A stretch of DNA of 64,000 nucleotides from Naegleria gruberi (taxonomy: Eukaryota): assembly GCA_000004985.1 (NCBI GenBank), contig GG738897.1; one strand, given 5' to 3'. Shown one piece after another: positions 1 through 64,000 of this stretch. The notes under the pieces were generated by a model. That model was not told the origin of the DNA. It saw only the letters and a program-made list of their open reading frames with translations, and did not search any database. Both the position numbers and the translations under genes were made by a program. Positions within the stretch are counted from its first letter, which is position 1. Each line of letters starts with the position of its first letter.

Positions 1-74
1 ATAACGTGATTGAATTATTCAGATTAAAATTATATTTCGAAACGTGATTAAAATTTTCAATTATAAAAAATTGT

Positions 75-1304
75 ATGGAAAGTGTTTCTTCAATAATTTC
101 ACATATATTTTGCTGTTCAAGAATGAAAAACAGATTCAAATCCTTTGAAGTGACAACAAACAACAATGGTACCCTTCCAAAGAACAAGACAAAACCTGTT
201 AGGAACAATGCATATGAATCACCACACTACACAACAGTGCAATCAAAGCCAGTACCAATTATTTCAACATCTAACTATGGGGATAATAACATAGATCATG
301 ATTACTATCCTTATAATCAATACAAAGAGAATAGAGATCAATCCATCGTAACGCCTAATCTGGTGGAAGAAATGGTTGAGAAAACAGTCAAATCACTCAT
401 GAGAGAGATGATGTTAATTTTAAGTGATCAATCAGATAATATCAAGATAATGAATCAACATGCAGAGCACCATAAGCAGAGAATTGAAAAATTGGAGGAT
501 CAACAAGTAATATTGGAAATGTTGAGTCAAGATAAGCTTCACTTGTCTAATCTTATTGCTGGTACATCAAAGGACATATTAGAAAAAATAATTGAAATTA
601 AAAAAGATCAATCTGAGGAAGTAAGAAAGTTGCAACACTCAAATGAAACTGAAACAAAAGCGTTAGATACCAAACTTGACAAGATGCAAAAGTCATTGGA
701 TGATGTTGTTGATGAAGTTAGGAAATTGGATGAAAAGATGAATAATCTCCACGTGCTTTACAGTGAATTGAAATTCAAAGGAAATCCATCCAAACCCTCA
801 ATGCTTTCTACTTTTTTAGGGAGGGGAAAAGAGCCAGTTCAAAAAGAAACCAAGTTGGTAGCTTCTCAACCTTTCTACTCTACTGTTTCATTCTCTGTAT
901 TCCCAAATTCTGGTTATGAAAAAGCAACTGATCAATTAATCAATTTGATAGGTGAACAATGTAATTCTAACCAGACCTATATCAATTTTAAAACCAAGAC
1001 CAAAATTGAAGAGTATGAGAATGGTGAAAAGGTTCTCTTCATTAGATATTGTGGAAGTACCAGATTTGAAAGTCCAGACGCAAGTGCCCTCTTGGAAAAG
1101 GGATGTAAAATTGTTTTCATCTTGTTGACTTATGGAGATAAGACCATTGATATCAAATTACCATCACAATTCCAAAGTTGTGCATTTATGCAAATTCAAA
1201 TCAATGGAATGTATTATCACAACACTCAAGATTTGGTTGGAATGCATGATCAAAAGCAATGCAAATTATTCCAATTAATTACTAGCCAATTTACAGAGCA
1301 ATAA
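75..1304 (+). CDS. hypothetical coiled-coil protein (409 aa), single exon
   Basis: Continuous ORF starting at a true ATG (attgtATGgaaagt). The central region is rich in E/K/L/Q heptad-like sequence, then a ~150 aa C-terminal globular region. No recognisable catalytic motif. Codon usage matches neighbouring genes. Confidence 0.5.
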   Translation: MESVSSIISHIFCCSRMKNRFKSFEVTTNNNGTLPKNKTKPVRNNAYESPHYTTVQSKPVPIISTSNYGDNNIDHDYYPYNQYKENRDQSIVTPNLVEEMVEKTVKSLMREMMLILSDQSDNIKIMNQHAEHHKQRIEKLEDQQVILEMLSQDKLHLSNLIAGTSKDILEKIIEIKKDQSEEVRKLQHSNETETKALDTKLDKMQKSLDDVVDEVRKLDEKMNNLHVLYSELKFKGNPSKPSMLSTFLGRGKEPVQKETKLVASQPFYSTVSFSVFPNSGYEKATDQLINLIGEQCNSNQTYINFKTKTKIEEYENGEKVLFIRYCGSTRFESPDASALLEKGCKIVFILLTYGDKTIDIKLPSQFQSCAFMQIQINGMYYHNTQDLVGMHDQKQCKLFQLITSQFTEQ

Positions 1305-1385
1305 CCCTAATAAAATGTGATCTTAAATTCAAACTATATAGTGTAGATTAAACTTTTGCTTAATACATATAGTTATAAAAAGAAG

Positions 1386-1456
1386 TAGGAAGACAGGGAA
1401 TCGAACCCTGATCTTAGGAACCACAATCCCATGTTCTACCACTGAACTATCTCCCT
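1386..1456 (-). tRNA. tRNA-His (anticodon GUG), 71 nt, no intron
   Basis: The reverse complement folds by hand into a cloverleaf. Acceptor stem AGGGAGA/TCTTCCT has 7 bp with one G-T. D arm is GTTC-AGTGGTA-GAAC. Anticodon stem TGGGA/TCCTA with loop TTGTGGT gives anticodon GTG. Variable loop is 4 nt. T arm CAGGG-TTCGATT-CCCTG carries the canonical TTCGA. The discriminator is A73 and no G-1 is encoded, consistent with eukaryotic tRNA-His receiving G-1 post-transcriptionally. Confidence 0.85.
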
Positions 1457-1540
1457 TTCATGTTATCTGAATCATTAAGGGATTATCTGTGAAAACAACG
1501 AATTTGTAATAGTGTTAAGGGCACATATATTACAGTCCGT

Positions 1541-2852
1541 TCATTTCACGAATTCGTGTCGAATATTGTAACCAGAAACCTCTTTCATAAATTCATCCAA
1601 AGAGAATAATCCTGCGCAAGGAATGGCTCCTTTTTGTTCAACATATCCCCTTGCAAGTTTTTTAGCAATGCATATGGACGGAATGGCTGGTATCATTGGC
1701 CCATCTCCTCCTTTTGCAATTAAATTCCAAGTAATAGTCTTTTCTTTACCATTCTTGTCCAATCCATTGATTATCATTTGCATACCACCTCTATCAGATC
1801 CAAAATTATAGAACCACCCACTCATGGTCTTGAATAATGGAGAGTAAACGGACCAATCTTTTACAATCCCAGCTTGTGCAAGATATGACATTCCCACAAC
1901 AGAAAATTGGAACATGTTCAACTCTACACCAGCTCTAAACTCCAAGTTTTTGAGAGTAGGATAAATCTTTGGAAAAATCTCAACCTCAGGAGTTTCACAA
2001 AAAGCAACATATCTAGTTCCTATTCCATCTGGAAATTGTGCCCTTTTCACTCCTTGCCATCCAATGACATTTTCCAATTTACCATTCAAGAACATTGGTA
2101 TTGGCTTTCCACAATAACTCAATATGGATCTCATTGTTGATTCTCCAATATGAGCTCTATTACCAGGAGAAAGACAACTATCAATGCTTGTAATTTCTGA
2201 AAGATCATGTTTTAACACCTCGTTTAAAACAGCAGAGGACAATCCAGGAACAGTACTGGCTATTTAATGATAAGAGAAGACAAATTATCAATAACACAAA
2301 CTTACCTCCACAAACAGCAAGCACATCATTCTTCACTGCCTTGTCGTGTAACTTGTCAGAAAAGTTTGCAACAAACTCTCTAGAATCCGATAAATCTATA
2401 TAATTAATTCCTCTATCAATACATTGCTCTGCCACATGAAAATTCTGTCCTTGAAATGGTCCACAAGTATGAATGACCAGGTTAGGCTTTGTTTGTTGTA
2501 GACAATCCTTCAAACTTCTCTCATCATTCACATCAACCAGAGAGGTTTGTACTCTAAAAGATGACGATGATGAAGTATTCTGTATTAATTCATCTCGAAA
2601 TTGATTGGCACTTGCTAAATTCCTTCCAGCAATAACAATTTCCTGTGGAGTATTAACATCATTGTCTTTGAATAATTGGGAGGTAATTCTCTTGCCGAAT
2701 GAGCCATAGCCTCCGAGCACAAGCACTCTGAAGGAGGCTTTTTGATGATGGAGAGAAAAGGATTTTGATAAAGTACTCTTTCTAATTAATAATGTACGGG
2801 TGGTGGCTTTGAACATTTTTTTGATTATGAAGATAGATGGAAAGGAGGACAT
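1541..2852 (-). CDS. saccharopine dehydrogenase-like NAD(P)-binding oxidoreductase (~421 aa), 2 exons: 2306..2852 and 1541..2259, intron 2260..2305
   Basis: N-terminal Rossmann motif VLVLGGYGSFGKRI, then HTCGPF, and a C-terminal Sacchrp_dh-like region. The two track ORFs (2205..2852, 1541..2242) join through a 46-nt intron gtaagtttgtg...aaatag in phase 1. The spliced junction reads ...LAVCGG|ASTVPGLSSAVLNE in frame. Confidence 0.8.
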
Positions 2853-3000
2853 TTGTTTGATGAGACATTTTGATTGAATTCAAGCACACAATATTAATAT
2901 TTCTTCTCTGAAGATTTTTATTTTTTTAATATTTTTCATAAATATTTCATATTTGTAACGGCTAGTTAATTTGATTTTGATCTGGAATTTATTTAAAAAA

Positions 3001-4188
3001 ATGAATGAAAAATACAAACTCTACTGCGAAGGTACTCGTAATGGAGCCAATTTACAAGAGGCCTTCACCTCGCAACGATTTCCCTCCGTTGCATTGCGAA
3101 AGAATTCCTTTTTTTCTCAGGCTTTGGATGATGATCAGATCGGAGATGATGAATTATTACCTCTTTCTATGGTTTGTTCGGGTGGTGAATCAAAATCCTA
3201 TTCATTGTACTTTTTTGAAGGAAGTGAATCGAGGTGGTTTTTCAAGGAAAAGAAATATGTTTTTGAAGTATTGTTCAATCAGATGAGACCGAGAGCAGAA
3301 TCTCATTGGTCACGATTGATGAATAGAGTAGTCTTGCTGCATGATAATGGACCATTGTTTGAAATGATGGATGGAAGATTATTTCTGTTCGATATCCATA
3401 CTGGATTGTTGTCTTGTTTCTTTATTGAGAGATCGTCACAAATTAGAGTGATTGGAAGTGGACTAATGTCGAATATAATAATGGTTCAAACCACTGAGGG
3501 GAAAATTATTAAGAAACATTTTAATAGAGAGCCTAAAGAAGTTGTAATTGATGATCCATCACCAGTTAAGCTATTTTCATGTTTTTGCAGAGATTTGCAA
3601 ATTATTGTTTTGGAGAATAACAAATTCTACATTATTAAGGATGGTTCCTCAAAGGAATCCCATTATGGATTTGCATCTTATGGATTTGACGTTCCTGTTG
3701 AGGTTGCTACTCCACTCTTTAACAGTGGAATCAAAAAGGTTTCATCAGGTTATAGACATTGTGTAGTTCTATTGGAAAACGGACAGGTGTTTACGAGAGG
3801 ATTCAACTATCACAATCAATGTGCAAATGGAGATGATACAGATATAGAAGGTACCTTTTGGGAAGTCAAAGTAACAGGAGTTCTTGATATTGAATGTGGA
3901 AGTATTTGTACTGCTCTCAGAACAAAAACTCATTTTATATTTTACGGATCTTTAATATATGGGTTCGATAAGGCAGGATATTATCATAAGGTTGAATATG
4001 AGGATCAACAATTTTCACTTGGTCCTTGGCATGCCTTAATATTTAGAAACAAGTTCATCAAACACGTTGGAAAGAGTGAGATTTACTATATCAACAATCT
4101 CAGATCAATTTCACTAGTGAATGCTTCTCCATTTTCTGATGCTTTATTTTCATTCAAGGACCATTTTGCTGCATCTCAAAGTGATTAA
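3001..4188 (+). CDS. hypothetical protein with possible RCC1-like repeats (~395 aa)
   Basis: ORF 2971..4188 in the track starts on TTG; the first ATG is at 3001 (MNEKYKLYCEG...). The segment GYRHCVVLLENGQVFTRGFNYHNQCANGD resembles an RCC1 blade (G..H...L..G.V...G.N..GQ.G). Otherwise no clear motifs. Confidence 0.45.
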   Translation: MNEKYKLYCEGTRNGANLQEAFTSQRFPSVALRKNSFFSQALDDDQIGDDELLPLSMVCSGGESKSYSLYFFEGSESRWFFKEKKYVFEVLFNQMRPRAESHWSRLMNRVVLLHDNGPLFEMMDGRLFLFDIHTGLLSCFFIERSSQIRVIGSGLMSNIIMVQTTEGKIIKKHFNREPKEVVIDDPSPVKLFSCFCRDLQIIVLENNKFYIIKDGSSKESHYGFASYGFDVPVEVATPLFNSGIKKVSSGYRHCVVLLENGQVFTRGFNYHNQCANGDDTDIEGTFWEVKVTGVLDIECGSICTALRTKTHFIFYGSLIYGFDKAGYYHKVEYEDQQFSLGPWHALIFRNKFIKHVGKSEIYYINNLRSISLVNASPFSDALFSFKDHFAASQSD

Positions 4189-4691
4189 AGAGATTACAGA
4201 AATTTGATTAAATTTGATAGTGAAATAGTGAATGGTTTAGAATTGAATTGAAGAATCAATTTTAGTGACCATTAGATTTTATCTGCAAATATTTGGGAGA
4301 ATCATTCAGTTTTTTAGTGAGAATCGAATGAGGTTATTCTTCTTCCTTATTGGAAATCTGAGTTACAGTCGAGTTGACTTTCACAAACAAATTAACACAT
4401 TCTAATATTAATGAAACACGCTATTATTAAAATATGTCGGAATTTTAAAGGTCATGATGCACTTATGGAAAACAGAGTTGCATTAAAGGAACCTTTCGTA
4501 TAGATTTTGGTGACATATTATTAACAAAAGAGACACAAAAAAAACTCCTTACTTTCATTCTGCTAGTATTCTGGTCTTTCTCACCAATCAAATACGAGCT
4601 ACCCTTCTTCATCAATTGTTTGCTATTCCAAAGCAAATATCTAGCAGAGAAAAAAAACAACAATTTTGAAAAGACCAGATAACAACACACG

Positions 4692-6119
4692 ATGAAAGCA
4701 AATGTCGGTTCTTCATCATTATTATTGCTGTTCATATTAGTACTTGGACTTTCGGATAACTATTTCTATTCGAAACAAATAGTACATGCTGCGGAGACTT
4801 TAACCGTCTCTGTTGAAACTCTCTCCATTTCAGAATATTTTAAGCTTGGATTCCAAAATCTTGATTATAATCCCAATACTAATGTAAATACTTTCTCCCA
4901 AAATGCCTATACGAAATATCATATAGTTCACATCCAATCTCATCAGATAGCTGCTGTTCCATTCACCACTCTGAATACTACTGGAGTACTTGCTGAGGAC
5001 GAAACTTTATTGAATGAGCTCTCACAAATATACGAAACTAAAGTACTCAGTAATTTCATCAAGAAAAACACTCTATTACAAGAAGTAGCTTCACTTTCGT
5101 CCGACGAAGAATTGGATTACATGTATGCATGTTGTTCAGATGATGATTTAGTAATGATGACTGCTTGGAATGAATCCAATTTTTTACTAGACGAAACTGC
5201 AAGACGAAAGAGGAGAATTGATTCAAAACTTGCCTCAACTGTTTCCATTTCTACCAATCAAAAGAAATCAGTTTCTTTCTATTCAAAACTCGAGGATGAA
5301 CATTGGTTATTAGATCAGCTATGGAGTGACATTCCAATAATTGCTATCCCAATCGAATATTTAGATCATTTATTTTTGAATATTAAGAATAATATTTATA
5401 TGGGAAGTTTTAAAGAAAATGGAATTAGGAAGGAGGTGAATGATTATGAATTGGAAGATTTATTTCATTTGGTTGGAACAGAGGGAGTTTTGACAATGAC
5501 TGTTGTGAAAACTTCTCCACAAGTTTCGTCCAGTGAGGAATTGATGAATTTGTTGACTATGGAGCAGAAAGATGAAATTGTTCAAGCAATTAAGAAGAAT
5601 ATTCAGGTGGAAATCTTGGATAAGTTGCTGAGATTTGAAAAATCATGTAACGTGACAAATTCAACTGCCATTAGTCAAATGAGAGATTATCACAATGCCT
5701 TATTCAGGAAATCAATGGGATTTGGTTATTTTACAGAAGAACAAAGTCAAGCACTTTCTTATTATCTATACATGAATGCATATGTTACAAAGAATTTGGA
5801 ATTACAACAATTACCAATACTTTCCTATACGAATGATTTATTCTGGACAGCAATGCAAATTTTATATAACGAATCGACTGATTTGAGAACTGTTCTGGAA
5901 AATGAGGGATACATGAATGATGAGAATCAGACTTTTCAATCTTACATGTTAAATGCATTTTCTGGATTCAAACAGAATTTGAATCAATACATTACCTCAA
6001 ACTTTTATCAAGCTCAATGCTATAGTGGATTTAATGATTACTTGGGGATGTTTCACTATTATTCATACTCTTCCTACGAATTCTTCATGTTTAAGGATGG
6101 AATTTTATCTCTGCCTTGA
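4692..6119 (+). CDS. hypothetical secreted protein (475 aa) with N-terminal signal peptide
   Basis: ATG in A-rich context. Hydrophobic N-terminus MKANVGSSSLLLLFILVLGLS, then a non-repetitive hydrophilic body. Continuous ORF. Confidence 0.5.
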   Translation: MKANVGSSSLLLLFILVLGLSDNYFYSKQIVHAAETLTVSVETLSISEYFKLGFQNLDYNPNTNVNTFSQNAYTKYHIVHIQSHQIAAVPFTTLNTTGVLAEDETLLNELSQIYETKVLSNFIKKNTLLQEVASLSSDEELDYMYACCSDDDLVMMTAWNESNFLLDETARRKRRIDSKLASTVSISTNQKKSVSFYSKLEDEHWLLDQLWSDIPIIAIPIEYLDHLFLNIKNNIYMGSFKENGIRKEVNDYELEDLFHLVGTEGVLTMTVVKTSPQVSSSEELMNLLTMEQKDEIVQAIKKNIQVEILDKLLRFEKSCNVTNSTAISQMRDYHNALFRKSMGFGYFTEEQSQALSYYLYMNAYVTKNLELQQLPILSYTNDLFWTAMQILYNESTDLRTVLENEGYMNDENQTFQSYMLNAFSGFKQNLNQYITSNFYQAQCYSGFNDYLGMFHYYSYSSYEFFMFKDGILSLP

Positions 6120-6363
6120 GTTCCATTTCAGTTTTCTGGAAGGAAAATGATTGAAGTAAATCTCTAATCATTGGTATTGGAGCTCTGAATAACTTCAATA
6201 CTTGCATAACATTGTAAATATTGAGAATTGAGTTTGAATCAGCTCTGTTTGGTTTTCCTGTTAGCAATTTCATAAATCCACTATTTCCCTTTTGCATTTT
6301 CATATCGTAGGCAGAACCATCTCTTCATTGGCAATTGTTTTTTACATTTGTTTGGGAATTACC

Positions 6364-7593
6364 ATGATTTTAAATAGAAAGAGTAAGAATATTCCAATCA
6401 GAAGAAGATTCCTCCTTCCATTTGTTGGACCTTTCTGTCTCTTTATCATTCCAATTTACTTTTTAGAGCCGGTGTGGAATAGACAATACATTTCAGTTTT
6501 TACACAAACAGATTTGAGATTTTCAGTAACTGCCATTTATCCAAATTTATTCATTTCACTTTTCTTCTCCACTTACATTGTTACAGTGTTGAGATTCTAC
6601 CACTTGAAGAATTTGTATTGGTTTATGAATTTGGTTGCCTCCAAGAAGAAAACTATCAGTCAAAGATCATTGAAATTTCAAAGAATTCTCACTTCAAAAA
6701 TCATGGCCACAATCTTTACCATCCTTTTGACCATTTGCGTCTTTTTGATATGGCTCTCTTACTATACCACTTGGTATGATACTCCAAAAGCTTACGAAGT
6801 TTCTGCTTATAATATGCAAGTTGAATTGTTATTCCTGGTTCCGTTTGCAACACTCTGTCTCATTTCCTCAATTGTTTGCTTTATTTGCTTGGTTGTTGAT
6901 TTGATTCTCAATAGGAAAAAGCTGAAACAGAGAGGAGTATTGTACTTTTTCTTTTTTGATGATCCATTCTTTTTAAGAATTGATCTAATCATTATGATAT
7001 TGAGCTTGGTGATTTCTGCTTTGATTTTCATGTCTCTTTCTGGAACTACCAACATAGCTGGTAAGGTATTGCTCCTGGTCTTGTTCATATTGTGTTATCT
7101 CGTTGTTGGAGGAACTACCATGATTATAGAATCTATTCGATTCTTACTTAAACTCTGCAGAAGAGAACACTATCAATCTCTGGCATCAGAAGAAAATTCC
7201 ATTCAAAAACTTCTCAAAGAGACTGAATTTAGAGAAATGCTTCGAGTCTACTCTCGAAACGAACATTCCATTGAGAATCTAGCTCTCTACGAAGTATTGG
7301 AACAAATCAGAAAGAGTGGAGTTGTCACTCACAAGAATTTATTGGAAATTCATCATAATTACATTCAAATGTTTGCCCCATTTGAGATTAATTTATCATC
7401 GGATGGAAGATTTAAATTTATGGAATTGTTGGAACGTGAGGCGAATGTTCCCTACTCGGATTTGGATGAAATAATAATGAGAGAATTGTTGATTAATTTG
7501 ACAGATACCATTTCGAGATTGGAAACGACATCTGAATATGAGGATTGGTTAGAAACAAAGAAATTAAAGAAGGATATTGAATTAAATGTTTAA
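6364..7593 (+). CDS. multipass membrane protein with C-terminal RGS (regulator of G-protein signalling) domain
   Basis: Six clear hydrophobic helices after the first ATG (6364). A seventh (SLAIVFYICLGITMIL) would be included only if translation begins upstream, since the track ORF starts at a TTG at 6292. The C-terminal ~130 aa match the RGS-box pattern: SEENSIQKLLKETEFREMLRVYSRNEHSIENLALYEVLEQIRK...LLEIHHNYIQMFAPFEINLSSDGRF, compared with consensus F..FL..EFSEENL.F...V..F......IY..YI...A..EINLD. Confidence 0.6.
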   Translation: MILNRKSKNIPIRRRFLLPFVGPFCLFIIPIYFLEPVWNRQYISVFTQTDLRFSVTAIYPNLFISLFFSTYIVTVLRFYHLKNLYWFMNLVASKKKTISQRSLKFQRILTSKIMATIFTILLTICVFLIWLSYYTTWYDTPKAYEVSAYNMQVELLFLVPFATLCLISSIVCFICLVVDLILNRKKLKQRGVLYFFFFDDPFFLRIDLIIMILSLVISALIFMSLSGTTNIAGKVLLLVLFILCYLVVGGTTMIIESIRFLLKLCRREHYQSLASEENSIQKLLKETEFREMLRVYSRNEHSIENLALYEVLEQIRKSGVVTHKNLLEIHHNYIQMFAPFEINLSSDGRFKFMELLEREANVPYSDLDEIIMRELLINLTDTISRLETTSEYEDWLETKKLKKDIELNV

Positions 7594-7673
7594 AAAGATT
7601 AAAATTTCCTCCAGTTAATGATTGTACGAAACTAAAGAACAATGAACTTGAAATAATTAAAAATCAAAAAAAA

Positions 7674-8621
7674 ATGTCAAAACAGCAAACTGCTTTTTAT
7701 GAGATAATATTTTGTGATGATGTTATTGATACGATACTATCGTTCTGCAATCCTAACAAGATCATTTCGTTTGCTTTAGTTTCGAAACAATTCTTTCAAG
7801 CAATTTCACAAAAAATCAACACTGTAGAATTTATCAAACATGAAAATGCCATCCAATACTTGAAAACAACCAATTCAGTATTTATTATTACTAAACTCAA
7901 GATTAGTTTAGTTTCGGATGCAAAGAAAATGGTGAAACTTTTATTAAAAAACAAAAAGTCAAGAAATTTAACATATCTAGATTTGAGGAATAATGAATTG
8001 AAAGATTCTCAAGTCAAGGACATTGCCAATTGTTCCAATTTGACAAATTTAACACATTTAGATCTAGGATGCAATCAATTTGGACTAAATGGACTAAATG
8101 CCATTGTAAAAAGTCCTAAATTACAAAAATTAACACATTTGAGTGTTTCCAGAAATCAAATTCCTTTTGGTTTTGATTTTTCCATATTGAATCAATATTT
8201 ACCTGCATTGAAATCTTTGGATTTGAGTGCAAACAAATTTATTGAAAAAGATATCAAACCAATTTTCACAATTTCTCGATTGACAAGTTTGAATTTGAGG
8301 GAATTACCAAATGTGATATGGTTTCTCATTGATATAGTGCCACAATTCGAATCTCTAACTAGTTTAAAGCTTGGAAAGAATTCTTCTATCAATGAATTTG
8401 TTCATACAAAACTGCTATTATGGGAAAATTATCAGAGTTTGACTGAATTGGATTTGGGACACAATAATTTCACAACAGATGAAATCAAGGAAGTTATGAT
8501 GCGCTTTGTGAATTTGAGAAAATTAAATCTAATTGGAAATAGCAAGATTTCACTCCAAAATAGTTTGGAAGAATTTTTAAAACTGAACGACAAGATTGAA
8601 GCATTTTCTTACTGTTGTTAA
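7674..8621 (+). CDS. F-box-like / leucine-rich-repeat protein (315 aa)
   Basis: ATG in aaaaaaaATG context. The N-terminus FYEIIFCDDVIDTILSFCNPNKIISFALVSKQF is F-box-like. It is followed by LRRs (LTYLDLRNNELKDSQVKDIANCSNLTNLTHLDLGCNQFGLNGLNAIVKSPKLQKLTHLSVSRNQI...). Confidence 0.65.
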   Translation: MSKQQTAFYEIIFCDDVIDTILSFCNPNKIISFALVSKQFFQAISQKINTVEFIKHENAIQYLKTTNSVFIITKLKISLVSDAKKMVKLLLKNKKSRNLTYLDLRNNELKDSQVKDIANCSNLTNLTHLDLGCNQFGLNGLNAIVKSPKLQKLTHLSVSRNQIPFGFDFSILNQYLPALKSLDLSANKFIEKDIKPIFTISRLTSLNLRELPNVIWFLIDIVPQFESLTSLKLGKNSSINEFVHTKLLLWENYQSLTELDLGHNNFTTDEIKEVMMRFVNLRKLNLIGNSKISLQNSLEEFLKLNDKIEAFSYCC

Positions 8622-8705
8622 ATTATTGATTTCTTGACTCTATTTCAGTAGTACATGATGGAGATATGATATGAATTTATTAAAATATGGAACAGATTGA
8701 GATTT

Positions 8706-9911
8706 TTACAAAGAATCATCAATTAGATTAGGTAATTGTTTCAAAATATTTCTGGCACCATTGTCTCCAATATTGAAACGAATTTTGAGGTAAGTCAATT
8801 GGTTCATTTCAGCAATATAATTGGCTCCTTTCTTATTAATATTATTAGAATTAATATTAAGACTAGTCAACTGCTTCATTTCGCTAATGCATTTAGCTCC
8901 TTCGTCTTGAATACTGTTACAACTAATATCCAGACAAGTTAATTTTTTCATTTGACTGATAAATTTAGCTCCTTCTTTACCAATATTATTGTGTCCAATA
9001 TTAAGATTGACCAATCGATTCATTTCACTGATAAATTTTGCGCCTTTTGCACTAATACCATTATTAGCAACATTCAGATCAGTTAACAATTCAAGTCTAC
9101 TTAAATATCTTACGTCATCTCCTAATATATTATACTTGGCATTAAGATAGGTCAATTCTTTCAATTCACCCAAATATTTAGCTCCTCCATTAATATTATT
9201 GCATTCAACATCGAGGTGAGTTAATTGCTTCATTTCACTCAAATATTTCGCCCCCACTTCACCAATATAACAGTAAACCATGTCGAGAGTACGTAATTCT
9301 TTCAATTCCTTTAAAAATTTGACTCCTTCACTTCCAATATGATTACTATTAATATTAAGACAAGTCAACTGTTTCATTTTTCCAATATACTGAGCTCCTT
9401 TCTCCCCAATCATGTTGTTACTTATATTTAAATTAGTCAATTGCTTCAATTTCCTCAAATATCCAACACCTTCATCTCCAATCAAATTAATACTAATATC
9501 CAAATTAGTTAAATGTTTCAGTTGACCAATATATTTGCAATGACCATTTTCAAAAGTGTTTTCACTGACATTCAGTGTACTTATATCTTTCATTAAATTA
9601 AATAACTGGCAATCGAATGCAATTATCCTATTCCTTCTATTCACTGTCAAACTTTGAATATTTTGTAAAAATTGACCTTTTAATTTCATGTCATTTTCAC
9701 AATACAAGGAAAGTTTTAATTTTTTCGAAATGTTTGCAAATTGTGAAGAAACTAAAGTGCAAGTCGTGACAATAAATTTAAAATCATCGAGGAAGGAAAG
9801 AATTTCATAGAGCACATCATTAGAAAAGACGGAATTGGAAAGTTTCTTCCTTCTTGTATCCGAAAGTTGGACGAATCCTTCGGTTATTGCATCTAATTTT
9901 CGTTTACTCAT
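8706..9911 (-). CDS. F-box-like / RNI-type (24-residue) leucine-rich-repeat protein (401 aa)
   Basis: The start is a true ATG. N-terminal F-box-like VLYEILSFLDDFKFIVTTCTLVSSQF. About eleven tandem 24-aa repeats of the form LTxLNIxxNxIGxEGAKYIxEMKQ (ribonuclease-inhibitor-type LRR). Convergent with the 7674..8621 gene, with stops 84 nt apart. Confidence 0.7.
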   Translation of the reverse strand: MSKRKLDAITEGFVQLSDTRRKKLSNSVFSNDVLYEILSFLDDFKFIVTTCTLVSSQFANISKKLKLSLYCENDMKLKGQFLQNIQSLTVNRRNRIIAFDCQLFNLMKDISTLNVSENTFENGHCKYIGQLKHLTNLDISINLIGDEGVGYLRKLKQLTNLNISNNMIGEKGAQYIGKMKQLTCLNINSNHIGSEGVKFLKELKELRTLDMVYCYIGEVGAKYLSEMKQLTHLDVECNNINGGAKYLGELKELTYLNAKYNILGDDVRYLSRLELLTDLNVANNGISAKGAKFISEMNRLVNLNIGHNNIGKEGAKFISQMKKLTCLDISCNSIQDEGAKCISEMKQLTSLNINSNNINKKGANYIAEMNQLTYLKIRFNIGDNGARNILKQLPNLIDDSL

Positions 9912-10207
9912 TTTTTTTGTTTTATTTTTAATTAAAAATCAATTTCCGTTTACAATCTTTTAATTAAAATATTATTAAACAAGAAAATTAAAGAAAATTG
10001 AAATTTCACATCGGAGAATCTTCGGAATTTCAAAAAACACGTTTTCACAATTTTCAAAAACCTTCACAATAGCTATTTTTGATCTTTTTCAATATTGCAC
10101 TTTACAAATCCTAAATTCAATTCAAAATTGTTGACCAATTAAAAATTTCTCCGCTTACAATAAAAAAAAATTCAAAAAAAAATAGAAAAACACAAACTGT
10201 ATGAAAA

Positions 10208-11611
10208 ATGCACCTTTTCAAAAGCAAGAATCCATCCAGAATTGTCCCGACCATTGTTTTGTTGGCACTACTACTATTCATCATCATTATTTGTTTTTCT
10301 GCATCTGTCTCTTGTGAAAAGTTGTTTCCCGCCAAATTGTTAAATATTGCCAAATTGCAACATGAGAATAGTTTAACAATTATGCTCGATAATTCTACTA
10401 TTATTATTGAAGCAAATAATACGACAGGTGTGAATGGAACTGCAGATTCAGTCCTTTCTCAGATAATTACTTCAACCTATTTCACAGCATTTGTTTCGTC
10501 CACTTTCGCATCCATTATTGCCATTCTAATAACCTTGGTCATTGAAAAATTTGGTGCTCAAATAGGTGGAATTATTGGCAGTTTACCAACGACTGTTTGC
10601 TTTGCAAGTGTTGGATTTGCATTCCAATTAGATAACCGAAAGGAAAGTGAAATTTTATCAAATGACGAAAGGACACATATATTACTGCAACAATTATTTG
10701 TAATTCCATTGGCGATTTTTTGTAGTTTTTCGTTTTTGGTGGTGTGGAAGTTTGTGCCTGATTTGTTGAATCGTTTCGGATATTTTAAAAAGATTGAGGA
10801 AATTGAAATTAAGGGAAATGAAGAATTGGAAGAATTGGAAAGGCAAGAGAATGTGGATAATGAAATTCAATCATCGAGTATGAATAGTTTGAATTCGGTG
10901 GATGAGCAAGGAGAGGAAAATTTGGAAATGAATGTTCATTTAAACGAAACTATTCAAGAAACCATTGCTGTGGAAAATAACCATGTCAATAATGAAGAAA
11001 ATTCAAAACTGGAAAGAAAAAAGCATTATTTAAAGCTTTTCATTATTTCAGTATGTTCAGTATTAGTCTGGTTTAGTTTGGCTTCAATTGTTGTACTTGT
11101 TACAAAGCTAGTCAACGTTCCTGATCCTGTCTTGATTGGAGTGAGTTGTGCATCTGTTGTAATGGTAGTGTTATCAAGTATTATTTTCAATTGGAAAGTT
11201 AAGGTTCAGTCAGGAACATCTACCAAAAAGGGAATTTCACTTGTCTTACTTGCCTTACGAGGAATTTTCACATTTTCAATTGTTTTCATTTCCATTGTTT
11301 TGAGTGGCTTTAAATTCATTGTAGTTTCTGGATTATTGAGTGTATTTCCAATCATTTTCCTTTCCACTCTAATTTCCCTTTGGCTCTCAAGTGAAGAATT
11401 GACCACAAGCTCTGCCTCCTCAATGATGATGGGAACTTCATCTATTTCTCTATTTGCAATGATCTTTTGTTCGTGTGTCATTTATCATCTCAATATTTTC
11501 TTGGCACTCCTTATTGGATTTGTTACAAGTGTAGCTCTCTACAGTATTCCTTCGTATTTTTATGTGAGATGGAGAAAGAGTGTTGCCATGATGCAAATTG
11601 GTTCAAAATAA
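10208..11611 (+). CDS. hypothetical multipass membrane protein (467 aa) with internal duplication and acidic central loop
   Basis: ATG start. An N-terminal signal/anchor, then two blocks of 3-4 hydrophobic helices each. They are separated by an E/N-rich hydrophilic loop (EEIEIKGNEELEELERQENVDNE...). Confidence 0.5.
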   Translation: MHLFKSKNPSRIVPTIVLLALLLFIIIICFSASVSCEKLFPAKLLNIAKLQHENSLTIMLDNSTIIIEANNTTGVNGTADSVLSQIITSTYFTAFVSSTFASIIAILITLVIEKFGAQIGGIIGSLPTTVCFASVGFAFQLDNRKESEILSNDERTHILLQQLFVIPLAIFCSFSFLVVWKFVPDLLNRFGYFKKIEEIEIKGNEELEELERQENVDNEIQSSSMNSLNSVDEQGEENLEMNVHLNETIQETIAVENNHVNNEENSKLERKKHYLKLFIISVCSVLVWFSLASIVVLVTKLVNVPDPVLIGVSCASVVMVVLSSIIFNWKVKVQSGTSTKKGISLVLLALRGIFTFSIVFISIVLSGFKFIVVSGLLSVFPIIFLSTLISLWLSSEELTTSSASSMMMGTSSISLFAMIFCSCVIYHLNIFLALLIGFVTSVALYSIPSYFYVRWRKSVAMMQIGSK

Positions 11612-11644
11612 GATCTTTCCCTACAACATTCACCTATTTAACAT

Positions 11645-14600
11645 TTATTGATAATTCATAATTTGATACTTGTTGAGGAATAAACCAATTCTTTCAACAG
11701 TACTCTTGTATTTGTCCATAACAACTGGATACTTGTTTGTAATGACAGCAACAAATTTGTGAACAATGGAAAGTGAGGCCAATTGTTTGTGGAAAATATC
11801 ATTATTGTGGAGTGAGAAACCTTTAGAAATGGCTTGATTTTCAATTTCTTCCAATTGTTTAAAGTACATTACCAACAAGTATAAAATTCCCAAATACATA
11901 TATGATACATCGATGGATTCTGTTGGAATTTGGGAGATGATATCCTTCATTTGATCAGCATATTGGAACATGACTGAAGTGTACTGTAATTGATCTGTTG
12001 TTGAGCTTTGATAAAGTCCTTGATTACACATAGTCTCGTGCAACATTAAAATACTGCAGGAAAGAGAGAATAAATCAATGAGTAAAGATAATGGTGATGC
12101 CAAAACAGCTTCTTGATTTCCAGTGTACATTTGCATTCTTGCCTTTGTTTGTCCCTTAATCTTCTTTCTGAGAAGGAGTGAAAGTGTGAGATAAATCTTG
12201 ATATTTTCTGAAGACAATGGTTGTGTGGTGATGGTAATAATTTCATTCGGTATAGTACCAGTGGCATGCAAGTAACTTGTGAGCATGGTCATACCAACAA
12301 AAGATCTGAATGAAATTGTACAATCATCAGGAAGACAAACAGAGTTCAAAGGTTGATTTCTAGCTTGAACAGGTTGAGTAAAATTGACCAAACCATTAAC
12401 GTAATCCAATCCTCTATCCATAATAAATTGAATTTCATCATATTTGAATCCAACATAAACTCTATACTTCATCAATAACATGATTTGATTTGGAACCTTT
12501 GCAAAGACTGAATTTTCATGAGTGAGACCACCAGCATCTTCCTCATCTGAAGAAGCCATACAATTAATATAGGTTTGACTCATGTAATTTGGTGAATATT
12601 TTGTGAGAACACCATCAGCCAATCTCAAATACCTCTTTGAACCTGCCAAGTTTCCAACCGACAATAAATAATGAGCAAGAACAAGATTTCTAGCAACAGA
12701 GTTGGTAGAGTTGATGGTAAGAGATCCATTATTCAAAAGGGATGTCAAGGAATTATCTGGTAAAGGTGGCAATAACAGTTCAGATTTGTGATAAGCCATA
12801 TCAGCTTCAACACTATTGCCCATCACGAGTGCAGTAATGGCATGAATAGCATAGAGAAGTGACATGATATCATTGCCAAAGACTGAACTCATGGCTTCAG
12901 TGCCAAATAATACAGAATCAAAAACTTCTTGTGGAACCCAAGAATAACCAAGTGAAATGTATCTAAAATAGAAATCAAAATATGCTTTTCTAAAGATTGA
13001 AGCATTCATAACAATATTTTGAGTTGAAGCGAATGACATGTTTTGATTTCCAAATAACATATTATTATCCAAATTCATCAACATTGTTGGTACATTTGGA
13101 TTGGAAGTTCCAAGAATATTAATGTGATCTTGAGTAATTTCCTTCTGTTGATTCATCAATAGACCTTGTGAAATGATGGAACTGATGGAAGAGTTGATAG
13201 CATCCATATTGTTTTGATTATTGTTGAAGAAAATAGTTTGATTATCTGGATGGAAAGTATTGTTAGTTTGATTGTCCATCATTTGATGTTGTTGATGCTG
13301 TTGATGATGTTGCTGGATGACAGATTTTGTAGGAGTAGATTTCTTGTTCGATTTCTTTGCCTTCCTTGGGAATGAATAATTTTCAAATGAGCTATCTTGA
13401 TTTTGTTGCATTGAAGAGTCGGCTTGTCCCATGTGAGACTTGGAAGGAGATGTTAATTTTGAAACGGAATTTCTTTTTTGTACATTGGATGTTTCACATG
13501 AACTCTTTCTCTTCTTTTCTGTTTTGGTGTTTTGAGAATTGGATCCACCTGCTTGCCATCTGAAGGTGAAAATTTCAAAAGCGTTAGCTGTTTCCATTTC
13601 ATTTCCACTGGATCCACTAGTTGTACCAGCTGTTGAGCTTGTTGTTGAAATACCTCCACTAGTGGCTGTTGAAATGTTGGAAAAGGTTGAATCGACTGAA
13701 CCTCTCCTAGCTAGTAAATTGAGAGTTCCTGGATTCGTAATTGGTGTCCTCGAGGATGTGAAAAAACTACCTGTTGAACCACCTCCAGTGACCATAGTAA
13801 TACTGGAAACATCATTTCCTGCAGGTACAGGAACAGCTCTCTGATAAACTCTTCTCTGCTTCTTTGGAGTTGTGTAAACACATTGTAAACCTTGCTTTTC
13901 ACAATAGCTGCATTGAGGTAACTTTCTGTCGCTAAAGATAACATCAATGGACAAATAAGGAGTAATAATTTCCAATCAAGATTAATCGTTTGGTTGCAAA
14001 ATATGAAACTTACCATCGTTTGTGTCTTTCTCTGCAACGAGTGCATGCAATTGGGTGCAAGTTTGAACCTGGATTTTCATCGGAGGTTTGTTGACTTGCA
14101 GAATTATCATTCTCCATTTGAGAAGTATTATTGTTACATGTAGTTGTAGTATTATTATTATTGCTATCAGTATTACTAGAATTTTGTTGTTGCTGTGATG
14201 ATGATGATGGTTGGCTACTACCATTAGCAGCAGCAGTCATCAAGTATGCTTGCAAACTTGAATCACCAGCAGCAGTAGCTGTTTGAGAAGCTCCAACACT
14301 TCCAATTAAATTATTAGTATTATTATTTGGTGGGAGTGAATGCAAATTGGAGTCTTTTTTAGTAGTGTTGGTGTTTGTGGTTGTGGAAGACAAACCCGTT
14401 GGCACCTGTGGATGACTCGAGGAGGTTTGAAAGGATTCTGAAATTATCATGGCATCGGAAAGATTCATAGCCGTTACATGTTGATTGTTGTTGGTGTTGG
14501 TATTGGGCAGCAAACCTTGTGGAAGAATCGCCGAGTTTGATGGTTGTTGATGGTGTTGTTGTTGTTCCGAAAGTAATTGTTGTTGTTGGTGATGATTATT

Positions 14601-15077
14601 ATTATTATTATTTGTATTATTATTAACATTGTTTGGAGGTGGTGTTGAAGTTTGGGAGGAAAAAGACAAGAGGAATGAATCAAAATTAGAAGACATGTCA
14701 TTGCTCTGGCCGAATATTTGATTACCTGTTGTTGTTGTTGTTGCATTATTTGCTGATGAGGAAGTTATTGTTGTATTTGCTGTTGTTGTTGGAGTAAAGA
14801 AACAATCATGAAGCATGTGATGATTGCCACTTCCACTACTAACGTTATCGGATATGAGGTGTTCAAACTTTGGTTGATTTGATTGAGAAATATTGGAAGC
14901 TTGTTGGAAAAGTGCCGCCTGTTGAAAGATTAGTTTGGAAAGCATTTCATCATTCGTGTTCTGATTGATTGTCGAGGAAGAGGAGGAGGTTGAATTCATG
15001 AGTGAGGATACAACAATTGATGATGCATCAAATTCTTCTTCTGGTGAGGAGGAGGTCATTCTATCTGAACCAAGCAT
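11645..15077 (-). CDS. Zn(II)2Cys6 binuclear-cluster (GAL4-type) transcription factor, ~1116 aa, 2 exons: 14014..15077 and 11645..13931, intron 13932..14013
   Basis: Exon 1 ends ...PIACTRCRERHKR-tg and exon 2 begins c-gacagaaagttacctcaatgcagctattgtgaaaagcaaggtttacaatgt. The spliced product reads ACTRCRERHKRCDRKLPQCSYCEKQGLQC, an exact CX2CX6CX6CX2CX6C zinc cluster. The 82-nt intron gtaagtttcatatttt...tatctttag is in phase 2. The remainder has long N/Q/S/T-rich low-complexity tracts and a C-terminal globular region. Confidence 0.7.
14540..14650. repeat. coding trinucleotide microsatellite (TTG/ATT-type; encodes poly-Q/poly-N on the minus strand)
   Basis: Visible runs tgttgttgttggtgatgattattattattattatt inside the Zn2Cys6 gene. 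Similar AAT/CAA-type runs occur in the 24825..28724 gene (e.g. 25420..25480). Confidence 0.6.
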
Positions 15078-17706
15078 AGTATGATGATAGTATTCTCTTT
15101 ACAGATAGGTAAGTTGTTGAGTGATTGAGTGATGGTGCTTACTCAGAGTATGAAGTTTGAATCTTTTTTTTCAAAGATACCAAGAAGAATATTTCACTTA
15201 CTCACTCTCTAGTTGAATCTCAAGTATGAAGAAGAGCGAAAAAGAGTCTTACTTTGAATTTAAAAAAAACCCAAAAGAATTGGTTGAGATAATAATAAGG
15301 CTCTTAAAGTCCTGTGATAGGAGGAGTTTTCTCAAAAGCACTTTGAGATGTTATTGTTGTAATGGTCTTATTCAATGACACAATAAAGAAAATTCTATTG
15401 TATCAGAATATTCTCGAATATTCAATTGAATATTCACTTGAATACTAAATGAGGACAGTAACAAGATCAGAGACCTTAATGGTCATAGTATAAAGATGGA
15501 ACGACGATATCGTCGGTTGGCAAGGAATTATGACATTTTTTTCAAAGAATATTTGACAAATTCATTGTCGTATGACATTTCAATAATAATTTAAATTATT
15601 ATTGTGATAATTACAATAACAGTTGATGAGCATGACGAGAATATGAAAAACAAACCTGAATAGATAAAAAAACAGTGAGTGTAATATTTAGATGGATTGC
15701 AAAATGAATACACTCGAGTGAATTGTTGGATAATAAAAATTCGTGATGGCCAACAAGTAGGAGTTGCTGTTGCTGTTGCAGAGATGAGTCTTGCAGGGTT
15801 ATTGTTGTTTTTTTAGAAGAAGAAATTCGCTATTATCTGTTTGCTACATCCTTTGATGAATCTCGAGTTAATCTGTGGTGAATGGTCGTGCACAAACCGA
15901 GAATGTACAGTCCACCTTTGGTTCGGACAAGTGCGTTAAAACTATAAATGGGGACAAATGCGCTAAATGTAAAAAAAGTGATTATGCTGGGAAACAACAT
16001 TATGAAAACAAATGACTTGAAACCAATATCAGAGAGGGTTCTTAAATGAAAGTTAACATGATCATGAACTGGTTCTATAATTCTTCTTCTATCAATGGTT
16101 GAAACTATTGATTCTATTCAACAGAATACACTGAGAATCTTTGTAAATCCATCACGCAATTCCATTCTTATACCAACAATAACAGGTGTTGACAAGGAAA
16201 CCTGTTATTTAGGTCAAGATTACAGTTGGCAAATCGAGCTTATTTCCAAACTTTTTCAAGGATCATTAGTAGCTGTTCGGAAATTAAATCTCAATGTTCA
16301 GATTATTGGCGTTGGGTTTATTTAGCTATTCGTAAGATTGTGCCTTAAATGATACACAGAAAAAATGTCGTTTTAAAGCTTCAATTAAGGAATTAAGATG
16401 AGAATCTTGCCGTCCCATAAAAGTTGGTTAATTTTAAAGATGGTATTATGAAACTTACCTTGAGGTGATCATGCCGATATTATTGAGTGAGTTGATGAGC
16501 AATTTATAGCACATTAGCTTCTCCAAACATATCTCCTTAATGCATTGCAATGGAAAGGCTTCTGGTGTACAAAACCCTTTTCAAAAGGTTTTTTTGAGGA
16601 GGAGGTAATCTAATTGGTGTAATTTGTCATTTAAGGGTTCGAACCGAACTTGACCATGCAAGTCGTATAGTTGAAGGAATGATTAAGGCGAATTGGAGGT
16701 TTTACACTCAAAACTTACACGTTGTATCGAATTGTTGTAAAGTTTAAGAGGAATGGAAATGAGGAGAACCTTCAGCACTTCTTAATGTACGAATCCTTCC
16801 ATTGTGGTGATGACACTGATGTTTAATAGTGATTAGTATTGACAATATTGTTATTGAGGAAGAGTATAGAATGACTACAGCTGGATCCAATTTAAAATAT
16901 TGGGATTCTCTTCTTTCGTGCATTTTCCACTACAACTATTAAAGATTTAATGTCCATTGACAAGTGTTTAATTGATTGTAATCGAATAAATACTATTGAT
17001 TGACACTTACTGATGTTCCAAAAGTACAACTTTGGTTTGACAGTTGTCATGTTGGGAATATTGCAAGATACAACAAATTCAGAAAGAGAACCGGCACTCG
17101 AATCTTTACAAAACTGTTTGGCAATTTACGATTTTTGTAACCCATTTACTCTATCTATTGAGGATCTTCATTTATTTGTAAATTACAGACTTGTCATTTT
17201 GAATATTTTGAATATTTACATGATTTTGCATCTCTAGATATAAAATAACGACATAGAGGTGATGACCTAGATGTTTCTGCACAGTTGAGTTTCATTTTCT
17301 TCCACTTTCTTCCACATTCCTTCTCCTTCTCGTTGAGGAAGTTGTACTCGACCAGAGGGTTTTCGTCGTAATTGTTATAACACAACGAAAACCCTCAAGG
17401 TTTCAAAACAACTTTACAAAGTGTTGAAATTTCTTACTAATTTTCTGATTTTTTCAAAATTCAATCAACAATAAGATCCTCAACAATATAAAGAATCCAA
17501 TACTCCCCGACCAATCAAAAACAAAACCTCAATTCCCTCTCACTTTTATTAATAATCTCATCTTAGGCAATTTTGGAAATAATCCGGCGCGGTAGAAAAA
17601 CGCAAAAGAATGAACTTTAATTTTCAAATATAAAAAAAAATTTAAAAGCAAAGTGTAATTAGCAAAATCATTCCCGATCGTTTATCTATAGAGAATTATA
17701 AAGAAA

Positions 17707-19256
17707 ATGATCATCGGAAAGAGTAGTAGTAGTTTGATGCAAAAGAAGAGTTTGATCTTGATGATGGTCAATTCATTCTCTCGAACAAGTTTGAAATACA
17801 ATAAGAAGCAATTTTCTGCTAATTTATTGTCATTGACCACAACAAGTAATCAATCAGTGAGCAATTCAACATCCTCATCAGTTGAAAATACATTGAGTAA
17901 GGAAATTAGAGAGAAAATTATGGAAAATCAAAAGGTGATTGCTTCTCAATCTGCAAATAAGAAGAAACAAAATCTTGTCATTTTGGGTTCTGGATGGGCT
18001 GGCTTTCGTTTGATTAAAAAGATTGATTTGGAAAAGTATAATGTTAATGTAGTGACTCCGAGAAATCATTTCCTTTTCACTCCATTATTGCCTGGGTCTG
18101 CTTGTGGTACAGTTGAATTGAGATCAATTATTGAACCTGTGAGAAGAGCAGTTCATCACGAAGATTATCATTACTATGAGGGAAAGGCAGTTGCTGTTGA
18201 TACTGAAAATCAAAGAGTTATTTGCAAGCCAAATTATGAAAATGATCCAAATTTCACACTTCCATACGACAAGTTGGTGGTTGCAGTTGGATGTGACGTG
18301 AATGATTTTGGAATTAAGGGAGTAAAGGACTATACCTTCCCATTGAAAGAAATTTCACACGCCAGAACTATCAGACAACAAATTACTCAATGTTTTGAAA
18401 GAGCTTCCAATCCATCCACTCCAGTTCACTTACGTGAAACTCTATTGCAGTAAGTTTTTAAATAACTTTCGATTTTACAAAATTATTTAATTGAAAATGT
18501 AGTTTTGTCATTGTTGGTGCTGGTGCAACTGGTGTAGAGTTTGCTGCTGAATGTCACGATTTGATTAGAGATTTGTCAAGAAACTTCCCTCCAGAAATCA
18601 TGGAGGAGGTCAGTATGACAGTAATTGAGGCAGGAAGTACTGTCTTGTCTGCATTTGATTCTTCCCTTCAAAAGTATACTCAAAAATTCTTCCGTAGAAA
18701 TCACATCAAGATTAGAACCAATCAACAAGTTAAGGAGGTACTATCTCCAAACTCACTCAAACTTCAAGATGGATCCATTATTGAGTGTGGAATGATTGTT
18801 TGGAGTGCTGGTATTAAACCAAGATAAATAGAAATTTCCCAAGGAAGACAACTTCCAATCGATCCAAAAACTAAAAAGATTATTGTGGATGATCATTTAC
18901 ACGTGAAGGGATTTGATAATATTTGGGCCTTGGGTGATATTTCGCTCATTGAAACTGTTCCACTTGCAGCCACTGCACAAGTAGCCCAACAGCAAGGACT
19001 CTATGTGGCTCGTCATTTGAATGGTGAAATTGAGGAGAGTAAGCCATTTGTTTACCATCACATGGGTCAATTGGCCTATATTGGTAATTATAGAGCTATT
19101 AGTCAAGTTGGTGCAGTCAAGAGTGGAGGTTTCTTGAGTTGGCTCTTTTGGAGATCTGCCTACATGACAAGATTAGTCTCAATCAGAAACAAATTCAATG
19201 TCTTACTCAATTGGACCTCAACCTTTTGGTTTGGAAGAGACATTAGTAGATTTTAA
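17707..19256 (+). CDS. type II NADH dehydrogenase (NDH-2, alternative NADH:quinone oxidoreductase, Ndi1/NDE-like), ~498 codons, 2 exons: 17707..18449 and 18503..19256; contains an in-frame TAA at 18825..18827
   Basis: Predicted mitochondrial presequence. Hallmark motifs NLVILGSGWAGFRLIK, PRNHFLFTPLLP, second dinucleotide fold FVIVGAGATGVEFAAE after a 53-nt intron (gtaagtttttaaat...aaaatgtag, phase 2). Further matches: IVWSAGIKPR and NIWALGD. The C-terminus LSWLFWRSAYMTRLVSIRNKFNVLLNW matches the NDH-2 C-terminal helix. Track ORFs 18561..18827 and 18885..19256 are in the same frame and are separated only by a single TAA. Confidence 0.75.
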
Positions 19257-19611
19257 CTTCAATCATGACAGATTTCAATCAATAGGGACTTTTCATTTTG
19301 ATTGAATCTCTAGATAATAATTGAATTGTTCAATAAACAATTCTTATTTTTCAATACACTTCTCAATTAGTTAATATTCCAAATATTCCACTTTATTTAC
19401 CTTAACACCAATATTAAAAGGATTCTCGCTATCCACCTGTATCTTTTGATCTATTCTTCTATTACCTTTTTGGTAATCTTATCCAATCGAATCTGAAGAT
19501 CCACATTCTAAAATTCCATTCACCACTTTAGTCCGAATAGATCCGATTTTAACCATGTGGTTTCATAATTTTATTTGGATCAAATCTTCATTGTTTGATT
19601 GGAATGAAGTT

Positions 19612-19670
19612 TCAAAGTATTAAATATTAATATTATTTAATATTTAAATATTAATATTTAAACTGCAATT
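19612..19670. repeat. AT-only near-palindromic element upstream of the Nudix gene
   Basis: aatattaatattatttaatatttaaatattaatatttaaa has two inverted copies of aaatattaatatt flanking a central ttta. It lies ~40 nt upstream of the 19701 ATG and is a possible promoter or structural element. Confidence 0.35.
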
Positions 19671-19700
19671 GATTGAAATTTTAATAATTTTTAAATAAAA

Positions 19701-20573
19701 ATGCAGCACTTGAAAAACAGCCATAAATTCATCACGATCAGAATTGATCAACACATTAATCCAATGATGAAGAGAATGATGAAGAATTTGGATCATCATC
19801 ACCATAATAACAATCAATTATTATTACTCTCGGAGAAGGCTTCAAATTATCTTCGAAATTTCTCATCATCAAGAATTAAATTATCATCTTCGGAAGAAAA
19901 GAAAATTGAAGATTTGATTAATATTTCCCAAATTAATATTGATGATGAACCAATTACTAGTAAATGGATTAAATTGAGGAGAATGAAGTATATTCAGAAT
20001 GGTGTTTCTAAAACATGGGATATTGCCATGGTCAATGATTCAGTTTCTTGCTTGATTTATCAAAAGACAAGACAGGAATTTATCATTATTAGACAATTTA
20101 GACCATCAATACTTGCTAGACAATTATTTAAGGAAAATCCAATTGTACAAAATGTGAATATTTCATCAGATAAAATTGAATATACTTTCGAGTTGTGTGC
20201 TGGATTGAAGGATAAGAATCTTCCACCCAATGAAACAATTCAGGCAGAAGTGGAGGAAGAATGTGGATATAGAGTACCAATTTCGAATATTCAACATGTG
20301 AATACCTATTATACATCTACTGCTTCAAGTGCTTCAATGCAACATTTGTATTATATTGAAATGGATGATGAGAGTGAATTGAAATGGAAAGTGAGTGAGG
20401 GCGGAGGTTTAGAGAGTGAGGGTGAAATTCTTTTACCTTTCAGATTACCACTCAGTAAGGTTTCCAGTTTCCTTAAGGATGGCCCAAAACCTTCAACACT
20501 GATTTATGCAATAACTTGGTGGTTTTTGGAGAAGGCCACTAAAGAACAACGAGATTTATTCTATTTCAAGTGA
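19701..20573 (+). CDS. Nudix hydrolase, NUDT14 (UDP-glucose/ADP-sugar pyrophosphatase)-like (290 aa)
   Basis: FELCAGLKDKNLPPNETIQAEVEEECGY is a Nudix-box variant of the NUDT14 type (ELCAGL...EExGY). A downstream GGGLESEGEILLPFRLPL resembles the NUDT14 C-terminal motif. The N-terminal ~70 aa are basic/His-rich (possible targeting sequence). Confidence 0.55.
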   Translation: MQHLKNSHKFITIRIDQHINPMMKRMMKNLDHHHHNNNQLLLLSEKASNYLRNFSSSRIKLSSSEEKKIEDLINISQINIDDEPITSKWIKLRRMKYIQNGVSKTWDIAMVNDSVSCLIYQKTRQEFIIIRQFRPSILARQLFKENPIVQNVNISSDKIEYTFELCAGLKDKNLPPNETIQAEVEEECGYRVPISNIQHVNTYYTSTASSASMQHLYYIEMDDESELKWKVSEGGGLESEGEILLPFRLPLSKVSSFLKDGPKPSTLIYAITWWFLEKATKEQRDLFYFK

Positions 20574-20793
20574 TAATTTTGTTCACACATCTGGACTTTC
20601 AAAACTAGCACTTCCACAATATTTAATGAAGAGAACCTTTTTACCATTCTCATACTCTTCGATTTTACTCTTGGTTTCATTCGAATTATTGACCTTAGTA
20701 GAAAAACTCTTTTTATGTTAAGCCAGAAGACTCTTAATAACACTAGTAGTATGGAAAGCTTTTTCTTGCCTGTGGCTTTCAACGCCTAAAAAA

Positions 20794-21954
20794 ATGTGCA
20801 TACATACTACTAACGAAGAAAAGCAACCGCTTATTAGTAATCACTACATAGAACAACAACTAGACTTACATTGTGTTGGAGTCATGTTTGGAAAATATGC
20901 AACCGAAAAAGAAACCATGACTCTACAAACTTTTCACAGAAAAGGAACTCTTTACTTTGTTAATAATTCACACGGAAAAAAAGATAGGTGGAAGATTAGA
21001 ATGTTCATTCCTAAACATAGTACCTCTCTTGACCCTGTACCTAAACTATGCTTTGCATCAAACAAAACCATTTCAGAGCTCGGTATGGATTCCACTTCAA
21101 AATTAACCATTAACGATGATGACTTTATTATTATTGAATTTATTTATTCAAATCCAAAGAAAACTACAAAGAAATCCTCCCCCAAACCACATGAATTATT
21201 TCTAGTACAAAATAAGCAAAAACATTTTCTATTTCCTTTATATATATTTTCAAAACAATGTTTTGATAATATTTATCTTCCAGATTTTTGGGAAATTTTA
21301 GTGATTGAAACATTTTTTATTTATTTACTTAAGGAAGGTGATATTAATGATATTTTACTTTTATGGAGTGCTGTCTTTAAATTTATTGGAAATGATTCAT
21401 TGGATAAGGTTTATTTTGATTTGTATAATTCTAAAAATAATGTTAATGGATTCCTTTCTATTTGCAGAGAAATTTTGAAAAATGATTATGTAGAAAATTA
21501 CTGGAAATATTTATTTGAATCTCCATTTTTTTTATTAATTTATGTGTTGACAATTCCAAATTTAATTGAAAATTTTTCAAATAATTATACTGAACTATTT
21601 CAAACAACATTTCACAAGACTATTGTTTCATTTATTATGCAAGAGGCTTGTAATGCGAAATTAATTACAAATGCTTTAAACGAAATGTCAAATGAATTTG
21701 ATTTTGTGAAAAAATTTAATGATGAAAAACTGAAATATTTTGAAATGTTAAATAACACAGCAATGGGAACAGTTTCACATATTGCTTCAATTAGTGCTCA
21801 TTGTGAACATATTGAAATGTTTAGATGTGTACTTCATCTTCTTCAAAATATTGGACCGTATTTGGAAAAATACCAAGTTGTGACGGAATGTTCAACTCCA
21901 GAAACAAAAACTAAAACTGTTTCACTCCTTGACAAAATCAGAAATTTATTCTAA
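20794..21954 (+). CDS. hypothetical protein (386 aa)
   Basis: Continuous ORF from an ATG in aaaaaaATG context. Non-repetitive, no recognisable motif. Plausible codon usage. Confidence 0.4.
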   Translation: MCIHTTNEEKQPLISNHYIEQQLDLHCVGVMFGKYATEKETMTLQTFHRKGTLYFVNNSHGKKDRWKIRMFIPKHSTSLDPVPKLCFASNKTISELGMDSTSKLTINDDDFIIIEFIYSNPKKTTKKSSPKPHELFLVQNKQKHFLFPLYIFSKQCFDNIYLPDFWEILVIETFFIYLLKEGDINDILLLWSAVFKFIGNDSLDKVYFDLYNSKNNVNGFLSICREILKNDYVENYWKYLFESPFFLLIYVLTIPNLIENFSNNYTELFQTTFHKTIVSFIMQEACNAKLITNALNEMSNEFDFVKKFNDEKLKYFEMLNNTAMGTVSHIASISAHCEHIEMFRCVLHLLQNIGPYLEKYQVVTECSTPETKTKTVSLLDKIRNLF

Positions 21955-22553
21955 TATTATTAAATTATCCTTATCTTAGTAAATTATGAAATAACACAAC
22001 TCTTCCAAAACACCATTCCATTGTACAAATGTAAGGATTGTAATCGAAAAAACATATATTTATTGTACAATCAAACAATTTAGTACATTGTTGATGCAAT
22101 TAATTGCCAAGGTATATTTGGATGGAAGCAACAGGAGTAAGTATTGATTAATGTGGTAGTGGAAAGAACTTGGCAAAATTCATATTCCTCACTATGTCAA
22201 ACCTCTTCTGTGGCTCCCCTAACAGGAAGGGACCAACGATGGGGTGAACCAAATGAAAGAGCAAGCCAATTCCCCATTTTTTACATTCCTTGATGAAGGT
22301 CTAAACATACTATTTGGCTCTCCTTTAATTCCAACACCCAGTATTAATTGGCTAGAGAAAAAGATGTATCGCAAGAGCTTTGGGTTCCTCTAAAGGACTA
22401 TCTCACTTGATCCAAATATTGGTAATGCCTTCCTGTGAAGATATCCTAAAGACTTTTCTACCTTAGACATATTAAGGAGAAAGATTCCCATTCTTATTTT
22501 TTCTTTTGTTGATAATGATTATCCTTTGCTTTGGTTGTGAAATAGAAACTATT

Positions 22554-23783
22554 TCACAATATTACTTCTAATATTTCATTGATGAATTTTCCAATAGTAG
22601 CCAATACAAATGGAATGGTAAGTGGTAACATTGTGTAAAATGAATAGAATTTCACACACAACATTAAGGCACTCAGACAACCTCCAAGTGGAACCAATTG
22701 TAAAAATCCATTCGCACGTACAATTCCATAATTCAGAGCCCTCACTGCCTGTATTGTTAAATAGATTGAAAATGGTAGCATACAATAAACACTTCTACTT
22801 AGTAAAAATAGAGATATTGATGCCCATTGGAAACATGATTCGAATTTCACTGGCGGAATAGTGCACCAATAGATTGAAAATACACTGATAGTAACTGTTG
22901 AAATGGCATACATTATAGAATTCAGAGCTGAATGAACGGTGCTTAATTCCTGGCCTGCCCAATTCAAGAAAATAGACGAAACTCCACGTAGCACTCCAAA
23001 ATAAATTCCCAATCCTAAACTCAAAAAGAAATACAGGATAAAATTATCAGTCGCATGTCCAAAATGTTGATCATACTTTTCTGAAACTCTCTTATTAATC
23101 ATGAATTTTCTCCAATAATAGAACAATAATAAAATGGCAGAAATCGAAATTGAAACTAATCCAATGTAGAATAATATATAAAATGGAAGGAAACTATATG
23201 GAAGCCACCACAATCCTCGACTCAGAGTTCGATCATTTTCCTCCAATTGAGACATTAATCCAATACTTATTGTTGCATCTATTAAAATCAATGATAAAAC
23301 TCCTAAAAAAAGAATCGGCCAATTTACAAGAAACTGATACCTATTTAAATTCGAATATCAATTTCTTTCATTCCTTTCAAAAAAAACTTACAATAAATGG
23401 CCTAATGATAAAAATTTCTTTAAATATTTATCCCTCCTATAATATTTCATCCATTTACAATACTCTTTCATATTGACATTCTCCCTAATTTCAGATAAAA
23501 GTGAAACACCTTTCGAATCTGCATATCCTCCTTTCAATCTATCAAAAAATCCATTCATCGTATCCAACACCCTATCAATCGGATTAGAAATCAACTGAGA
23601 CCACCTAAATCCAACCCTCAATCTCGACACATTTTCCAATTTTACATTTTCCCACATTTTTGTATTTTCCAAAATTTCATAAAATTGTTTGCAAACGCGA
23701 GAATGAGAAAGAATTTCTTGCGGAATTTCAATTCCGAACTCGAAAATTTGTTCAATAATTTCGTTGGGCAACGAGTCGAGCAT
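22554..23783 (-). CDS. F-box-like domain fused to a multipass transmembrane domain (~392 aa), 2 exons: 23392..23783 and 22554..23340, intron 23341..23391
   Basis: Exon 1 (MLDSLPNEIIEQIFEF...) ends in phase 2 at ggccatttatt|gtaagtttttttt. The acceptor ...cgaatttaaatag restores the frame into the second track ORF (...GHLL|YQFLVNWPILFLGVLSLILIDATISIG...). The C-terminal ~260 aa contain 6 or more hydrophobic helices. Confidence 0.55.
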
Positions 23784-24824
23784 TTTTTTTTAAAGTTTAC
23801 AATTTGGAATTTTTGAAAATTATTGTTCGAATGAGATTTTTTATTGGAAATAGAAAGTTAGGGAATAATCGAATAGATTTTTCAAGAAGAAACTTTAAAT
23901 GAACTTTGGATTAATTGATTTGTGAATTAAATATTTAATTTTTTTGTAACAATTAATAAAATATGGAAATTTTCAATCAATTTAATAATAGTTTGTAAAA
24001 ATTATTCGAATCTTTTAAAGCTTTAATAATCGTAGTTGTAATATTTACAGTATTTATAAATAGTTTACAATAAATAGATTCACAATTAAATTGAAGATTC
24101 TTTCCCAATGCCGCAAACCAAGTCCATGCTTCCGGTCAAACCTCAAACAATTTAAGCAATTCGTTTTATTGACATTGTTTCGAATAAACAAAGATAAATG
24201 AGTAATTTGCCAATATTGTATCATTTGTTATTATCTGAAACCAAATTTGATGATTATGTCGTGTCATTTATTTTCTTTTCGCGGATTTTTTAAGAGCCAC
24301 CTCTCAATTTAACCAACGGGTTTCGAATCTTGTTTCGAATACAGTTTATGTCTAATCCTTTCCCTGATTCACAGTCAATGTATGGTTGAAATCCATTCTT
24401 TCACAATTCTTAATACAAAAAACAAATACTCTTTACGACAGCTCTTTCCTCACATTGTTCGAAACTATCTGATTCTTCCAAAAGAAAGCTGTTTCCATAA
24501 AAAATAAAAAAATCAGATCGATCTTAGTTGCTCACGTCAGGATTGGGTCACATAATTCAAAATTATTCAGAGACTTGCCTTTGTTTTTAATTGTTCCCCG
24601 CTCAACTGAAGGTCTCTTTTGACTTGTGACAGTTACACATCAGGTTTTTGGTTTCTCGTTTACCAAACACATTCAAAAAACAGGACACTTTATTCTGGAA
24701 TCATCTCTTCTAATAATATTACAAAAAACAATTATTCGAAACTTGTATTCCGCGCACTTGGCCAATTTTCAAGCACACAATATTTCAAACAACAAAGAGA
24801 TAAAAAGAAACACACACCAACCTG

Positions 24825-27800
24825 ATGGTACAAGAGAAACATTATCTTTTGCCACTTTCTAATAATATTTCGAATAAGAATATCCAGCAGCCAATTCATG
24901 AAGGAATGAATCGACAGCAGCTTCCCTTCACTCCGCCATCCTCGTCATCATCACTGCCGGTGGACACACATGAACAGTCATCAACAGGATTCGACAAAAC
25001 TTGTGAGAATGTGCACGAAACTGTTCCACATCACCAACATTCTTTAAAAGAAATGGGTGAAAATGAAATTTCTCACTTTGAAAACATGATAGGGTCTCTT
25101 TCACCTGAGAAGAAACAATCTCTCATCTATTCGATTCTTCAACATCAATTTCAAGATCAGAATCAAATAGTCAGTATGTTGATGGAAGAATTACCACTCC
25201 CCACCACATCAACAGATGTGAATAATTTGGCATCATCATCACCACCACTTTCTTCATCTCTAGATTCTAATAATTTAATGATGATGAATTCGGAATCTAA
25301 TCATCATCATCATTCTAATGTACTATTGATGAGCAATAACAGTAATAATAGTAATGGTAATCGTGGTGCTGAATTTCAATCAATAACTCCTCTTGAAGAA
25401 TTGTGGTTTCGATCCATGAATAATTGTTCATCATCACCTCCTATTAATTATAATAATAATTATAATAATAATTGGATGTTTGATGGTAGTAGCGGAAAAG
25501 TATCTTGTTCATTGCCTAATAATTATCAAATTGGTGGTGGTTTGATATTTTCCAATATTGATGACAATGAACCTCAACAACAACAATTTAATAATCGTCA
25601 TCATTACGAACATAATAATATCAAACAACAACAAGAAGAATACATGATGATCGGAAAATCATTTCCGCCATCAAACGCCTCATCGGTTCATTTGCAAAAA
25701 CTAATGCAAGTCTATCATCAACAAAAACAACAAGAATTGAATCAACAACAAGCACCTTGGACGAACAATCAAATTATACTAGGTGGTGCCGTTGGAGAGC
25801 AACACAATATTGTCAACACCCTTAACAAGTCTCAATTGCTGCCAAATCCAACTACAACAAACTGTAATGAAAAAGCAAATCCAGAAAAAGGCTTGTTGGC
25901 TAATGAGGCTCATTTAGGATTTGATATTGCTCCTTCGCAAAACATCACTTCAACCACTTACCAAAGAGGTTCTAGTTCATTACTCTCACAACATTTGAAA
26001 GATTCCATGAGCAATAATGGAACAACAACATGTTTAAATGAATCTTTCACAAACAATGTTCATGGTGGTGTACAACATGGTTGCATTGTTGGTGGTACAA
26101 GGGATGCCAATGGTAGCAGTTTGCTTCTTGCTTCCAACTTGCCAAGGGAGAAATTAATGAATCAACAACAACCACCAATATTCAGCCAAACTCATTTGCC
26201 TCAATATGAAAATATGGTAACGGATTTAATCCAACACCAATTATCCTCTTCTCCATCAACTACACCACCAAGCGGACATGAATTTAATGCTACAACAAGT
26301 CGCACTATGGATTGTGTTGGGAACGAATCTTTTTCCTTCAACAACAAGTCGACTGGTGAATTAATCATCCCATCTTGTCAACCTTATGTCTCATCTTTTT
26401 CCTCATTTACCAAGGTGGCCAGGCCAACAAAAGATGCAGAGGCGAATCTCAGCAAATCTAATTCTGGACCAAACAACGTTCCAAACAACAAAAAAGAGAC
26501 ACAACCTCCCTCCTTTTTTACTTCGAGCAACACTATAATTGGAGCCGTGTCAACGAGAATATCAAACTCTCCTCCAATACTTACACCATCATCATCATTA
26601 GCAAGTAGTGCATTGATAACTGGTGATTCAAAGATTTATAATAGTAATACGCTCAATAGTTCCAACGTGCCTTCCATAAATTCCTCTCAATTAATATCAT
26701 CTTCATCTGTTGGTAGTACAACAAACATACAACAAGAACAACAACAGAATAATCTGAGTGGCCTTCATTTAAATAGGAATAGCCAACAAGAAGAACAGTC
26801 ATATAACAATATTACCACCTCTGGAAACAGTCAAATCAATAGAAATCCTCCTCACCATGCTGCTGTAATGAATAACAATCCTTCATTGCCAACTTCCAAT
26901 AGTACGAGTTATCAACAAACATCACCAACATCTTCTCAAATTCAACACCAACAAAATTATCTTCTCCCCCAACAACACCTTCATCAATCCCTCCCTCAAA
27001 ACAATCTTCAACAATCCTCATTCATTAATGGAGCTTCAGTGATGAATGGATTTCCGAACTATCAACCAAACAATTTACAAACATCTGGCCATATAGATGC
27101 ACCACAGCAGCCATCAAGTACATTTACCAGTCAACAACAACAATTCCAAACAATGAGAAGTTCAACCCGAGAGTCCCAGGCAAAAGAATCAGATGATGAA
27201 CCTTATCTTCCAAAACAATTTTCTGTTCTCCCTCCATCATCTAAACGTCGTATGAAAAGAAAGACTGACCAAACATCCAGGAGTACTACTGTTGCAAATG
27301 TGCCATCCAACACAATTAGCAGCTTGAATTCAACTCTCCTAAAGAAAATGACTGTAGATATGTATTATGATATAACGAGTGCTGGACATCCATTCTTACC
27401 GAGAGAAGATTTGGAAAATCTTTCTGTAAATGATGACCAAAGAACAAATCTTGCTTTCATGTTTTCCCTGCAGACCTTATGTTATCAACGTTTTGGTCTG
27501 ACAAAGCAAGCACATGACTCTTTTGAAAAGGCAAAGAATCTTGTCCTGTTTAACCCTAGCGATCCTAATTTATTTAATACGGCTTGTACATATGTTAATT
27601 TAGCTCTATACTGTAATTCATCAGGAGATCCTGAAAATGCAAACAAATTTTCAAGAATTCTAGATTACAATATTTTAAGAGACGACTCATTTAGAGACTC
27701 TCAAAATCCTGAACAATTGAAGGCACTAACTCAAATGAAAAAGATTTCGGATATTTCTGGTGGATCTGGTTATTATGGAGATGATAGAGGACTGAATGAT

Positions 27801-28724
27801 GTTTCTAAGTTTATTCTCTCCATTTACCAATATTCAACTGGTGGTGAACGTCCTGTTCCCACTGAAATGATGCAAATAGCTAGGCAACCTCTTAATATGG
27901 ACACATTACCTGAATATTTAAGTTTATTGGACTGTGTCATGAAAATGATGTTAATTTATGAATCTAAAGGTTTACACTTTTCAGAATCTCAAAAAAAGAT
28001 GACCAAATATTTGTACTATGGACTTTCATATGGTATGAAGATTCTTCTCCTCAAATTGTGTGGTTTCAAGGGTCCAGAATTGGAAGAAGCAGCTGAAAAG
28101 ATTACTCTTCTATGTAGAACTCCAACTTTTACATTTGCACCAACATTTTTGATCCAACCTGTTGGTTTGGCACTTGATGTTCACTGTGAAATGTTAAAAG
28201 AAATTGACCAGGGCGAGAGAAGTAATGTTGAAGAATTCAAAATTGCCAAATTACTAAGAAATGATATCGAGTCTCTAAGATTTTTAACCTCTCGATATCC
28301 AGAGCTGTGTGCCAACTTTAATCCATCTCTCGATCTAGCAGAATCACTTTTGGAAAAGAAGGGAAGAAGTTTGTCAAGATTTTTGGATGCTGATATTTAT
28401 TCATCGAATAGTGGAGGAGTTACTATTATTGAGGATGAGCTCAAAGTTATTGAAGGACAAATCAAGGAATCTGCCAAAACGAAGAGAAAATCTAGAGAAG
28501 ATGAAAGTACCAATGATAACTTTGGAAATACACCTAATACCACAACATCCACCGATCTGAACTCAAATCCTCACAATATGCAACCTCCAAATTCCTTTAT
28601 TCCAATTATTTCGGAAGAGTTCCCTAAAAATTATGGCTTTGATCCTCTGGCATTCCTTTCTGAAGAAGATTATGAATTGTTATTTGGAGAAGATCAAAAA
28701 AGTGTTACCACTGATTATTATTAA
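24825..28724 (+). CDS. large low-complexity (N/Q/S-rich) nuclear-type protein (1299 aa) with conserved-looking ~450 aa C-terminal globular region
   Basis: Single continuous ORF from ATG. Extensive poly-N, poly-Q and poly-S tracts. The C-terminal third (from ~27350) is non-repetitive. An acidic tail ends ...EEDYELLFGEDQKS. Confidence 0.55.
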   Translation: MVQEKHYLLPLSNNISNKNIQQPIHEGMNRQQLPFTPPSSSSSLPVDTHEQSSTGFDKTCENVHETVPHHQHSLKEMGENEISHFENMIGSLSPEKKQSLIYSILQHQFQDQNQIVSMLMEELPLPTTSTDVNNLASSSPPLSSSLDSNNLMMMNSESNHHHHSNVLLMSNNSNNSNGNRGAEFQSITPLEELWFRSMNNCSSSPPINYNNNYNNNWMFDGSSGKVSCSLPNNYQIGGGLIFSNIDDNEPQQQQFNNRHHYEHNNIKQQQEEYMMIGKSFPPSNASSVHLQKLMQVYHQQKQQELNQQQAPWTNNQIILGGAVGEQHNIVNTLNKSQLLPNPTTTNCNEKANPEKGLLANEAHLGFDIAPSQNITSTTYQRGSSSLLSQHLKDSMSNNGTTTCLNESFTNNVHGGVQHGCIVGGTRDANGSSLLLASNLPREKLMNQQQPPIFSQTHLPQYENMVTDLIQHQLSSSPSTTPPSGHEFNATTSRTMDCVGNESFSFNNKSTGELIIPSCQPYVSSFSSFTKVARPTKDAEANLSKSNSGPNNVPNNKKETQPPSFFTSSNTIIGAVSTRISNSPPILTPSSSLASSALITGDSKIYNSNTLNSSNVPSINSSQLISSSSVGSTTNIQQEQQQNNLSGLHLNRNSQQEEQSYNNITTSGNSQINRNPPHHAAVMNNNPSLPTSNSTSYQQTSPTSSQIQHQQNYLLPQQHLHQSLPQNNLQQSSFINGASVMNGFPNYQPNNLQTSGHIDAPQQPSSTFTSQQQQFQTMRSSTRESQAKESDDEPYLPKQFSVLPPSSKRRMKRKTDQTSRSTTVANVPSNTISSLNSTLLKKMTVDMYYDITSAGHPFLPREDLENLSVNDDQRTNLAFMFSLQTLCYQRFGLTKQAHDSFEKAKNLVLFNPSDPNLFNTACTYVNLALYCNSSGDPENANKFSRILDYNILRDDSFRDSQNPEQLKALTQMKKISDISGGSGYYGDDRGLNDVSKFILSIYQYSTGGERPVPTEMMQIARQPLNMDTLPEYLSLLDCVMKMMLIYESKGLHFSESQKKMTKYLYYGLSYGMKILLLKLCGFKGPELEEAAEKITLLCRTPTFTFAPTFLIQPVGLALDVHCEMLKEIDQGERSNVEEFKIAKLLRNDIESLRFLTSRYPELCANFNPSLDLAESLLEKKGRSLSRFLDADIYSSNSGGVTIIEDELKVIEGQIKESAKTKRKSREDESTNDNFGNTPNTTTSTDLNSNPHNMQPPNSFIPIISEEFPKNYGFDPLAFLSEEDYELLFGEDQKSVTTDYY

Positions 28725-28825
28725 TTCTTTTTGAAAGATACCAACAAGATTAAATAAAGTTGTTATCAAGATTATCAAAAATGTTCAAAAATGTGGCGCC
28801 AAATTTTTAAACTAGAACAAAAAAA

Positions 28826-30442
28826 ATGTCGACAACCAATACGAACGAATCTGCTGCTGATGGATCATCTTCTAATAGTAATGGTGGTAGCAATAATCAT
28901 GGTTTGTCAATAAGACATGTTGATTCCACATTTAAAAGTAACACCGTTCCAATCCATCGTTCATCTACTAGTAGATTAGGATCAATCACTAATAGTACAA
29001 CAACTAATCACAATGTTTCATCTGCATCACCATCACCATCAAGACCAATTTCCATTCCATCAAATCCTAGTGATATCTTTCTCTTTAAAGGGTTTTTACC
29101 TCTCGATAAAAATTCCTTTCCATCACACTATATGTTTAATTGTAATACATTGGAAGGGATTGGCTTTCTTCCCGATCAAATGTTTCAATTATTTGCACAA
29201 ATTTTAGCCTATGAATATATAAGAAAAGGACAAACCATTCCTAATAGTGTTATGTGTGGTTTAACATATTTTCAAGAAATTTGTACTCTAAGAAAAAGAA
29301 GAATTATTCCAAATGAAATTTTACCAAGAGAACGACAAATTACAACAACTATGGGAGCTCCACTTCACACTATTGGATCAACCAATAATTTGACCTTTAT
29401 TCAACACGTATCGAGTTCTAAACATCCTGGAGTTGTTTCTGCTAAACCAATTAGTGAATCTCCTGTAAATTCCAATGTTTCTACTAGTAATATTCCACCT
29501 CCTCAACCACAAGAAAAGACCTCTTCATCATCATCAACAACATCCCAAACACCAGCAAGTACTGCATCAAATAATCCACCAATAGAAAGTAATGCTGGTC
29601 AATCTGAAAAATCCTCAACTACCACCACTGAAACCAATCTTGTAAATTCAACCACACCTCCACCAAACAATGACGAAAACTCAAATTCCAACCTTGTAAC
29701 AATCGATCGAGCACAACAATTAACATATAGAGTTGTTAAGCCACAACCAAATTTATTGGAGACTAATTTAACACTTATTGGATTGGAGGCGTGTTCGTAT
29801 TTATGTGACTCTTTCCCTGAAGGAAATGCAAAATTTAAAGAATTACTTGTCACACCAATAGTTAATCCTCATCTCCCAATTACAAATTCTTCCAATAATA
29901 CTAGTAGTAGTGATACAACAAGCTCTTCATCAACAATATCTGAGAAACAACCAGAGAAAGCCAAAGAAAACTCTCCTAAAATTCAAAAACCAATTGAGGT
30001 AATAACAGTCGATGATGAAACACCTAAAAAACCTCTTCCAACCACTAAGAAAACCAATAATATCACTACTACAAATGTTACAAGACCATCTAGATCCAAA
30101 ATTATTACAACCCCAATCAGGCAATTAGAGCTTTCCTCCTCAGATGAAGAATCTCCAGAAGTTGTGGCAGAAGAAAACAAAAAGAGGAAAAGGAAAACAA
30201 TAACCACTAAAAGAAAGAAAAAGGAAAAGAAAACTAAGAAGAATCACCTAGGTAATGATATTTATACTGTTGAAAAAGTATTGCGTAAGAAAATAAGAGA
30301 ATCCTCTGAGCCTGAATATCTAGTCAAATGGCAAGGATATGGCGAAGAAGATAACTCGTGGGTAAAAGAGTCAGATATGTTGGATAAAGCTCTTATCCAG
30401 AATTTTCGAGGAACAGTCGAATATGAAAAGAAATCCAAATAA
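28826..30442 (+). CDS. chromodomain-containing protein (538 aa)
   Basis: C-terminal YTVEKVLRKKIRESSEPEYLVKWQGYGEEDNSWVKESDM matches the chromodomain consensus (E..VEKIL..R...G...YLVKWKG....NTWEP). A basic KKRKRK stretch precedes it. The N-terminal region is S/T/N-rich. Confidence 0.65.
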   Translation: MSTTNTNESAADGSSSNSNGGSNNHGLSIRHVDSTFKSNTVPIHRSSTSRLGSITNSTTTNHNVSSASPSPSRPISIPSNPSDIFLFKGFLPLDKNSFPSHYMFNCNTLEGIGFLPDQMFQLFAQILAYEYIRKGQTIPNSVMCGLTYFQEICTLRKRRIIPNEILPRERQITTTMGAPLHTIGSTNNLTFIQHVSSSKHPGVVSAKPISESPVNSNVSTSNIPPPQPQEKTSSSSSTTSQTPASTASNNPPIESNAGQSEKSSTTTTETNLVNSTTPPPNNDENSNSNLVTIDRAQQLTYRVVKPQPNLLETNLTLIGLEACSYLCDSFPEGNAKFKELLVTPIVNPHLPITNSSNNTSSSDTTSSSSTISEKQPEKAKENSPKIQKPIEVITVDDETPKKPLPTTKKTNNITTTNVTRPSRSKIITTPIRQLELSSSDEESPEVVAEENKKRKRKTITTKRKKKEKKTKKNHLGNDIYTVEKVLRKKIRESSEPEYLVKWQGYGEEDNSWVKESDMLDKALIQNFRGTVEYEKKSK

Positions 30443-30458
30443 ACTCTTCACAATAATC

Positions 30459-31500
30459 TCAGTAATCATAATCATCTTCATCTTTGAATGTTTTGGATTG
30501 TGGTTGTTGAATTTCATTCAATTCTTTCATCACATCCAATCCTTCTCCTCCATACATCATGTAACACATCATCATATCCTCTTTAGTGAGTTGACCAATA
30601 TCTTCTGGCATTTGATAATCTGATGCAACTCCAAAACCTAATAGCCCATAATTTGAGTTATCAAAGGTATCCATTCCATACATGCTATTATACTGGTCTT
30701 CCAACAATTTGGCTTGGGTTGCTTGAGAGGTTGTGTTATCACTCTTCTTTTTCAAGACATCCTTCTTTACAAAACTAACCAACTCACTCATTGAATTTCT
30801 AAAATGATAAATAATTGACCACAATTCATTTGCATATGGTGCCACTCTTTTCATTATAATATCCTCAATAATCTGCTCTTCTAATTCATTAGGTTTGTGA
30901 TTTTCATCCTTTTCCAAATCAATTTCATCTTTATCATTCGTATACTCGGCAAAACAATTAGCCAAAATATGTGAAATATTTCCCTCGTCATATAATTTAC
31001 ATTTCCTATCAAAATAATGATTATCCTCCTCATCCCAATATTCTATATCCACTCTATCACCAGTTTTAATTCTAGCCTTTCCATTCTTTGTTTCCACCAT
31101 TTCTTCATCTTCATTCGCCAATACATCAAAGTAATAATTAGAAGTCTCACTTTCCTATATCATACAATTCATACATCATATTCATCAATTCCAAATAAAT
31201 TTAATAATGCCATTCCGAACATAATAATTAATATTCAATAATTAAATATGTTAAATATAATAATAATTAAATCATCATCACAAGAAATACAAAATATAAC
31301 AATAACAAAACAATAGAAGAAATTACGATAATAATACATCAATGATTCCTTACATGACTAGTCTTTACAAATCTATAACGTTGTTGTTTGGCTGCTTGGA
31401 ATCTTGTTCTGGCTTCGGAAGAGCAATCAGGACAGCCATCCTTCTCGAAAGGAGGTTCAAAGAAGGAACCATGTTTACATCCACATTTAATTTGATTCAT
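30459..31500 (-). CDS. hypothetical acidic protein; proposed 2-exon model 31354..31500 + 30459..31154 (~280 aa) with a small Cys-rich first exon
   Basis: Track ORF 30459..31121 begins on TTG; the first in-frame ATG is internal (MVETKNG...). Upstream, a 49-codon ATG ORF (MNQIKCGCKHGSFFEPPFEKDGCPDCSSEARTRFQAAKQQRYRFVKTSH) ends exactly at a strong donor cat|gtaagg. The acceptor ...gtatgatatag|gaaagtgag joins in phase 0 to ESETSNYYFDVLANEDEEMVETKNG.... The 199-nt intron is AT-rich. This model is speculative. Confidence 0.35.
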
Positions 31501-33951
31501 TTTTTTAAATATACTTTACAAGAATTTTCCCGCTAAATTGAAAAAAATAAAAAAAAATGTACCTTGGTGAACCTGGAATGTAATTCTGATAGGCACTTTC
31601 AATTGGAGAAGGCTTTGTTCTTGGACAAATTAATTGAAGAAAATAGGCTAGATGGGCTAGGTACTATTATTGAATTTTGTTTGCCCTTCCGATTGGTCAT
31701 GATCAAATAGTTACCTTTAGATTATGAGGATAAACTAGTATTGTTGGAATGTGTCAGGAATTGTAGAAGTGAGTTTGATTTTTTACCTGAAAAGTTCAAG
31801 AATGATAGAGAAATACTTCTTGCTTTCAAGTCTTCTATTGTTGGTTGTTTGGTGCAATATATTACTCCAACATATTCGAATCATGAGGAGGATTTTCCTG
31901 GTTGTGTGAAATTGAATGATTTCATTAATTCCATCAATGTAACCTGCCAATATAGCAAATATCCTTATCCTTCAATAGCTCTGAATCTGCAATTTGACAT
32001 TGATGCTTTCAAGATTACATTCCCAAACCAATGATTTAACAGTTATGTCCATTTAATAAGAACAATAATGATGAGTATTATCTTAGAGACAGAGAATTTT
32101 ACGAATTTGCTTTGAGATATGATGGAACATTGCAGAGGAAATTCGAAACGATGAATGGTTTGCTTAGCTGTCTCAACAAGGCGATCTGCTTTCAAATATG
32201 CAACAGAAGAGAGGAAACAAGACCCACTCACAATTTGAGTGCCACGAAACCAATGAGTTTCTATTGTGATTCTGGAGAGCATGAGCATTATAGTTGGAGT
32301 TACATGGTACCTCCTCGTTTACCTTCTTCAGATTTGTTTGATTGCACTATTTTCGATACCTATGCCCACCTTAACAAAGACAATCCTTATCTGTAGTTGA
32401 TGCTCATTCAATGTGTCTGTAGTGGCAACTTTACAATAATCTACAATACTTTTATTTTTAATCTATTTCTAGAAACCACTCCCATTGTTGTCAAGTTATT
32501 TTCATTTCTGGTTAAAATTTCACTTGACATGATGTTCAAACATACTCAGTGGTTACGATCATTAGGTTGTATCATTTCAATACAATGATTAATTTCAATG
32601 CTTCTGGTCGGTACCTTCCTTCTGTTCACATTCGTCTTCTGAAAAGACTTTTCATGACTGAAGATCAATTTGAAACCGTCAACCAGAAACATGGAAGTTT
32701 GGAAAAGGTGTCAACAACATCAAAACCGGAAAAAATCTATTTCAGGTCTAACTAATTAAAAGTACAACCTTCCTTACAGATTATCATGCATGCAATTTGG
32801 AGATATGAAATCTGCCTAAACACAAATACTAATTTGTGGATGAATTGCCATTCAGATTTTCTTGTTGAAAATAGCTCATTACAAAATATTTGCAATATTT
32901 CTCATTGCTGAAATATGGATAGTAGCAACTAGAAAAGTTTCTCCCGAATTTCATACAACCTCATTTCTCCATAGATCTGCGATTCTATTATAATACTTTA
33001 CAATTAATTGTAAGCTCTCACAATAGGTATTCTTTAATGAACTTTGTTCATTATAATTTTAAAGGTATCAAAAACATGCAACACGTTTACACACACACTA
33101 TCTCTCAATTCTTTAATAGTAAGCCACCAAACTCAACAATTTTTTCACAGTTTTAGCATCATTGACCAATTAATCCCAGAATTTACATTTAAATTCAATA
33201 ATTGTAGAGACCTTATATGGAATTAGCTTTTTTTCTTCAATAAGAGTGTTTGAGGCTTAGTATGGAGTGAAATTCATGCCCATAGTTCAAGGGCTGATTA
33301 GGATCTAAAGTCGGTTTTTCTGTTAAAATAAAGTAGAATTTTAATTGTGTTGTTTCACGCATTGCTGCCACTTGTCAGATTGCTCGAAGATTTAATTGAC
33401 TGTTGGCAGAAGTAATTTTCGGCTGTTTTGAAAAAAAAAGAAGAATCATCCTTTATTTGATCAAATACAGATTGCAGATTCTCTCCTCTAATTGTGTTTC
33501 GATTCTTTGTTTCCTCTAATTAATTTGAATAGCTCATCATCATGGATTCTCTAATGTGGTCATTTTCTCAGGAATATAATGTTAAACAACAACCATCTTT
33601 TAAAAACTTCAAGGTTTGTTTTCAAATTCAACTCCATTCTAACTTTTCTTCTCAACATTCCACAACATTCGAATAATATTTATTCACTTGGCTTACCGAT
33701 TTCTATGGGTGCACACATATGATAATTGTTGAATTGTTATTGTTGTGTTTTTACTTTCAACACGTTTGTTGATTGACTTGTGTTAAAACCTTTCGAACAA
33801 TTCTCGTACAAACATGTTACCGACTTCCCTTTTCGATCAACTGACATTTGCGCGCCAAAATCTCATAAATTCCTTCTTAAACCATGATCTTCCTGGGTTT
33901 ACAATGGAAATTTCCATAAATACATCTAATAATGCTCAATTCACACAATAG

Positions 33952-34557
33952 ACGAAAGTTGTTAAGGGAGGTTTTCAATCAGATTGGAAAGCAACTCCAT
34001 CCAATGATTCATCACCTTCTTCACCACCTGCTACTGGTTTAGTTTCCAATAAGAAGAAAAATGTGAAGAAACAAGCAAAGAATGTATTGATCAACACAAC
34101 AAGTTCTTCATTTTTCCCTTCCAGCAACGTAAGCTCAACTTTTGTATTCGAAACTAAACATTCCAAAAAGAATACGAAACAAGCCATGATCAACGCCAAT
34201 CAATTACCTTTACAAATTCCAAAATCAAACCACCATTCCACATCTTTCAATAATGTTCAACTCACCTGCTCTAATGCTCCTCCTAACAGTTTCCAACAAT
34301 TTAACATGTTGGTTTCAACTAAAGTCATTCCATTAGTAGATTATTCCCCAACCAATTTATCAACCCTTTCAAGCAGTTCATCACTTTCGAATACAGTTCA
34401 ATCTCCTGTTACTGAGTTTGATGCTTGTTCAGTTCAGAATAGTCCAAAATTATCAAACGAAACTTGTTTCAATAATACGATACAGAAAATTGAAAAGTCA
34501 AATAAGATGAAGAAACACAATAGAACTGCAATTTCTATCAGAGAATTATTAAATTAA
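33952..34557 (+). CDS. hypothetical S/T/N-rich protein; 5' end uncertain
   Basis: The track ORF starts on GTG. The reading frame is open back to 33952 without an ATG. A possible short first exon lies at 33542..33613 (MDSLMWSFSQEYNVKQQPSFKNFK|gtttgt), joining at acceptor cacacaatag|acgaaag in phase 0. This is low confidence. Confidence 0.3.
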   Translation, partial: TKVVKGGFQSDWKATPSNDSSPSSPPATGLVSNKKKNVKKQAKNVLINTTSSSFFPSSNVSSTFVFETKHSKKNTKQAMINANQLPLQIPKSNHHSTSFNNVQLTCSNAPPNSFQQFNMLVSTKVIPLVDYSPTNLSTLSSSSSLSNTVQSPVTEFDACSVQNSPKLSNETCFNNTIQKIEKSNKMKKHNRTAISIRELLN

Positions 34558-34839
34558 TAAACAATAAATCATCTAACGTTTCAGTTGAAAACTTAATATT
34601 TCTTTTGAAAAATGTATACGAAACTGTTTCAGATTGCTGTACTGGAAAGGTATTAGACCAACAACAAGAGGCGCCTCCAAGAAACGATACAGTTTTAATC
34701 AAATTAGAGAACTTTAACGTTTCCATGATATCAAATTCAACACGTTCAATTCCTCAATAATATCACATAAGGTACTTTTTTTACTTGACTGATTCAAAAC
34801 TCGAGAATATCTTTCAGTAAATTATTGAGCCATCATATT

Positions 34840-36511
34840 TCATTCCATTTCTAATTCTCTATTATTCACAATACTCAATATTTTCCTTGCTAATTCAGTC
34901 TCATTTGAAGAAGTTGATGACATCATTCCTTCAATAGTTTCAATGACTCCATAATCTTTGACGGATTGGATTACTGTTTCCTTGAAATGTGAATTCAAAA
35001 GTGCCTCAAGCCCTTGCAAACACATAGGAAAATATATATTGTCTGTAATCATTCCTTGATGGAATACTCCAACAACACTTCTATCGAGTAAATATTTTAC
35101 AACTTTCTCATTTGGCAAATCACAAATGTTTCTCACAGCCCAAAAGGCCTCTTTTTTTACTGAGACAGGTGATTCGTTGTTATTGAGAATGTCCAAAGCT
35201 TGCTGAACTAATCCTGCATCAATTGCCTTTTGCACTTGTGGAACAGTACCAGCAGTAATATTCGATAATATCCAAACAGCTTCCTTTTTCATTCCTTGTT
35301 TGGAATGGTCGAGTATTAGAGGTAATACCTCTAATAGACCTGATTCTAGCACATGATCTGTACTTGTGTCATTTCCAGATCCAATTACATTTCCAAGAAT
35401 ACGAAGAGCAGGACTAAATTAATTTTAAATAAATGAATTCTCTTGTATGCTTACCTTTGCACAGCATAACTGCTACCGTGATTGAGGAATGAAACCACTC
35501 TTTTGGTAACACCAGCATTTATGAACAGTTCTGTGGCTGTGTCATCCAGAGGTCTATCAAGTGCATGGGAGAGAGCCCAACAGGTATCAATAAGAACTTC
35601 TTCGTCAGTCTGGTTCTGGATTAGGTCAATCATTATTGGAAATGCATCTTTGACATATTCTATTGATACACTTGGTTTACCTCTCATCATATTTGCCAAT
35701 GCCCATGTTGCTTAATAAATGATTAAACGAATTGTAATCATATTAACCTACCATTTCTTAAGAAACTTAATCGGTAGGTCGTTGGGTTGGTTTTAAAAAA
35801 TGGTAACATTATTGATAGAGCCCCATGACTCAATACCAAATCTCTGTAACCTACACTGTCACCACAAATATTTCCTAATGCCCAAAAACATTGTTCCACT
35901 AAATCTGCACAACTTCCATTACATTCTATGAGTTTAAGGATTTTTTCAATACATCCCAATGAAACTACATGTTGAGTATGTGCGGATGATCCACTTGAAA
36001 CATTGGTCAATGCCCATACAGCTTCGAATTGTAATAGATTCAAGTTGAATCTAGTAATGGATTGAAGTTTCTTCACATTCGTCCTGGTGCTGCCTTCCGA
36101 AATATTAAAATATTTGGCAACCTCCTGTTCGTCAATGAGTTTAGCTAGCATTGTGGGTATCCCAGAATCAATCACTTGTGTAATCAGTTGATTAGAAATA
36201 TTTGTCAAAATTTTCCTCACTGTAGTAGCATAGTCCAAAATAGTGCTAAAATTATTACCATCCAAATCAAGATAATAACACATAATTCCTAGATTTCGCT
36301 CCGGGAGAGGCAAATCTTTCCTGGTGAGTTCTCTAGAATTGCAAAATCTTGCTCTTGATTTATTCAATAAATTATTTCTAACTTTTTGTTTTTGTAACCA
36401 AACCTCCTTTCTAGATGTTAATTTTGGTTTTCCTTCCTGATGATGATGATGATCGGTACCATTGTAGTTTTCAGTTGATGATAGAATTTCTTCAAAAGTT
36501 GGTCGGCTCAT
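34840..36511 (-). CDS. importin subunit alpha (karyopherin alpha)-like ARM-repeat protein, 529 aa, 3 exons: 35752..36511, 35455..35710, 34840..35413
   Basis: ARM repeats with the diagnostic motifs FEAVWALTNVSSGSSAHTQHVV and EQCFWALGNICGDSVGYRDLVL. The splice junction gives FLRN|ATWALANMMRGKP (importin-alpha NATWTLSNLCRNKNP). The second junction gives AVQ-S-PALRILGNVIGSGND, then KKEAVWILSNITAG and a C-terminal acidic tail. Both introns are 41 nt (gtaggt...attaag and gtaagc...aatttag). The spliced length is a multiple of 3 with all phases consistent. Confidence 0.8.
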
Positions 36512-36848
36512 TTTTTTTAAAGATCGAAGTTTTCTCGTACAAAATTTCTACTAATCAAAGGAAGGACAGTTGTTGATCTCGAGAAAGGAATATTGTTTTA
36601 GATATTTTCGTTTCAGCATTTGATAACTTTCATTTCTCAAGGTGGATTTTTCAAAATTGGCTTGCTATTTTGAGAAGGGATTGTTGTTAAAGAAACTCTG
36701 ATTTCATTTTCAAGATTATACCATTTTCCAACACAAGACAAACTCTACTGATGATAATAAATCATTTAGAATTGGATACTAATCCTCTTCTTCTCACAAT
36801 TTAAACATGAATTAATCTTTGAAAACTTAGAACGTCTAAGACAAAAAA

Positions 36849-38222
36849 ATGCTGCAATACCAAACCGATAATAGTACTAATGAAGAGAATGCACAACCAA
36901 TTAGAAAGCCTACTGAGGAGGTAAAACATGAACTTAAACAAGACCCATTCTTCACACTTAGACACAAAATCGTTTTGGAAGAGGGGAGTATGAGCCAATT
37001 GATAGAACAAAACAACTACTTGGCCAAAAATCCTCCCGAGCAACCAGATGACTTAAGGGATTGGATTTATACACTGTGGATTCTATCTGATATTGGCAAA
37101 GAACCAGCTGCTAATGCACACCAAGCGTTTCTCCTTTCAAAAAAGACAGAGAATGGTCAGTACATAATACCATCAGCTTGTAGGTTAATCGTTAACGCTT
37201 ATGAAGGTTGGAGTAAGGATGAAATAGTTAATGAAATTCTATGTCCACAATCAAAACCAGGAGAGTTTAAACGGGATTTATTGTTGTGCTCTGAAGCTCT
37301 TCTTCTTATTTACATCAAAAAGAGCCTCTTTCTTGATCAAGCTATCAGGTTTTGTTTCATTGCCTCACTGTTCGGCAAGAAGCGTTGCTGGCACCAACTT
37401 CAGTTTCAAATGTTTAAATCAAAGCAAGAACAATCTTATGAAGAAATAATGAAAGATTTAAGAATGCAGGTAACGTATGGTCTCTTGCTTGAAAATCATT
37501 TAGTCCAACATCAACAAAGGATACTAGAGTGTGTCCAAAATGAAAATCAAATATATTTGCCAGAAAAGAAACGAGAACGTGTTACTGAACTGATGAAAGG
37601 ATTGCAACTCGTTACAAAATTGGTAAAGCAAAAAAATAATCCAACTCTGGAACTAGAAGAGCTGATTCTAAACGGTGTTTTAGATGAGGAAAAATTCATG
37701 ATGATTATGGCTTCTAAACCTTCCTTTGCAAACTGCTTACGTTTGTTCTATGCTCTTCCTGGATTGAAATCTTCCATATCAAAAATAAATATTGAAGATG
37801 AATGGGGGGCTGAAGATGGTAAATGTGACGAAAGCAGAACTTGCCTTTCATTTTACTATGTTTCTGCCATTCATGAACGATGGGAACCTAACATATATCA
37901 ATTTGTTATGAGTGAAGCAGATATTACAATGTATGGAGGTGCTATTGAGAATTTAGTCGAGCATTTTATCAAATTAAAAGAAGAGGCATTTGCAATAGCT
38001 CTGTTAGAAGAGTGCGTAAAATTTGAGACACATTTTGTGGAAAATATCTACGAATCAGCCGAAAGAAAGTCAACAGTTTTGTACAAATGTAGAAAGTATT
38101 TGGAGTGGTGCATGAAGTTGAATAATGAAGGAGAACAAGGTTGGCTTGAAAAATTGAATGAAATTGATAAAAAAAGGGAAAACCTTGAAATCAAACATAC
38201 CTGGACTGACAGCGATTACTAA
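36849..38222 (+). CDS. hypothetical protein (457 aa), largely alpha-helical
   Basis: Continuous ORF from aaaaaaATG. Non-repetitive, with no motif I can name confidently. Confidence 0.5.
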   Translation: MLQYQTDNSTNEENAQPIRKPTEEVKHELKQDPFFTLRHKIVLEEGSMSQLIEQNNYLAKNPPEQPDDLRDWIYTLWILSDIGKEPAANAHQAFLLSKKTENGQYIIPSACRLIVNAYEGWSKDEIVNEILCPQSKPGEFKRDLLLCSEALLLIYIKKSLFLDQAIRFCFIASLFGKKRCWHQLQFQMFKSKQEQSYEEIMKDLRMQVTYGLLLENHLVQHQQRILECVQNENQIYLPEKKRERVTELMKGLQLVTKLVKQKNNPTLELEELILNGVLDEEKFMMIMASKPSFANCLRLFYALPGLKSSISKINIEDEWGAEDGKCDESRTCLSFYYVSAIHERWEPNIYQFVMSEADITMYGGAIENLVEHFIKLKEEAFAIALLEECVKFETHFVENIYESAERKSTVLYKCRKYLEWCMKLNNEGEQGWLEKLNEIDKKRENLEIKHTWTDSDY

Positions 38223-38355
38223 GTGTATAATTGCAATTCCAGAAATTACCTCAAAGCGTTCCTAATTCTTTTACTTAATTGAATTAATTCTCCATAATTT
38301 GAGTATTCCATACTTATTGAAACATTTAAAGGAATTTAGATATTTGTGAAACACT

Positions 38356-39675
38356 TTAAATGTTGCACTTGTTGTTTGGATCCAAATAAAAGTGTTCTCT
38401 CTGTTTTAAATAGTTCAATTTTTGTCTGGACATCCATACACCATTAATATGGAAGAGAACCATTTCATTCTTTCCTGTTTCATCAATTTCTGGTCCCACA
38501 ATAGCTGTGTATTGACACTTATTAGGGAACTTTTGTACTGGAAGATATCCAATTGAGTTTACAAAATCCATGTTACCATTCTTCTTTAATTTAGTAACGA
38601 GAGCGTTAAGAATAGCTTGATCATTGGTTGGTTCGGTTCTTCCATTTGGATTAGGACCATCCAATAAAGAAACGTCAACTGGAATGAACATGGTCAAAAT
38701 ATCAATCAGTATTGGTTTCATCCAAGTTTCTAAAAATTGAATGGACTTTGGTTCTGATTTAACATAATAGACACCAGTATTAATCTTAATATCATCCCTA
38801 TGGAGTGATTCGTAGGTTCCACAAGTTTCAATTTGGAAAATAATGTCGAATTTAGATGTATCTGGATAGGTCCTCATGAAATCTGTTGGATTCTGGAAGA
38901 GAACTACATCCAAATCGCTGAATAGTACATTAAATCCTTTCTTTACACATTTCCATACCATAATAGGTTTCAGCAATGTAACAAATTCCCAATGTTTGGT
39001 AAATAATTCCCTCTGAATAACATTCTCTCCCTTTTCCTTGAATTGTTCCATAAAATTCTTGTAAAACTTTTCGACATCCTTATCCAATTGATCCAATCGA
39101 GTCTCCTCCATAAAATCAATAACCAATTGTGGAATTTCCTTTGGCGTGAATGGAATAATTCTCATCTCTTCCTCTTCTTTAATCATCTCTACAGGAATAT
39201 CAGTCAAACTTGAATAAATCCTCTTTTTCAAATTCTTCATGATGGAACCATCAAGCTCATCCAAATCAACAAAGACAAACAAGACAAAATTATCAATCCT
39301 ATTCTTTTTCAATCCACAAATCCACTGTTTAGCCATAATCCAATAAGTAGGAAGCTTATTTTTCATATCCTCCGAAGATGACGAATCCAAAATTTGTTTT
39401 AAATTCTCCACAGAAAGTAACCCTAGAATTATATCATTTTGCTTTTGTATCTTTTTCAGAGTTTGTGTGGATATAAAGGATGATAATGATGAATCTGTTA
39501 ATATTGGCGCCGATGATTGTATTAAATTATTTTCATCCTTTGAAAGGCTTGTTTCTTGTTGGTAAATTGATGAAGGTTTAATCCACCAAATAATCATCAC
39601 AATAGTCAATATTATTCCCACGATCAAGTACCATCTTTTCCGAGTATTGGATTTGTCTTGATAGGCTTTAAACAT
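38356..39675 (-). CDS. type II membrane glycosyltransferase, nucleotide-diphospho-sugar transferase (PF03407/GT77-like) family (439 aa)
   Basis: ATG in aaaaaaATG context. Short cytoplasmic tail, signal-anchor WYLIVGIILTIVMIIWWI, then a luminal catalytic domain. It has the DxD-type motif NVLFSDLDVVLF, then NTGVYYVKS and further conserved blocks typical of dictyostelid/plant GT77 Golgi transferases. Confidence 0.6.
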   Translation of the reverse strand: MFKAYQDKSNTRKRWYLIVGIILTIVMIIWWIKPSSIYQQETSLSKDENNLIQSSAPILTDSSLSSFISTQTLKKIQKQNDIILGLLSVENLKQILDSSSSEDMKNKLPTYWIMAKQWICGLKKNRIDNFVLFVFVDLDELDGSIMKNLKKRIYSSLTDIPVEMIKEEEEMRIIPFTPKEIPQLVIDFMEETRLDQLDKDVEKFYKNFMEQFKEKGENVIQRELFTKHWEFVTLLKPIMVWKCVKKGFNVLFSDLDVVLFQNPTDFMRTYPDTSKFDIIFQIETCGTYESLHRDDIKINTGVYYVKSEPKSIQFLETWMKPILIDILTMFIPVDVSLLDGPNPNGRTEPTNDQAILNALVTKLKKNGNMDFVNSIGYLPVQKFPNKCQYTAIVGPEIDETGKNEMVLFHINGVWMSRQKLNYLKQREHFYLDPNNKCNI

Positions 39676-39689
39676 TTTTTTAAATTTAT

Positions 39690-40046
39690 TTACAATTTAA
39701 TATTTATTAAACTGTTACTATTTTGTAATTTTGATTTTGAATTAGACTCCTTACCATTCTTTAAAGGTTGTGGTACAAGTTTAAGTTTCACCCATATCCT
39801 CATGATTTTATTATATGGAGTCTTAATTATTGTAATTAATAGAAAGTATCTTGGTTTGAAGAAGCTATTGAATGCGTTAGGTTTCGTTTTGTTTTCCAGA
39901 GCTTTAGTGAGTCCACCAAGTACTCTCTTTTCAAAGAATTGTTTGTATGTGATACCTGGTTGGACAGAAGTATCATGTTTGATAACATGTCCATTTCCAT
40001 CCACCATGATGTTTTCTCCAATTATTATGATGCATTCCTTTTTCAA
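39690..40046 (-). CDS. upstream ORF (~105 aa from first ATG) immediately 5' of the glycosyltransferase gene; independent small protein or spliced N-terminal extension
   Basis: Same strand as the GT gene, with its stop 15 nt before the GT ATG. The protein is non-repetitive (MVDGNGHVIKHDTSVQPGITYKQFFEKRVLGGLTKALENK...). A donor aagaatg|gtaagg and acceptor tttaaag|cc could splice it in frame onto the GT ORF. Confidence 0.25.
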   Translation of the reverse strand: MKKECIIIIGENIMVDGNGHVIKHDTSVQPGITYKQFFEKRVLGGLTKALENKTKPNAFNSFFKPRYFLLITIIKTPYNKIMRIWVKLKLVPQPLKNGKESNSKSKLQNSNSLINIKL

Positions 40047-40852
40047 AACATGAAAACGAATTCCGAATTCCTTTCAAATTAGAATTGAAAAGCATGCATG
40101 TTATTTCTGCTCATGATGGTTAAATACCTCATGTATCCTCAATTACATCATCCACATGAAGATCATTTTATGGCCACACACTCTGGCAAAGTTATCAAGC
40201 TCTGTACGTATCTGACATTGTCTCCAAAGGTTCACCTCTTATCACCCTTTTTAGTGAAAAAACATTATCACTGCGTTTGATAATTCAAATCAGGCCATTT
40301 TGATAGGAGTGGAATTGAACTTGAAAGACAAGTATGAAATACATCCCTACAACCGTGTCGCATGTATAAATCTCTTAATACATGAATTGTAGATGTTAAG
40401 GCATGTTATGAATGTTACATCTTTTTTTCTGTAGTTTACAAATTTCAAAGCCACCATCAACAAACAACACATGTTGTGTGTTAATGCGCATGGATCATGT
40501 TGAGAATGAGGTTGTGGTGTGTGATGTTTCGCAGTTAAAGCAGTTATTGGCTTCGTCTTCAATTATAAAAGTGCAATGATATTGCTTTACCTGGCTATTA
40601 GAAACCAAACTTTGAAATTTTAATAATTCCCTTATTCCCTCATATTCCTCTCAATTAAGAAAATTGAATAGTGCTGTAGATGGACACCTTTATTAAGGTA
40701 TCACACTTTCCAATCTCTAGCTCGTAATAATTGTGCTCTAACAGTAAATTCTTCAAGTTCAATCCCACTCCTTTCAGCTAACCCAAAGAATGCCCAATTT
40801 GGTTGTTTTTACCTTCCTATCTGGGAGATAGAACCAATCCCCATTAAAAAAA

Positions 40853-42166
40853 ATGTCGCAACCAAACTATCTCTCAAACTCTGAGAGTAATATTAGCAGT
40901 TACAACAACATTGATGACACATCTATGAGTTCACCAACTTCAATACATGCATCAACACCAGCATCATCATCAACTATTGAATTGTTGGCCACAACAATGT
41001 TTAATAAGGGACTTGATACATGCTCCAGTACCATCCTGATGTATAATGAAGATGCCAAATACGAAGATAAGAATCATGTTGATATCAGCAACGGAACATG
41101 CCAAGAAGACAAACAAAAGCAACAAAACCAAAGCATGGAAGATGGTTTCCATACGTTTAGAAAATTCAGTGTTCCATTCATTGAAGGGATTAAATTCTCA
41201 GCACAGGATGATGAAGAATGTGATTTCAAGTTGATTGGAAAGGAATACAAGTATTCATTATTTGATGGGAAGGATCATTCGGCCATGTATGAGAGATATA
41301 GACCCAGATATCCACCTGCTCTTTTCGATAAGATGATCATGCCCAAGCTGGAAGGATTCGCTTCTAAAGTTGTTGTGGATGTTGCATGTGGACCAGGTAA
41401 TGCAACCTTTGATTTGGCCAAGAGATGTGATTTTGTTATTGGAGCTGATATTTCACAAGCACAGATTGATAAAGCAGAGAGGATTTTAGGAGAACATCGA
41501 GATGAATTTCCAAATCTCATATTTGATTGTGCATGTGCTGAGAATCTTACAGATCTAGTGGAAAAGCATCGATCGACTTTGAAGAAATATCAGCATGAAG
41601 TTTCTCATTCAACATGTGATGATGAGAATAATAGTAATAATCAACAACAGGAAGAGGAGAATTATGAATTTTTTGATTTGATCACAGTTGCATGTTCATT
41701 GCATTGGTTTGATTTTGAAAAGTTCTTTGCTCAGGCAGATAAAGTCCTCAAGAAGGGAGGTTATCTGATTGCATGGACCTATTTTCTCAATACATTTTCG
41801 AATGAGAAGGCAGAGCAGATTATTACTGATTTTTATAATAGTGATGAATTGAAATCTTGTTGGACACCTAGGAAAACATTCTTGGATCACAAATATAGAA
41901 ATATTCCATACGTTCCATATGAGGATAATATGGAATTTGTTACCTTTACCTACTCTTCACAAATACCTTTGGGAGATTACATTGGGTTTTTGAAAACTTT
42001 GAGTGTAGTTCAAAAGTATGGAGACATGTATGGAATTGAAAAGAAGGATCAATTCATGTCACGTCTAACTGCTCAACTCTCTGAAGCTTTGAATATTCAC
42101 AGTGAAGAAGAACTGATGGAATTCAGTTTACCATTCGTTTTCCTCGTAACTAGAAAACACACCTAA
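40853..42166 (+). CDS. class I S-adenosylmethionine-dependent methyltransferase (437 aa)
   Basis: Motif I VVDVACGPGNATFDLAKRC, then post-I FVIGADIS, then LITVACSLHWFD...KVLKKGGYLIAWTY (motifs II/III of Methyltransf_11/25-type enzymes). The N-terminal ~140 aa are S/N-rich. Confidence 0.7.
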   Translation: MSQPNYLSNSESNISSYNNIDDTSMSSPTSIHASTPASSSTIELLATTMFNKGLDTCSSTILMYNEDAKYEDKNHVDISNGTCQEDKQKQQNQSMEDGFHTFRKFSVPFIEGIKFSAQDDEECDFKLIGKEYKYSLFDGKDHSAMYERYRPRYPPALFDKMIMPKLEGFASKVVVDVACGPGNATFDLAKRCDFVIGADISQAQIDKAERILGEHRDEFPNLIFDCACAENLTDLVEKHRSTLKKYQHEVSHSTCDDENNSNNQQQEEENYEFFDLITVACSLHWFDFEKFFAQADKVLKKGGYLIAWTYFLNTFSNEKAEQIITDFYNSDELKSCWTPRKTFLDHKYRNIPYVPYEDNMEFVTFTYSSQIPLGDYIGFLKTLSVVQKYGDMYGIEKKDQFMSRLTAQLSEALNIHSEEELMEFSLPFVFLVTRKHT

Positions 42167-42584
42167 TTCTGAAATCTTTCTCTAACTCAATCACCATTAT
42201 CAGCTTTTTGAATACTGCAAAATCTAGGAGAATTTACAAATCATCTAGCAAGCTACGCTTAACCAATACCAAGGAATAATGATTTCATATTTCAGAATTG
42301 AAAATCATTCTCGAGCAACTTTTGTAATTCATGAATCTCACAAACTAAACACCTCAAAGGCTCTTCTTCAAAAACCAAATTGAACCAATAAATTGAATTA
42401 CAATGACAGTATCCAACTTCAATTTGCAGGATTTTGCTCGATTTTCAAAAACTCACAGCACAAAAACGAATAAATAGCAAGAAGAATCGTGCTTGCGGAG
42501 ATTCATAAATAAATAATAATTTGCCGCAAAAAAACAACACCACAACAATCACCACATCTATTAACTCCGATTGTTTAATTGATA

Positions 42585-45500
42585 ATGAAAATGGAGGAGG
42601 AACAAGATGTTTCCTCCATGTCGCAACAACAATCGAGTGGTGCAAGAATAAGTGAAGAAGAAGTTATTATAGAAGGGGAAGAAGTGATGGTTCCGATGAC
42701 GTCCATGGAAGAAGAAAACAATACTCTTCTAATACCTAATTATGAACATTTCCCTTCCGATGATGATAGTGTGGAGAGGGAAAATTCTCATCGAGACATG
42801 ATAGACAATTTTAAAGATGGAATTGATATATCATCACCTGAAGATTATGAACATTCGAGTGGGATCATTTCAAAGCTTTTCTTTTCCTTCCTTGATCCAC
42901 TGATTAAGGTTGGTTATAAGAAGGGAGGCAGGAATGATAAACCCTTCGCTGGTATTGTTCAATTAATTAGAAAATTATTAATTTATTTGAAAATAAGGAA
43001 GGAAAATCAAGAGATTGAGGATAATTTTGAAGGATTGCAACACTCTGATATTCCCAAATTACCAAAACATATTCAGACCGATAATATTTATCCAATATTT
43101 GAAAAGAGTTTTAAACATGTCTATCTTAAAAAGAGGAGATACTATTCGGAGGCTGGAAATTTATGGAGTAGTAATGGAACTCTGTTAATTAGAGTTATAG
43201 AGAAGGTATTTAGGTGGAGAGGATTTTATTCTATTGCTCTTTGGAGGATTATTTCAATTATTGCGACATATATTGCACCATTAATTTTGTACATTTTGTT
43301 GGAAGCTATTAGAACTCATTCAAGTGAGGATTCTAATATTAATGTTAATAAGAATCAAACGGAACCAATTCAGAATTCAACACTACCTTTATACTTTATG
43401 GGAATTACTTATATGGAAAATTCCTCTTCAATTGTAAATGCCACATTAATTGAGTCATATCTGCCTCTGTCTAATATTTATTTCCAATTCTCATTGCTAT
43501 GCTTCCTCTTTATTTCTAGCTCTTTCTCATTTATATTTCAACAACACTACTTTTTTGGAAGTTGTAAAGTATGGTTGGGAGTTAAAAATTCTCTACAGGC
43601 ATCAATATTTCAAAAATTAACAAGAATAACTCCCTCAGCAAGAAGCAAGTTTGAAAGTGGAGAGTTGACCAATTTATTTTCTACGGATACTAACAGATTA
43701 GCTGGTGTGATTATTGAACTACACGATCTGTGGTTAACACCAATTATGATTATTGTTGGAATGACTCTAATTATTCTCTTCTTTGGATTTAGTGCAGTGG
43801 CTGGTATTTTAGCCATGATTGCTTTTGCTCCAGTTCTAGGAGTGCTTGCTAAACTATTGACAAAAATTGAAACTGAATTGTCCAAACACAAAGACGAAAG
43901 AATTAAGGTTATGAGTGAAATTTTGAACGGTATCAGAATTGTTAAATTCTTTGTTTTTGAAGACAAAATGAAGGAACGTGTCTATGATGCCAGAGCTAAG
44001 GAATATCAAGGTTTAAGAAAAGGAGCTCTCATAAGATGTTTCCAATTACTAACTTCAGCCACCACCTCAGTTGTTGGAAGTGGTGTTACCTTCATTTCTC
44101 ATTACTATATGGGTGGTGAATTAACCATGTCGAATATGTTCACTGGACTAGTACTTTTCGAAACTTTCAGAACTCCTCTTTTCAACTATCCTAATTATCT
44201 TTCAATGGCAGTAACTGCATACGTAAGTGCTAAGAGAATTGGTAATTTCCTCTTTGCTGATGAAATTACCTCACTGCCTCACGATCCAGAAAATAAGTCA
44301 AATCTCTTCAAAGCAGAAGAAAACAAAGACCTAAATGATAGTATCTCAAGTCCGCTAGTTGATTTTGCAATCAAGTTTAAGAATGCAACCATATCATGGG
44401 GTGAGCATTCAAGCCCAATTCTCAAGAATATTAACTTGACTCTCGAAAAAGGAAAACTCTATTGTTTGATTGGTAATACTGGTTCAGGTAAAAGTAGTTT
44501 ATTTTCCTCAATTTATGGTGATACAGTTATTGTCAATGGCTCCGTCTCTGTAAATCCATACTCCAAACTTACACTCAGTGATGAAAATCCTTGGATGATC
44601 AATGGAACTGTAAGAGAAAACATAATATTCGACAAATCTCTTGACTTTGATTCTGAAAAATATGAAAAGGTTTTGGATGTATGTCAGCTTCGTTCTGACT
44701 TGGCAGGTTTCCAAAATTATGACCAATCTGAAATTGGTTACTCTGGCATTAACCTCTCCCTAGGTCAAAAACATAGAATAGGTTTGGCCAGAGCTTGTTA
44801 CTCCAACTCGGATATTATCTTGATGGATTCCTCACTAAATTCAATCGATGCTCGTCTCTGTAAGAAAATATTCAGAGATTGCATTATGGATTACCTTAAG
44901 GATAGAACTAGAATACTCATTACACACTCACTGCAATTGTTGAAAATGGCTGATGAAGTTATTGTCTTGCAGCAAGGTGAGATTGTAGCCAAGGGTCCTC
45001 TCAAAGATATTATGGATTCATATGATTTTTCCAAGTTGATTACTGAAGACGATAACAATGAAAAAAGTGAAGAATCGTCTCCAGAAATTTCTGAAGAAAA
45101 ACCCAAATCAAAGACAACTGAGAAAGGATCTGAATCTAAAGGAAAGCTTGTCCTGAATGAAGAGAGAACCACTGGTAATATTTCATGGGGTATATTCTAT
45201 GATTATTTGAAAGAATATGGCATTTCATTAATCTTGTTGTGCATTTTCCTTTCTTTTGCATCACTTGGTACTAAATTACTGAGTCAGATGTGGATTTCCT
45301 TTATGAATATGAACACATTCCAAATGTCCATTGCCAATTATGTTTGGATTTATCTAGTGATTGGATGTCTTGATTCCCTCATTCTATTTATCAGAAGTGG
45401 TTTCTACTCGTATGGTTCTCTTAAAAGCTCACTCAAACTCCACAACAAAATGTTGGAAGGTGTTTTAAGGGCTCCAATTTTATTCTTCGATCAAAATCCT

Positions 45501-46943
45501 GTTGGACGTATTCTGAACAGATTTACACAAGATATCAATGCCACTGACAATGAAATGTTATTCACCATACCAGTGGCTATTAATATTATTCTAAACATTC
45601 TCCTGACCATCATTCTGATTTCTACAATCACTCCATTATTCCTTGTTGTAATTGTACCTATTGGATTGGTCTTTTATCTCATTCAGATTTATTATAGAGT
45701 TAGCTCGAGAGAAATTAGAAGATTAGAGTCAATTGCAAGAAGTCCAAGTTTATCACACTTCTCATCGTGTCTCCAAGGTATTAACACAATTAAGGCACTA
45801 CTAGTTCATGAACAAATATTCCATGATTGTAATAGAAAGATTGATTTTGCTACCAAACATTCACATTTCCGTTTTGCAATTAACAGATGGTTGGGTATTA
45901 GAATTCAAGTTTTAGCCCAAATTGTGGTTTTCTTTACAGCCTTGTTTGCCATTATTGCAAGACATACTACTACTTATATTGCACCATCTCTTTTAGCTCT
46001 TTCTATTACTTACTCACTTCAGTTGACTGATAATTTTACCTTCCTTATCAGATACTTTGTAGATTTAGAAAGCTCAATGACCAGTGTTGAACGTATTGTT
46101 CACTATTGTAATAATATTGATTCGGAAGCACCAACTGAACAGGAGGATGATCCTAGTCCAGAAGAATGGCCTTCAGAGGGTCGTATTGAAGCTACCAATT
46201 TCTCAGTAAGATACAGATCTGATTTGGATCCTGTATTGAAATCGATTAACTTTACTATTGATCCAGGAACAAAGGTAGGAATTGTTGGAAGAAGTGGCTC
46301 TGGAAAGAGTAGTTTGCTGATATCACTTTTTAGATTCCTTGAAGCAGATAGTGGAAATATCAAAATTGATGGTTATAACATTTCAGATATTGGATTGAAA
46401 AGATTGAGACAATCACTCTTGATTATTCCTCAACAACCAGTACTGTTCACTGGTACTATCAGATATAATTTGGACATTTTTAATGAATTTACAGATAAGG
46501 AAATATGGTCAGCTCTAGAACGTGTTCATTTGAAGAATAAGATTAGATCTATGGAAAAGAAATTGGATGAACCTGTAACAGAAAATGGAGGTAACTTTTC
46601 CATCGGTGAAAGACAACTAGTCTCGCTAGCCAGATGCATATTAAGAAAGGCCAAAATTATTATTTTCGATGAGAGTACTGCCTTTGTGGATCATCAAGCT
46701 GATGCTCTAGTTCAAAAAATTGTAAGAGAAGAATTTAAACATGCCACAATCATCACTGTAGCCCACAGACTTGACACAATTATTGATTCTGATAAAATCA
46801 TTGTCATGGAATTTGGTGAAATATTGGAGGTTGGATCTCCAAAGGAATTATTGAAACAAGAAGACAGTAACTTTTACAAGTTGGTTAAGGAAACTGGTAA
46901 AAATTATTCATCCTTCCTCAAACAACAAGCATTCAAAGAATAA
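42585..46943 (+). CDS. ABC transporter, ABCC/MRP-type full transporter (TMD-NBD-TMD-NBD), ~1452 aa
   Basis: The track ORF starts on TTG; the first ATG is at 42585. NBD1 has Walker A GNTGSGKSS, signature LSLGQKHRIGLARA and Walker B ILMDSSLNSID (catalytic Glu replaced, so a degenerate site as in ABCC proteins). NBD2 has GRSGSGKSSL, FSIGERQLVSLARC and IIIFDESTAFVD, then H-loop VAHRL. Two 6-helix TMDs are present. Confidence 0.85.
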   Translation: MKMEEEQDVSSMSQQQSSGARISEEEVIIEGEEVMVPMTSMEEENNTLLIPNYEHFPSDDDSVERENSHRDMIDNFKDGIDISSPEDYEHSSGIISKLFFSFLDPLIKVGYKKGGRNDKPFAGIVQLIRKLLIYLKIRKENQEIEDNFEGLQHSDIPKLPKHIQTDNIYPIFEKSFKHVYLKKRRYYSEAGNLWSSNGTLLIRVIEKVFRWRGFYSIALWRIISIIATYIAPLILYILLEAIRTHSSEDSNINVNKNQTEPIQNSTLPLYFMGITYMENSSSIVNATLIESYLPLSNIYFQFSLLCFLFISSSFSFIFQQHYFFGSCKVWLGVKNSLQASIFQKLTRITPSARSKFESGELTNLFSTDTNRLAGVIIELHDLWLTPIMIIVGMTLIILFFGFSAVAGILAMIAFAPVLGVLAKLLTKIETELSKHKDERIKVMSEILNGIRIVKFFVFEDKMKERVYDARAKEYQGLRKGALIRCFQLLTSATTSVVGSGVTFISHYYMGGELTMSNMFTGLVLFETFRTPLFNYPNYLSMAVTAYVSAKRIGNFLFADEITSLPHDPENKSNLFKAEENKDLNDSISSPLVDFAIKFKNATISWGEHSSPILKNINLTLEKGKLYCLIGNTGSGKSSLFSSIYGDTVIVNGSVSVNPYSKLTLSDENPWMINGTVRENIIFDKSLDFDSEKYEKVLDVCQLRSDLAGFQNYDQSEIGYSGINLSLGQKHRIGLARACYSNSDIILMDSSLNSIDARLCKKIFRDCIMDYLKDRTRILITHSLQLLKMADEVIVLQQGEIVAKGPLKDIMDSYDFSKLITEDDNNEKSEESSPEISEEKPKSKTTEKGSESKGKLVLNEERTTGNISWGIFYDYLKEYGISLILLCIFLSFASLGTKLLSQMWISFMNMNTFQMSIANYVWIYLVIGCLDSLILFIRSGFYSYGSLKSSLKLHNKMLEGVLRAPILFFDQNPVGRILNRFTQDINATDNEMLFTIPVAINIILNILLTIILISTITPLFLVVIVPIGLVFYLIQIYYRVSSREIRRLESIARSPSLSHFSSCLQGINTIKALLVHEQIFHDCNRKIDFATKHSHFRFAINRWLGIRIQVLAQIVVFFTALFAIIARHTTTYIAPSLLALSITYSLQLTDNFTFLIRYFVDLESSMTSVERIVHYCNNIDSEAPTEQEDDPSPEEWPSEGRIEATNFSVRYRSDLDPVLKSINFTIDPGTKVGIVGRSGSGKSSLLISLFRFLEADSGNIKIDGYNISDIGLKRLRQSLLIIPQQPVLFTGTIRYNLDIFNEFTDKEIWSALERVHLKNKIRSMEKKLDEPVTENGGNFSIGERQLVSLARCILRKAKIIIFDESTAFVDHQADALVQKIVREEFKHATIITVAHRLDTIIDSDKIIVMEFGEILEVGSPKELLKQEDSNFYKLVKETGKNYSSFLKQQAFKE

Positions 46944-47030
46944 AATGTCATCTTTATTTAAAATATATTTTATTTATTATTATTTGAAAATAAGAGTACA
47001 AACAAGGAATATTTACAAGAATAGGGAATG

Positions 47031-49974
47031 CTAATGATAAATGTTTTTCTTAACATTCTTCTTCCTCTTCTTTTGGATCTTTCCAACTGAACCAGAACTA
47101 TAGGAGTCATCTGCCAATGTAGGACTGTTATCAGATGGGAAAGACCAAGGGGAAGGTGGACTGACACCCAAAAGAATATTTCCTGGAGAAGTCAAGTAGG
47201 AAACTTCTTCCTTTCCGTCAATATCGTTCATAGAGGAAAGTGAATTAGGCTTTCTAATCTTCTTTCTGCCCAATGAGGTAGGAACTGGAGGAGCTGAGTT
47301 TGGTGTTGGTGGAGGAGCAAGCTTTTTAGCGGATTGCTTTTGCTTATTCTTGTGTTTCTTCTTTTGCTTATTATTATAGGAAGAACTGGCAAAGTGAGAA
47401 TGGTAATAAGTGGAAAATGGAAGAGCATATTCTGATTGTTCATAAAATCCTGATCCTTCTTGTTGTCTGAAAAGTTTTCTGAGATCCTTCAGCTCTTGTT
47501 TAAGATCTGAGGAGAGATCCTTTTTGTAATTGTTGGTTTTTCTTACCTTTGACATGTTGTGAACTATAAAATAAGTGCATGTTTCCCTCAAATGCTTCAC
47601 ATCATATGAATCAGCAATGCTAAATATGGTGGAGGCATTTCCTGGGTGAATCTTCTTTTCAATAACACTTTGACACATTAGAGATAATCTTTCAAGTTGA
47701 TAGACTTCTGCAGCAACAAGAAGTTCTACTGAAATATCAAAGTTGATGGACACATTTCCACTATACAAATATTGAAGTACTAACTTGAAAACCTGAGGTC
47801 TAATGCCAGTAAGTTCAAATTCATCAATTTTGGTCATACCAATTGAATGTTGTTGTTGTGGTTTGTTGGAAAGCATCCTACGGAAGAATTTGGATCTAGA
47901 ATTGAGAATACATCTATGACAGGCAATCCTTTCTTTTTCAGCACCAACACTAAACAAAACGTCGCAATTAGATTGATCAGAATTAATAAAAGTAGTAGTA
48001 CTAAGAACAGTACTGAAAATATTACCACCATCTTGAGTTGAGACTGACATTGGAGAAGTGATTGAATAATTATCATCCTCATCTGATGAGTCATCATTCT
48101 CACTTTGAGATGCAGAGACATATTGACTAAAGTCAAAATGGGCCTTTGAGCTACTCGGAGGAGAATCGAGGCGATCTTGATCTTCATTCTTCTCCAATAA
48201 GAGGCTCTTTTCTGTAGATTCATAAAGTTTCTTCATGTCCGTATAGAGGGTTGGAGCAGGGATAGATGTGGTAAAATCTGAATCTAAATGTTTTGAGCAT
48301 AGAGCAAATAGTCTATCCAGTGAAAATGCAACTGCTAAGAAAATTAGCTCATAAATGCAACATCTTATATCTACATCAACTGGAATATCCTCTCCATCCA
48401 ACAAACCGACTCGGTCTGTATATAAATATTCAAGTAATCCTCTGAATCCGTAGCTCTTTACCTTTTCTGATTTTTGTTTTAATTCTTCATATTTCTCTGT
48501 TGCCTTGTGCTTTTTCTTTTTCATTAGAGCGTCTGCAGCATCACCTACGTTAACAATATCGTTAGATGATAGCCTCATACATTCTCTATATAAAAGAGGA
48601 GCACGGGCATATATTATTGGTCTGTGTGCATGGTAGAATTGGCCATTATATTCTAGAATAGTATCTGAATAATCTTCCGAGTCAATTAGAGAACTTAAAT
48701 CACTAGTTAGTGTGGATCTTCCACAATCAATTGGCTCAATCCCTCTTATTCCTGTTTCTAAAGTGTAGACATTATTGGATATTTGGGTACTGGAATCATT
48801 TTCTGCAAATTTTCCACCAATTATCCAAAGCTTGGTTCCAGCCATTTGAGCTGAATGACCAACAAGAGATGGTGGGGCAGGGGAGTTCTTATCTACATAG
48901 GGTTTTTCAATATCCCATCTAAAGTGTTCCAAATCTAAAACCATCAAATCATTAGAATGGGAGTGAGCATTAACCAAACCACCAAATACAATCATCTTGT
49001 TGGCAATAATATTGGCAGTGTGGTGGACTCTCTTCGCAGAGTCAGTTGTACCTTCAATTTTGATATGCTTCCAAGTGAGAGTATCAAGATCAAGACTGTA
49101 CAAATCATTGAACAAGTGTTGATCATTACCACCTCCGAAAATGTAAAGAGAATTATTGTAGTGGACACAAGTGTGACCATATCTTGGAGAAGGTTTAACA
49201 CCCTGAGTCTTTTCTCTAACCCAAGTGTTTGATTCCGTATCAATCACCATGAGATCATTGAAATAGTTAGTACCATCAGTACCACCGAATATATACATCT
49301 TGGTTCCATCAATAACATTGGTAGTGTGGCTGTTTGTCAATATTAATCAAGATAGCAGCACCAAGCATTCAAAGGAAAAATCGTTACGAAGGAAATGTGA
49401 AAAAGTAACCAATCAAAGGGTTAATTGTTGTTGTGTGAATAAATTGTTATTGTTGTAAACAAGTTTGTACTTACCCGTAGAGTGCAGGAAGAATATCTTG
49501 AGCAGAGTGTCTGGCTGAACACTTGACTTTCAACCACTCCATACTTTCGATATCGAATCTGTAGAGTGAGTTGCTTGCAGTACCTTTTTCTAATTGTCCA
49601 CCATAGATATACAGAGTACATTTAGAGACTTGGGTCATGGTATGTTGGGAAAGTTTTGGTAGTTTTGCATTAGGGAATAGTTCATAGTCGTTTCTGTTGA
49701 GTTTCTCTGGTTTAATAGTACGAATACCTGTTGGTTTGATTGCCTTCTTCCTTCTGAGAATTTTAATAACATCATTCAAGCAGTGATACTCTCCAGATTC
49801 CAAGTTGTACACTACAAAGGAGTTGCTAAAGTGTTGTCCTTCAGCTTTATCAGCCCCTCCATAGATGTACATGTATTGTTTGTTGATAATTACAGAGGAG
49901 TGAAAATACCTCTGCAATTGATTGTCATTGCAGCTTTTCCAAAAAGAACCTAATAATCTAGCAATCCATATCAT
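47031..49974 (-). CDS. LZTR1-like protein: six Kelch repeats followed by two BTB domains (~932 aa), 2 exons: 49475..49974 and 47031..49329, intron 49330..49474
   Basis: Kelch blades are marked by YMYIYGG, LYIYGG, MYIFGG, LYIFGGG, MIVFGG and LWIIGG. BTB1 is DTILEYNGQFYHAHRPIIYARAPLL; BTB2 is CDVLFSVGAEKERIACHRCILNSRSKFFRRML. A 145-nt intron gtaagtac...aaacag (phase 2) joins ...ILPALYG|HTTNVIDGTKMYIFGG. The C-terminus is basic and P-rich. Confidence 0.75.
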
Positions 49975-50834
49975 AGTTTAATTAATATATAAAGTATATA
50001 GATGAAATATAAATAATATAAAAATGTATAATAATAATACTATTAAAGTGTAAGTGTGATGATGAAGTGAAATTTATAGAAGCATATGGCTTGCGGTATT
50101 AGATAATTTAATATATAATTGTTATGATGATGATATGATAATAATAATATTAGGCTTTGCTACTCCAATCTAAAAAAACGTTAAAATCAATCCAATAATA
50201 AAAACAAAATATCCACAAAATAATACTAATAAACGAATGTTCTAGTGATGATAATTTGTTATAGTTGAAGTGATGATGAATGAAACGATATTGTTGTTGT
50301 TGTTGGGGGTATTTGTTATGATAGTGTTGTTGTACAACGGCAGCAAGGAGGACAAGAGAGGTGACGACGAGAAAAAATTTTTAATTACAACAACTTTAAA
50401 AATAGAACACAAGCGTTTTTGTAGGCAAAAAAGCAAACTGTAAAATTCAATTTAAGAGTTCTGGAAAAAAGTCCTCACTTTTGAAAATAAACTTTGTTGG
50501 GTGCAATTTGTGATCTGACATCCACCATAGAATAGAAGGCACAATAACACGAATCAAGCACTTGGTTGGTTCAAAAAATGTTTCAATCGTAGCATGTGGA
50601 TATTGAAGATTGCATGTGGATTTTAACTCATGAAGGTTGATTTAAATTGAAGAATTCACTTGCTAACTGAAAGGTGGTTCCATGGAGAGATGGCAATGTC
50701 AGTAACAATCTTAATTCGTGAAAATGTATCTGTGCTTTTATTTGTTGAATTCTTGTGAAAATTAGAACTGAAGAAAATCGTTCTAATTCTACTAGAAATT
50801 CGAACCGTTACATGTAATAAAACACAATTAAAAA

Positions 50835-51668
50835 ATGAAGAGAAAGGGAGTCATGACTATTGGTGATTTGCTGAAAGCCAAACACAATGATCAAAAGCCA
50901 GAGCTGTCAATCCAAGAACCAAACAAGAAGAAACAAAAGATTATTGGCCGAACTCTTGGATCATTGACAGAAGAATCAAAACTTGTAACAATTCAACCAA
51001 GCAACAGCAAAGACAAAACACAACATCAATATAAAACTGAAATGCTTATCAATGATGAAAATGGAGCCCAAGTTTCATTCATTTCGAATTTTGTCTCGAA
51101 ACCAGACTCGAAAGTACTCTTCAACAAGATTCTCTCCACTTGCACTTGGAAAACCAAAACTTATAATTATGGAGGGAAGGACGTGATATCACCTCGAGAA
51201 TTTTGTGGCATTTCTTCTCAGAGTGAATGGAGCAAAATACCAGAGCTTATCTCTCTCAAGGAACGAATTGAAAAGTTCACAAATCACACCTTCACTTATT
51301 GTTTCATTAACAAGTACAAGGATGGAAATGATTCAATATATTGGCATTCAGATAAAGAGAAGGGACTCAAGAAGGGATGTCCAATCGTATCGATTTCTCT
51401 TGGTAGGTAAATCAATTATTGGCTTACTTGACATTACTTGAATTATTCATTTTCAACAATAGGCCAAGAAAGGGATTTTCAATTTAGACCAAAAATATCT
51501 AAGAATTCCAAGCAACAGAAGGATGGAAACATCATTGAAAAGAACCTTCCCGATGGTTCAATGGTTGTTATGAATTATGAAACTCAAGAATACTATGAAC
51601 ACTCCTTACCAAAAAGAAGAAATATTCACAACATTCGTCTGAATCTCACATTTCGAAATTACGTATAA
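50835..51668 (+). CDS. ALKBH2/3-like Fe(II)/2-oxoglutarate-dependent dioxygenase (AlkB family), 257 aa, 2 exons: 50835..51402 and 51463..51668
   Basis: NKYKDGNDSIYWHSDKE carries the HxD iron ligands. The junction gives ...PIVSISL-G-QERDFQFRPK, matching ALKBH2 PIASVSFGACRDFVFRHK. Exon 2 has the second His (EYYEHSLP) and the 2OG-binding RLNLTFR. The 60-nt intron gtaggtaaatc...caacaatag is in phase 1. Confidence 0.75.
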
Positions 51669-52171
51669 ATTTTTTCTCTTGACCTCTCTCAACCCTTAAT
51701 AAATTACTTGACCGTAATGTTCTCTCTCGCTGAAGCATCTTTAACGCTCCGTAACGAACTCGCTTTTAGTGAGAAAATGTGCGAAGAATCAAGTACAAAT
51801 ATGTCTTTCTGTTTGCATTGGGAAAGTTTAAGCGCAACAACAGGAAGAGACCCGTTTTGAAATTCCTCACAGGATATCAATAATAGCAGACGCAATAAGC
51901 CAGCCTCGATTGAAAAATTCACTTTATGTGTGGTGATTTTTGCCCAGTATTTCAATAACATTGCCTCCAAGAAATAATCTACTTTGGTCGGCTATCGACT
52001 TTTTTGACCAAGCAGTTAATAAAGTCAACTATTGTTCTATGAGTGGTTCATCTCCAACAGAAAAAAAATTGAATAAGCCTCACTTCTCTTCATATTTATA
52101 CAAGTATATGGAACGAATATTGTTTCCCGAACAAGAATAACTATTAAATTATTGTAGTATTAAAATCAAAC

Positions 52172-55010
52172 ATGACTAGGGTACATCCAATGGTTCCTCA
52201 GGGTTCTGATAAAGAGGTAACTGAATTACGCCACTCTTTCGACACACCAATTTCTAATGTGAGGAATATTCCACTTAGAGTGCTTCACGACTCGATGGAA
52301 GTTAAGGAAAACAGCAACAACCTACAACCACACACTTCGTTTCTTCACGAGGATTACACATCTCAACATGATTTTCAATCAGGATCAAATTTGAATGTAT
52401 CTGGTAGGAATGGAGGCAAATTGAGTGGAGTAAAGAAGAAATATTCAATGAAACATCACTCTACTCATGAAACGAGTCATCTTAATATATCGATCAAAAC
52501 ATGTCTGATTGCATTGATTGCCTTTCTTGAAATTTTAACAGTCCTAACCTTGTCTAGTATATGGATTTCGTGTTTCCTTCCCTCCATGCTCAAGTGGGGG
52601 TCTTCAGTAAGAGAAAAGAGTTTTGATAACATTATACAATTCACAAGGTCCACATTGAAGGAACTGGCTCTGGTGACAGAAACAGAGAGGGAGCTGTTAT
52701 CAGATAACTTTGACCCTTACAATACACAGCTTGTTGAAAAACACATGTTCAGACTATTCAAAAATGAGCTAGTGAGACATCCATCTCTACCTGTAACCTT
52801 GTATTTAGGTGACCACACACGATACAATTACGGTGTTATGCAAATGGATGAAAATACTTTGGCAGCTTTTAACATGGATTCATACTACTATTGTCAAGAT
52901 TACCTGAATAATGATTTGTGCGTTAGAAACAACACACCTGATGAGGTATTGGGTGAGTTTGATATGACACCAATTTTGGAGGCTGCAAGTCAAGCACCTG
53001 GCGGGTCACGATTCACATTGAGTTATGCTGACATTTCATTGCCTAGTATCACATTCATCACATTACTATCAATGGTGAAAAATTCTACAAATCCTTCTGA
53101 TTTTATCTTTTGGATTGGCTACGATGTCTCTGTTCAGTCTTTTTCAATATATCTGAACTCTATCACAAAGGATACTCCTGGAGCAATTGCCTTTACTATA
53201 GAAGTTATGACTGATTATCTTATATCGAGTAAGTCTCATCATTGAATTTTAACTGTTTCTGTAACTATTAAATAGATTACAATCCAGATGTATCTGTAGC
53301 ATCTTGGGATGAAAATGAAGAGGAAACAAGAGTGACAGCTCGTACAGTAACTGATAATGGAACCAATCTCATTGCTGAACATGTTTACAAACTGTATCCA
53401 AATTTAACCGATATAACTTGTAATGAGAAAATATTGATGGAAGTAGATGGATACTATATTTCCATGTATCGATTATGTACTAATGAGAACATTGATTGGC
53501 TTATTGTTTTTGCTGAACCAACAATGAATTTTATGGAAGCAATCATTGTTGCTGTAAGCGCTGCTCTAGGTTCAAGTCTAGTTATCATTATTATTAGTAT
53601 TGGTATCGGAGTTTACATTGCCTTCAAGATTATTCAGCCATTCTATGATTTGATATTTAACTTTAGTGAGGTTTCAGAAATGAAACTTGAAGGACTTTCT
53701 TTTGAGACGAGCGTTTTCAGAGAAGTTCAAATTCTTCAGGGACATTTTAAGGGGATGGTTGAAAAAATCAAACTCTATCGTTGGTAAGTTGGACGAGGTT
53801 TCACAATCAAATTCTAATTTTCATGTTAGCTTTATTCCAAGCCATTTAATTTCAAAGATTGATGGAGAAGGAGAGGATACAGAAAAGAGCAGAAAATCAA
53901 AAGAATCACAAAGTAAGAATAGCCTTTCTTTCGAGAAAAAGATTGAAACTTCAGACAGTTTTACAAGTATCGTCAGTATAAAGAAACCTCAGGTAGATAC
54001 AATGGCAAGGTTTGCTCTTCATTTGGAGAGTAGAAGAGTTACCTTTGCATGTCTTCACATAGAGGGAATGGGTCGCTGTATCACAACAAGCTCCTACACA
54101 GAAATAGTCAGCATTTTGAGTGAAATATTCAAGTATGTGTACGATATTAGTAAATTGAGTGGAGGTTCTGTTGGAAACTTTGAAAGCGAAACTGTATTGA
54201 TTTCATTCAATTCCAATGCAGAGACGTCTGCAGCAGAGAAGAAGGCAGTAGTGTTTGCATCACAAACAGTTAAAAAGCTAAATGGGTTGAGTACCCTTAA
54301 GAAATCAATCAGTGGAAGGTCGTCGGAAAAGCCAATTGTTTTCAGAGCATCTGTCCTGTCTCAATATTGTTGTTGCGGTAACTTGGGAACGAATGAATTT
54401 AAGAATTTCACGATTGTGGGAAGTTTCAAACAAAACTTGATCATGATGATTGAGCTGGCCCTTCGATTGAATATTGAACTTGTTGTAACAGAAGATATTC
54501 GTACCAAGACTAATATTGTCTTCCAACACCGATACGTAGATACATTACAATTCTTAACTGAGACGCAGTATGGACTTCCTGAGCTAGATATATCAATATT
54601 CAAAAATTGGGTTTTCTCTCAAGCTGTTGAATATGGCAACTTGAATGTTTCGATGGAAACAGCCAACAATTCCTTCCTTAAACAAAACACTGATGTCAAC
54701 ATTTACGAATATGGAGAATTTATGGAGATAAAAGATGATGGTAAGTTCAATAGATTCTCAATCAAGTTATTTATTTGGCAACATTAAAGAATGGATGTAC
54801 GAATTGGAGGAAAAGAAGAAGAGAAATGAATGGCAGCCATACATTAATGCAACAAGTTTGTATTGGGAAAGGAAGTGTGATGAAGCAATTGCAATTCTGA
54901 ATGAGTTCTTGGATAAATCAATAGAGAATGGAAAGGCTGACTTGCCAACCATTAATTTACTGGAAAAGATTAAGAGACAAATTGATAAGGAACAAGAAAG
55001 CACACAATAA
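52172..55010 (+). CDS. receptor-type protein: N-terminal cytoplasmic segment, TM, extracellular Cache-like sensor domain, TM, class III nucleotidyl-cyclase homology domain (probably catalytically degenerate); 4 exons: 52172..53228, 53276..53783, 53830..54740, 54790..55010 (last intron/terminal exon less certain)
   Basis: TM1 is CLIALIAFLEILTVLTLSSIWISCFL. About 330 aa of extracellular sequence end in the Cache-typical ...YYISMYRLCTNENIDWLIVFAEP. TM2 is AIIVAVSAALGSSLVIIIISIGIGVYIAF. The intracellular part has a cyclase-homology fold signature: RRVTFACLHIEGMGRCITTSSYTEIVSILSEIF..YDIS.LSGGSVGNFESETVLISFN ... KPIVFRASVLSQYCCCGNLG...FTIVGSFKQNLIMMIELA. Introns: 53229..53275 (gtaagt...aaatag, phase 1), 53784..53829 (gtaagt...catgttag, phase 2), and 54741..54789 (49 nt, gtaagttcaatag...attaaag, phase 1) linking to the 55010 stop. 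Without the last intron the ORF ends at 54787. Confidence 0.55.
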
Positions 55011-55776
55011 CTGGAAACAACTTTAGAATTCAAAAGAAACTATTTCATGTGTGATGATTAACACCGACAGGTAATTGAATACTTCTCTCAAACTAAAACA
55101 GAAAGCTAACAAACTAACATTAGTAAAGTTTATCTCTTTTTATTCAGCATTTTCACTTTCCTTATGCACATTTATTACAAATTGCCCTGAACAAACTCAG
55201 TTCCTCCAATCAACAACCTCACCTTGAGTTTACAATGACAATGTCGCTGTTTTGATCGAACCAAATTCAGTAATTTTGGTTGTCAAACAATTTTTCTCTC
55301 TCCATTATGCATACAACAAGGCTCTTGTAAACTCTGATTCTTATGTTCAAGTTGTGGCTCCGAGGCAAAAGAGATACGACCAAAGCATCACATAAAAAAA
55401 ATCCTGTAACATAAAACAACAATAACTTGTAAACAATGTATGTTTTTTTAAATATTTGATCTAGGTGTTTGCTTACTGAGAGATCCTGATCTTGTGAATG
55501 GACAATTTTAATTTACTGATGATGATGATTCATATATTTGTGGTGGTAACCTATATGATCTTGCTTTGTCTGATGATGATATTTGGTTAATATGGCGAAT
55601 TTTGTGTTTGGACCATTGTCAACCATATTTGCTCTTCTATACAACAAAAATCCATTCATATTCTATTTGTGTATGATGATGTTAATATTATCCTCCACCA
55701 ATTCAATAATAATATATTAATAATATAATATTGATGGTATGATGATGATGATAAATTGTGTGATCAATGACCAAAT

Positions 55777-57564
55777 ATGAAACAGATGAAGAGATCCATT
55801 GTACAATTAGCCAAGGCTCAAACTAAGTCTACCACTGCTGCTGCCTTCTCCAACACCTTTGTTAATCAACAACGTACCAAGAAGGTTGATGTTAAGGTCA
55901 AGAAACTTTTCATTGGTGGTGAATTTGTTGAAGGAAAGGAAGGAAAGAAATTCTCTGTATACAATCCAGCAACTGAAGAAGAAATTTGTCAAATTTCCGA
56001 AGCCACTGCTGCTGATGTTGATGATGCAGTTCGTGTTGCTAGAAATACCTTTGAAAACGTCTGGAGAAATTATGCACCATCCCAACGTGTTCGTCTCATG
56101 AATAAGTGGGCTGATTTGATTGAAAGAGATGCTGATTATATTGCTGATTTAGAATGTATTGATAATGGTAAGCCACGTGATATGGTCAGAAATGTTGACA
56201 TTTACTTGGTTCTCCAATGTATTAGATACTATGCTGGTTGGGCTGATAAGATTAACGGTAAGACCATTCCAGTTGACTCTGACTTCTTTGCCTACACTCA
56301 AAGAGAACCAGTTGGTGTTTGTGGTCAAATTGTTCCATGGAATTTCCCATTGGTTTGTTTCTTTTTAATTATTTTCTAATTATTTTAATTTTTTAATTTA
56401 ATTTTTTTTTTAAATATTTTAATATTTTAATTAAATTTATCAAGTTGATGGCTGTAAGTAGAATAGTAAAGAATTATGAAATAATTAACACAAATTCTAT
56501 AGACTTGGAAGTGGGCACCATGTTTGGCAACTGGTAACGTTTCCATTTTGAAGACTGCTGAACAAACTCCATTGTCTGCATTGTACGTTGCTAAATTGGC
56601 TCATGAAGCTGGATTCCCACCAGGAGTCATTCAAGTTTTGAGTGGTTTTGGTGAAACTGTTGGTAATGCATTGACTCATCACATGGATGTTGATAAGATT
56701 TCATTCACTGGTAGCACTGAAGTTGGTAAAAAGATTCTTGGAGCTTCTTCCAAGACTAATTTGAAGAGAGTTACTCTTGAACTCGGTGGTAAATCAGCAT
56801 TGATTGTCATGGGTGATGTTAAGGATCGTGCCACTCTTGAAAAGGCTGTCAATATTGCCAATCAAGGTACCTTCTTCAATCAAGGTCAAGTTTGTACTTG
56901 TTCATCTCGTGTCTTTGTTGCCTCCAATATTTATGAAGATTTCTTGAAGATTTCTAAGGAACTTGCTGAAAAGAGAGTTGTTGGTAACCCATTCGATTCC
57001 AAGACTGAACAAGGTGCTCAAGTCAGTGAAGAACAATTCAACAAGATTATGAGCTACATTGAATATGGTAAGAATAATACTAGACTTGTCACTGGTGGTG
57101 AACGTGCCCATGCCAAGGGTTACTTTGTTAAGCCAACTGTCTTTGCTGATGTTGAAGATACTCATAAGATTGCTCAAGAAGAAATCTTTGGACCAGTTAT
57201 GAGTGTTTTGAAGTTTGATCATGATAATGTTGAAGATGCTATCAGAAGAGCCAACAAGTCTGAATATGGTTTGGCTGCTGGTGTCATTACTCATGATCTC
57301 AACCAAGCTCACAGAGTTGTAAGTTTATTATTTTTAAATTTTTTCTAATTTTCACTAATTATCATTCATTTACAGACATCGGGTCTTAGAGCCGGAACTA
57401 TTTGGGTAAACACATGGAATGCTTTCTTCAGTAATATTGAATTCGGTGGTTACAAGATGTCTGGTCAAGGTAGAGATTTGGGTGAACATGCTTTGGATGA
57501 ATATACTGAAAATAAGTCTGTCATTACTCATATCCCAGGTTTGAAACGTCCATACAAGTTTTAA
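55777..57564 (+). CDS. aldehyde dehydrogenase (NAD+), ALDH1/2 (mitochondrial-type) family, 529 aa, 4 exons: 55777..56352, 56445..56453 (9-nt microexon), 56503..57318, 57376..57564
   Basis: N-terminal presequence-like MKQMKRSIVQLAKAQTK. Motifs KLFIGGEFVEGKEG, VGVCGQIVPWNFPL|LMA|TWKWAPCLATGNVSILKTAEQTPLSAL, FTGSTEVGKKI, ELGGKSALIV, catalytic Cys region NQGQVCTCSSRVFV, EEIFGPVMSVLKF, then ...AHRV|TSGLRAGTIWVNTW and GYKMSGQGRDLG. Intron 1 is 56353..56444 (gtttgt...tcaag), intron 2 is 56454..56502 (gtaagtag...tctatag), and intron 3 is 57319..57375 (gtaagttt...tttacag). All are in phase 0. Confidence 0.85.
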
Positions 57565-57694
57565 ATTATTTTGAATAAATGGTATTGTAAAATCAAATAT
57601 TCAAGCAATTCTATTTGGTTGTTTCGGAGTGTAAATAGTGTATAGAATTAACCCAAGAGCTCACTTGCCTTTTAAAGAAGAATAAGAAAAAACA

Positions 57695-60600
57695 ATGCGA
57701 ACACAAATACTCTGTATTTTTATTATTAATGCCATTCTCCTTGCCATCACAACACAAACAACTGTCCATTCACAAAATCCTCCTGAAAATCCTTCATGTA
57801 CTTCACAATTTCTTGTGAATAATGAAATTTCAAAAGCTATGGAATATTTACAGTTCAATATGTTCATGATGATGACTTCGGAATTTGATGATCATCAACA
57901 GGATTTTTCATCGTCACAAGCGAGAAATGTGAAGAATTGCAGTTTGGCAAATCCGTGTGAAAATTTAACACAAATTCTCTCAGTACTGAACAAGACACTT
58001 GTGGAAGATAATTTTAACTTTTATAATCGGTCAACTGAGAGGCTGGTAGTTTTGAATATTAATTTATTGAATGATATTTTGGATACAACTGAACATTTTA
58101 TTGAAACTCCAATAATTTCTGGTTTGAATTATATTTTCAAATTTAAGAGCGTATCAGATTCGGATAGAAATTTGATTCAATTGAAATGGAAGGGATCTTA
58201 TGATCGATCCTATGTATTGACAAGACCAGATATTAAGTGGTTTTACTTTGAGAATGTGACACTTAATTTATTTAGATTGAATAATACGGATGTTGCAAAT
58301 CTTGGTTTTTGTAATTGCTTAATTGTGGATACGTGGTTGAATTTTGTAACGAATAGAGATTTTTATATTGAAAAGAGTCAATTGATTAGATCAATTATTT
58401 ATGCAACTACAAATTTGTGGTTCTATGACAGATCAGAAACCATTAAATATGGAGAATATTATGTGACAGGTTTGACAGCTATTTATAATAATAGTGAAAT
58501 TCATGAAACACGACTCAGATGGACAGTCAGCAGTGTTACAAATCTAATAATTGAAAATTCATTATTTGAAGATTTTTTGGTGGAAATGACCTTCAAACAA
58601 GTGACAAATGTTCTCATTCGAAACTCCACCTTTATTCGTGATTATTTGGATTATAAGGAAGAGTCAGTGAATGCACTTCAAGGAAATTCATTTCGTGTTA
58701 TTAATTGCACCTTTCAACATGCTTATTCATTCCTTTTTGTGAGATCTTATATTTTTGTTTCAATTGATAGCTCAATTGTTTCTAATAATCAGCTGATGAA
58801 GGAGAATTTAATTAGTGTTTTCTATGGGATTATTGCAATTCAGAGTTGTATCACTGTTATGGTTTCCAATTCTCAATTTTCAAACAATGAAGGTTATGAA
58901 AGAGCTTCTGCACTTTACTTGTCAGATGTCAATGTATTCCATGTGAGAAATTGCCAGTTCACTAACAATTCTGCCTCCAGCATCTTCTCAAATAGTTATC
59001 CTAATAGAATGTTTGATAATGATAAGTCTTATTACTGGTATACTGTTTCCAATTGCAAATTCGAAGGAAATACCTGTAACAAGGAAGGTTGTGGAATTTA
59101 CATTTCTGACTCAATTGACCTGACAATTCAAAACAATATTTTCCTGAATAACACAGCTCAATATGGTGGAGCAGCTCTCTTTATCAAAATTGGAGCCAGA
59201 GCTGTAATTTTAAATAATTTATTTATTGGAAATAAGGTACTTTACAATAATTTATTACGACAACCTGCTAGTACTTTCTATTATGGAGGCGGAGGAGCTG
59301 TTTCTATAATTACTACTCAATTGGGACTTTCAGAAAGCAAACTATTGGCAAATACTTTCATTAATAACGAAGCTCTCTATGGTGGTTCATTATTTTTTGT
59401 TAGGGAATCTTTGGTGGAAATTTCCAATTCAACATTTATTGGAAATAAGGCAAAGAGAGGAGGAGCCATGTTTTACTATTCACCAAGTGTAGAACAAACT
59501 GAAATATTTGATAATGTGTTTAAGGAAAATGTTGCAGAAATTGGAAATGATTTATTGACAAGTGTCGTTGCTTTGGATTGGGATAATAGTACTGTACATC
59601 ATGTCAAACCGGGTGATGCTATTTCATTGGATGTAAAGACATTCGAATTGGGTGGATTACTTATTCCAACAAATACTGAAAATTTCACAGTCTTTACTGA
59701 TAACCCAAGTGTTTATTTGGATTTTTTACAGAACGAAACCTCATTTACAATATCCATGTATTTAATGGGTGATGTTACACCAAATTCCTATGGAAATTTC
59801 ACACTATTCCTTGATAGCAATCCAGCAATTACCTTTTTTCATTATTCCATCAATTCATGTGGGGAAGGAAATGAATTGAGAGTAATTGGTAAGAATCAGA
59901 TGGCCGTTTTGAAATGTGTGCCATCTCCTGCTAGCCTACTACCTCTAATTCTATCAGTTTCCATTCCAGTTGGTGTTTTTATTGCCATAGTGAGTGTTTT
60001 TATTGGAATAATTTTGGGCATGGTTGGAATTCCAAAAATTAATAATATAAAACGACGATTGAATCTATTGCAGGAAAAGGAGAGTGCCGAGCAGAGTGTT
60101 GAGCAGAAGATTATTGATAAGAAGGTGGTATTCAATATGAACGATGAAGGTGACTTTAAGGAGCCATTACTGAAAAACTATGAACTGGAAGATCCAATAT
60201 TTCGTTTTATCATTTCTCCAAAGGATATTGACATTGTAAAGAAGGTAGCAGAAGGAGGGTATGTAGTTGTGTGTTTATTGTAACAATTCACTAACAATTT
60301 GATAAGAAATGGAGTGGTTTACAAGGGAACGTGGAAAGGAATTGAAGTTGCCATTAAGACTATTAAGGCAAAGAATGAAAGTAGAGACGATTTTGAGAAT
60401 GAAATTTCACTTCTCGCCTCTATTAGAAATCCACATATTTTGAATTTTTATGGAGTTTGTGTGACGGAGAATGAAACATTTATGATTACAGAGTTTTTGG
60501 AGAATGGAAGTTTGGAGGGGATTATTTATTTGAGTAGGATTGGTCAATTCAAACTCTCATTCCATGAAAAATTGAGAATTTTATATGAAGTAGCTATTGG

Positions 60601-61244
60601 AATGGATTATTTACATTCGTTAACACCAAAAATTGTTCACAGAGATTTGGTAAGTTTCGAATTTTGAAAATCTGCCTCAAATTTACATTTTCTATTAGAA
60701 ACCTGGGAATATTCTATTGGATAAGGATATGCATTGCAAAGTATGTGATTTTGGTCTTTCCAGAACTGTAAATCAAAATACCAATCACTCAATTACAAGA
60801 AATGTTGGTACATTATTCTACCTTAGCCCAGAAATGTTTGAAATTGATCAAACCAAAGTTGATCCTCACAATGTTTCTAAAATAGATACCTATAGTTTTG
60901 GAATAATCATGTGGGAACTTTTCTTTGAGCTAGCTCCATTCACTGAAAATAGGAAAACTGTTCGAATGTTACATGAAGATGAGAATTCTAACAATTTGAA
61001 CACAATTAACATGTTACATTTGGTATCAAAGGGAAAGAGACCTTCCATTCCATTCGAATCTATAGAGGAAGTTAGAGAATGGTTACTTATTTATGAGGAG
61101 GATAAGAAATTCAAAGGAGCTAATATTGTTTTGGAATATTTTGAATTGACTAAACAGTGTTGGAGTGAACAGCCAAGTACTAGACCAGAATTTAATGTGA
61201 TTGTCAAAAAACTTTACAATTTCATGGAAAGAATCAAGCAGTAA
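57695..61244 (+). CDS. receptor-like protein kinase: signal peptide, large extracellular domain of Pmp-type (GGA[ILV]/FxxN) right-handed beta-helix repeats, single TM, cytoplasmic TKL-like Ser/Thr kinase; ~1150 aa, 3 exons: 57695..60258, 60307..60649, 60699..61244
   Basis: Signal peptide MRTQILCIFIINAILLAITTQTTVHS. Repeats include FTNNSASSIF, FLNNTAQYGGAALFI, YGGGGAVSI, FINNEALYGGSLFFV and FIGNKAKRGGAMFYY. TM is LLPLILSVSIPVGVFIAIVSVFIGIILGMVGI. Kinase junctions are ...KKVAEGG|NGVVYKGTWKGIEVAIKTIK and ...IVHRDL|KPGNILLDKDMHCKVCDFGLSR, then GTLFYLSPE and YSFGIIMWE. The introns are 48 and 49 nt (gtatgt...tgataag, gtaagtttcg...tctattag). Confidence 0.75.
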
Positions 61245-61405
61245 ATTACTTTGAATCCACAACTTGCTGAGTGAACAATTAGTTTTGTAAACTATACGAG
61301 CTCAATAGTGAATGAATGAACTTGAATTCTAAAAATAAACTTCTTCATCTTTAAATTTTACGTTAAAACTCAAACTTGAAAAGAAAACAAAAAAAAATAA
61401 CACAA

Positions 61406-61933
61406 ATGTCGACCACCACCGCAACTACTTCTGACCCACCTGCTATTATAAACAACGCCACCCCTAGCCAATCTCCAACTCTTGAAATTACAATGACATT
61501 CAGAGCAGAGCCAAAGAAACGATCGATAAAACTTGAAGATCCTCAAAAAACATTTCACATGATGATTGTGTGGGATAAGACGAAACCAGAAAATCATCAA
61601 TTGGAATATACTACCATTATGAATGATTTGAAAAAGTTACTCTCTGAAAATAATAATACCATCTATTTCATTCCTAGAATTGCTTGTACCAATTCGACGT
61701 ATGGTGAGGTCGATGATTGGTTGACTGATTATATACTAAAGCTCAGAAATGAAAAGTCGTGGATTCATTGTGAAAAGGATCTTGATAGCAGAGTAGAGGG
61801 ACAAGTTGGTGATTATAATTTGTTTGCACACATTTCGAGGAGAATGATTGAGGAGGGAAGTCCATTGAGGAATTCACTGTCTAATGTTGCTGGACAAGTA
61901 ATCAAAATTAATATTGTAAACTATAAGAAGTAA
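61406..61933 (+). CDS. hypothetical protein (~175 aa)
   Basis: The track ORF starts on a non-ATG codon. The first ATG at 61406 gives MSTTTATTSDPPAIINN.... Non-repetitive globular C-terminal region, no recognisable motif. Confidence 0.4.
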   Translation: MSTTTATTSDPPAIINNATPSQSPTLEITMTFRAEPKKRSIKLEDPQKTFHMMIVWDKTKPENHQLEYTTIMNDLKKLLSENNNTIYFIPRIACTNSTYGEVDDWLTDYILKLRNEKSWIHCEKDLDSRVEGQVGDYNLFAHISRRMIEEGSPLRNSLSNVAGQVIKINIVNYKK

Positions 61934-62398
61934 ATTAAGGAGAAGGAAAAAGAATCCTTTTCTTCATGTAGCACTTTGTAAAAGATAACACAGTTTAAAC
62001 TTTACAAAAATATTTACAGTGCACTGTAGAATAAAAAAATCTTCAAAGATTTCACTGAAAATATGCCGAAATGCAAATGTTTAGCTTGTATACCCAACCA
62101 ATGGGAATATCTGAAACAGAGACGCTGTTTACAAAAGCGAGTTATGCAACAAGAATTGTTTCCAATTCTGTGGACACATTAGATTAGAAATAGTTCCTTA
62201 AAGTATTATCACTACACTGGCAATGAAACATTTACTTCTCAAATATACTCCTTAAAGTCTTTTTGGCGTTTTACATTCCGGTTGTAAAACGAAACGGACT
62301 ACCATTTAAGGAATCGAATAGTTTTCTAGTGGGACCTTCATAAAAACATTTAAACGCTTAAAATCTTGCAAAAGCGAAAAGAAACTGTTAAGAAAAAT

Positions 62399-63703
62399 AT
62401 GAAACTTTGTATCTTGCTTGTTGCTGCTCTTTGTTTAGTTTTTGGTTTCGTCCACTGTCAATGGAGTCAAAAGAATTACGACCAATTCCAATCCATGCAT
62501 GTTCCTTTGCATGCAGATAATGCAAATTGGTTCAACCAATTCCAAGCTCCAAACTTTCTCTACACCCAAACCATTTTAGATTCCCTCATTGTTGATGTAA
62601 AGAATAATCAAGCTCTCGTTGCTTTACAATATCACACAGAGTTGGCTTTATTGAAAATCAACATGTTGAATGGTGCTTATCAATATGTGAATGTTTCTGC
62701 AGGTGAAATCCATGAAAACTTACATTATGTCTCCTCAGTAATTGATAGTAACAACTACTATTACATCTTGTTGGATAATGAGAAGGATAATAAGGCATAT
62801 CTATTTAAGGTTAATGTTCTTGGAGTTGGTAAGAGTCAAGTGTCTTTCTTACCAATGGGAGGGGTAACTGCTATGGTTTACTCTGAAATGTTTGATTCCA
62901 TTGTTATTAGCTCACACGATGGAGTTATTTCATTGGATTGTAAAACTCTTTCCCAAAATTGGAAATTGCAGTTGAAAGACCAATCAAAGATTCACTTGTT
63001 GACACAAGAACTCAACACTGAGTACATTTACATTTCCTTCATGGACAGTTTGGTCAGTAGAATCCATGTTGAGAATGGCAAAATCTCTGGACAAATCAAA
63101 CTTCATAACGGTACCATTGCCTCTATCAGTAAGTTCAAGAACGATCCAAATGGATTCCTTGTTGCAACCATCACTAATGATGTGGAGATGACTGATTACA
63201 TTGCCTTCTTCAATATTGATAAGCAAGTCTCTACTCAAAACAAATTGCTCGTTCAAAATATCAGAGGATCTTTCCATCAAGCTTATTGTAATCCTGCTAT
63301 TGGTTTCTTCAATAATACTAAACAAGGTGGAGAATACAATGCTGTTGTTTCATGTGGATTGTTGCAAAGATCACCAATTTATACCACCAACTTTATATTG
63401 AGCTTGAAATTCACTGTAAACCAATTCAATGCTATTGACATGCATCAAATGTGGGAAAAGAAAGTTGATGAGGAGAACTTGCAATTTGTTGCTTACAATC
63501 AAGATTTGAATCAAATTGTAACCACTGATACTGAATATTTACTTGTTGATAGCGTTACTGGTAGAGTTCTCAAGACATTTAAATCTAACATCTTGAATAG
63601 TCCAAATGGTGTTAATGGATTCAAATATTTGACTGATAACAATGGAAAGATTTATGCCATTGGTGTTGACCCAAGTCAATTAATTTCGTTTGAATCTTTG
63701 TAA
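62399..63703 (+). CDS. hypothetical secreted protein (~434 aa), possibly beta-propeller-like
   Basis: The first ATG (62399) gives the signal peptide MKLCILLVAALCLVFGFVHC. The mature region is rich in predicted beta-strand segments with periodic N/D/G turns. No confident family assignment. Confidence 0.5.
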   Translation: MKLCILLVAALCLVFGFVHCQWSQKNYDQFQSMHVPLHADNANWFNQFQAPNFLYTQTILDSLIVDVKNNQALVALQYHTELALLKINMLNGAYQYVNVSAGEIHENLHYVSSVIDSNNYYYILLDNEKDNKAYLFKVNVLGVGKSQVSFLPMGGVTAMVYSEMFDSIVISSHDGVISLDCKTLSQNWKLQLKDQSKIHLLTQELNTEYIYISFMDSLVSRIHVENGKISGQIKLHNGTIASISKFKNDPNGFLVATITNDVEMTDYIAFFNIDKQVSTQNKLLVQNIRGSFHQAYCNPAIGFFNNTKQGGEYNAVVSCGLLQRSPIYTTNFILSLKFTVNQFNAIDMHQMWEKKVDEENLQFVAYNQDLNQIVTTDTEYLLVDSVTGRVLKTFKSNILNSPNGVNGFKYLTDNNGKIYAIGVDPSQLISFESL

Positions 63704-63709
63704 TAAAAA

Positions 63710-64000
63710 TTAGTGTTGTTCCTTTGGAAGCGCATGTCTTTTGTGTTTTTGTTTCTTTTCACTTTGATTCTTTAACTTTTTATCAATACGCTTCAAGTGT
63801 TCCACCAATTGTTGGTTAACGGCATTGTGGCTGATATTGTTTTCAACCCAAATACGTGCATTTCTACCCATCTTTTTAGATTCTTTTCTGTTGGCATAAA
63901 CTTGTCTCAATAAATGCCTCAAGTGTCTAACCTTTGGTATAACGAATTCTTGATCAGGTTTTCTCTTTTCAATATCTATTAAGTATGAATTATTATCATT
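63710..64000 (-). CDS. hypothetical basic protein, 3' portion only (gene continues beyond window end)
   Basis: The minus-strand frame is open from the window edge to the stop at 63710. The K/R-rich C-terminus is ...RKESKKMGRNARIWVENNISHNAVNQQLVEHLKRIDKKLKNQSEKKQKHKRHALPKEQH. It is truncated by the window. Confidence 0.35.
   Translation of the reverse strand, partial: NDNNSYLIDIEKRKPDQEFVIPKVRHLRHLLRQVYANRKESKKMGRNARIWVENNISHNAVNQQLVEHLKRIDKKLKNQSEKKQKHKRHALPKEQH

What the first reader, a model, noticed from the sequence alone, without database searches (positions are those of the whole stretch)
6292..7593. Multipass (6-7 TM) membrane protein with C-terminal RGS box
A GPCR-like helical bundle is fused directly to an RGS domain (EFREMLRVYSRNEHSIENLALYEVLEQIRK...IHHNYIQMFAPFEINLS). 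This is the plant AtRGS1-type architecture, a receptor-GAP that self-regulates G-alpha. Whether the protein has 7 TMs depends on the true start. The first ATG (6364) gives 6 helices. An upstream non-ATG or unannotated exon would add a seventh (SLAIVFYICLGITMIL).
Basis: partly seen in the sequence, partly recalled or inferred. Interest (0 to 1): 0.6.

Follow-up and report, generated by a model that had tools for sequence, protein, structure and literature searches.

The report
Naegleria seven-helix receptor with RGS domain
This is the membrane and RGS part of a Naegleria gruberi "7TM-RGS" receptor, a family already known in Naegleria, but the gene also includes a large upstream extracellular domain, is wrongly modelled in the public annotation, and is interrupted by an odd 211-base insert just before the first membrane helix.

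Summary
ORF 6292-7593 (+) has seven hydrophobic helices followed by a canonical RGS box. The first ATG (6364) lies inside helix 1. The window is Naegleria gruberi.

The protein belongs to a large heterolobosean 7TM-RGS family (Naegleria, Willaertia). Bosch et al. 2022 described 28 members in N. fowleri, some shown to be GAPs.

The gene is bigger than the finding. Three close relatives carry a domain homologous to the upstream ORF 4692-6119 (signal peptide plus about 450 aa), contiguous with helix 1.

In N. gruberi the two ORFs are separated by a 211-nt interruption (6108-6318) with stops in all frames. It has a good acceptor-like 3' end but no consensus donor. I could not decide between an odd intron and a gene split or decay.

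The public model (P0001) is a chimera that skips helices 1-6.

Verdict: new member of a known kind, modest interest.

The parts
4692..6119 (+). Upstream ORF (475 codons plus TGA) encoding a predicted signal peptide (residues 1 to about 21, MKANVGSSSLLLLFILVLGLS) and an ectodomain of about 450 aa. It has 6 N-glycosylation sequons and 4 Cys (ACC at 5130-5135, C319, C443).
   Evidence: It is homologous and colinear to the N-terminal regions of P0004 (E 6e-82), P0005 and P0006, which continue without a break into TM1. No Pfam family matches. The AF2 model is unusable (pLDDT 45).
6018..6107 (+). Conserved juxtamembrane motif C-YSGFNDYLGMFHYYSYSSYEFFMFKDGIL, the last 30 residues of the ectodomain.
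   Evidence: C443, N448, Y450, H455, Y456, Y462, K468, D469 and L472 are invariant in the 8-sequence alignment A3. In every relative whose sequence continues here, TM1 follows about 2 residues later.
6108..6318 (+). Interruption of 211 nt between the two homologous ORFs. It has stops in all three frames (TGA 6117, 6148, 6152). Its 3' end is acceptor-like: a pyrimidine tract followed by TAG (6308-6310) and CAG (6312-6314). No GT lies between 6090 and 6119. It is absent from N. lovaniensis, Willaertia and the metagenome relatives.
   Evidence: There is no Rfam match. The RNA fold pairs the two ends, z = -2.1. A 7-nt terminal inverted repeat TCTGCCT/AGGCAGA occurs together with a 6-nt direct repeat ATCTCT, joint p about 0.012. 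There is no copy elsewhere in the window.
6316..6372 (+). TM1 (residues 9-27, TISSLAIVFYICLGITMIL). The first ATG of the ORF (6364-6366) lies inside it.
   Evidence: It aligns to TM1 of Willaertia P0002, N. lovaniensis P0004, P0005 and P0006. AF2 helix 2-27 has block-mean pLDDT of 77, 95 and 92 for residues 1-30.
6409..7110 (+). TM2-TM7: residues 40-58, 82-100, 137-155, 188-206, 232-250 and 255-273.
6898..6984 (+). Family signature in the cytosolic loop between TM5 and TM6: DLILNRKKLKQRGVLYFFFFDDPFFLRID. R229 is invariant and D224/P225 are near-invariant.
   Evidence: Alignments A1 and A2. Modelled as two short helices (208-214, 216-222) within blocks of mean pLDDT 94-97.
7198..7575 (+). RGS domain (residues about 303-428). 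The G-alpha contact set is conserved: E328-N329 (7273-7278), N367 (7390-7392), D405-T406 (7504-7509) and R409 (7516-7518).

Best explanation
The finding is the 7TM-plus-RGS portion of a Naegleria gruberi member of the heterolobosean 7TM-RGS receptor family.

Gene layout. The ancestral, and probably the present, gene reads: signal peptide, then a Cys-containing glycosylated ectodomain of about 450 aa with unknown fold (ORF 4692-6119), then a GPCR-fold seven-helix bundle (N-out, C-in), then a cytosolic canonical RGS domain (ORF 6292-7593).

Proposed mechanism, inferred from the family. The membrane-anchored RGS domain binds the switch regions of GTP-bound Naegleria G-alpha subunits and accelerates GTP hydrolysis. 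This holds G-protein signalling off. An unknown extracellular cue sensed by the ectodomain and 7TM bundle modulates that GAP activity or its access to G-alpha, as proposed for AtRGS1 and for the N. fowleri 7TM-RGS proteins.

Join between the two ORFs. In N. gruberi the two coding blocks are separated by a lineage-specific 211-nt interruption (6108-6318). I consider it most likely removed as an intron with a non-consensus 5' splice site, giving a protein of about 890 aa.

What is shown: sequence, fold, topology pattern, family membership, colinearity with uninterrupted relatives, and the error in the public model.

What is inferred: GAP activity, ligand regulation, and above all the splicing of the interruption.
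For: 1. Organism. P0001, a predicted protein of N. gruberi, matches at 99-100% identity, and all mismatches lie at model exon edges.
2. RGS domain. The single sequence is weak. The family profile hits PDB RGS17, RGS7 and RGS10 at about 1e-10. 43 of 62 relatives hit Pfam RGS. E328 (invariant) and N329 (near-invariant), N367, D405/T406 and R409 align to the E-N, N and D-S..R positions of RGS7. From established knowledge of the RGS4-Gi-alpha1 structure, these are the contact residues.
4. Topology. There are seven hydrophobic segments with K/R-rich loops 1-2, 3-4 and 5-6.
5. Family. The profile search gives 927 hits, 78 below 1e-30. Nearly all full-length hits carry 200-1300 aa in front of the 7TM-RGS module. 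Named members come from N. gruberi, N. lovaniensis and Willaertia magna.
6. One ancestral gene. Ectodomain residues 76-472 match P0004 residues 3-381, and 7TM-RGS residues 10-432 match P0004 residues 384-802. For P0005 the ranges are 32-467 and 468-896. P0004, P0005 and the more distant Willaertia P0002 are single uninterrupted ORFs, but P0002's N-terminal region is not detectably similar to the window's.
7. Selection. pN is 0.27-0.39 against pS of about 0.77 in the ectodomain, TM1, 7TM and RGS parts. All invariant juxtamembrane residues are intact in the window.
8. Acceptor-like 3' end. A pyrimidine tract with TAG/CAG ends within 2 codons of where homology to TM1 resumes.
9. Weak donors are used in N. 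gruberi: GTTTGT in the ALDH gene of this window.
10. Function of the family. In N. fowleri, 28 7TM-RGS proteins are described, several with complex ectodomains, and the isolated RGS domains accelerate GTP hydrolysis on Nf G-alpha subunits (PMC9283941).
Against: No consensus donor exists. The only in-frame GT-AG combinations are 6089/6314 (GTTTAA), 6050/6314 (GTTTCA), 6025/6310 (GTGGAT) and 5948/6314 (GTTAAA). Each would delete invariant juxtamembrane residues: K468, D469 and L472 for 6089, and more for the others.

All other Naegleria introns I examined start GTAAGT or GTTTGT and are 46-100 nt long.

No transcript evidence could be obtained. N. gruberi is not indexed in the contig look-up.

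The single-sequence RGS score is below Pfam's gathering threshold.

GAP activity and ligand are untested. The ectodomain fold could not be predicted.
Confidence: 0.7

Rival explanations
1. Gene fission or recent decay. A rearrangement at the ectodomain/TM1 boundary, possibly a partial tandem duplication or a small inverted-repeat element, split the ancestral gene. ORF 4692-6119 would then end at TGA 6117 and give a secreted, untethered ectodomain. The downstream ORF would either be translated from ATG 6364 as a 409-aa six-helix (N-in, C-in) RGS protein lacking TM1, or not be expressed at all (young pseudogene).
For: Stops occur in all frames and there is no consensus donor. The 245 nt between TGA 6117 and ATG 6364 is an ordinary intergenic distance in this window. 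A six-helix product would still obey the positive-inside rule. The interruption has terminal inverted and direct repeats (p about 0.012). Its frame-2 translation weakly resembles the gene's own TM1-TM2 (p about 0.016). It is absent from all relatives.
Against: Both ORFs (475 and 433 codons) are completely intact. The frame stays open through TM1 upstream of ATG 6364, and homology resumes right after a pyrimidine-tract AG. A GPCR bundle lacking TM1 is unlikely to fold. ATG 6364 has a poor, non-A-rich context (ATTACCATGA), unlike neighbouring gene starts. No copy of the insert occurs elsewhere in the 64 kb.
Confidence: 0.27
2. The gene is a stand-alone AtRGS1-type 7TM-RGS with a short N-terminus. 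Helix 1 is supplied by a non-ATG start (for example TTG 6292) or a small unannotated 5' exon, and the upstream ORF is an unrelated gene.
For: The ORF is open from 6269 and includes TM1. AtRGS1-like proteins have short N-termini (established knowledge).
Against: The upstream ORF is homologous to the ectodomains that are fused to this same 7TM-RGS module in P0004, P0005 and P0006. The short exon ATG 6147...|GTAAAT 6156, joined to AG 6310 or 6314, is out of frame by my manual reading of the sequence. Nearly all family members have long N-terminal regions.
Confidence: 0.05
3. The public gene model (P0001, 732 aa) is correct. It is an RCC1-repeat protein spliced to part of ORF 4692-6119 and then, across a 1.4-kb intron (5646-7056), to the last helix plus the RGS domain.
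For: It is the deposited annotation.
Against: The RCC1-like ORF continues uninterrupted to its own stop at 4188. The model discards the signal peptide. It also discards six conserved helices that are under purifying selection and present in every relative. Other Naegleria introns I examined are 46-100 nt.
Confidence: 0.02

Closest known systems
Naegleria fowleri 7TM RGS proteins (Bosch, Jeck and Siderovski, J Biol Chem 2022, PMC9283941)
   Same: Same genus and same architecture: a variable and often large ectodomain, then 7TM, then a C-terminal RGS. Some relatives in my family alignment carry GPS, EGF or REJ modules, as described for Nf 7TM RGS1-4. The RGS contact residues are canonical. This is the expected mode of action.
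   Different: I did not compare directly with the 28 N. fowleri sequences. This gene's ectodomain has no Pfam-recognisable module and is shared with only a few relatives. The N. gruberi copy carries the 211-nt interruption and is mis-modelled in the database.
Arabidopsis AtRGS1 (plant 7TM-RGS receptor-GAP)
   Same: Seven helices followed by a cytosolic RGS box, with N-out and C-in topology. The proposed role is as a membrane GAP for G-alpha, which in plants is self-activating.
   Different: AtRGS1 has only a short extracellular N-terminus, whereas this protein has a signal peptide and an ectodomain of about 450 aa. No sequence relationship of the 7TM parts was shown or tested. The family signature FFDDPFxxRxD in the TM5-6 loop defines the heterolobosean family found here.
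Class C and adhesion GPCRs, and the GPR158-RGS7 complex
Euglenid nonconventional introns (Milanowski et al. 2014, PMC3935182)
   Same: This comparison concerns the interruption only. Shared features are a lineage-specific position, non-GT/AG borders if conserved residues are kept, complementary sequences near the two ends, and direct repeats at the junctions.
   Different: Removal from RNA is not shown. I read no CA/TG motif at +4,+5 and -7,-6 for the borders I considered. The 6-nt repeat period (212 nt) is out of frame. Such introns have not been reported outside euglenids in the papers I searched. The statistical support for the repeats is weak.

Membership tests
RGS domain (Pfam PF00615) | Sequence matches the RGS profile above the curated threshold | tested here: inconclusive
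   The single sequence scores 22.0 bits, E 2.2e-4, against a gathering cutoff of 23.9. The family profile A2 hits PDB RGS domains at 1e-10 over the full domain. 43 of 62 relatives hit PF00615 at E <= 1e-3, best 2e-11.
RGS domain (Pfam PF00615) | The all-helical RGS fold | tested here: met
RGS domain (Pfam PF00615) | G-alpha switch-contact residues (RGS4 E87/N88, N128, D163/S164/R167) | tested here: met
   E328-N329, N367, D405-T406 and R409 align to the E-N, AINLDS and DSYPR positions of RGS7. They are invariant or near-invariant in the family. The equivalence to RGS4 numbering comes from established knowledge.
RGS domain (Pfam PF00615) | GAP activity on a G-alpha subunit | not testable with these tools
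   It has been shown only for N. fowleri family members (PMC9283941).
7TM-RGS receptor-GAP architecture (AtRGS1 type; Naegleria 7TM RGS) | Seven transmembrane helices with a GPCR-like fold N-terminal to the RGS domain | tested here: met
7TM-RGS receptor-GAP architecture (AtRGS1 type; Naegleria 7TM RGS) | TM1 is part of the expressed protein (start codon or exon upstream of it) | tested here: inconclusive
   No ATG lies upstream of TM1 in the ORF. The homologous upstream exon exists, but it is separated by 211 nt without a consensus donor. No transcript data were available.
7TM-RGS receptor-GAP architecture (AtRGS1 type; Naegleria 7TM RGS) | N-out, C-in topology placing the RGS in the cytosol | tested here: met
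   The positive-inside pattern gives 6, 9 and 6 K/R in loops 1-2, 3-4 and 5-6, against 2, 1 and 0 in the others. The upstream ORF has a signal peptide, N-glycosylation sequons and conserved Cys. This is prediction only.
7TM-RGS receptor-GAP architecture (AtRGS1 type; Naegleria 7TM RGS) | Homology of the 7TM part to AtRGS1 | not tested
   The AlphaFold-database library was unavailable and no AtRGS1 sequence was at hand. No Pfam 7tm family matched.
Heterolobosean 7TM-RGS family (this work; equals the Naegleria 7TM RGS of Bosch et al.) | Full-length similarity over 7TM plus RGS, including the LRxYYLRNLY and FFDDPFxxRxD motifs | tested here: met
   Similarity is 55% to N. lovaniensis P0004 (E 4e-146) and 27-47% to many others. 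Both motifs are present, as LRFYHLKNLY and FFFFDDPFFLRID. I did not compare directly with the published N. fowleri accessions.
Euglenid-type nonconventional intron (for 6108-6318) | Removed from mRNA despite non-GT/AG borders | not testable with these tools
   No RNA data were available.
Euglenid-type nonconventional intron (for 6108-6318) | Stable pairing that brings the intron ends together, with the conserved CA/TG at +4,+5 and -7,-6 | tested here: inconclusive
   The minimum-energy fold pairs the ends, but with z of only -2.1. The 7-nt inverted repeat has p about 0.05 alone. I read no CA/TG motif for the candidate borders (from; criterion).

The most novel reading that the evidence does not exclude
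The 211-nt interruption (6108-6318) is a young, N. gruberi-specific intron that lacks a usable GT donor yet is precisely removed. It would be either a euglenid-like nonconventional intron, with ends brought together by pairing, or an intron born from a partial tandem duplication or small inverted-repeat insertion at the ectodomain/TM1 boundary. That would be the first such case in Heterolobosea, the sister lineage of Euglenozoa.
Probability: 0.07. Interest if true: 0.7.

Novelty: new member of a known kind. Interest (0 to 1): 0.3.

Why it matters
7TM-RGS receptor-GAPs are the proposed upstream regulators of self-activating G-alpha proteins in plants and many protists. In Naegleria they form a large, diversified family and have been suggested as drug targets in the pathogen N. 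fowleri.

This locus adds one member with an ectodomain that no database family recognises. It also shows that the public N. gruberi model is a three-gene chimera that hides the whole 7TM bundle, which matters for any census of Naegleria receptors.

The interrupted junction is a small, cheap test case. A single RT-PCR would show whether Naegleria splices a non-consensus intron, or whether a receptor gene has just been split.

Tried and rejected
1. Canonical intron search. I enumerated all in-frame GT-AG pairs joining the two ORFs. Only four weak donors emerged, and each deletes invariant residues. By manual reading, GC-AG, U12-like and short-first-exon (ATG 6147 plus GTAAAT 6156) solutions are out of frame or lack the motifs.

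2. Tandem duplication at the DNA level. A local alignment of 6096-6315 against 6311-6560 scores no better than shuffles (24 against a mean of 26). A protein-level resemblance of frame 2 to TM1-TM2 is only p about 0.016. The ISALSSI remnant is not significant in an unbiased test.

3. Mobile element. No second copy occurs in the window or in the fetched loci. No clean target-site duplication fits the 7-nt inverted repeat, and excision of one repeat period (212 nt) is out of frame.

4. Structured RNA in the insert. No Rfam family matches.

5. Transcript or strain evidence. Exact-protein look-ups for P0001, the upstream ORF and the paralogue P0046 found nothing. Two metagenome scans found no relatives.

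6. Ectodomain fold. The AF2 model with 8 sequences gave pLDDT 45, so I ran no fold search. There is no Pfam hit and no similarity to the Willaertia ectodomain.

7. AFDB fold search, which could have compared with AtRGS1. The library was unavailable.

8. Other family members in the 64-kb window. None were found.

Full report
**What is at the coordinates.** The window is AT-rich (about 33% GC) and comes from Naegleria gruberi. A deposited N. gruberi predicted protein (P0001) matches three stretches of the window at 99-100% identity, and every mismatch lies at a model exon edge. ORF 6292-7593 (+) is open for 433 codons from a TTG. Its first ATG is at 6364. A hydropathy scan gives seven hydrophobic segments, at residues 9-27, 40-58, 82-100, 137-155, 188-206, 232-250 and 255-273. 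Lys/Arg are concentrated in loops 1-2 (6), 3-4 (9) and 5-6 (6), against 2, 1 and 0 in the alternate loops. This is the pattern of an N-out, C-in seven-helix protein with a cytosolic tail.

**RGS box.**
- Alone, the sequence matches Pfam RGS at E 2.2e-4 and 22.0 bits, just under the 23.9-bit gathering cutoff. It matches solved RGS17 and RGS7 domains at E about 4e-4 to 2e-3.
- A profile search of 1.8 billion representative proteins found 927 relatives, 78 of them below 1e-30.
- In a 62-member alignment (A2), 43 members hit Pfam RGS, the best at 2e-11.
- The A2 profile hits RGS17, RGS7, RGS10 and others in the PDB at about 1e-10 over the whole domain.
- E328 and N329 (invariant, near-invariant), N367 (invariant), D405/T406 (near-invariant) and R409 (invariant) align with the E-N, AINLDS and DSYPR positions of RGS7. 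From established knowledge of the RGS4-Gi-alpha1 complex, these are the switch-contact residues, including the catalytically important Asn.

**The gene is larger than the finding.**
- Almost every full-length relative has 200-1300 residues in front of the 7TM-RGS module.
- Three close relatives carry N-terminal regions homologous to the window ORF immediately upstream, 4692-6119 (+). These are N. lovaniensis C9374_009004 (P0004, 55% identical over 7TM-RGS), a metagenome protein (P0005) and an N. lovaniensis paralogue (P0006).
- That ORF starts with a signal-peptide-like MKANVGSSSLLLLFILVLGLS. It has 6 N-glycosylation sequons and 4 Cys, of which the ACC pair and C443 align with conserved Cys in A3.
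- The match is exactly colinear. Ectodomain residues 76-472 align to P0004 residues 3-381 (E 6e-82), and 7TM-RGS residues 10-432 align to P0004 residues 384-802 (E 4e-146). For P0005 the ranges are 32-467 and 468-896.
- P0004, P0005 and the Willaertia homologue P0002 are single uninterrupted ORFs.
- A juxtamembrane motif (CYSSYNxYLGxFHY..Y...KDxxL) is invariant in eight sequences, is intact in the window, and in every relative whose sequence continues here is followed two residues later by TM1.
- All parts show long-term purifying selection against N. lovaniensis, with pN 0.27-0.39 and pS about 0.77, which is saturated.
- The ectodomain has no Pfam match. It has no detectable similarity to the Willaertia ectodomain. 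It could not be modelled, with pLDDT 45.

**The interrupted junction.** In N. gruberi the ectodomain ORF ends KDGIL-SLP-TGA (stop at 6117), and homology resumes at T9/I10 (6316/6319). The 211 nt between 6108 and 6318 have stops in all three frames (6117, 6148, 6152) and are absent from the relatives.
- The 3' end looks like a splice acceptor. It reads ctatttcccttttgcattttcatatcgTAGgcAG, ending within two codons of the resumed homology.
- There is no GT between 6090 and 6119.
- The only in-frame GT-AG pairs are 6089/6314 (226 nt, GTTTAA), 6050/6314, 6025/6310 and 5948/6314. All have weak donors, and all delete invariant residues.
- For comparison, Naegleria introns I could verify begin GTAAGT: the minus-strand gene at 2305-2260, the second ALDH intron, and the N. 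lovaniensis P0006 intron. One begins GTTTGT, the first ALDH intron. All are 46-100 nt long.
- The insert has no Rfam match and no second copy in the window.
- Its RNA fold pairs the two ends only modestly better than shuffles, with z = -2.1.
- It has a 7-nt terminal inverted repeat (TCTGCCT/AGGCAGA) and a flanking 6-nt direct repeat (ATCTCT), with joint background frequency of about 1.2%.
- Its frame-2 translation weakly resembles the gene's own TM1-TM2, p about 0.016. There is no DNA-level duplication signal.
- I could obtain no transcript or other-strain evidence.

My ranking is as follows:
- An intron with a non-consensus donor, giving a receptor of about 890 aa, is most likely. The reasons are that both long ORFs are intact, the acceptor sits exactly at the homology boundary, and the frame is open through TM1.
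- A recent fission or decay, giving a secreted ectodomain plus a 409-aa six-helix RGS protein from ATG 6364 or nothing, is a serious rival at about 0.27.
- A truly non-canonical, euglenid-like intron is an exciting but improbable reading, at about 0.07 (criteria from PMC3935182).

**The public annotation is wrong.** P0001 (732 aa) joins 3001-3858, 4827-5645 and 7057-7590.
- The first piece belongs to an RCC1-like ORF that runs on to its own stop at 4188.
- The model drops the signal peptide.
- It treats 5646-7056 as an intron, which removes helices 1-6.

**How it most likely works.**
- Shown here: a GPCR-fold bundle with the RGS on the K/R-rich side, and a canonical G-alpha-binding surface.
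- Known from the family: N. fowleri encodes 28 7TM-RGS proteins, several with complex ectodomains. Their isolated RGS domains bind AlF4-activated Nf G-alpha subunits and accelerate GTP hydrolysis in a canonical, switch-I-dependent manner. Some of those G-alpha subunits are self-activating (PMC9283941).
- Known more broadly: 7TM-RGS architectures are widespread in bikonts and some opisthokonts (PMC3971589).
- Inferred: this protein is a receptor-GAP that keeps Naegleria G-alpha in the GDP state until an unknown extracellular cue, sensed by the novel ectodomain, alters GAP activity or localisation, as proposed for AtRGS1.

**Novelty and verdict.** The architecture and even the genus-level family are already published, so this is a new and mis-annotated member of a known kind. 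The points beyond the literature I read are three:
- the unrecognised ectodomain subfamily;
- the correction of the chimeric model;
- the unexplained 211-nt interruption.

Interest is about 0.3.

Noticed in passing
window 3001-4188 (+): This is a complete RCC1-repeat-like ORF of about 395 aa from ATG 3001. In the public N. gruberi model P0001 it is truncated at 3858 and fused to the neighbouring receptor gene. It looks like an independent single-exon gene.
   Followed up: partly
window 6091-6303 (-): A 70-codon ATG-initiated ORF on the opposite strand fills the 211-nt interruption almost exactly. It is probably chance, but I did not test it by homology search.
   Followed up: no
window 7674-8621 (+) and 8706-9911 (-): Two convergent genes encode leucine-rich-repeat proteins. 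For the first, Pfam gives an F-box (E 3.6e-4) and several LRR families. The second was not scanned but shows obvious LRR repeats in its translation. They start only 81 nt downstream of the RGS gene's stop.
   Followed up: partly
window 56353-56502 (+): An aldehyde-dehydrogenase-like gene appears to contain a 9-nt micro-exon (TTGATGGCT, coding LMA, at 56445-56453). The upstream intron has a GTTTGT donor (GT at 56353) and the downstream intron is GTAAGT...TATAG, ending at 56502. This was inferred from the conserved ALDH motif NFPL-LMx-xWK.
   Followed up: partly
window 2260-2305 (-): A clean 46-nt GTAAGT...AAATAG intron joins ORFs 2205-2852 and 1544-2263 on the minus strand. I used it as a reference N. 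gruberi intron.
   Followed up: partly
L004 139-2574 (-) and L003 8161-8421 (-): Next to the metagenome homologue P0005 lies an 811-aa gene with a CHASE sensor domain and a faint RGS hit. Next to the N. lovaniensis orthologue lies a gene with a NIT sensor domain. Heteroloboseans may fuse several kinds of extracellular sensor domains to RGS modules.
   Followed up: no
window 6898-6984 (+); alignment A2: The most conserved sequence of the whole family is not in the RGS box. It is in the cytosolic TM5-TM6 loop (FFDDPFxxRxD, with R229 invariant). That is the position where GPCRs usually contact G proteins, and its role is unknown.
   Followed up: no
L002 about 1-290 (+): In the metagenome contig carrying P0003, TM1 and an upstream Cys-rich segment (CHNCQNEYC) are encoded in a different frame from the rest of the gene. 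This could be a frameshift or a very short intron between TM1 and TM2 in that organism, or an assembly error.
   Followed up: no

What the first reader, a model, noticed from the sequence alone, without database searches (positions are those of the whole stretch)
13926..14020. Fungal-type Zn2Cys6 cluster split by a phase-2 intron
The six-Cys DNA-binding motif (CX2CX6C-X6-CX2CX6C) is only revealed after removing an 82-nt intron that separates Cys3 from Cys4. Neither track ORF alone shows the motif. Zn2Cys6 factors are classically considered fungal but do occur in Amoebozoa. The intron position inside the zinc cluster is a useful phylogenetic character. The large N/Q-rich body fits a transcription activator.
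Basis: partly seen in the sequence, partly recalled or inferred. Interest (0 to 1): 0.5.

Follow-up and report, generated by a model that had tools for sequence, protein, structure and literature searches.

The report
Intron-split zinc-cluster regulator gene in Naegleria
The split six-cysteine motif is real, but it belongs to an already annotated Naegleria gruberi gene for a Gal4-type zinc-cluster transcription factor, so the only new point is that its tail folds like the fungal regulatory domain.

Summary
On the minus strand, removing the 82-nt GTAAGT...TTTAG intron (14013..13932) joins TG|C. This restores Cys3 of CTRCRERHKRCDRKLPQCSYCEKQGLQC, which scores 37-43 bits against Pfam Zn_clus (cut-off 21). 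It is the only one of about 89,000 possible GT..AG joins in the window that gives a six-Cys motif, and 14 simulated windows gave none.

The spliced 1116-aa product is 100% identical to GenBank XP_002672531.1, 'GAL4 domain-containing protein [Naegleria gruberi]'. The organism is therefore a heterolobosean, not an amoebozoan, and the gene model is already public. A 2014 review already reported 71 Zn2Cys6 proteins in N. gruberi.

The intron sits at exactly this codon position in the N. lovaniensis, N. fowleri and an environmental orthologue (91, 128 and 41 nt, with poorly conserved sequence). Paralogues carry introns at three other sites in the cluster, so the position marks the orthogroup, not the family.

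Verdict: an ordinary, already annotated gene of low interest, with a modest side result on domain architecture.

The parts
14014..15077 (-). Exon 1: ATG at 15077, codons 1-354, plus the first two bases (TG) of the Cys355 codon. It encodes the low-complexity N-terminus and Cys1-Cys2 of the cluster.
   Evidence: The two-exon model translates to a protein 100% identical over 1116 aa to XP_002672531.1.
14073..15077 (-). N-terminal low-complexity region (aa 1-335; 57% N+Q+S+T), poorly conserved among orthologues.
   Evidence: Composition. Orthologues cover only 64-70% of the query, towards the C-terminus.
13932..14013 (-). Spliceosomal intron: 82 nt, phase 2, GTAAGT donor, TTTAG acceptor, 28% G+C. 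It interrupts the Cys3 (C355) codon as TG|C.
   Evidence: An intron sits at the same codon position in N. lovaniensis (91 nt), N. fowleri (128 nt) and an environmental relative (41 nt), with intron identity 28-55% against 66-93% in the flanking exons.
13880..14045 (-). Zn2Cys6 binuclear-cluster coding region, Cys1 (14045-14043) to Cys6 (13882-13880), intron included. The cysteines are C345, C348, C355, C362, C365 and C372.
   Evidence: Pfam PF00172 at 37.1-43.5 bits against a cut-off of 21. Gap-free alignment to the Lac9, Hap1, Ppr1, Gal4 and Put3 DNA-binding domains in the PDB. Coordinates.
11645..13931 (-). Exon 2: third base of the Cys355 codon through the TAA stop (11647-11645).
13553..13585 (-). 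Conserved motif NAFEIFTFRWQ (aa 471-481), followed by KKRK (aa 494), in the otherwise low-complexity linker. It is shared with several paralogues.
   Evidence: Alignment. Function unknown; a nuclear localisation signal or interaction strand is only a guess.
11648..13018 (-). C-terminal all-helical domain (aa 660-1116), shared with Naegleria/Willaertia zinc-cluster paralogues. It is probably a divergent middle homology domain (Cep3/Gal4-type regulatory domain).

Best explanation
This is the annotated two-exon Naegleria gruberi gene XP_002672531.1 / D2VTU3, which encodes a 1116-aa Gal4-type zinc-cluster protein.

Shown here:
- The 82-nt intron is a genuine spliceosomal intron. It has been kept at the same phase-2 position inside the Cys3 codon in N. 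gruberi, N. lovaniensis, N. fowleri and an environmental relative.
- Splicing is needed to make the six-cysteine Zn2Cys6 DNA-binding module.
- The protein has a low-complexity N-terminus, the cluster at aa 345-372, a low-complexity linker, and a 450-aa folded helical C-terminal domain. Sequence searches found this domain only in a multi-gene family of Naegleria/Willaertia zinc-cluster proteins.

Inferred:
- The cluster binds two Zn2+ and reads DNA as fungal Gal4-family factors do.
- The protein is a sequence-specific transcription regulator.
- The helical domain is a very divergent counterpart of the fungal middle homology domain (about 0.65 likely). It would then serve regulation and/or dimerisation, as in Cep3. 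No obvious coiled coil follows the cluster.
- A family-invariant His (H352) sits where I recall Gal4 having Lys18, the residue that reads CGG. The half-site may therefore differ from CGG.
For: Splice and motif. Uniqueness among about 89,000 possible joins, with none in 14 simulated windows.

Identity with the public N. gruberi protein.

Intron conservation: the intron site is the same in L001 (N. lovaniensis), L002/L003 (N. fowleri) and L004 (environmental). The base after the acceptor AG is C or T, giving Cys either way. Intron lengths and sequences differ while the flanking exons are conserved. The independently annotated N. lovaniensis and N. fowleri proteins contain the same spliced peptide.

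DNA-binding domain: gap-free match to solved fungal Zn2Cys6 domains, best hit Lac9 (1cld) at E=2.9e-5.

C-terminal domain:
- Family restricted to Naegleria/Willaertia.
- Confident AF2 model.
- Cep3 chains are the only Foldseek hits with TM above 0.4.
- The paralogue P0005 gives Fungal_trans at E=0.015 over profile positions 1-117 and is homologous to the family profile (hhalign probability 99.2%).
- The CeGAL paper describes Cep3 as the only solved MHD structure (PMC10141177).
Against: - No transcript data were available, so the junction rests on comparative and annotation evidence.
- No Pfam Fungal_trans hit reaches the cut-off for this protein or any relative.
- The family profile does not hit Cep3 by sequence. 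Its only significant PDB hit (E about 7e-6) is a 75-residue TPR-like stretch of IFIT1; the rest have E of 0.17 or worse.
- Foldseek E-values are all above 0.1.
- DNA binding, zinc binding and a regulatory role are untested.
Confidence: 0.85

Rival explanations
1. The six-Cys pattern is a chance product of picking a convenient GT..AG pair, and the two ORFs are unrelated or non-coding.
Against: It is the only one of about 89,000 possible joins that gives the motif, and 14 simulations gave none. The Pfam hit is well above the cut-off. Four orthologous loci restore the same Cys codon at the same place. The product is identical to an annotated protein.
Confidence: 0.01
2. The gene is fungal DNA, either assembly contamination or a very recent transfer, rather than a resident Naegleria gene.
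For: The domain family is overwhelmingly fungal. Scazzocchio (PMC5611559) attributed the barley Zn_clus entries in Pfam to fungal contamination.
Against: The window is 33.6% G+C and carries N/Q-rich low-complexity coding sequence. Orthologues with the same intron exist in three Naegleria genomes, and paralogues in Willaertia. The profile search found the C-terminal domain in no fungus among 1.84 billion representatives. An ancient transfer into a heterolobosean ancestor remains possible. That concerns origin, not identity, and it is compatible with the best explanation.
Confidence: 0.02
3. The protein is not a transcription factor. It is a structural DNA-binding subunit like Cep3 of the yeast CBF3 kinetochore complex, its closest structural match.
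For: Cep3 is the top structural hit.
Against: Cep3 tops the list probably because it is cited as the only solved middle homology domain (PMC10141177), not because of a specific relationship; sequence identity is 8-11%. The Naegleria/Willaertia family has many paralogues per genome, which fits a regulator family better than a single-copy kinetochore subunit. From my own knowledge, CBF3 and point centromeres are confined to budding yeasts.
Confidence: 0.04
4. The C-terminal helical domain is a lineage-specific TPR-like invention unrelated to the fungal middle homology domain. Naegleria would then have borrowed only the zinc finger, as Scazzocchio suggested.
Against: Cep3 is first in three structure searches, with alignments about 70-100 residues longer than any other hit. 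The paralogue's weak Fungal_trans match starts at profile position 1, exactly at the start of the domain. The domain order, cluster first and helical domain second, matches the fungal one.
Confidence: 0.3

Closest known systems
Fungal Gal4-family Zn2Cys6 DNA-binding domains (Gal4 1d66, Lac9 1cld, Hap1 1hwt/1pyc, Ppr1 1pyi, Put3 1zme; Pfam PF00172)
   Same: The cysteine spacing CX2CX6CX6CX2CX6C is the same as in Gal4. The Pro before Cys4, the basic residues between Cys2 and Cys3, and the aromatic residue after Cys6 are all present. The alignment is gap-free.
   Different: The host is a heterolobosean. The cluster lies 345 aa from the N-terminus rather than at it. His (H352) is invariant in this family at the position I recall as Gal4 Lys18, in the signature CR.RHK[KR]CD. 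No obvious coiled coil follows the cluster (by eye only).
CeGAL architecture (Zn2C6 + middle homology domain / Fungal_trans PF04082), with Cep3 as the cited only solved MHD
   Different: Sequence similarity falls below Pfam thresholds; the best is 14.9 bits against a cut-off of 23, in a paralogue. The CeGAL pair is described as fungal-specific (PMC10141177).
Naegleria/Willaertia zinc-cluster paralogues (e.g. NAEGRDRAFT_80888, NAEGRDRAFT_53162, C9374_012995, FDP41_011341, W. magna ABK040_007719)
   Same: They share the HPIAC..CR.RHK[KR]CD[RK].LP signature, the PKK tail and the C-terminal helical domain.
   Different: Only 15-28% identity in the C-domain. Their introns in the cluster are at other sites: phase 1 in the Cys1 codon, phase 1 in the Asp codon after Cys3, and phase 0 three codons after Cys3.
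Non-fungal Zn2Cys6 proteins listed by Scazzocchio 2014 (Dictyostelia 1-2 per species, Capsaspora 7, Fonticula 2, Ectocarpus 24, N. gruberi 71)
   Same: This gene presumably counts among the 71 reported for N. gruberi (PMC5611559).
   Different: That review treats the Naegleria proteins as quite different from fungal ones, sharing only the finger. The fold evidence here suggests that at least this subfamily also shares the regulatory domain.

Membership tests
Zn2Cys6 binuclear cluster domain (Pfam PF00172, Gal4-type) | Six cysteines spaced CX2CX6CX5-12CX2CX6-8C | tested here: met
   CTRCRERHKRCDRKLPQCSYCEKQGLQC at aa 345-372 after splicing.
Zn2Cys6 binuclear cluster domain (Pfam PF00172, Gal4-type) | Profile HMM score above the curated gathering cut-off | tested here: met
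   37.1 bits for the full protein and 43.5 bits for the domain alone, against a cut-off of 21, covering profile positions 2-38 of 39.
Zn2Cys6 binuclear cluster domain (Pfam PF00172, Gal4-type) | Co-linear similarity to experimentally solved members, including the Pro before Cys4 and the basic Cys2-Cys3 loop | tested here: met
   Gap-free phmmer alignments to Lac9 and Hap1 were printed; Ppr1, Gal4 and Put3 also hit with matching co-linear ranges (E from 2.9e-5 to 0.04).
Zn2Cys6 binuclear cluster domain (Pfam PF00172, Gal4-type) | Binds two Zn2+ and recognises specific DNA (typically CGG half-sites) | not testable with these tools
   This needs metal analysis and DNA-binding assays. A family-invariant His sits at the position I recall as Gal4 Lys18, so CGG reading should not be assumed.
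Zn2Cys6 binuclear cluster domain (Pfam PF00172, Gal4-type) | Linker plus coiled-coil dimerisation element immediately after the cluster | not tested
   No coiled-coil predictor was available. By eye, the segment after the cluster (VYTTPKKQRRVYQRAVPVPAGND...) is Pro/Gly-rich and not heptad-like.
CeGAL / middle homology domain (Pfam Fungal_trans PF04082) | Profile HMM score above the gathering cut-off | tested here: not met
   No hit for this protein or its orthologues. The best in the wider family is paralogue P0005 at 14.9 bits against 23, E=0.015.
CeGAL / middle homology domain (Pfam Fungal_trans PF04082) | All-alpha fold like that of Cep3, the cited only solved MHD | tested here: met
CeGAL / middle homology domain (Pfam Fungal_trans PF04082) | Zn2C6 cluster N-terminal to the helical domain in the same polypeptide | tested here: met
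   The cluster is at aa 345-372 and the helical domain at aa 660-1116. The order is the same in the paralogues.
CeGAL / middle homology domain (Pfam Fungal_trans PF04082) | The eight conserved MHD sequence motifs (Poch 1997) | not tested
   No fungal MHD alignment could be obtained, so no profile-profile comparison with PF04082 was possible.
Cep3 / CBF3 kinetochore subunit | Single-copy subunit acting with Ndc10, Ctf13 and Skp1 at point centromeres | not tested
   The partners were not searched for. The many paralogues per genome argue against this role.
Naegleria/Willaertia zinc-cluster + helical-domain family (unnamed) | Significant match to the family C-domain profile, plus the HPIAC..CR.RHK[KR]CD signature | tested here: met
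   The profile search found 17 proteins, 12 of them at E<=1e-10. Signature alignment. All named members are Naegleria or Willaertia.

The most novel reading that the evidence does not exclude
The Zn2C6 + middle-homology-domain pair ('CeGAL'), described as the signature fungal-specific transcription-factor architecture, exists as a whole in Heterolobosea. It would form a multi-gene family in Naegleria and Willaertia whose regulatory domain has diverged beyond Pfam detection. Naegleria would then not merely have borrowed the zinc finger. Either a complete fungal-type regulator gene was transferred into a vahlkampfiid ancestor and then expanded, or the two-domain architecture predates the split of these eukaryotic supergroups.
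Probability: 0.6. Interest if true: 0.45.

Novelty: already known. Interest (0 to 1): 0.25.

Why it matters
The finding as reported carries little weight. The gene model, its splice and its GAL4 domain are already in GenBank and UniProt, and the Zn2Cys6 expansion in Naegleria gruberi was described in 2014.

It is a clean example of a DNA-binding domain that ORF-only gene callers lose. The Logan, ENA and JGI calls for the orthologues start inside the intron or downstream of the cluster and carry no precomputed Zn_clus annotation. The same class of error is documented for fungal genes (PMC10141177).

The side result is that the C-terminal domain looks like the fungal middle homology domain. This bears on an open question noted by Shelest 2017 (PMC5415576): are non-fungal zinc-cluster proteins sporadic transfers from fungi, or remnants of an ancient eukaryotic family? 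It also gives a concrete hypothesis for what these 71 Naegleria proteins do.

Tried and rejected
- **Zinc-cluster segment search.** The search for homologous proteins with the 88-aa segment returned 'no candidate shares three words', although the query is part of P0001.
- **Family alignment search.** The search for homologous proteins with alignment A2 returned only two orthologues. The word index appears to miss this family.
- **Metagenome scans.** One scan used the orthologue alignment and one used a degenerate DNA pattern for HPIAC..C[RK]..H[KR][KR]C. Both found nothing. The pattern does match the window and loci L001-L004, including the JGI metagenome contig. These negatives therefore say nothing about distribution. 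The A2 alignment was too divergent for that tool.
- **AlphaFold database fold search.** The afdb50 library was unavailable, so fungal Gal4-family models could not be compared.
- **N. gruberi paralogue loci.** Loci for P0001, P0005, P0013 and for W. magna P0006 are not on record. Intron positions in N. gruberi paralogues could not be read.
- **Sequence links to the MHD.** Pfam scans of 14 family members gave only sub-threshold hits. The family profile against PDB sequences hit only an IFIT1 TPR stretch.
- **Non-coding RNA in the intron.** The Rfam scan of the window found only the tRNA, so nothing is embedded in the intron.
- **Regulated intron retention.** I considered and rejected this. The immediate in-frame stop after the donor in N. 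gruberi and the environmental locus L004 is absent from N. lovaniensis and N. fowleri.

Full report
**1. The observation**

The feature lies on the minus strand. An ORF from the ATG at 15077 runs to ...CAC AAA CGA TG at 14014. It is followed by GTAAGT; without splicing the reading frame gives ...HKRW and then a stop. A second ORF continues from 13931 to the TAA at 11647-11645.

Removing 14013..13932 (82 nt, GTAAGT...TCTTTAG, 28% G+C) joins TG|C. This creates a Cys codon and an in-frame CDS of 3351 nt (1116 aa). The CDS contains CTRCRERHKRCDRKLPQCSYCEKQGLQC at aa 345-372, which is CX2CX6CX6CX2CX6C. The intron is phase 2 and lies inside the Cys3 codon itself.

Pfam Zn_clus (PF00172) scores 37.1 bits on the spliced protein and 43.5 bits on the isolated domain, against a cut-off of 21. 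The exon-1 peptide scores nothing. The exon-2 ORF gives a partial 24-bit match to profile positions 14-38.

As a chance control I enumerated every GT..AG join of 30-300 nt on both strands of the window, about 89,000 joins. Exactly one produces a six-Cys motif across the junction, and it is the proposed one. Fourteen second-order Markov simulations of the window produced none.

**2. What it is**

The spliced protein is 100% identical over its full length to EFC39787.1 / XP_002672531.1 / UniProt D2VTU3, 'GAL4 domain-containing protein [Naegleria gruberi strain NEG-M]'. The window is therefore N. gruberi (Heterolobosea), not an amoebozoan. The exact gene model, including this splice, is already public.

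Neighbouring ORFs encode LRR, F-box/LRR, RGS, pyridine-nucleotide oxidoreductase and ABC-transporter proteins, and there is a tRNA-His. This is ordinary eukaryotic context.

**3. Comparative support for the intron**

Orthologous loci were fetched from four sources:
- N. lovaniensis (L001, annotated gene);
- N. fowleri (L002 and L003; their ORF product clusters at 90% or more with FDP41_010954);
- a JGI metagenome contig (L004).

In all of them exon 1 ends ...CGA/AGA TG, followed by GTA(A/T)GT. The intron ends AG and is followed by C or T and then GAT/GAC. The intron therefore occupies the identical position, and either third base restores Cys.

Intron lengths are 82, 91, 128 and 41 nt. Intron identity between species is 28-55%, against 66-93% in the 90 nt of flanking exon on each side. 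Exact exon mapping of the annotated N. lovaniensis protein confirms a 91-nt phase-2 intron after CDS nt 1049. The annotated N. fowleri protein contains the same spliced peptide. Three separately annotated genomes thus give the same junction. No transcript data could be consulted.

**4. Is the intron position a phylogenetic character?**

It is, but only at the orthogroup level. Exon maps of annotated paralogues, together with an environmental locus read by eye, show three other sites within about 14 codons:
- phase 1 in the Cys1 codon (N. lovaniensis C9374_012995; W. magna ABK040_003818);
- phase 0 three codons after Cys3, at CD[RK][KT]|LP (C9374_012995; W. magna ABK040_007719);
- phase 1 in the Asp codon right after Cys3 (L006: TGC G|gtatgt...cag|AC). 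This is 2 nt downstream of the window's site.

None of the four paralogous loci examined (L005-L008) shares the window's site. Fungal and dictyostelid genes could not be compared. The literature notes that introns in fungal Zn2C6 coding regions are common enough to cause widespread annotation loss of the domain (PMC10141177).

**5. The rest of the protein**

Residues 1-335 and 386-659 are low-complexity (57% and 47% N+Q+S+T). Residues 660-1116 are 42% hydrophobic and 52-58% identical among orthologues.

A profile of this C-terminal region was searched exhaustively against 1.84 billion representative proteins. It found only 17 proteins. Every one that carries a name is from N. gruberi, N. lovaniensis, N. 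fowleri or Willaertia magna. Most also carry an N-terminal Zn2Cys6 cluster with a shared signature, HPIAC..CR.RHK[KR]CD[RK].LP.C..C......C.Y..PKK.

Pfam recognises nothing in this region at its thresholds.

According to the CeGAL paper, Cep3 is the only solved structure of the middle homology domain (MHD, Pfam Fungal_trans) of Gal4-family factors (PMC10141177).

One N. gruberi paralogue (NAEGRDRAFT_80888) gives a sub-threshold but co-linear Fungal_trans match. It scores E=0.015 and 14.9 bits against a cut-off of 23, and profile positions 1-117 align from the very start of its C-domain. That C-domain is clearly homologous to the family profile built without it (hhalign probability 99.2%, E=1.2e-19, 336 columns).

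**6. How it most likely works**

Shown: splicing is required to assemble the six-Cys module. The module aligns without gaps to the DNA-binding domains of Lac9, Hap1, Ppr1, Gal4 and Put3.

Inferred from established knowledge of the Gal4 family: the six cysteines bind two zinc ions, and the Cys2-Cys3 loop contacts the DNA major groove.

At the position I recall as Gal4 Lys18, the residue that reads the CGG triplet in 1d66, this family has an invariant His (H352 here). The preferred half-site may therefore differ. No heptad-like segment follows the cluster, so dimerisation, if any, may go through the helical domain as in Cep3. This is inference. The low-complexity N/Q-rich segments could act as activation or condensate-forming regions, which is speculation.

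**7. Comparison with what is known, and novelty**

Scazzocchio (2014) already recorded 71 Zn2Cys6 proteins in N. gruberi. He remarked that they look quite different from the fungal ones, as if the organism had taken up only the finger (PMC5611559). Shelest (2017) notes that the patchy non-fungal distribution has no agreed explanation, with both repeated transfer and ancient origin possible (PMC5415576).

The finding as stated is therefore already known. The fold evidence here suggests that at least this Naegleria/Willaertia subfamily shares the whole cluster-plus-MHD architecture with fungi. This is a modest refinement that awaits profile-profile and structure-database confirmation.

**8. Verdict**

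The lineage, the phylogenetic value of the intron and the 'N/Q-rich body' need correction. Interest is low (0.25), because this is an annotated member of a documented expansion. The most novel reading not excluded is that a 'fungal-specific' two-domain regulator family is present in Heterolobosea. I give that about 0.6 probability and moderate interest.

Noticed in passing
L005 1501-4749; L007 1001-3080; L008 1001-4634; L006 about 1150-1230: Paralogous Naegleria/Willaertia zinc-cluster genes carry introns at three other sites inside the cluster coding region: phase 1 in the Cys1 codon, phase 1 in the Asp codon after Cys3, and phase 0 three codons after Cys3. With the window's site this makes four distinct intron positions within about 14 codons.
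   Followed up: partly
L006 about 1165-1215: In this environmental paralogue the intron (TGC G|gtatgt...ttcag|AC) lies exactly 2 nt downstream of the window's site (TG|gtaagt...tag|C). This could be intron sliding or an independent gain.
   Followed up: no
P0015 (N. gruberi NAEGRDRAFT_50095, 1646 aa), not in the window: The annotated model looks fused or mis-spliced. It has a complete cluster at aa 184. Further downstream, in the stretch just before the C-terminal domain, it has 'FPIACVNCRSRHKKKGRHNN', the first half of a cluster joined directly to the post-cluster tail. The N. lovaniensis relative P0017 has the full CRGRHKKCEKNYPSCAQCIKRGVECSYRSPKKKGRHN. The second half of the cluster seems to have been spliced out by the annotation.
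   Followed up: no
P0017 / P0028 (N. lovaniensis C9374_004643 and C9374_004642), not in the window: Two adjacent N. lovaniensis gene models (423 aa and 404 aa) appear to be halves of one gene. The N. fowleri counterpart FDP41_001333 is a single 1005-aa protein in the same 90% cluster as the second half.
   Followed up: no
L002 2111-5346; L003 139-2484; L004 3180-5237: Prokaryote-style gene calls on these eukaryotic contigs (Logan, ENA, JGI) break the gene at the intron. P0003 starts inside the intron, P0027 appears to be exon 1 alone, and P0004 starts after the cluster. None of the proteins listed (P0003, P0004) carries a precomputed Zn_clus annotation.
   Followed up: yes
window 13553-13585 (-): A conserved NAFEIFTFRWQ motif, followed by KKRK, sits in the low-complexity linker about 100 aa after the cluster. 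It is shared with several paralogues (FEIFTFKW, FQVVSFRV, YKVYKFKL, YEVTKFKI). Its function is unknown.
   Followed up: partly
window 1385-1456 (-): A tRNA-His (GTG) gene. It is the only tRNA found by ARAGORN and the only Rfam hit in the 64 kb.
   Followed up: yes
window 10208-11611 (+): A convergent 467-aa ORF with a hydrophobic, membrane-like sequence and no Pfam hit. It ends only 33 nt from the stop codon of the zinc-cluster gene, so the 3' ends are tightly packed.
   Followed up: partly
window 8706-15077 versus L001/L002/L004: Local gene order differs. In N. lovaniensis and N. fowleri (and, for the upstream AAA_5 gene, the environmental contig L004) the orthologue lies between an AAA_5 gene and a NUDIX/DUF924 gene, followed by a C1 peptidase. 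In the N. gruberi window the downstream neighbours are the membrane-like ORF and LRR proteins.
   Followed up: partly

What the first reader, a model, noticed from the sequence alone, without database searches (positions are those of the whole stretch)
18811..18831. In-frame TAA inside a conserved block of an otherwise intact NDH-2 gene
The two track ORFs of exon 2 are in the same frame and are separated by a single TAA (18825..18827). It falls between WSAGIKPR and IEISQGRQLPIDPKTKKIIVDDHLHVKGFDNIWALGD. The spacing to the following conserved block equals that in yeast Ndi1/Nde1 (WATGNKARPVITDL...), so the codon sits within coding sequence rather than at a domain boundary. Other genes in the window clearly terminate on TAA, so a reassigned code is unlikely. 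That leaves a sequencing or assembly error, a very recent nonsense allele (pseudogene), programmed read-through, or a 21-nt GT..AG mini-intron (18811..18831). The mini-intron is far shorter than every other intron here (41-145 nt) and would delete the conserved IKPR.
Basis: seen in the sequence. Interest (0 to 1): 0.6.

Follow-up and report, generated by a model that had tools for sequence, protein, structure and literature searches.

The report
Single-base premature stop in Naegleria NDH-2
One C-to-T difference turns a glutamine codon into a stop in the middle of a Naegleria gruberi respiratory-enzyme gene; the public annotation hides it behind an invented 21-base intron, and it is an ordinary nonsense allele or base-call error, not a new mechanism.

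Summary
Window 18825..18827 is an in-frame TAA at codon 356 of a two-exon type II NADH dehydrogenase (NDH-2) gene. The window is Naegleria gruberi NEG-M. The deposited protein XP_002672456.1 (NAEGRDRAFT_81197) equals exactly the product made by splicing out 18811..18831, so the public model uses the 21-nt "mini-intron". That intron is an artefact. It deletes an invariant Gly plus IKPR. Its donor is GTATTA, against GTAAGT in nine plausible introns of 46-145 nt in the window. In one relative both its GT and its AG are missing. Three independent metagenome contigs from close relatives read through the site: CAA (Gln) at about 99% CDS identity, CAA at 88% amino-acid identity and AAA (Lys) at 75%. 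The TAA is therefore one C>T change (position 18825) from an ancestral CAA. dN/dS against the closest relative is about 0.09 and there is no other lesion, so the change is very recent or not real. TAA-A is the normal terminator context here, and no read-through signal or significant RNA structure was found. The choice is between a recent nonsense allele of the NEG-M strain (slightly favoured) and a consensus base error. Only reads or cDNA can decide. Interest is low. The practical result is that the deposited protein sequence is wrong.

The parts
17707..18449 (+). NDH-2 exon 1. It holds the N-terminal presequence and the first Rossmann motif GSGWAG, and ends in ...RETLL + CA.
   Evidence: ORF. 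Translation. Alignment to Willaertia, Acrasis and bacterial NDH-2. Pfam Pyr_redox_2 covers residues 89-413.
18450..18502 (+). The genuine spliceosomal intron: 53 nt, GTAAGT...TAG, in phase 2.
   Evidence: Joining 18449 to 18503 gives ...LLHFVIVGAGATGVE, which matches all homologues. In relatives L001 and L082 the intron keeps its position, its GTAAGT donor and its YAG acceptor, while its interior diverges and carries indels.
18503..19256 (+). NDH-2 exon 2. It holds the second Rossmann motif, the GD motif, TAQVAQQQG and the NDH2_C domain. The natural stop is TAA at 19254..19256.
   Evidence: NDH2_C (PF22366) covers residues 434-494.
18825..18827 (+). The in-frame TAA at codon 356. Its first base, T at 18825, is C in the closest relatives, where the codon is CAA (Gln).
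   Evidence: Sequence. L001 has C at this position. The codons are CAA in L001, CAA in L082 and AAA in L083. The proteins P0130 and P0132 read ...GIKPRQ....
18811..18831 (+). The 21-nt 'mini-intron' used by the deposited gene model XP_002672456.1 / EFC39712.1. It is judged an annotation artefact, and this stretch is coding sequence (G I K P R [Q] I).
   Evidence: An exact-sequence look-up shows that the 491-aa product lacking these 21 nt is the deposited protein. Removing them deletes invariant G351 and the I.PR block. The donor is GTATTA, against GTAAGT in nine plausible introns of 46-145 nt. In L082 the GT is GGA-ATT and the AG is TTGG, so neither splice site exists. The differences among relatives fall on a codon pattern.

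Best explanation
What is shown. The TAA at 18825..18827 is a one-base C>T change from an ancestral CAA (Gln356) codon. It lies inside the coding sequence of the Naegleria gruberi NEG-M gene NAEGRDRAFT_81197. This gene encodes a bacterial-like type II NADH:quinone oxidoreductase with two exons and one real 53-nt intron. The TAA is not inside an intron and is not a reassigned or programmed codon. The 21-nt intron in the public gene model was introduced by gene prediction to step over the stop. It yields a wrong protein that lacks GIKPRQI.

What is inferred. I take the T to be a genuine, very recent nonsense allele carried by the sequenced laboratory strain. It is probably heterozygous or arose during clonal axenic culture. 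Translation of that allele would stop after residue 355. The product would lack the GD motif, the TAQVAQQQG block and the NDH2_C domain, and I infer that it would be inactive. The loss would be tolerated because a second allele and/or the other N. gruberi NDH-2 (XP_002672148.1, detected by proteomics), together with complex I, cover NADH oxidation.

Confidence for the 'single-base change in coding sequence, mini-intron is an artefact' layer is about 0.9. Confidence that the T is a real allele rather than a consensus base error is about 0.5, and that is the figure given below.
For: Source organism and deposited model come from exact look-ups of window proteins. The ancestral codon is CAA in L001 (about 99% CDS identity) and in L082 (88% amino-acid identity), and AAA in L083. 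Willaertia has His at the site and other homologues have K, E, S, T or R. Purifying selection is strong: 9 synonymous against 3 non-synonymous differences from L001, dN/dS about 0.09, with no other stop or frameshift. An old pseudogene is therefore excluded. The case against the mini-intron rests. TAA is the standard terminator: it ends 22 of 31 long open stretches and TAA-A is the commonest tetranucleotide. The truncated product would lose Pfam NDH2_C (434-494) and the last part of Pyr_redox_2. Heterozygosity in N. gruberi is reported in PMC9928731. A second NDH-2, XP_002672148.1, is detected at the protein level in N. gruberi (PMC9035749). C>T is the commonest class of spontaneous point mutation (general knowledge).
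Against: No independent NEG-M data could be found. The exact ORFs expected from a TAA-bearing assembly are absent from the public collections. Two scans of JGI metagenomes found nothing closer than 56% identity. A wrong consensus base in the Sanger draft assembly would look exactly the same. The perfect state of the rest of the gene fits an error as well as it fits a very young allele. My rough estimate of error-derived against real heterozygous nonsense codons per genome rests on memory and gives comparable numbers. There is no evidence on expression or on heterozygosity at this site.
Confidence: 0.5

Rival explanations
1. The TAA is a consensus base-call or assembly error in the NEG-M draft genome. 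The real NEG-M sequence is CAA, the gene is intact, and there is no biological feature at all.
For: The closest relative differs at this codon only by T/C and reads CAA. The gene is otherwise flawless and under strong constraint, with dN/dS about 0.09. No second lesion exists. The gene predictor had to invent an intron to get round the stop, which is the typical footprint of sequence errors in draft eukaryotic genomes.
Against: Single-base substitution errors are rare in multi-fold Sanger consensus (general knowledge). It is the only such case seen in 64 kb. N. gruberi is reported to be heterozygous, so real allelic nonsense variants are expected at a similar or higher frequency. The change is a C>T transition, the commonest class of real mutation.
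Confidence: 0.4
2. The TAA is genuine and functionally recoded, so that full-length NDH-2 is still made. The route would be programmed stop-codon read-through, or U-to-C editing of the nuclear transcript that restores CAA.
For: The 142 codons downstream are fully open and conserved. A genomic T where relatives have C is the pattern seen at U-to-C editing sites in plant organelles. N. gruberi encodes DYW-type PPR editing factors (PMC4202320).
Against: The stop is not conserved: relatives have CAA, CAA and AAA. TAA followed by A is this genome's normal terminator context. From general knowledge it is an efficient termination context in eukaryotes. No CARYYA- or CUAG-type downstream motif is visible in the sequence. 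The downstream fold is not significant, with z = -1.34 and 20 of 200 shuffles folding at least as well. The editing known in Naegleria is C-to-U, mitochondrial, and limited to two sites, whereas this is a nuclear gene with a spliceosomal intron. An intact downstream ORF is also expected for any very recent mutation.
Confidence: 0.04
3. 18811..18831 is a real 21-nt spliceosomal mini-intron, as in the deposited model XP_002672456.1, and the mature protein lacks GIKPR-I.
For: The element has GT..AG ends, is in frame and is 21 nt long. The public annotation uses it.
Against: Splicing it out removes G351, which is invariant in 17 of 17 aligned sequences, and the conserved I.PR block. The aligned set includes bacterial enzymes, which have no introns. 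The donor GTATTA does not fit the GTAAGT seen in nine plausible introns of the window. The shortest of those is 46 nt. N. fowleri workers set 30 bp as the minimum intron length (PMC8296547). In L082 both splice dinucleotides are absent, and the stretch changes at third codon positions (GGT/GGA, AAA/AAG, ATT/ATC). The real intron behaves in the opposite way. L001 encodes the stretch as an open ORF.
Confidence: 0.02
4. The gene is an old, decaying pseudogene, or TAA is a sense codon in this organism.
For: An in-frame stop is present. No N. fowleri or N. lovaniensis orthologue appeared among the top hits, which might hint that the gene is dispensable.
Against: There is only one lesion, dN/dS is about 0.09, and the gene is intact in three relatives. 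TAA terminates most long ORFs, and five exact-match annotated proteins of 386-1299 aa contain no internal TAA.
Confidence: 0.02

Closest known systems
Type II NADH:quinone oxidoreductase (NDH-2), for example yeast Ndi1 (PDB 4G6G) and bacterial NDH-2 (PDB 4NWZ, 5NA1)
   Same: The domain set matches: Pyr_redox_2 + Pyr_redox + NDH2_C. Both GxGxxG motifs, the GD motif and the TAQVAQQQG block are present. The alignment to Ndi1 gives E = 2e-67 and is gapless across the stop site.
   Different: The reference sequence carries a premature TAA at codon 356. The protein is closer to Bacteroidota/Ignavibacteria NDH-2 (47-50% identity) than its E = 2e-67 match to Ndi1 would suggest. It is a different paralogue from the NDH-2 (XP_002672148.1) studied in N. 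gruberi.
Spurious micro-introns placed by gene predictors to bypass in-frame stops or frameshifts in draft genomes (a general annotation artefact; stated from my own knowledge)
   Same: The deposited protein equals the product with 21 nt containing the stop removed. The element has only minimal GT..AG support, and it deletes conserved residues.
   Different: No difference of kind. Here the artefact can be shown directly, because near-identical relatives encode the stretch.
Segregating or strain-specific nonsense alleles (very young unitary pseudogenes)
   Same: There is a single transition that creates a stop. The ORF is otherwise intact and constrained. A paralogue could buffer the loss.
   Different: Whether the allele exists in the organism is unproven, because no NEG-M reads were available.
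Programmed stop-codon read-through (for example the TMV UAG-CARYYA and UGA-CUAG contexts) and plant-organelle U-to-C editing that removes genomic stops
   Same: Only the superficial picture matches: an in-frame stop followed by a conserved open reading frame, and a T where relatives have C.
   Different: The stop is not conserved, the context is wrong, there is no supporting structure, and the gene is in the wrong cellular compartment for the known editing.

Membership tests
NDH-2 (type II NADH:quinone oxidoreductase) | Pyr_redox_2 fold with two dinucleotide-binding GxGxxG motifs | tested here: met
   PF07992 has E = 3e-48 over residues 89-413. PF00070 covers residues 248-328. GSGWAG and GAGATG are seen in the translation and are conserved in the alignment.
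NDH-2 (type II NADH:quinone oxidoreductase) | NDH2 C-terminal domain | tested here: met
   PF22366 NDH2_C has E = 1.7e-17 over residues 434-494. These residues lie downstream of the TAA, so the domain is present only if the stop is not used.
NDH-2 (type II NADH:quinone oxidoreductase) | Sequence similarity to solved NDH-2 structures, including the conserved AQxAxQ block | tested here: met
   Ndi1 4G6G gives E = 2e-67. Plasmodium 5JWA and bacterial 4NWZ and 5NA1 also match. T405, Q407, V408, A409, Q410, Q411 and G413 are invariant.
NDH-2 (type II NADH:quinone oxidoreductase) | Rotenone-insensitive NADH:quinone reductase activity of this gene product | not testable with these tools
   No expression or activity data exist for XP_002672456.1. 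No paper cites this accession.
Spliceosomal intron (claim for 18811..18831) | GT..AG termini | tested here: met
   GTATTA...ATAG.
Spliceosomal intron (claim for 18811..18831) | Length and donor consensus typical of the organism | tested here: not met
   The element is 21 nt, against 46-145 nt for nine plausible GTAAGT introns in the window (those introns are inferred from ORF joins, not from cDNA). The donor is GTATTA.
Spliceosomal intron (claim for 18811..18831) | Splice sites conserved in relatives, with the interior free to vary | tested here: not met
   L082 lacks both the GT and the AG. The differences are codon-wise and synonymous. The genuine intron 18450..18502 shows the expected pattern.
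Spliceosomal intron (claim for 18811..18831) | Removal leaves the conserved protein intact | tested here: not met
   Removal deletes invariant G351 and the I.PR block.
Spliceosomal intron (claim for 18811..18831) | Junction observed in cDNA or RNA-seq | not testable with these tools
   No N. gruberi transcript data were reachable.
Programmed stop-codon read-through | The stop codon is conserved among relatives | tested here: not met
   The relatives have CAA, CAA, AAA and His.
Programmed stop-codon read-through | Leaky stop context or a stimulatory downstream RNA structure | tested here: not met
   TAA-A is the commonest terminator context in the window. The fold of 18825..18944 has z = -1.34, which is not significant.
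Programmed stop-codon read-through | A read-through protein is detected | not testable with these tools
   The accession is absent from the held proteomics supplements. The paralogue listed in that paper's main table was not found in them either, so this look-up is uninformative.
Stop-codon reassignment (TAA as a sense codon) | In-frame TAA is frequent in conserved genes, and TAA is not used as a terminator | tested here: not met
   TAA ends 22 of 31 long open stretches. ORFs of up to 1454 codons contain no TAA. Only one such in-frame stop is present in 64 kb.
Old (decayed) pseudogene | Multiple disabling lesions and relaxed constraint (dN/dS near 1) | tested here: not met
   There is a single lesion. 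dN/dS is about 0.09 over 1476 sites. Downstream of the stop only 2 differences exist, so constraint there cannot be measured separately.

The most novel reading that the evidence does not exclude
The T is real and homozygous in NEG-M, yet full-length NDH-2 is still produced. The route would be efficient read-through of a UAA-A stop, or U-to-C editing of a nuclear mRNA by one of Naegleria's DYW-type PPR proteins, restoring Gln356. Either would be unprecedented for this lineage. For nuclear U-to-C editing it would be unprecedented in general.
Probability: 0.03. Interest if true: 0.75.

Novelty: new member of a known kind. Interest (0 to 1): 0.12.

Why it matters
The biological importance is small and the practical value is modest. 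The RefSeq/UniProt entry for this N. gruberi NDH-2 (XP_002672456.1 / D2VTU4) is wrong. It lacks seven residues, including an invariant glycine, because a fake 21-nt intron was used to skip a stop codon. The correct reading is ...WSAGIKPR(Q)IEISQ.... Anyone modelling the branched respiratory chain of Naegleria, where NDH-2 is discussed as a drug target in the pathogenic relative, should use the corrected sequence. The same holds for anyone using this protein in phylogenies of a probably bacterial-derived NDH-2. They should also check whether the reference laboratory strain carries a null allele. The case further shows that tiny introns in this annotation can mark sequence errors or nonsense alleles.

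Tried and rejected
1. Exact-sequence look-ups of the ORFs that a TAA-bearing NEG-M assembly would yield found nothing. These were the 248-aa exon 1 ORF, the 75-aa ORF ending ...GIKPR, and the 123-aa downstream ORF. The 123-aa query starts at GTG and may have been translated with V rather than M, so that particular look-up is weak.
2. An exact-pattern scan of JGI metagenomes for the 30-mer around the site, with the first codon base left free, gave 0 hits.
3. A protein-guided scan of JGI metagenomes found nothing above 56% identity, only more distant (40-56% identical) NDH-2 sequences.
4. A literature search for the accessions XP_002672456, NAEGRDRAFT_81197, D2VTU4 and EFC39712 found 0 papers. 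The held proteomics supplements of PMC9035749 did not contain the accession, but they did not contain the paralogue listed in the main table either, so this is uninformative.
5. The genome paper (PMID 20211133) and PMC4929615 are not held. NEG-M coverage and heterozygosity figures could therefore not be cited first-hand.
6. I enumerated all 105 in-frame GT..AG 'introns' of up to 400 nt that span the stop. None has a GTAAGT donor, and all delete conserved residues.
7. Code reassignment, an old pseudogene and read-through structure were tested and rejected.
8. The only tRNA in the window is tRNA-His, so there is no suppressor candidate.

Full report
**1. Observation.** One search shows ...TGG AGT GCT GGT ATT AAA CCA AGA TAA ATA GAA ATT TCC CAA GGA AGA..., with the TAA at 18825..18827. 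The gene runs from ATG 17707 to the end of exon 1 at 18449. A 53-nt intron follows (18450..18502, GTAAGT...TAG). Exon 2 runs from 18503 to the stop at 19254..19256. Joining the exons gives a 1497-nt CDS with one internal stop, at codon 356. A six-frame scan of the 64 kb looked for single stops flanked by at least 70 open codons on each side. It found eight. From the flanking sequence printed there, and without following up the other seven, this is the only one inside a homology-supported coding block.

**2. Source and public annotation.** Exact-sequence look-ups of window ORFs identify Naegleria gruberi strain NEG-M, on a 326,913-nt scaffold with neighbours EFC39714 to EFC39719. The 491-aa protein obtained by deleting 18811..18831 is identical to EFC39712.1 / XP_002672456.1 / D2VTU4 (NAEGRDRAFT_81197).

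**3. What the gene is.** Pfam finds Pyr_redox_2 (residues 89-413, E = 3e-48), Pyr_redox, and NDH2_C (residues 434-494, E = 2e-17). The best solved relative is yeast Ndi1 (4G6G, E = 2e-67). The next are Plasmodium and bacterial NDH-2.
- The closest proteins are from the heteroloboseans Willaertia magna (69% identity) and Acrasis kona (54%).
- A large set of bacterial NDH-2 sequences follows at 45-50% identity.
- The N. gruberi NDH-2 followed by proteomics in the literature is a different paralogue, XP_002672148.1 (PMC9035749).
- No paper cites this gene's accessions.

**4. The codon lies in coding sequence.** In a 17-sequence alignment, W348 and G351 are invariant, S349 is nearly so, and the I.PR block is conserved. 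The column of the stop carries H, E, K, K, K, S, K, T, R or K in the ten closest homologues (five of them named or eukaryote-sourced, the rest unnamed database entries). It carries A, D, P, S, E or L in the six most distant, two of which are named bacterial. The Ndi1 alignment is gapless across the site: WSAGIKPR-Q-IEIS pairs with WATGNKAR-P-VITD.

**5. Close relatives give the ancestral state.** Three independent ENA metagenome contigs carry the orthologue.
- L001 (ERZ929261, 2240 nt) aligns to window 17102..19367. In the CDS it differs by 13 substitutions and one 12-nt in-frame indel. At 18825 it has C, so its codon is CAA. Its ORF product P0130 reads ...WSAGIKPRQIEISQGR....
- L082 (P0132, 88% amino-acid identity) reads GGA ATT AAG CCA AGA CAA TTG GAA.
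- L083 (P0134, 75% identity) reads GGT ATC GTT CCA AGA AAA TTA GAA.

The ancestral codon of the N. gruberi group is thus CAA. The window differs from it by a single C>T transition.

**6. The mini-intron is an artefact.**
- (a) Removing it deletes invariant G351 and the IKPR block.
- (b) At 21 nt it is less than half the length of the shortest plausible intron in the window. Nine introns that join long ORFs in frame are 46-145 nt long and all begin with GTAAGT. This element begins with GTATTA (those introns are inferred from ORF joins, not from cDNA).
- (c) Published figures give an average intron length of 203 bp for N. gruberi. For N. fowleri, 30 bp was used as the minimum intron length when mapping reads (PMC8296547).
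- (d) In L082 neither the GT nor the AG exists, and the differences among relatives lie at third codon positions.
- (e) The genuine intron behaves in the opposite way. It keeps its position, its GTAAGT donor and its YAG acceptor, while its interior diverges and carries indels.

**7. Not a recoded or reassigned codon.**
- TAA ends 22 of 31 long open stretches in the window, and TAA-A is the commonest tetranucleotide.
- ORFs of up to 1454 codons lack any TAA.
- The stop is not conserved in relatives.
- The 120 nt starting at the stop fold no better than shuffled sequence, with z = -1.34.
- No tRNA other than tRNA-His is present in the window.
- The RNA editing known in N. gruberi is C-to-U, mitochondrial, and limited to two sites (PMC4202320). 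This case would need U-to-C editing of a nuclear transcript.

**8. Not an old pseudogene.** Against L001 there are 9 synonymous and 3 non-synonymous differences (pS 0.029, pN 0.0026, dN/dS about 0.09). There is no other stop or frameshift. Only two differences lie downstream of the stop, so constraint there cannot be judged separately. The lesion is very young or not real.

**9. Consequence if the stop is real (inference).** Termination after residue 355 removes the final segment of the Pyr_redox_2 fold with the ALGD motif. It also removes the invariant TAQVAQQQG block and the NDH2_C domain. The next in-frame ATG downstream is at residue ~435, so re-initiation giving a useful fragment is unlikely. 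The product would be inactive. The loss could be buffered by a second allele, since N. gruberi is described as heterozygous (PMC9928731). It could also be buffered by the other NDH-2 paralogue and by complex I.

**10. Real allele or base error?** This could not be resolved here.
- No independent NEG-M-derived sequence exists in the collections searched.
- My rough expectation, from general knowledge rather than computation, is that the two sources are comparable. These are error-derived nonsense codons in a multi-fold Sanger draft, and real heterozygous nonsense variants captured in a one-haplotype consensus.
- The change is a transition and the strain is heterozygous, which tips the balance slightly towards a real allele.
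- My estimates are about 0.5 for a real allele and about 0.4 for an error. Recoding gets about 0.04, a real mini-intron about 0.02, and other explanations about 0.02.

**11. Verdict.** The feature is ordinary: a point nonsense allele or a consensus error, hidden in the public record by an invented micro-intron. Interest is low. The useful outcome is a corrected gene model and a simple PCR or read-pileup test.

Noticed in passing
window 19123|19124; L082 ~1014-1062; L083 ~1900-1935: Intron presence/absence. Relatives L082 and L083 carry an extra GTAAGT...YAG intron that splits the Ser codon (AG|T) of ...GAVK-S-GGF.... NEG-M and L001 have uninterrupted coding sequence there. This indicates a precise intron loss, or a gain, within the N. 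gruberi group.
   Followed up: partly
window 17707..19256 (the whole gene): This NDH-2 looks bacterial-derived. It is 45-50% identical to many unnamed metagenomic NDH-2 sequences. The few named ones are Bacteroidota, Ignavibacteria, Hydrogenedentota and Lentisphaerae. The only named eukaryotic hits are Willaertia and Acrasis. No N. fowleri or N. lovaniensis protein appeared in the top 120. The gene may be a lateral acquisition kept by only some heteroloboseans, and it is distinct from the canonical Naegleria NDH-2, XP_002672148.1.
   Followed up: partly
window 17858..17869: There is a 12-nt in-frame indel (TGAGCAATTCAA) in the Ser-rich N-terminal presequence relative to L001. It looks like length variation in a low-complexity targeting region.
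   Followed up: no
window 14001..16000: GC skew is +0.30 in this 2-kb bin, far above the rest of the window, where |skew| is mostly below 0.2. It lies next to the minus-strand gene at 14010..15077. Unexplained.
   Followed up: no
window 60259..60306 and 60281..60283: A TAA separates an 865-codon and a 127-codon open stretch in the same frame. GTATGT and GTAACA...CTAAC motifs lie nearby. This is probably an ordinary intron whose flanking exons happen to share a frame. The exact splice sites were not determined.
   Followed up: no
window 1385..1456 (-): tRNA-His (GTG), the only tRNA gene in the window.
   Followed up: no
(a database effect, not window sequence): The cluster that holds the deposited N. 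gruberi protein is represented by a 244-aa exon 1 fragment, P0129. It was not listed in either homology search, so the organism's own protein was invisible there and was found only by exact look-up. This is a caveat for any 'no close homologue' conclusion drawn from that tool.
   Followed up: yes

What the first reader, a model, noticed from the sequence alone, without database searches (positions are those of the whole stretch)
52172..55010. Cache-like sensor fused to a class-III cyclase-homology domain that looks catalytically dead
Topology is cytoplasmic N-tail, TM, ~330 aa extracellular domain ending in the Cache-typical ...YYISMYRL...WLIVFAEP, TM, then a cyclase-homology domain. In that domain the canonical metal-binding Asp positions (FxDIxGFT and ...GDxYM) read FACLHIEGMG and TVLISFN. 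Both aspartates therefore appear substituted. A ligand-binding sensor coupled to a pseudo-cyclase could act as a regulatory or dimerisation partner of a true cyclase, or signal non-enzymatically. A dCache-cyclase arrangement is bacterial-like and, as far as I know, not described for dictyostelids, whose receptor cyclase ACG uses a CHASE domain. The 3' end is ambiguous: either the stop is at 54787, or a 49-nt intron (54741..54789) adds a conserved-looking 72-aa tail ending at 55010.
Basis: partly seen in the sequence, partly recalled or inferred. Interest (0 to 1): 0.75.

Follow-up and report, generated by a model that had tools for sequence, protein, structure and literature searches.

The report
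Sensor receptor with dead cyclase domain
This gene from a Naegleria-like amoeba encodes a membrane receptor with a bacterial-style outside sensor and an inside domain that has the shape of a cAMP/cGMP-making enzyme but lacks its key catalytic residues; it belongs to a large family apparently not described as such, so some of the many "cyclases" counted in these amoebae probably do not make cyclic nucleotides.

Summary
Window 52172-55010 (+) is one four-exon gene with three GTAAGT..AG introns of 47, 46 and 49 nt, encoding 898 aa. The order is N-tail, TM1, double-Cache ectodomain, TM2, HAMP, YRxFIPxHL element, low-complexity linker, cyclase-homology domain (CHD), and a DEWMYEL plus TPR-like tail.

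The N. gruberi ortholog NAEGRDRAFT_61756 (63% identity) is collinear and has introns at the same three sites. That settles the disputed 3' intron.

Metal Asp1 is His598 and Asp2 is Glu642. The substrate Lys is Asn638, and the NxxxR arginine is Met in either alignment register.

This degeneracy is family-wide. Among the 150 best relatives, 2 of 127 keep Asp1 and none has NxxxR. All named members are Heterolobosea (Naegleria, Willaertia, Percolomonas, Pharyngomonas). A canonical Naegleria receptor cyclase aligns over almost the full length (hhalign E 2.5e-37), so this is a derived pseudo-cyclase lineage. It is under purifying selection (CHD dN/dS about 0.12, dS saturated).

The dictyostelid attribution is wrong. 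Cache-HAMP-cyclase receptors are already described in Discoba. How the protein signals is inferred, not shown.

The parts
52172..55010 (+). Whole gene. Four exons: 52172-53228, 53276-53783, 53830-54740, 54790-55010 (stop at 55008-55010). Introns: 53229-53275, 53784-53829, 54741-54789. Product 898 aa.
   Evidence: In-frame assembly with GTAAGT..AG introns. Collinear with N. gruberi P0160 across all three junctions. The N. gruberi-type contig L001 has introns of 44/47/43 nt at the same positions.
52172..52495 (+). Cytoplasmic N-terminal tail, aa 1-108. Poorly conserved.
   Evidence: 33% identity to the ortholog, with many gaps. A Lys/His-rich stretch precedes TM1. Cytoplasmic location is inferred from the positive-inside rule.
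52496..52579 (+). TM1, aa ~109-136.
   Evidence: Kyte-Doolittle hydropathy peak of 2.36. 86% identical to the ortholog.
52580..53535 (+). Double-Cache (dCache) extracellular sensor, aa 137-439, interrupted by intron 1.
53536..53622 (+). TM2, aa ~440-468.
   Evidence: Hydropathy peak of 2.72.
53623..53775 (+). HAMP domain, aa ~469-519, with conserved Pro474 and Glu502.
   Evidence: hhalign of the family profile places this stretch on the Pfam-annotated HAMP (residues 267-318) of the canonical cyclase P0168. The HAMP Pro, the DEI Glu and the F..M motif all line up. The Pfam HAMP model itself does not hit.
53776..53854 (+). YRxFIPxHL element, aa 520-530, spanning intron 2. It corresponds to KYIPKEIV / KYVDPRIV of canonical HAMP cyclases.
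   Evidence: F, P and H are nearly invariant in 28 diverse members. The match to the canonical motif is by eye in P0167/P0168 and by hhalign.
53864..54004 (+). Ser/Lys/Glu-rich low-complexity linker, aa 534-580. It is inserted relative to canonical cyclases.
   Evidence: It is a gap in the canonical P0167 and P0168 in hhalign. 52% identity to the ortholog.
54005..54739 (+). Degenerate class III cyclase-homology domain, aa 581-825.
- Asp1 position: His598 (54056-54058).
- Asp2 position: Glu642 (54188-54190).
- Substrate Lys position: Asn638.
- NxxxR Arg position: Met727/Met728 (54443-54448).
- Variable loop insert: aa 776-810 (54590-54694).
54790..55007 (+). DEWMYEL motif plus a three-helix TPR-like tail, aa 826-898. 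The Glu826 codon starts at 54740.
   Evidence: E-W is present in 96-109 of ~113 family members. The model shows three helices with high pLDDT. Weak TPR Pfam hits occur in paralogs. The tail aligns to the C-terminal tails of canonical P0167 and P0168.

Best explanation
The locus encodes a two-pass receptor of a Naegleria-like heterolobosean. It is the ortholog of N. gruberi NAEGRDRAFT_61756.

Shown here:
- An extracellular double-Cache sensor, then a HAMP domain, then a conserved YRxFIPxHL element.
- A disordered Ser/Lys/Glu-rich linker.
- A domain with the class III cyclase fold that has lost Asp1 (His598), the substrate Lys (Asn638) and the NxxxR arginine (Met). Asp2 is Glu642.
- A conserved DEWMYEL plus TPR-like helical tail.
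- Membership in a large heterolobosean family that is homologous end to end with canonical Naegleria dCache-HAMP-cyclases, is degenerate family-wide, and evolves under purifying selection.

Inferred, not shown:
- The protein does not synthesise cAMP or cGMP.
- A ligand bound by the dCache dimer acts through HAMP on a CHD dimer that is kept as a conformational or dimerisation scaffold.
- The output is non-enzymatic: partner binding to the CHD and its DEWMYEL/TPR tail, or modulation of true cyclases.
For: - Gene model and orthology.
- HAMP: aligned onto the Pfam-defined HAMP of P0168.
- Catalytic positions were mapped four ways, and all agree on Asp1 and Asp2: phmmer to 1wc1 and 3r5g; family profile to 3r5g, 2w01 and 1wc1; hhalign to canonical P0168 and P0167; and canonical cyclases P0169, P0170, P0172, P0174 and P0177 aligned to the family HMM, which place their own Asp at that column.
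- Family-wide degeneracy: Asp1 in 2 of 127; intact NxxxR in 0, in either register; the Arg column is L/M/I/V in 117 of 124.
- Descent from canonical receptor cyclases: hhalign to N. lovaniensis P0167 has probability 99.9, E 2.5e-37 and 553 columns covering ectodomain, TM2, HAMP, CHD and tail.
- Constraint: CHD dN 0.26 against saturated dS, dN/dS about 0.12, similar to the sensor at 0.095.
- Established knowledge: both metal Asp and the Asn/Arg pair are needed for two-metal-ion catalysis in class III cyclases. The role of NxxxR is also discussed in PMC12264004.
Against: - No biochemistry exists, so 'dead' rests on sequence alone.
- Glu642 keeps a carboxylate and His598 can bind metals. Both are conserved between the window and N. 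gruberi, so a non-canonical metal site in this orthologous pair is not excluded.
- The structure models are of the N. gruberi ortholog (63% identical overall, 67% in the ectodomain), not of the window protein. They are monomers, and no coordinates were available to inspect the pocket or how the tail packs.
- No partner protein, ligand or expression data are known.
- A disordered linker between HAMP and CHD makes the usual rigid signal transmission hard to picture.
Confidence: 0.6

Rival explanations
1. It is a regulatory heterodimer partner. The dead CHD pairs with the CHD of a canonical Naegleria receptor cyclase of the P0167 type and tunes or silences it. This would add a second ligand input.
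For: - The CGNxG segment is invariant, with G 127/127, N 117/126 and G 123/125. That this segment lies in the dimerisation-arm region is assigned from memory, not tested here.
- The pseudo-cyclase family and the canonical receptors are homologous along their whole length, so mixed dimers are conceivable.
- Heterodimeric class III cyclases with one degenerate site are well known: tmAC, sGC and NeoR/RGC1 (PMC12264004).
Against: - Known degenerate partners still supply one complete half-site. NeoR, for example, supplies both metal Asp. This protein lacks Asp1 as well as Lys and the NxxxR Arg, so both sites of a mixed dimer would be defective. Only inhibition or allostery is possible.
- No complementary 'C1-like' members occur among the close relatives. 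Only the distant P0135 keeps both Asp.
- There is no co-expression or interaction evidence.
Confidence: 0.22
2. It is a nucleotide-binding pseudo-cyclase. The degenerate pocket still binds ATP or GTP (or another small molecule) as an intracellular co-signal, without turning it over.
For: - Glu642 and Thr716 are retained, and an Asn (Asn724) sits at or one residue after the canonical Asn position, depending on register.
- The non-catalytic site of NeoR/RGC1 is proposed to bind GTP as an allosteric site.
Against: - The pocket positions are highly variable across the family. The Asp1 position is K, R, H, Y, N, L or F. The Lys position is S, N, H or T. That argues against a common ligand.
- No binding data exist.
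Confidence: 0.1
3. It is an active cyclase with non-canonical chemistry, in which His598 and Glu642 form the metal site.
For: His598 and Glu642 are both conserved in the N. gruberi ortholog. Glu is a conservative replacement for Asp.
Against: - The Asp1 position is not conserved in the family.
- The transition-state Arg is missing in either alignment register, and the canonical Asn position is Gln723 in the gap-free register (Asn724 only if a one-residue insertion is allowed). The substrate Lys is missing, and the strand carrying the gamma-phosphate Lys (VKGK) is replaced by FLTE plus a loop insert.
- From established knowledge, mutating either Asp abolishes activity in characterised class III cyclases.
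Confidence: 0.06
4. It is a decaying pseudogene, or three independent ORFs.
For: A bacterial-style ORF listing shows three or four separate ORFs. Pfam finds nothing.
Against: - Exact in-frame splicing at canonical sites.
- Intron positions conserved in N. gruberi.
- Full-length collinearity with more than 20 homologs.
- dN/dS of about 0.1 in every folded domain.
Confidence: 0.02

Closest known systems
Canonical Naegleria dCache-HAMP-class III receptor cyclases, e.g. N. lovaniensis C9374_014075 (P0167). This is the Cache1-TM-HAMP-NCIII subfamily described for Euglena, kinetoplastids and N. gruberi in PMC6366073.
   Same: Same topology and domain order: TM1, dCache, TM2, HAMP, (Y/F)IP element, CHD, TPR-like tail. 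Homologous over 553 aligned columns (hhalign E 2.5e-37).
   Different: - P0167 has FSDIKNFT, DKYIGD, VNLASRLE and VKGK, the full catalytic set, and hits Pfam Guanylate_cyc at 1.9e-23.
- The window protein has His, Asn/Glu, Met and no Lys.
- It has a ~50-aa low-complexity insert before the CHD and a loop insert inside it.
- It has a DEWMYEL motif.
- It lacks the terminal P.ESW(N/D)GV..TEK ending.
Pseudomonas aeruginosa CyaB (PDB 3r5g) and other bacterial class III cyclases (Cya2 2w01, CyaC 1wc1).
   Different: These are active enzymes with both Asp, Lys and NxxxR. Their sensor modules differ.
Degenerate subunits of heterodimeric class III cyclases: mammalian tmAC C1/C2, sGC alpha/beta, and chytrid NeoR/RGC1 (PMC12264004).
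   Same: A CHD that cannot catalyse on its own. The NxxxR motif is lost, as in NeoR.
   Different: Those subunits keep one complete complementary half-site, so the dimer has one active site. This protein lacks residues from both halves.
Class III adenylyl cyclase-like ATP-binding protein of P. aeruginosa (PDB 6yii).
   Different: It is a soluble bacterial transcription-regulator architecture, with no Cache, HAMP or TM segments and only distant similarity. Its properties are taken from the PDB title only.
Bacterial dCache chemoreceptor and histidine-kinase sensors (PctD 7prq, PscC 6mni, McpU 6f9g, Tlp3 4xmq).
   Same: Same double-PDC fold between two TM helices, followed by HAMP.
   Different: Only 8-16% identity. 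Pfam dCache_1 does not hit, and the close-subfamily profile finds no PDB sequence. The ligand is unknown. The output module is a dead CHD rather than an MCP or kinase module.

Membership tests
Class III nucleotidyl cyclase (catalytically competent CHD) | [quoted passage not shown] | tested here: met
Class III nucleotidyl cyclase (catalytically competent CHD) | Two metal-binding aspartates (F.DI.GFT and GD) | tested here: not met
   Asp1 is His598 and Asp2 is Glu642. Canonical cyclases aligned to the same HMM show Asp at both columns.
Class III nucleotidyl cyclase (catalytically competent CHD) | Transition-state Asn...Arg (NxxxR) motif | tested here: not met
   With a one-residue gap the motif reads Asn724...Met728. 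Without a gap it reads Gln723...Met727. There is no Arg in either register, and none of ~122 family members has NxxxR.
Class III nucleotidyl cyclase (catalytically competent CHD) | Substrate-specifying Lys/Glu four residues before Asp2, and Asp/Thr/Cys before the conserved Gly | tested here: not met
   The Lys/Glu position is Asn638. In the family it is S, N, H or T. Thr716 is present.
Class III nucleotidyl cyclase (catalytically competent CHD) | cNMP synthesis | not testable with these tools
   This needs an enzyme assay.
dCache (double Cache / double PDC) extracytoplasmic sensor | Long N-terminal helix plus two stacked PAS-like modules, located between two TM helices | tested here: met
dCache (double Cache / double PDC) extracytoplasmic sensor | Match to the Pfam dCache_1 or MCP-like_PDC_1 models | tested here: not met
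   No hit for the window protein at E<=10 or for ten close paralogs at E<=1. Only distant family members hit: MCP-like_PDC_1 in 2 and dCache_1 in 1. The wider family profile does hit dCache structures, e.g. 4xmq at 5e-7.
dCache (double Cache / double PDC) extracytoplasmic sensor | Defined ligand-binding motif (e.g. the amino-acid motif of dCache_1AA) | not tested
   No residue-level structural alignment or coordinates were available. By eye, the region before the conserved SY.D motif lacks an RPWY-like sequence, but that is a recollection, not a test.
HAMP domain | About 50 aa directly after TM2, two helices, with a conserved Pro in the first helix and Glu at the start of the second | tested here: met
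   hhalign aligns aa ~469-519 to the Pfam HAMP of P0168 (residues 267-318), with Pro on Pro, Glu on the DEI Glu, and F..M on FNHM. Pro and Glu are nearly invariant in the family. The Pfam HAMP HMM itself gives no hit.
Heterolobosean DEWMYEL pseudo-cyclase receptor family (unnamed; UniRef auto-name 'Guanylate cyclase domain-containing protein') | Degenerate CHD with invariant CGNxG, followed by DEWMYEL and a TPR-like tail | tested here: met
   The window has CGNLG and DDEWMYEL. It is 63% identical overall to N. gruberi P0160. Profile hits reach E 1e-166.
   All named relatives are Heterolobosea. The sensor is dCache, not CHASE.

The most novel reading that the evidence does not exclude
A whole heterolobosean clade of ligand-gated membrane receptors has converted the class III cyclase domain into a non-enzymatic signalling module. 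At least ~125 sequence-cluster representatives are involved, and at least 8 paralogs in N. gruberi alone among the 30 looked up. The module would read out through a lineage-specific DEWMYEL/TPR tail. If so, this is a cyclic-nucleotide-independent transmembrane pathway, and a substantial share of the ~80-100 'cyclases' counted in Naegleria genomes are pseudoenzymes.
Probability: 0.35. Interest if true: 0.65.

Novelty: new variant of a known kind. Interest (0 to 1): 0.5.

Why it matters
Naegleria genomes are often cited for an unusually large cyclase repertoire. The pangenome paper PMC9928731 gives 'at least 81 cyclases'. This is taken as evidence for rich cyclic-nucleotide sensing.

This gene shows that one sizeable, conserved branch of that repertoire keeps the bacterial-type sensor and HAMP but has lost catalysis. 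At least one such member (N. gruberi XP_002673367.1, P0015) is nonetheless annotated 'adenylate/guanylate cyclase'.

Two things follow. Counts and functional inferences for these amoebae, including the pathogen N. fowleri, need a residue-level census. The family is also a tractable case for asking what a receptor-linked pseudo-cyclase does. It offers many paralogs with different sensors (dCache, NIT, solute-binding-protein-like) on one conserved dead output module.

Tried and rejected
- Pfam on the full protein gave no family, even at E<=10.
- The word-index homology search found one relative for the single sequence and 12 for a profile, mostly true cyclases. It missed the 63%-identical N. gruberi ortholog. 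That ortholog came from the exhaustive profile search plus the cluster listing.
The profile search therefore used P0001 plus trimmed window exon pieces (A4, checked with hmmbuild). The structures are of the ortholog P0160, with window exon pieces as alignment rows.
- A first fragment alignment was misaligned and discarded.
- The ectodomain profile of the close subfamily found no PDB sequence.
- The afdb50 fold library was not available.
- Exact look-ups of P0001 and of the window's exon-1 ORF found no contig.
- Taxon check with the neighbouring aldehyde dehydrogenase was uninformative, because the protein is too conserved.
- Synteny check of the 954 nt upstream in L001 against the window gave no match.
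- The N. gruberi genome paper (Cell 2010) is not held. Literature searches for pseudo-cyclases, for Naegleria cyclases and for the 6yii protein found no description of this family.
Full report
**Gene model.** The window is AT-rich (about 33% G+C) eukaryotic DNA with short introns. Joining 52172-53228, 53276-53783, 53830-54740 and 54790-55010 removes three GTAAGT..AG introns of 47, 46 and 49 nt. The result is one open frame of 898 codons.

The model is confirmed from outside the window. The N. gruberi predicted protein P0001 (718 aa, 34-37% identical) is collinear from the ectodomain to the C-terminal tail. The N. gruberi protein NAEGRDRAFT_61756 / XP_002682800.1 (P0160, 864 aa) reads straight across all three junctions..YLIS|NY....LYR|CFIPSHL....KED|EWMYEL... 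A metagenomic contig (L001) is 98-100% identical to P0160 at protein level over each exon. It has introns of 44, 47 and 43 nt at exactly the same three positions.

The 'three separate ORFs' alternative is excluded.

**Source organism.** The named relatives are Naegleria gruberi, N. fowleri, N. lovaniensis, Willaertia magna, Percolomonas cosmopolitus and Pharyngomonas kirbyi, all Heterolobosea. The remaining hits are unnamed metagenome contigs.

The window protein is 63% identical overall to its N. gruberi ortholog, and synonymous sites are saturated. No identical protein is on record. The source is therefore a Naegleria-like heterolobosean other than the annotated species, and not a dictyostelid. 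An attempt to confirm this with the neighbouring aldehyde dehydrogenase was uninformative.

**Topology and ectodomain.** Hydropathy gives two TM segments, at aa ~109-136 and ~440-468. The ~303 residues between them carry four Cys that are invariant against P0001 and four N-glycosylation sequons. That fits an extracellular location.

Pfam finds nothing in this protein or in ten close paralogs. A profile of the close subfamily's ectodomain finds no PDB sequence either.

'Cache-like' is thus confirmed and can be sharpened to a divergent dCache. The ligand is unknown.

**HAMP and linker.** hhalign of a 28-member family profile against P0168 gives probability 98.9 and E 2e-17 over 341 columns. P0168 is a metagenomic protein with Pfam HAMP at 267-318 and Guanylate_cyc at 352-532. 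The alignment places window aa ~469-519 on that HAMP, with the HAMP Pro, the DEI Glu and the F..M motif all matching.

A nearly invariant YRxFIPxHL element follows. It corresponds to KYIPKEIV and KYVDPRIV of the canonical cyclases P0167 and P0168. In those proteins the element abuts the CHD. Here a ~50-residue Ser/Lys/Glu-rich, poorly conserved insert intervenes. How a HAMP signal would cross it is unexplained.

**Catalytic residues.** Four independent alignments agree that Asp1 is His598 (LHIEG) and Asp2 is Glu642 (FESET).
- The substrate-specifying Lys/Glu position is Asn638.
- Thr716 occupies the Asp/Thr position.
- The NxxxR motif reads N724-LIM-M728 if a one-residue insertion is allowed, and Q723-NLI-M727 if not. 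Arg is absent either way.
- The strand that carries the gamma-phosphate Lys (VKGK in P0167) reads FLTE and is followed by a 35-residue low-confidence loop insert.

So this domain lacks residues from both halves of a class III active site.

**The degeneracy is family-wide.** An exhaustive profile search of 1.84 billion cluster representatives gave 1613 hits at E<=1e-3, 328 at <=1e-10 and 77 at <=1e-30. Among the best 150:
- Asp1 is present in 2 of 127, both distant members: P0132, and Pharyngomonas P0135. Otherwise the position is K, R, H, Y, N, L or F.
- Asp2 is D in 43 and E in 13 of 128.
- The Arg column is L/M/I/V in 117 of 124.
- No member has NxxxR in either register.
- CGNxG is essentially invariant.
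- The E-W of DEWMYEL is present in 96-109 of ~113.

Canonical cyclases run through the same HMM show D, GD and VNLASR at those columns, which validates the register. Other family members carry NIT, solute-binding-protein-like or Pfam-detectable PDC/dCache ectodomains on the same cytoplasmic module.

**Origin.** The N. lovaniensis protein P0167 has the full catalytic set and a strong Pfam cyclase hit. It aligns to the family profile with probability 99.9 and E 2.5e-37 over 553 columns, covering ectodomain, TM2, HAMP, CHD and the TPR-like tail. The bacterial-type P0168 also shares the tail.

The family is therefore a derived branch of the Cache-HAMP-cyclase receptors already described in Discoba (PMC6366073). 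Four changes mark it: loss of catalytic residues, the linker insert, gain of DEWMYEL, and loss of the terminal P.ESW(N/D)GV..TEK ending.

**Selection.** Against the N. gruberi-type locus, dN/dS is 0.095 for the ectodomain, 0.10 for HAMP, 0.12 for the CHD, 0.06 for the DEWMYEL region and 0.19 for the tail. dS is saturated (1.2-2.7), so these ratios are rough. Even so, the dead CHD is clearly as constrained as the sensor. The gene is not decaying.

**Mechanism.**
- Shown: the architecture, the loss of catalytic residues, the family, the descent from canonical receptors and the constraint.
- Inferred: the protein does not make cNMP and works as a ligand-regulated dimeric receptor. Its CHD would serve as a scaffold or conformational switch. 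Output would go through the conserved tail or through modulation of true cyclases.

**Novelty and limits.** The architecture is known for this lineage, and UniRef auto-names relatives 'Guanylate cyclase domain-containing protein'. One degenerate N. gruberi member is even annotated 'adenylate/guanylate cyclase'.

I found no paper describing this pseudo-cyclase family. The searchable library is incomplete, however, and the N. gruberi genome paper was not available.

I rate the finding a new variant of a known kind, of moderate interest. The limits are these:
- The structures are monomer models of the ortholog, not the window protein.
- No coordinates were available to inspect the pocket or the tail packing.
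- No expression, ligand, partner or enzymatic data exist.

Noticed in passing
window 57695-60283 (+): An 862-aa single ORF with a right-handed beta-helix / NosD-like domain (Pfam Beta_helix 6.8e-15, NosD 1.1e-6). It looks bacterial and sits in a eukaryotic window, so it may be a horizontal acquisition.
   Followed up: no
window 55777-56379 and 56524-57348 (+): An aldehyde dehydrogenase split over two ORFs, presumably by a short intron or introns. The best database relatives are only 54-59% identical, and one unnamed fragment is 76% identical.
   Followed up: partly
window 47031-49340 and 49471-49974 (-): A Kelch-repeat plus BTB protein in two ORFs on the minus strand.
   Followed up: no
window 50835-51668 (+): An AlkB-like 2OG-Fe(II) oxygenase directly upstream of the receptor gene. 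It continues in other frames after 51410, which suggests introns.
   Followed up: no
window 42579-46943 (+): A full-size ABC transporter with two ABC_membrane and two ABC_tran domains, as one 1454-aa ORF.
   Followed up: no
window 53864-54004 (aa 534-580): A Ser/Lys/Glu-rich low-complexity insert lies between the near-invariant YRxFIPxHL element and the CHD. It is absent from the canonical relatives P0167 and P0168. It would break the usual rigid HAMP-to-CHD coupling and might be a phosphorylation region.
   Followed up: partly
P0135 (Pharyngomonas kirbyi transcript, 1279 aa): This distant family member keeps both metal Asp (VDIENF, SGD) but lacks the NxxxR Arg. It may be an intermediate or 'C1-like' state in the decay of the family.
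   Followed up: partly
P0015 = N. gruberi XP_002673367.1: It is annotated 'adenylate/guanylate cyclase', although Leu sits at the Asp1 position and it has no NxxxR. Published Naegleria cyclase counts may therefore include pseudo-cyclases.
   Followed up: partly
L001 (ENA ERZ929261, contig k127_163602, 3622 nt): This environmental metagenome contig is 98-100% identical at protein level, exon by exon, to N. gruberi NAEGRDRAFT_61756. A prokaryotic gene caller had split it into four 'genes', one per exon.
   Followed up: yes
P0072, P0076 (JGI metagenome contigs of 23-29 kb): These ~1160-aa family members are named 'ankyrin repeat protein/class 3 adenylate cyclase'. They have variant tails (AWVNE / AWAND in place of EWMYE), and their source organism is unknown.
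   Followed up: no

Follow-up and report, generated by a model that had tools for sequence, protein, structure and literature searches.

Single-pass receptor kinases have arisen repeatedly, in animals, plants, Entamoeba and oomycetes, and with a different sensing module each time. The Pmp-type beta-helix is a fold known chiefly from bacterial adhesins and carbohydrate-active proteins. Here we describe a gene of Naegleria gruberi, NAEGRDRAFT_72446 (P0001, XP_002672468.1), in which the two come together; we consider it probable that this three-exon gene encodes a beta-helix receptor-like kinase, whose ectodomain binds a ligand and whose kinase signals.

Relation to described systems

Fragments of the chlamydial Pmps mediate cell adhesion and form homo- as well as hetero-oligomers (PMC2997323, PMC8326573), and the FxxN/GGA motifs of this repeat are buried rung-packing elements, with the loops displayed on one face (PMC10715098). 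In chlamydial Pmps and other bacterial and archaeal PF02415 proteins, as in the Naegleria protein, FxxN and GGA-type motifs form pairs that are spaced by one rung of a right-handed beta-helix (PMC10715098, PMC11166332). However, NAEGRDRAFT_72446 has about 4 paired motifs, whereas bona fide PF02415 proteins of bacteria have 16-17 repeats and score 120-130 bits; unlike the chlamydial Pmps, it is held in the membrane by a TM helix and linked to a kinase, and neither the autotransporter beta-barrel (PF03797) nor the Pmp middle domain gave a Pfam match in it at E<=1. Similar in layout are the Pmp-like proteins of Trichomonas vaginalis (TvPmps), which likewise are eukaryotic type I membrane proteins and, as here, combine N-terminal FxxN/GGA(I/L/V) beta-helix repeats with a single C-terminal TM segment instead of an autotransporter barrel (PMC6701047). 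Their cytoplasmic tail is short and carries endocytic motifs (PMC6701047), whereas the Naegleria protein has a cytosolic part of ~370 residues with a juxtamembrane motif and a kinase, and also an Ig-like stalk, unlike the TvPmps; held against the trichomonad class, the repeats and the single TM segment are present, and the short tail is replaced by a 370-residue kinase module.

Plant RLK/Pelle kinases and the transmembrane kinases of Entamoeba histolytica (PMC2880585) show the same order of signal peptide, variable ectodomain, TM segment and kinase, and the HRDLKxxN catalytic loop is common to both groups and the Naegleria protein. The plant ectodomains are of the LRR, LysM, lectin or malectin type, whereas that of Naegleria is a Pmp-type beta-helix, the comparison being one of architecture and not of descent; the PDB matches of the kinase include CERK1 and a Pto-type plant kinase (PDB 2qkw, 3hgk), ranking below CTR1, TAK1 and RIPK. 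Entamoeba ectodomains consist of CXXC-rich repeats, whereas the Naegleria ectodomain has 14 Cys and no CXXC. Other binding and adhesin proteins of the pectin-lyase fold, such as NosD, PfbA of S. pneumoniae, Vag8 of Bordetella and phage tailspikes, are 8-16% identical to it and have no linked TM helix and kinase. The beta-helix kinase is a new ectodomain variant among the known receptor-like kinases, and the Naegleria family adds an example of a receptor kinase from Discoba with a Pmp-type beta-helix ectodomain.

The gene and its product

The gene lies in a stretch of 64,000 nucleotides of the N. gruberi contig GG738897.1 (the window), in which an open reading frame is found at 57695..60283. 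Its parts and those of its product are the following:

57695..60258, + strand: exon 1, residues 1-854 and 2 nt of codon 855 (from ORF and frame)
60259..60306, + strand: intron 1, 48 nt, GTATGT...ACTAAC...AAG, interrupting the kinase glycine loop (AEGG/NGVV)
60307..60649, + strand: exon 2, up to residue 969, kinase N-lobe as far as HRDL
60650..60698, + strand: intron 2, 49 nt, GTAAGT...TTAG, separating HRDL from KPGN
60699..61244, + strand: exon 3, residues 970-1150 and the TAA stop, kinase C-lobe
57695..57769, + strand: predicted signal peptide, residues 1-25, MRTQILCIFIINAILLAITTQTTVHS followed by Q
57797..58219, + strand: predicted N-terminal cap, residues ~35-175, with a family-conserved C-x5-C motif (C82, C88; from the secondary structure of the model)
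58232..59584, + strand: predicted right-handed parallel beta-helix, residues ~180-630, about 17 rungs
58877..59545, + strand: Pmp-type rungs within the beta-helix, residues 395-617 (from motif counts, Chlam_PMP and family columns)
59597..59923, + strand: predicted membrane-proximal Ig-like beta-sandwich stalk, residues 635-743, with the conserved pair C722...C741
59936..60031, + strand: predicted single TM helix, residues 748-779, followed by basic KINNIKRR (from hydrophobicity and alignment)
60047..60133, + strand: conserved juxtamembrane motif, predicted to be cytosolic, residues 785-813, IKRRLNLLQEKESAEQSVEQKIIDKKVVF (from an alignment of 8 cytosolic regions)
60230..61211, + strand: protein kinase domain, residues 846-1140, with both introns inside (PF07714, PF00069)

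The joined exons amount to 3453 nt, that is 1150 codons and a stop in frame, and the resulting product of 1150 aa matches XP_002672468.1 / EFC39724.1 / D2VTW0 residue for residue. Both introns are GT-AG and preserve the frame, and their junctions restore the kinase motifs AEGG/NGVVYKG and HRDL/KPGN, which align gap-free with seven homologues; in the N. lovaniensis sequence L001, an intron stands at the same codon boundary as intron 2. The two introns of ~48 nt given for this gene by the first-pass annotation are found, with 48 and 49 nt, exactly where they were predicted, and one gene does encode the combination that it had described, a signal peptide with a beta-helix ectodomain, a single TM helix and a kinase that has its full set of catalytic residues. 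Exon 1 reaches from the signal peptide through ectodomain, TM helix and juxtamembrane region into the kinase, of which it contains the first strand and the start of the G-loop.

NAEGRDRAFT_72446 is a genuine gene, catalogued before now but unstudied; its RefSeq label is "predicted protein", and in the accessible literature, searches combining Naegleria with receptor kinase, beta-helix or Pmp, or using the gene and protein accessions, returned nothing relevant. The gene is otherwise ordinary, and RefSeq already lists its product as uncharacterised. In a tblastn search of the window with ectodomain and kinase, the gene itself was the sole match and no paralogue was found, and a comparison with the locus of the N. 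lovaniensis homologue revealed nothing shared past the gene.

The prediction of a signal peptide is based on the charged N-terminus and hydrophobic core of this region, with V at -3 and S at -1; in the structure model, it appears as a low-confidence helix. For the ectodomain, the AlphaFold model (pLDDT 80, pTM 0.75) predicts an N-terminal cap, a right-handed beta-helix of ~17 rungs and an Ig-like stalk. A beta-helix is indicated by profile as well as by fold: Pfam Beta_helix matches over its cutoff, TIGR03804 matches too, and the model matches the fold of solved beta-helices; a sequence search of the PDB with the ectodomain profile gave a marginal match only, to the adenovirus LH3 beta-helix (E 0.047). 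C88 of the cap is nearly invariant (alignment A1). The TM segment contains the strongest Kyte-Doolittle windows of the protein, is the sole strongly hydrophobic segment found and aligns with the TM segments of 7 homologues; by this predicted topology, the product is a type I single-pass receptor-like protein kinase. C-terminal to the juxtamembrane motif, a conserved PLL occupies residues 824-826.

The Pmp-type repeat

Shuffling predicts 5.8 FxxN motifs in the protein, but it contains 14, a number reached in 3 of 2000 shuffles; eight of the 14 lie in register, at spacings of 26-45 residues, within residues 395-609 (at 395, 422, 456, 483, 510, 555, 581 and 609), with GG[A/S]x partners at 491, 533, 563 and 589. 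The strict form GGA[ILV] is present once (GGAV, 533), and four sites fit the relaxed form GG[AGS]x (491, 532/533, 563, 589). It is in the last ~8 rungs of the beta-helix that the buried FxxN / GG(A/S)x 'Pmp' packing motif is found. The first-pass annotation had read ~750 aa of tandem GGA/FxxN repeats; the repeats are present, but their extent was overstated, as the beta-helix covers residues ~180-630 only.

The Pmp-type nature of the repeat, for which an HMM search had been proposed, is clear at the family level, but this copy is borderline. Chlam_PMP (PF02415) is absent from the Pfam scan of the full protein at E<=1 and reaches 20.8 bits, against a cutoff of 20.6, only with residues 474-622 scanned alone. 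Eight Naegleria relatives (seven full-length, kinase-bearing proteins and the ectodomain fragment P0063) score 32.7-48.1 bits, so that NAEGRDRAFT_72446 has the lowest Pmp-type score in its family, and the F..N.A..GGA columns of the family alignment are invariant. A particular tie of this repeat to bacterial autotransporter adhesins, also suggested earlier, does not hold, since FxxN/GGA motifs are widespread in bacteria, archaea, trichomonads and green algae (PMC11166332, PMC10715098).

The Naegleria family and the origin of its ectodomain

NAEGRDRAFT_72446 is one of a genus-wide family whose genes number at least 9 across N. gruberi, N. lovaniensis and N. fowleri (at least 2 of them in N. fowleri), with several paralogues per Naegleria genome. 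The Naegleria relatives of the ectodomain come from an exhaustive HMMER search; a word-indexed search with the ectodomain profile returned mostly prokaryotic repeat proteins, and P0002 as the sole other Naegleria member. Among the best 150 ectodomain relatives, the combination of beta-helix and kinase is seen only in the genus Naegleria, and none of the others (bacteria, archaea, green algae) has a kinase. Within the family, two kinase domains are on average 49.6% identical, two juxtamembrane motifs 56.5% and two ectodomains 24.8%; judged by these values, the ectodomain has diverged about twice as fast as the kinase. The kinase domains of the family lie closer to each other (248-328 bits) than do most other Naegleria TKL kinases to that of NAEGRDRAFT_72446 (<=269 bits).

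It is doubtful that the ectodomain was gained from bacteria by horizontal transfer and then fused to a resident TKL kinase. Prokaryotic 'outer membrane repeat proteins' of the Chlam_PMP type make up most of the best identifiable non-Naegleria matches, and the bacterial P0007 among them has an autotransporter barrel (PF03797); moreover, the trichomonad Pmp-like genes are held to be horizontally acquired (PMC6701047), and many laterally acquired bacterial genes have been reported in N. gruberi (PMC4053784). However, the similarity does not go beyond the repeat rungs (~250-710 of the query, for the most part 330-600), with an identity of ~27-37%, and repeats inflate scores and blur phylogeny. The bacterial origin considered in the first-pass annotation also finds no support in the match list, where eukaryotes and prokaryotes are intermingled: the best non-Naegleria matches include a planctomycete and a green alga next to metagenomic 'outer membrane repeat proteins', and the green-algal proteins found between the prokaryotic ones include those of Bryopsis (4.7e-22), Volvox and Flechtneria. 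The cap, which no non-Naegleria match covers in the HMMER ectodomain search, and the stalk are both without a prokaryotic match, the GC content of the gene (0.30-0.34) equals that of the remaining window, and the family is older than the split of the three Naegleria species.

Proposed function

For a ligand-binding receptor, the rigid beta-helix would serve as a binding scaffold rather than as an enzyme, with its variable loops facing an extracellular ligand. The likeliest ligands would be glycans or surface polymers, whether from bacterial prey, the substrate or a host, and other receptor molecules of the same kind. By analogy with other single-pass receptor kinases, we infer that the receptors oligomerise when the ligand binds; the kinase domains of such clusters could then trans-phosphorylate their Ser/Thr-rich activation loops (DFGLSRTVNQNTNHSITRNVGT), and the activated receptor might signal to the cytoskeleton or the differentiation machinery. 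The conserved juxtamembrane segment likely is a regulatory or dimerising element.

More tentatively, the family may possibly represent lineage-specific pattern-recognition or adhesion receptors, in which a bacterial adhesin-type beta-helix is wired to a TKL kinase, allowing a bacterivorous amoeba to perceive prey or surface glycans, and N. fowleri to perceive host surfaces. If this is true, the Pmp-helix kinases of Naegleria turn contact into phosphorylation signalling and constitute an independent form of innate sensing by receptor kinases in Discoba. Conservation of the family in the pathogen N. fowleri makes its members candidate surface sensors or adhesins with a druggable kinase, and as kinase activation provides an output in the same polypeptide, they offer a clean case for studying what a Pmp-type helix binds.

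Two other roles of the ectodomain have to be weighed. We regard it as unlikely that the receptor chiefly serves the homo- or heterotypic association of family members by beta-helix stacking, as in self/kin contact or cell-cell adhesion: chlamydial Pmp fragments do make homo- and heteromeric filaments (PMC8326573) and each Naegleria genome has several paralogues, but the protein is membrane-anchored and both ends of its helix are capped, by the N-terminal cap and the C-terminal Ig-like stalk, which renders end-to-end stacking less likely. Still less do we expect a surface-tethered carbohydrate-active enzyme (lyase, hydrolase or epimerase), on whose activity the kinase would report or which it would regulate. 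The structural neighbours of the ectodomain model are for the most part carbohydrate-active enzymes, but at an identity of just 8-16%, and the non-enzymatic beta-helix proteins NosD, adhesin PfbA and autotransporter Vag8 score as high; at the sequence level, the relatives are Pmp-type repeat proteins, which are known adhesins (PMC2997323). Across the ten aligned ectodomains, the 32 invariant columns are, apart from the initiator M, confined to F, N, A, G, P and C, and D, E, K, R or H is invariant at no column; it is this lack of any invariant charged residue for which we set the enzyme aside in favour of a binding ectodomain.

The kinase domain

The kinase domain matches PF07714 with 171.6 bits (cutoff 23.1; 2.5e-50) and PF00069 with 160.7 bits (cutoff 31.7; 6e-47). 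All catalytic residues are there (K872, E887, D968, N973, D986 and SPE 1012-1014), and the motifs quoted in the first-pass annotation could be located as VAIK 869-872, HRDLKPGN 966-973, DFG 986-988 and SPE 1012-1014. Invariant in eight family sequences are GG.G, VAIK, the alphaC Glu, HRDLKPGN, DFG, (S/A)PE and RP.F; a family-specific insert occupies residues ~1050-1087. The closest sequence matches in the PDB are CTR1 (3.4e-36), TAK1, TNNI3K and RIPK2/3, all of them TKL-group kinases, and by best match the domain is assigned to this group.

Tyrosine kinases are recognised by a catalytic loop HRDLAARN or HRDLRAAN and a P+1 loop P-[IV]-[KR]-W-x-APE. Neither signature is matched, HRDLKPGN and GTLFYLSPE, both of the Ser/Thr type, standing in their place; judged by these motifs, the kinase is Ser/Thr-type. 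It is apparently active. The class of receptor tyrosine kinases was rejected on the same two motifs, and the earlier framing as a tyrosine kinase has to be given up, the nearest solved structures also being TKL kinases. The accompanying argument, that Amoebozoa lack receptor tyrosine kinases, is inapplicable, as N. gruberi is a heterolobosean (Discoba) and not an amoebozoan.

A pseudokinase or scaffold domain, which would leave the protein solely an adhesin anchor, is very improbable: Ala does replace the first glycine of the canonical GxGxxG loop (AEGGNG), and 38 residues are inserted between subdomains IX and XI, but K872, E887, D968, N973, D986, (S/A)PE and RP.F are invariant across eight homologues, and conservation of the kinase domain is double that of the ectodomain.

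Continuity of ectodomain and kinase

In N. lovaniensis, a single open frame (L001:6756..8612) runs through the GGA-repeat rungs, the stalk, the TM segment, the juxtamembrane motif, the G-loop, VAIK and HRDL. Because this ORF is uninterrupted from the beta-helix repeats through the TM segment to HRDL, the fusion of ectodomain and kinase is independent of any splice prediction. It is hardly conceivable that the gene model is an artefact, with an ectodomain ORF and the kinase exons of an adjacent gene misjoined by predicted splicing: joining the two parts in this window does, as far as the sequence indicates, require intron 1, but exon 1 already extends across TM helix and juxtamembrane motif into the kinase (it ends at residue 854, the Pfam kinase match starting at 846), the N. 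lovaniensis homologue lacks an intron here and continues in the same ORF, and the full architecture is common to seven other Naegleria proteins. One N. lovaniensis member is annotated as two genes, C9374_013524 (ectodomain) and C9374_013523 (kinase), but this split can be ascribed to a one-base frame change in an A5 run, and the TM helix of the pair is encoded in the unannotated gap, in the frame of the kinase. The kinase half of this split gene was revealed by a word-indexed search with the cytosolic part, which missed the query protein itself and known full-length paralogues.

Gene structure and the join between ectodomain and kinase

In NAEGRDRAFT_72446, an ORF of 862 codons starting at 57695 (+) is followed in the ORF scan by two shorter ORFs in different frames, and removal of two introns leaves a 3453-nt frame of 1150 residues plus stop:

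60259-60306, +, intron 1, 48 nt, GTATGT...AAG
60650-60698, +, intron 2, 49 nt, GTAAGT...TAG

The first-pass annotation had placed two introns of ~48 nt in one gene, and these GT..AG introns lie exactly at its positions; the spliced product is identical across all 1150 residues to P0001 (XP_002672468.1 / EFC39724.1 / UniProt D2VTW0), annotated as 'predicted protein [Naegleria gruberi]'. The gene has therefore already been catalogued, but neither characterised nor discussed; our literature search found no paper mentioning NAEGRDRAFT_72446 or a beta-helix/kinase architecture. Its GC content (0.30-0.34) is the same as in the remainder of the window.

The reading that ectodomain ORF and kinase exons are two separate genes was examined by comparison with Naegleria homologues and is, at the sequence level, effectively excluded. 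Exon 1 already covers the TM helix, the conserved juxtamembrane motif and the first kinase residues (it ends at residue 854, the Pfam kinase match begins at residue 846). The N. lovaniensis homologue P0002 maps to locus L001 (on PYSW02000036.1), where L001:6756..8612 is one unbroken ORF running from GGAALFI / GGALSI / GGALFFV / GGAIFHY rungs through stalk, TM helix, juxtamembrane motif, IAEGGMGCVYLGKW and VAIK to HRDL; the G-loop intron (N. gruberi intron 1) is missing there, so that the fusion is encoded directly. The intron following HRDL occupies an identical codon boundary in both species, and both N. gruberi splice junctions align gap-free with 7 homologues. In N. lovaniensis, two short introns flank a 22-nt micro-exon that holds the KPGNLLL codons downstream of HRDL (L001:8542-8563), whereas the equivalent N. 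gruberi codons run on unbroken into exon 3; this and the G-loop intron difference show that family members have gained or lost introns.

Ectodomain and membrane region

Profile searches with the 1150-aa product returned PK_Tyr_Ser-Thr (2.5e-50), Pkinase (6e-47), Beta_helix PF13229 (1e-13, in four stretches) and NosD (1.9e-6) from Pfam, and the parallel beta-helix repeat TIGR03804 from NCBIfam. A signal peptide is suggested by the N-terminal sequence (MR, hydrophobic core, VHS|Q); the sole strongly hydrophobic internal segment, residues 748-779, is directly followed by a basic stretch, which fits the predicted type I topology. An AlphaFold model of residues 1-749, with ten family ectodomains as input alignment (mean pLDDT 80, pTM 0.75), contains:

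residues ~35-175, mixed alpha/beta cap
residues ~180-630, beta-helix of ~17 three-stranded rungs
residues 635-743, separate beta-sandwich

How far the ectodomain is of Pmp type depends on the member considered. In the N. gruberi product, strict GGA[ILV] occurs at 1 site and relaxed GG[AGS]x at residues 491, 532/533, 563 and 589; FxxN is found 14 times (5.8 +/- 2.2 in shuffled sequence), eight copies being in register between residues 395 and 609. Chlam_PMP was not reported in the Pfam scan of the full 1150-aa protein, and isolated residues 474-622 pass the cutoff of 20.6 bits narrowly, with 20.8 bits; the eight Naegleria relatives scanned reach 33-48 bits, and bona fide bacterial Chlam_PMP proteins 120-130 bits with 16-17 repeats in the same scan. 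In the ectodomain alignment the invariant columns read F..N.A..(G)G.A, 4-5 times at one-rung spacing. The Pmp-type signal is weak for NAEGRDRAFT_72446 and clear across the Naegleria family; the ~750 aa of tandem repeats claimed earlier are an overstatement, while the class was named correctly for the family. FxxN/GGA motifs are buried and pack the rungs, with loops shown on one face (PMC10715098), and PF02415 is not restricted to Chlamydia, less than a third of its matches being chlamydial and ~200 non-bacterial (PMC11166332).

The kinase and comparable receptors

By its closest solved structures in a sequence search against PDB, namely CTR1 (3.4e-36), TAK1, TNNI3K and RIPK2/3, with ITK/BTK and CERK1 lower, the kinase is assigned to the TKL group. 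The earlier reading of its catalytic motifs as intact is borne out by sequence: K872, E887, D968, N973 and D986 are present and invariant among eight homologues, as are (S/A)PE and the Arg of subdomain XI. Ala replaces the first glycine of the G-loop, and an insert between subdomains IX and XI is specific to the Naegleria family. The receptor-tyrosine-kinase framing has to be abandoned, since HRDLKPGN in the catalytic loop and GTLFYLSPE in the P+1 region are both of Ser/Thr type. The amoebozoan setting was likewise mistaken, N. gruberi being a heterolobosean (clade Discoba), and the premise that Amoebozoa lack such receptors is shaky even there, because transmembrane tyrosine kinases are known in, for example, Acanthamoeba and Physarum (PMC4053784, PMC4758236).

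Plant receptor-like Ser/Thr kinases and Entamoeba transmembrane kinases (PMC2880585) are the closest functional analogues, but their ectodomains are very unlike the Naegleria beta-helix. The closest eukaryotic analogues are the trichomonad Pmp-like proteins, which combine repeats with a single TM helix and a short tail bearing endocytic motifs (PMC6701047), where NAEGRDRAFT_72446 carries a kinase. We rate the ectodomain as the novelty, receptor-like kinases as a kind being already known.

Family and conservation

An exhaustive HMMER search with the ectodomain against 1.84 billion representatives (E<=1e-3) gave 1990 matches, only a handful of them full-length in a single stretch. Cluster look-up gave the following members (P-numbers are protein handles):

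N. gruberi: NAEGRDRAFT_72446; XP_002670288 (P0011)
N. lovaniensis: P0002, P0008, P0009, P0023, P0063
N. fowleri: P0157, P0162
metagenomic: 2 fragments

Every full-length member has the kinase, and among the best 150 of the 1990 matches a kinase domain occurs in Naegleria proteins only. Family kinases resemble that of NAEGRDRAFT_72446 (248-328 bits) more than most other Naegleria TKL kinases do (<=269 bits), and these scores thus point to a single fusion event with later duplication. Mean pairwise identity is 24.8% for the ectodomain, 49.6% for the kinase and 56.5% for the juxtamembrane motif (consensus RL..L.EKE.AE..VEQKIIDK.(I/V)(I/V)F); the contrast between ectodomain and kinase is the usual receptor pattern of fast-evolving sensor and constrained output. 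The juxtamembrane motif and a downstream (S)PLL motif (window 60047-60172), conserved in the family above the kinase domain, are covered by no Pfam family.

P0063 seemingly lacks a kinase, but only because a one-base frame change, in an A5 run near L002:4902-4906, separates its gene from the adjoining kinase gene P0257. The two neighbouring annotated genes, C9374_013524 (Pmp-type ectodomain, 806 aa) and C9374_013523 (juxtamembrane region and kinase, 414 aa), are one split family member (L002:2489-6375, N. lovaniensis PYSW02000006.1), with the TM helix IDQALLIGIVVPVGIVFLIGGIIIGISIIM read, in the kinase frame, from the unannotated 91-nt gap between them; the split reflects an assembly error or else a pseudogene. 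The P0002 model (C9374_008798) begins at L001:6001 and is probably split or truncated at its N-terminus; just upstream, a separately annotated 245-aa ORF (L001:5225-5962) has a hydrophobic N-terminus and a C-terminal part aligning with N. gruberi residues 172-215. P0011 (NAEGRDRAFT_74710, 1046 aa), unlike other members, has neither signal peptide nor N-terminal cap, its model probably being truncated at the 5' end.

Origin of the ectodomain

The best nameable relatives outside Naegleria are metagenomic 'predicted outer membrane repeat proteins', a Thermoguttaceae planctomycete protein, Methanobrevibacter and other archaeal proteins, and green-algal proteins (Bryopsis, Volvox, Flechtneria). They match in the repeat rungs only, at ~27-37% identity; cap and stalk had no match outside Naegleria in the ectodomain search. 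Since prokaryotic and eukaryotic matches are mixed through the ranking, with scores inflated by the repeats, the horizontal origin suggested earlier is possible but not demonstrated. Any such transfer would have taken place before the three Naegleria species diverged.

Proposed mechanism

Our analysis establishes the architecture, fold, intact catalytic machinery and genus-wide conservation; the mechanism is a proposal. As the ten aligned ectodomains share no invariant D, E, K, R or H, we infer that the beta-helix is not an enzyme but a scaffold, whose variable loops would be displayed to a ligand. Since Pmp proteins are adhesins (PMC2997323) that oligomerise (PMC8326573), and the fold has a carbohydrate-binding bias, the ligand would by analogy most likely be a surface polymer or glycan, or a second receptor copy. 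If receptors cluster, their kinase domains would meet and trans-phosphorylate the Ser/Thr-rich activation loop, and the highly conserved juxtamembrane segment would be the obvious regulatory element.

Neighbouring genes

Directly upstream lies an aldehyde dehydrogenase gene (window 55777-57348, +): the ORF at 56524-57348 (+) matches PF00171 (8.6e-98) over profile positions 151-413, the remainder presumably residing in an upstream exon, e.g. ORF 55777-56379. Downstream, the 185-aa ORF at 61376-61933 (+) had no match in the Pfam scan, and the 445-aa ORF at 62366-63703 (+) has a hydrophobic N-terminal segment and a weak WD40-like match (PF12894, 1.6e-5).
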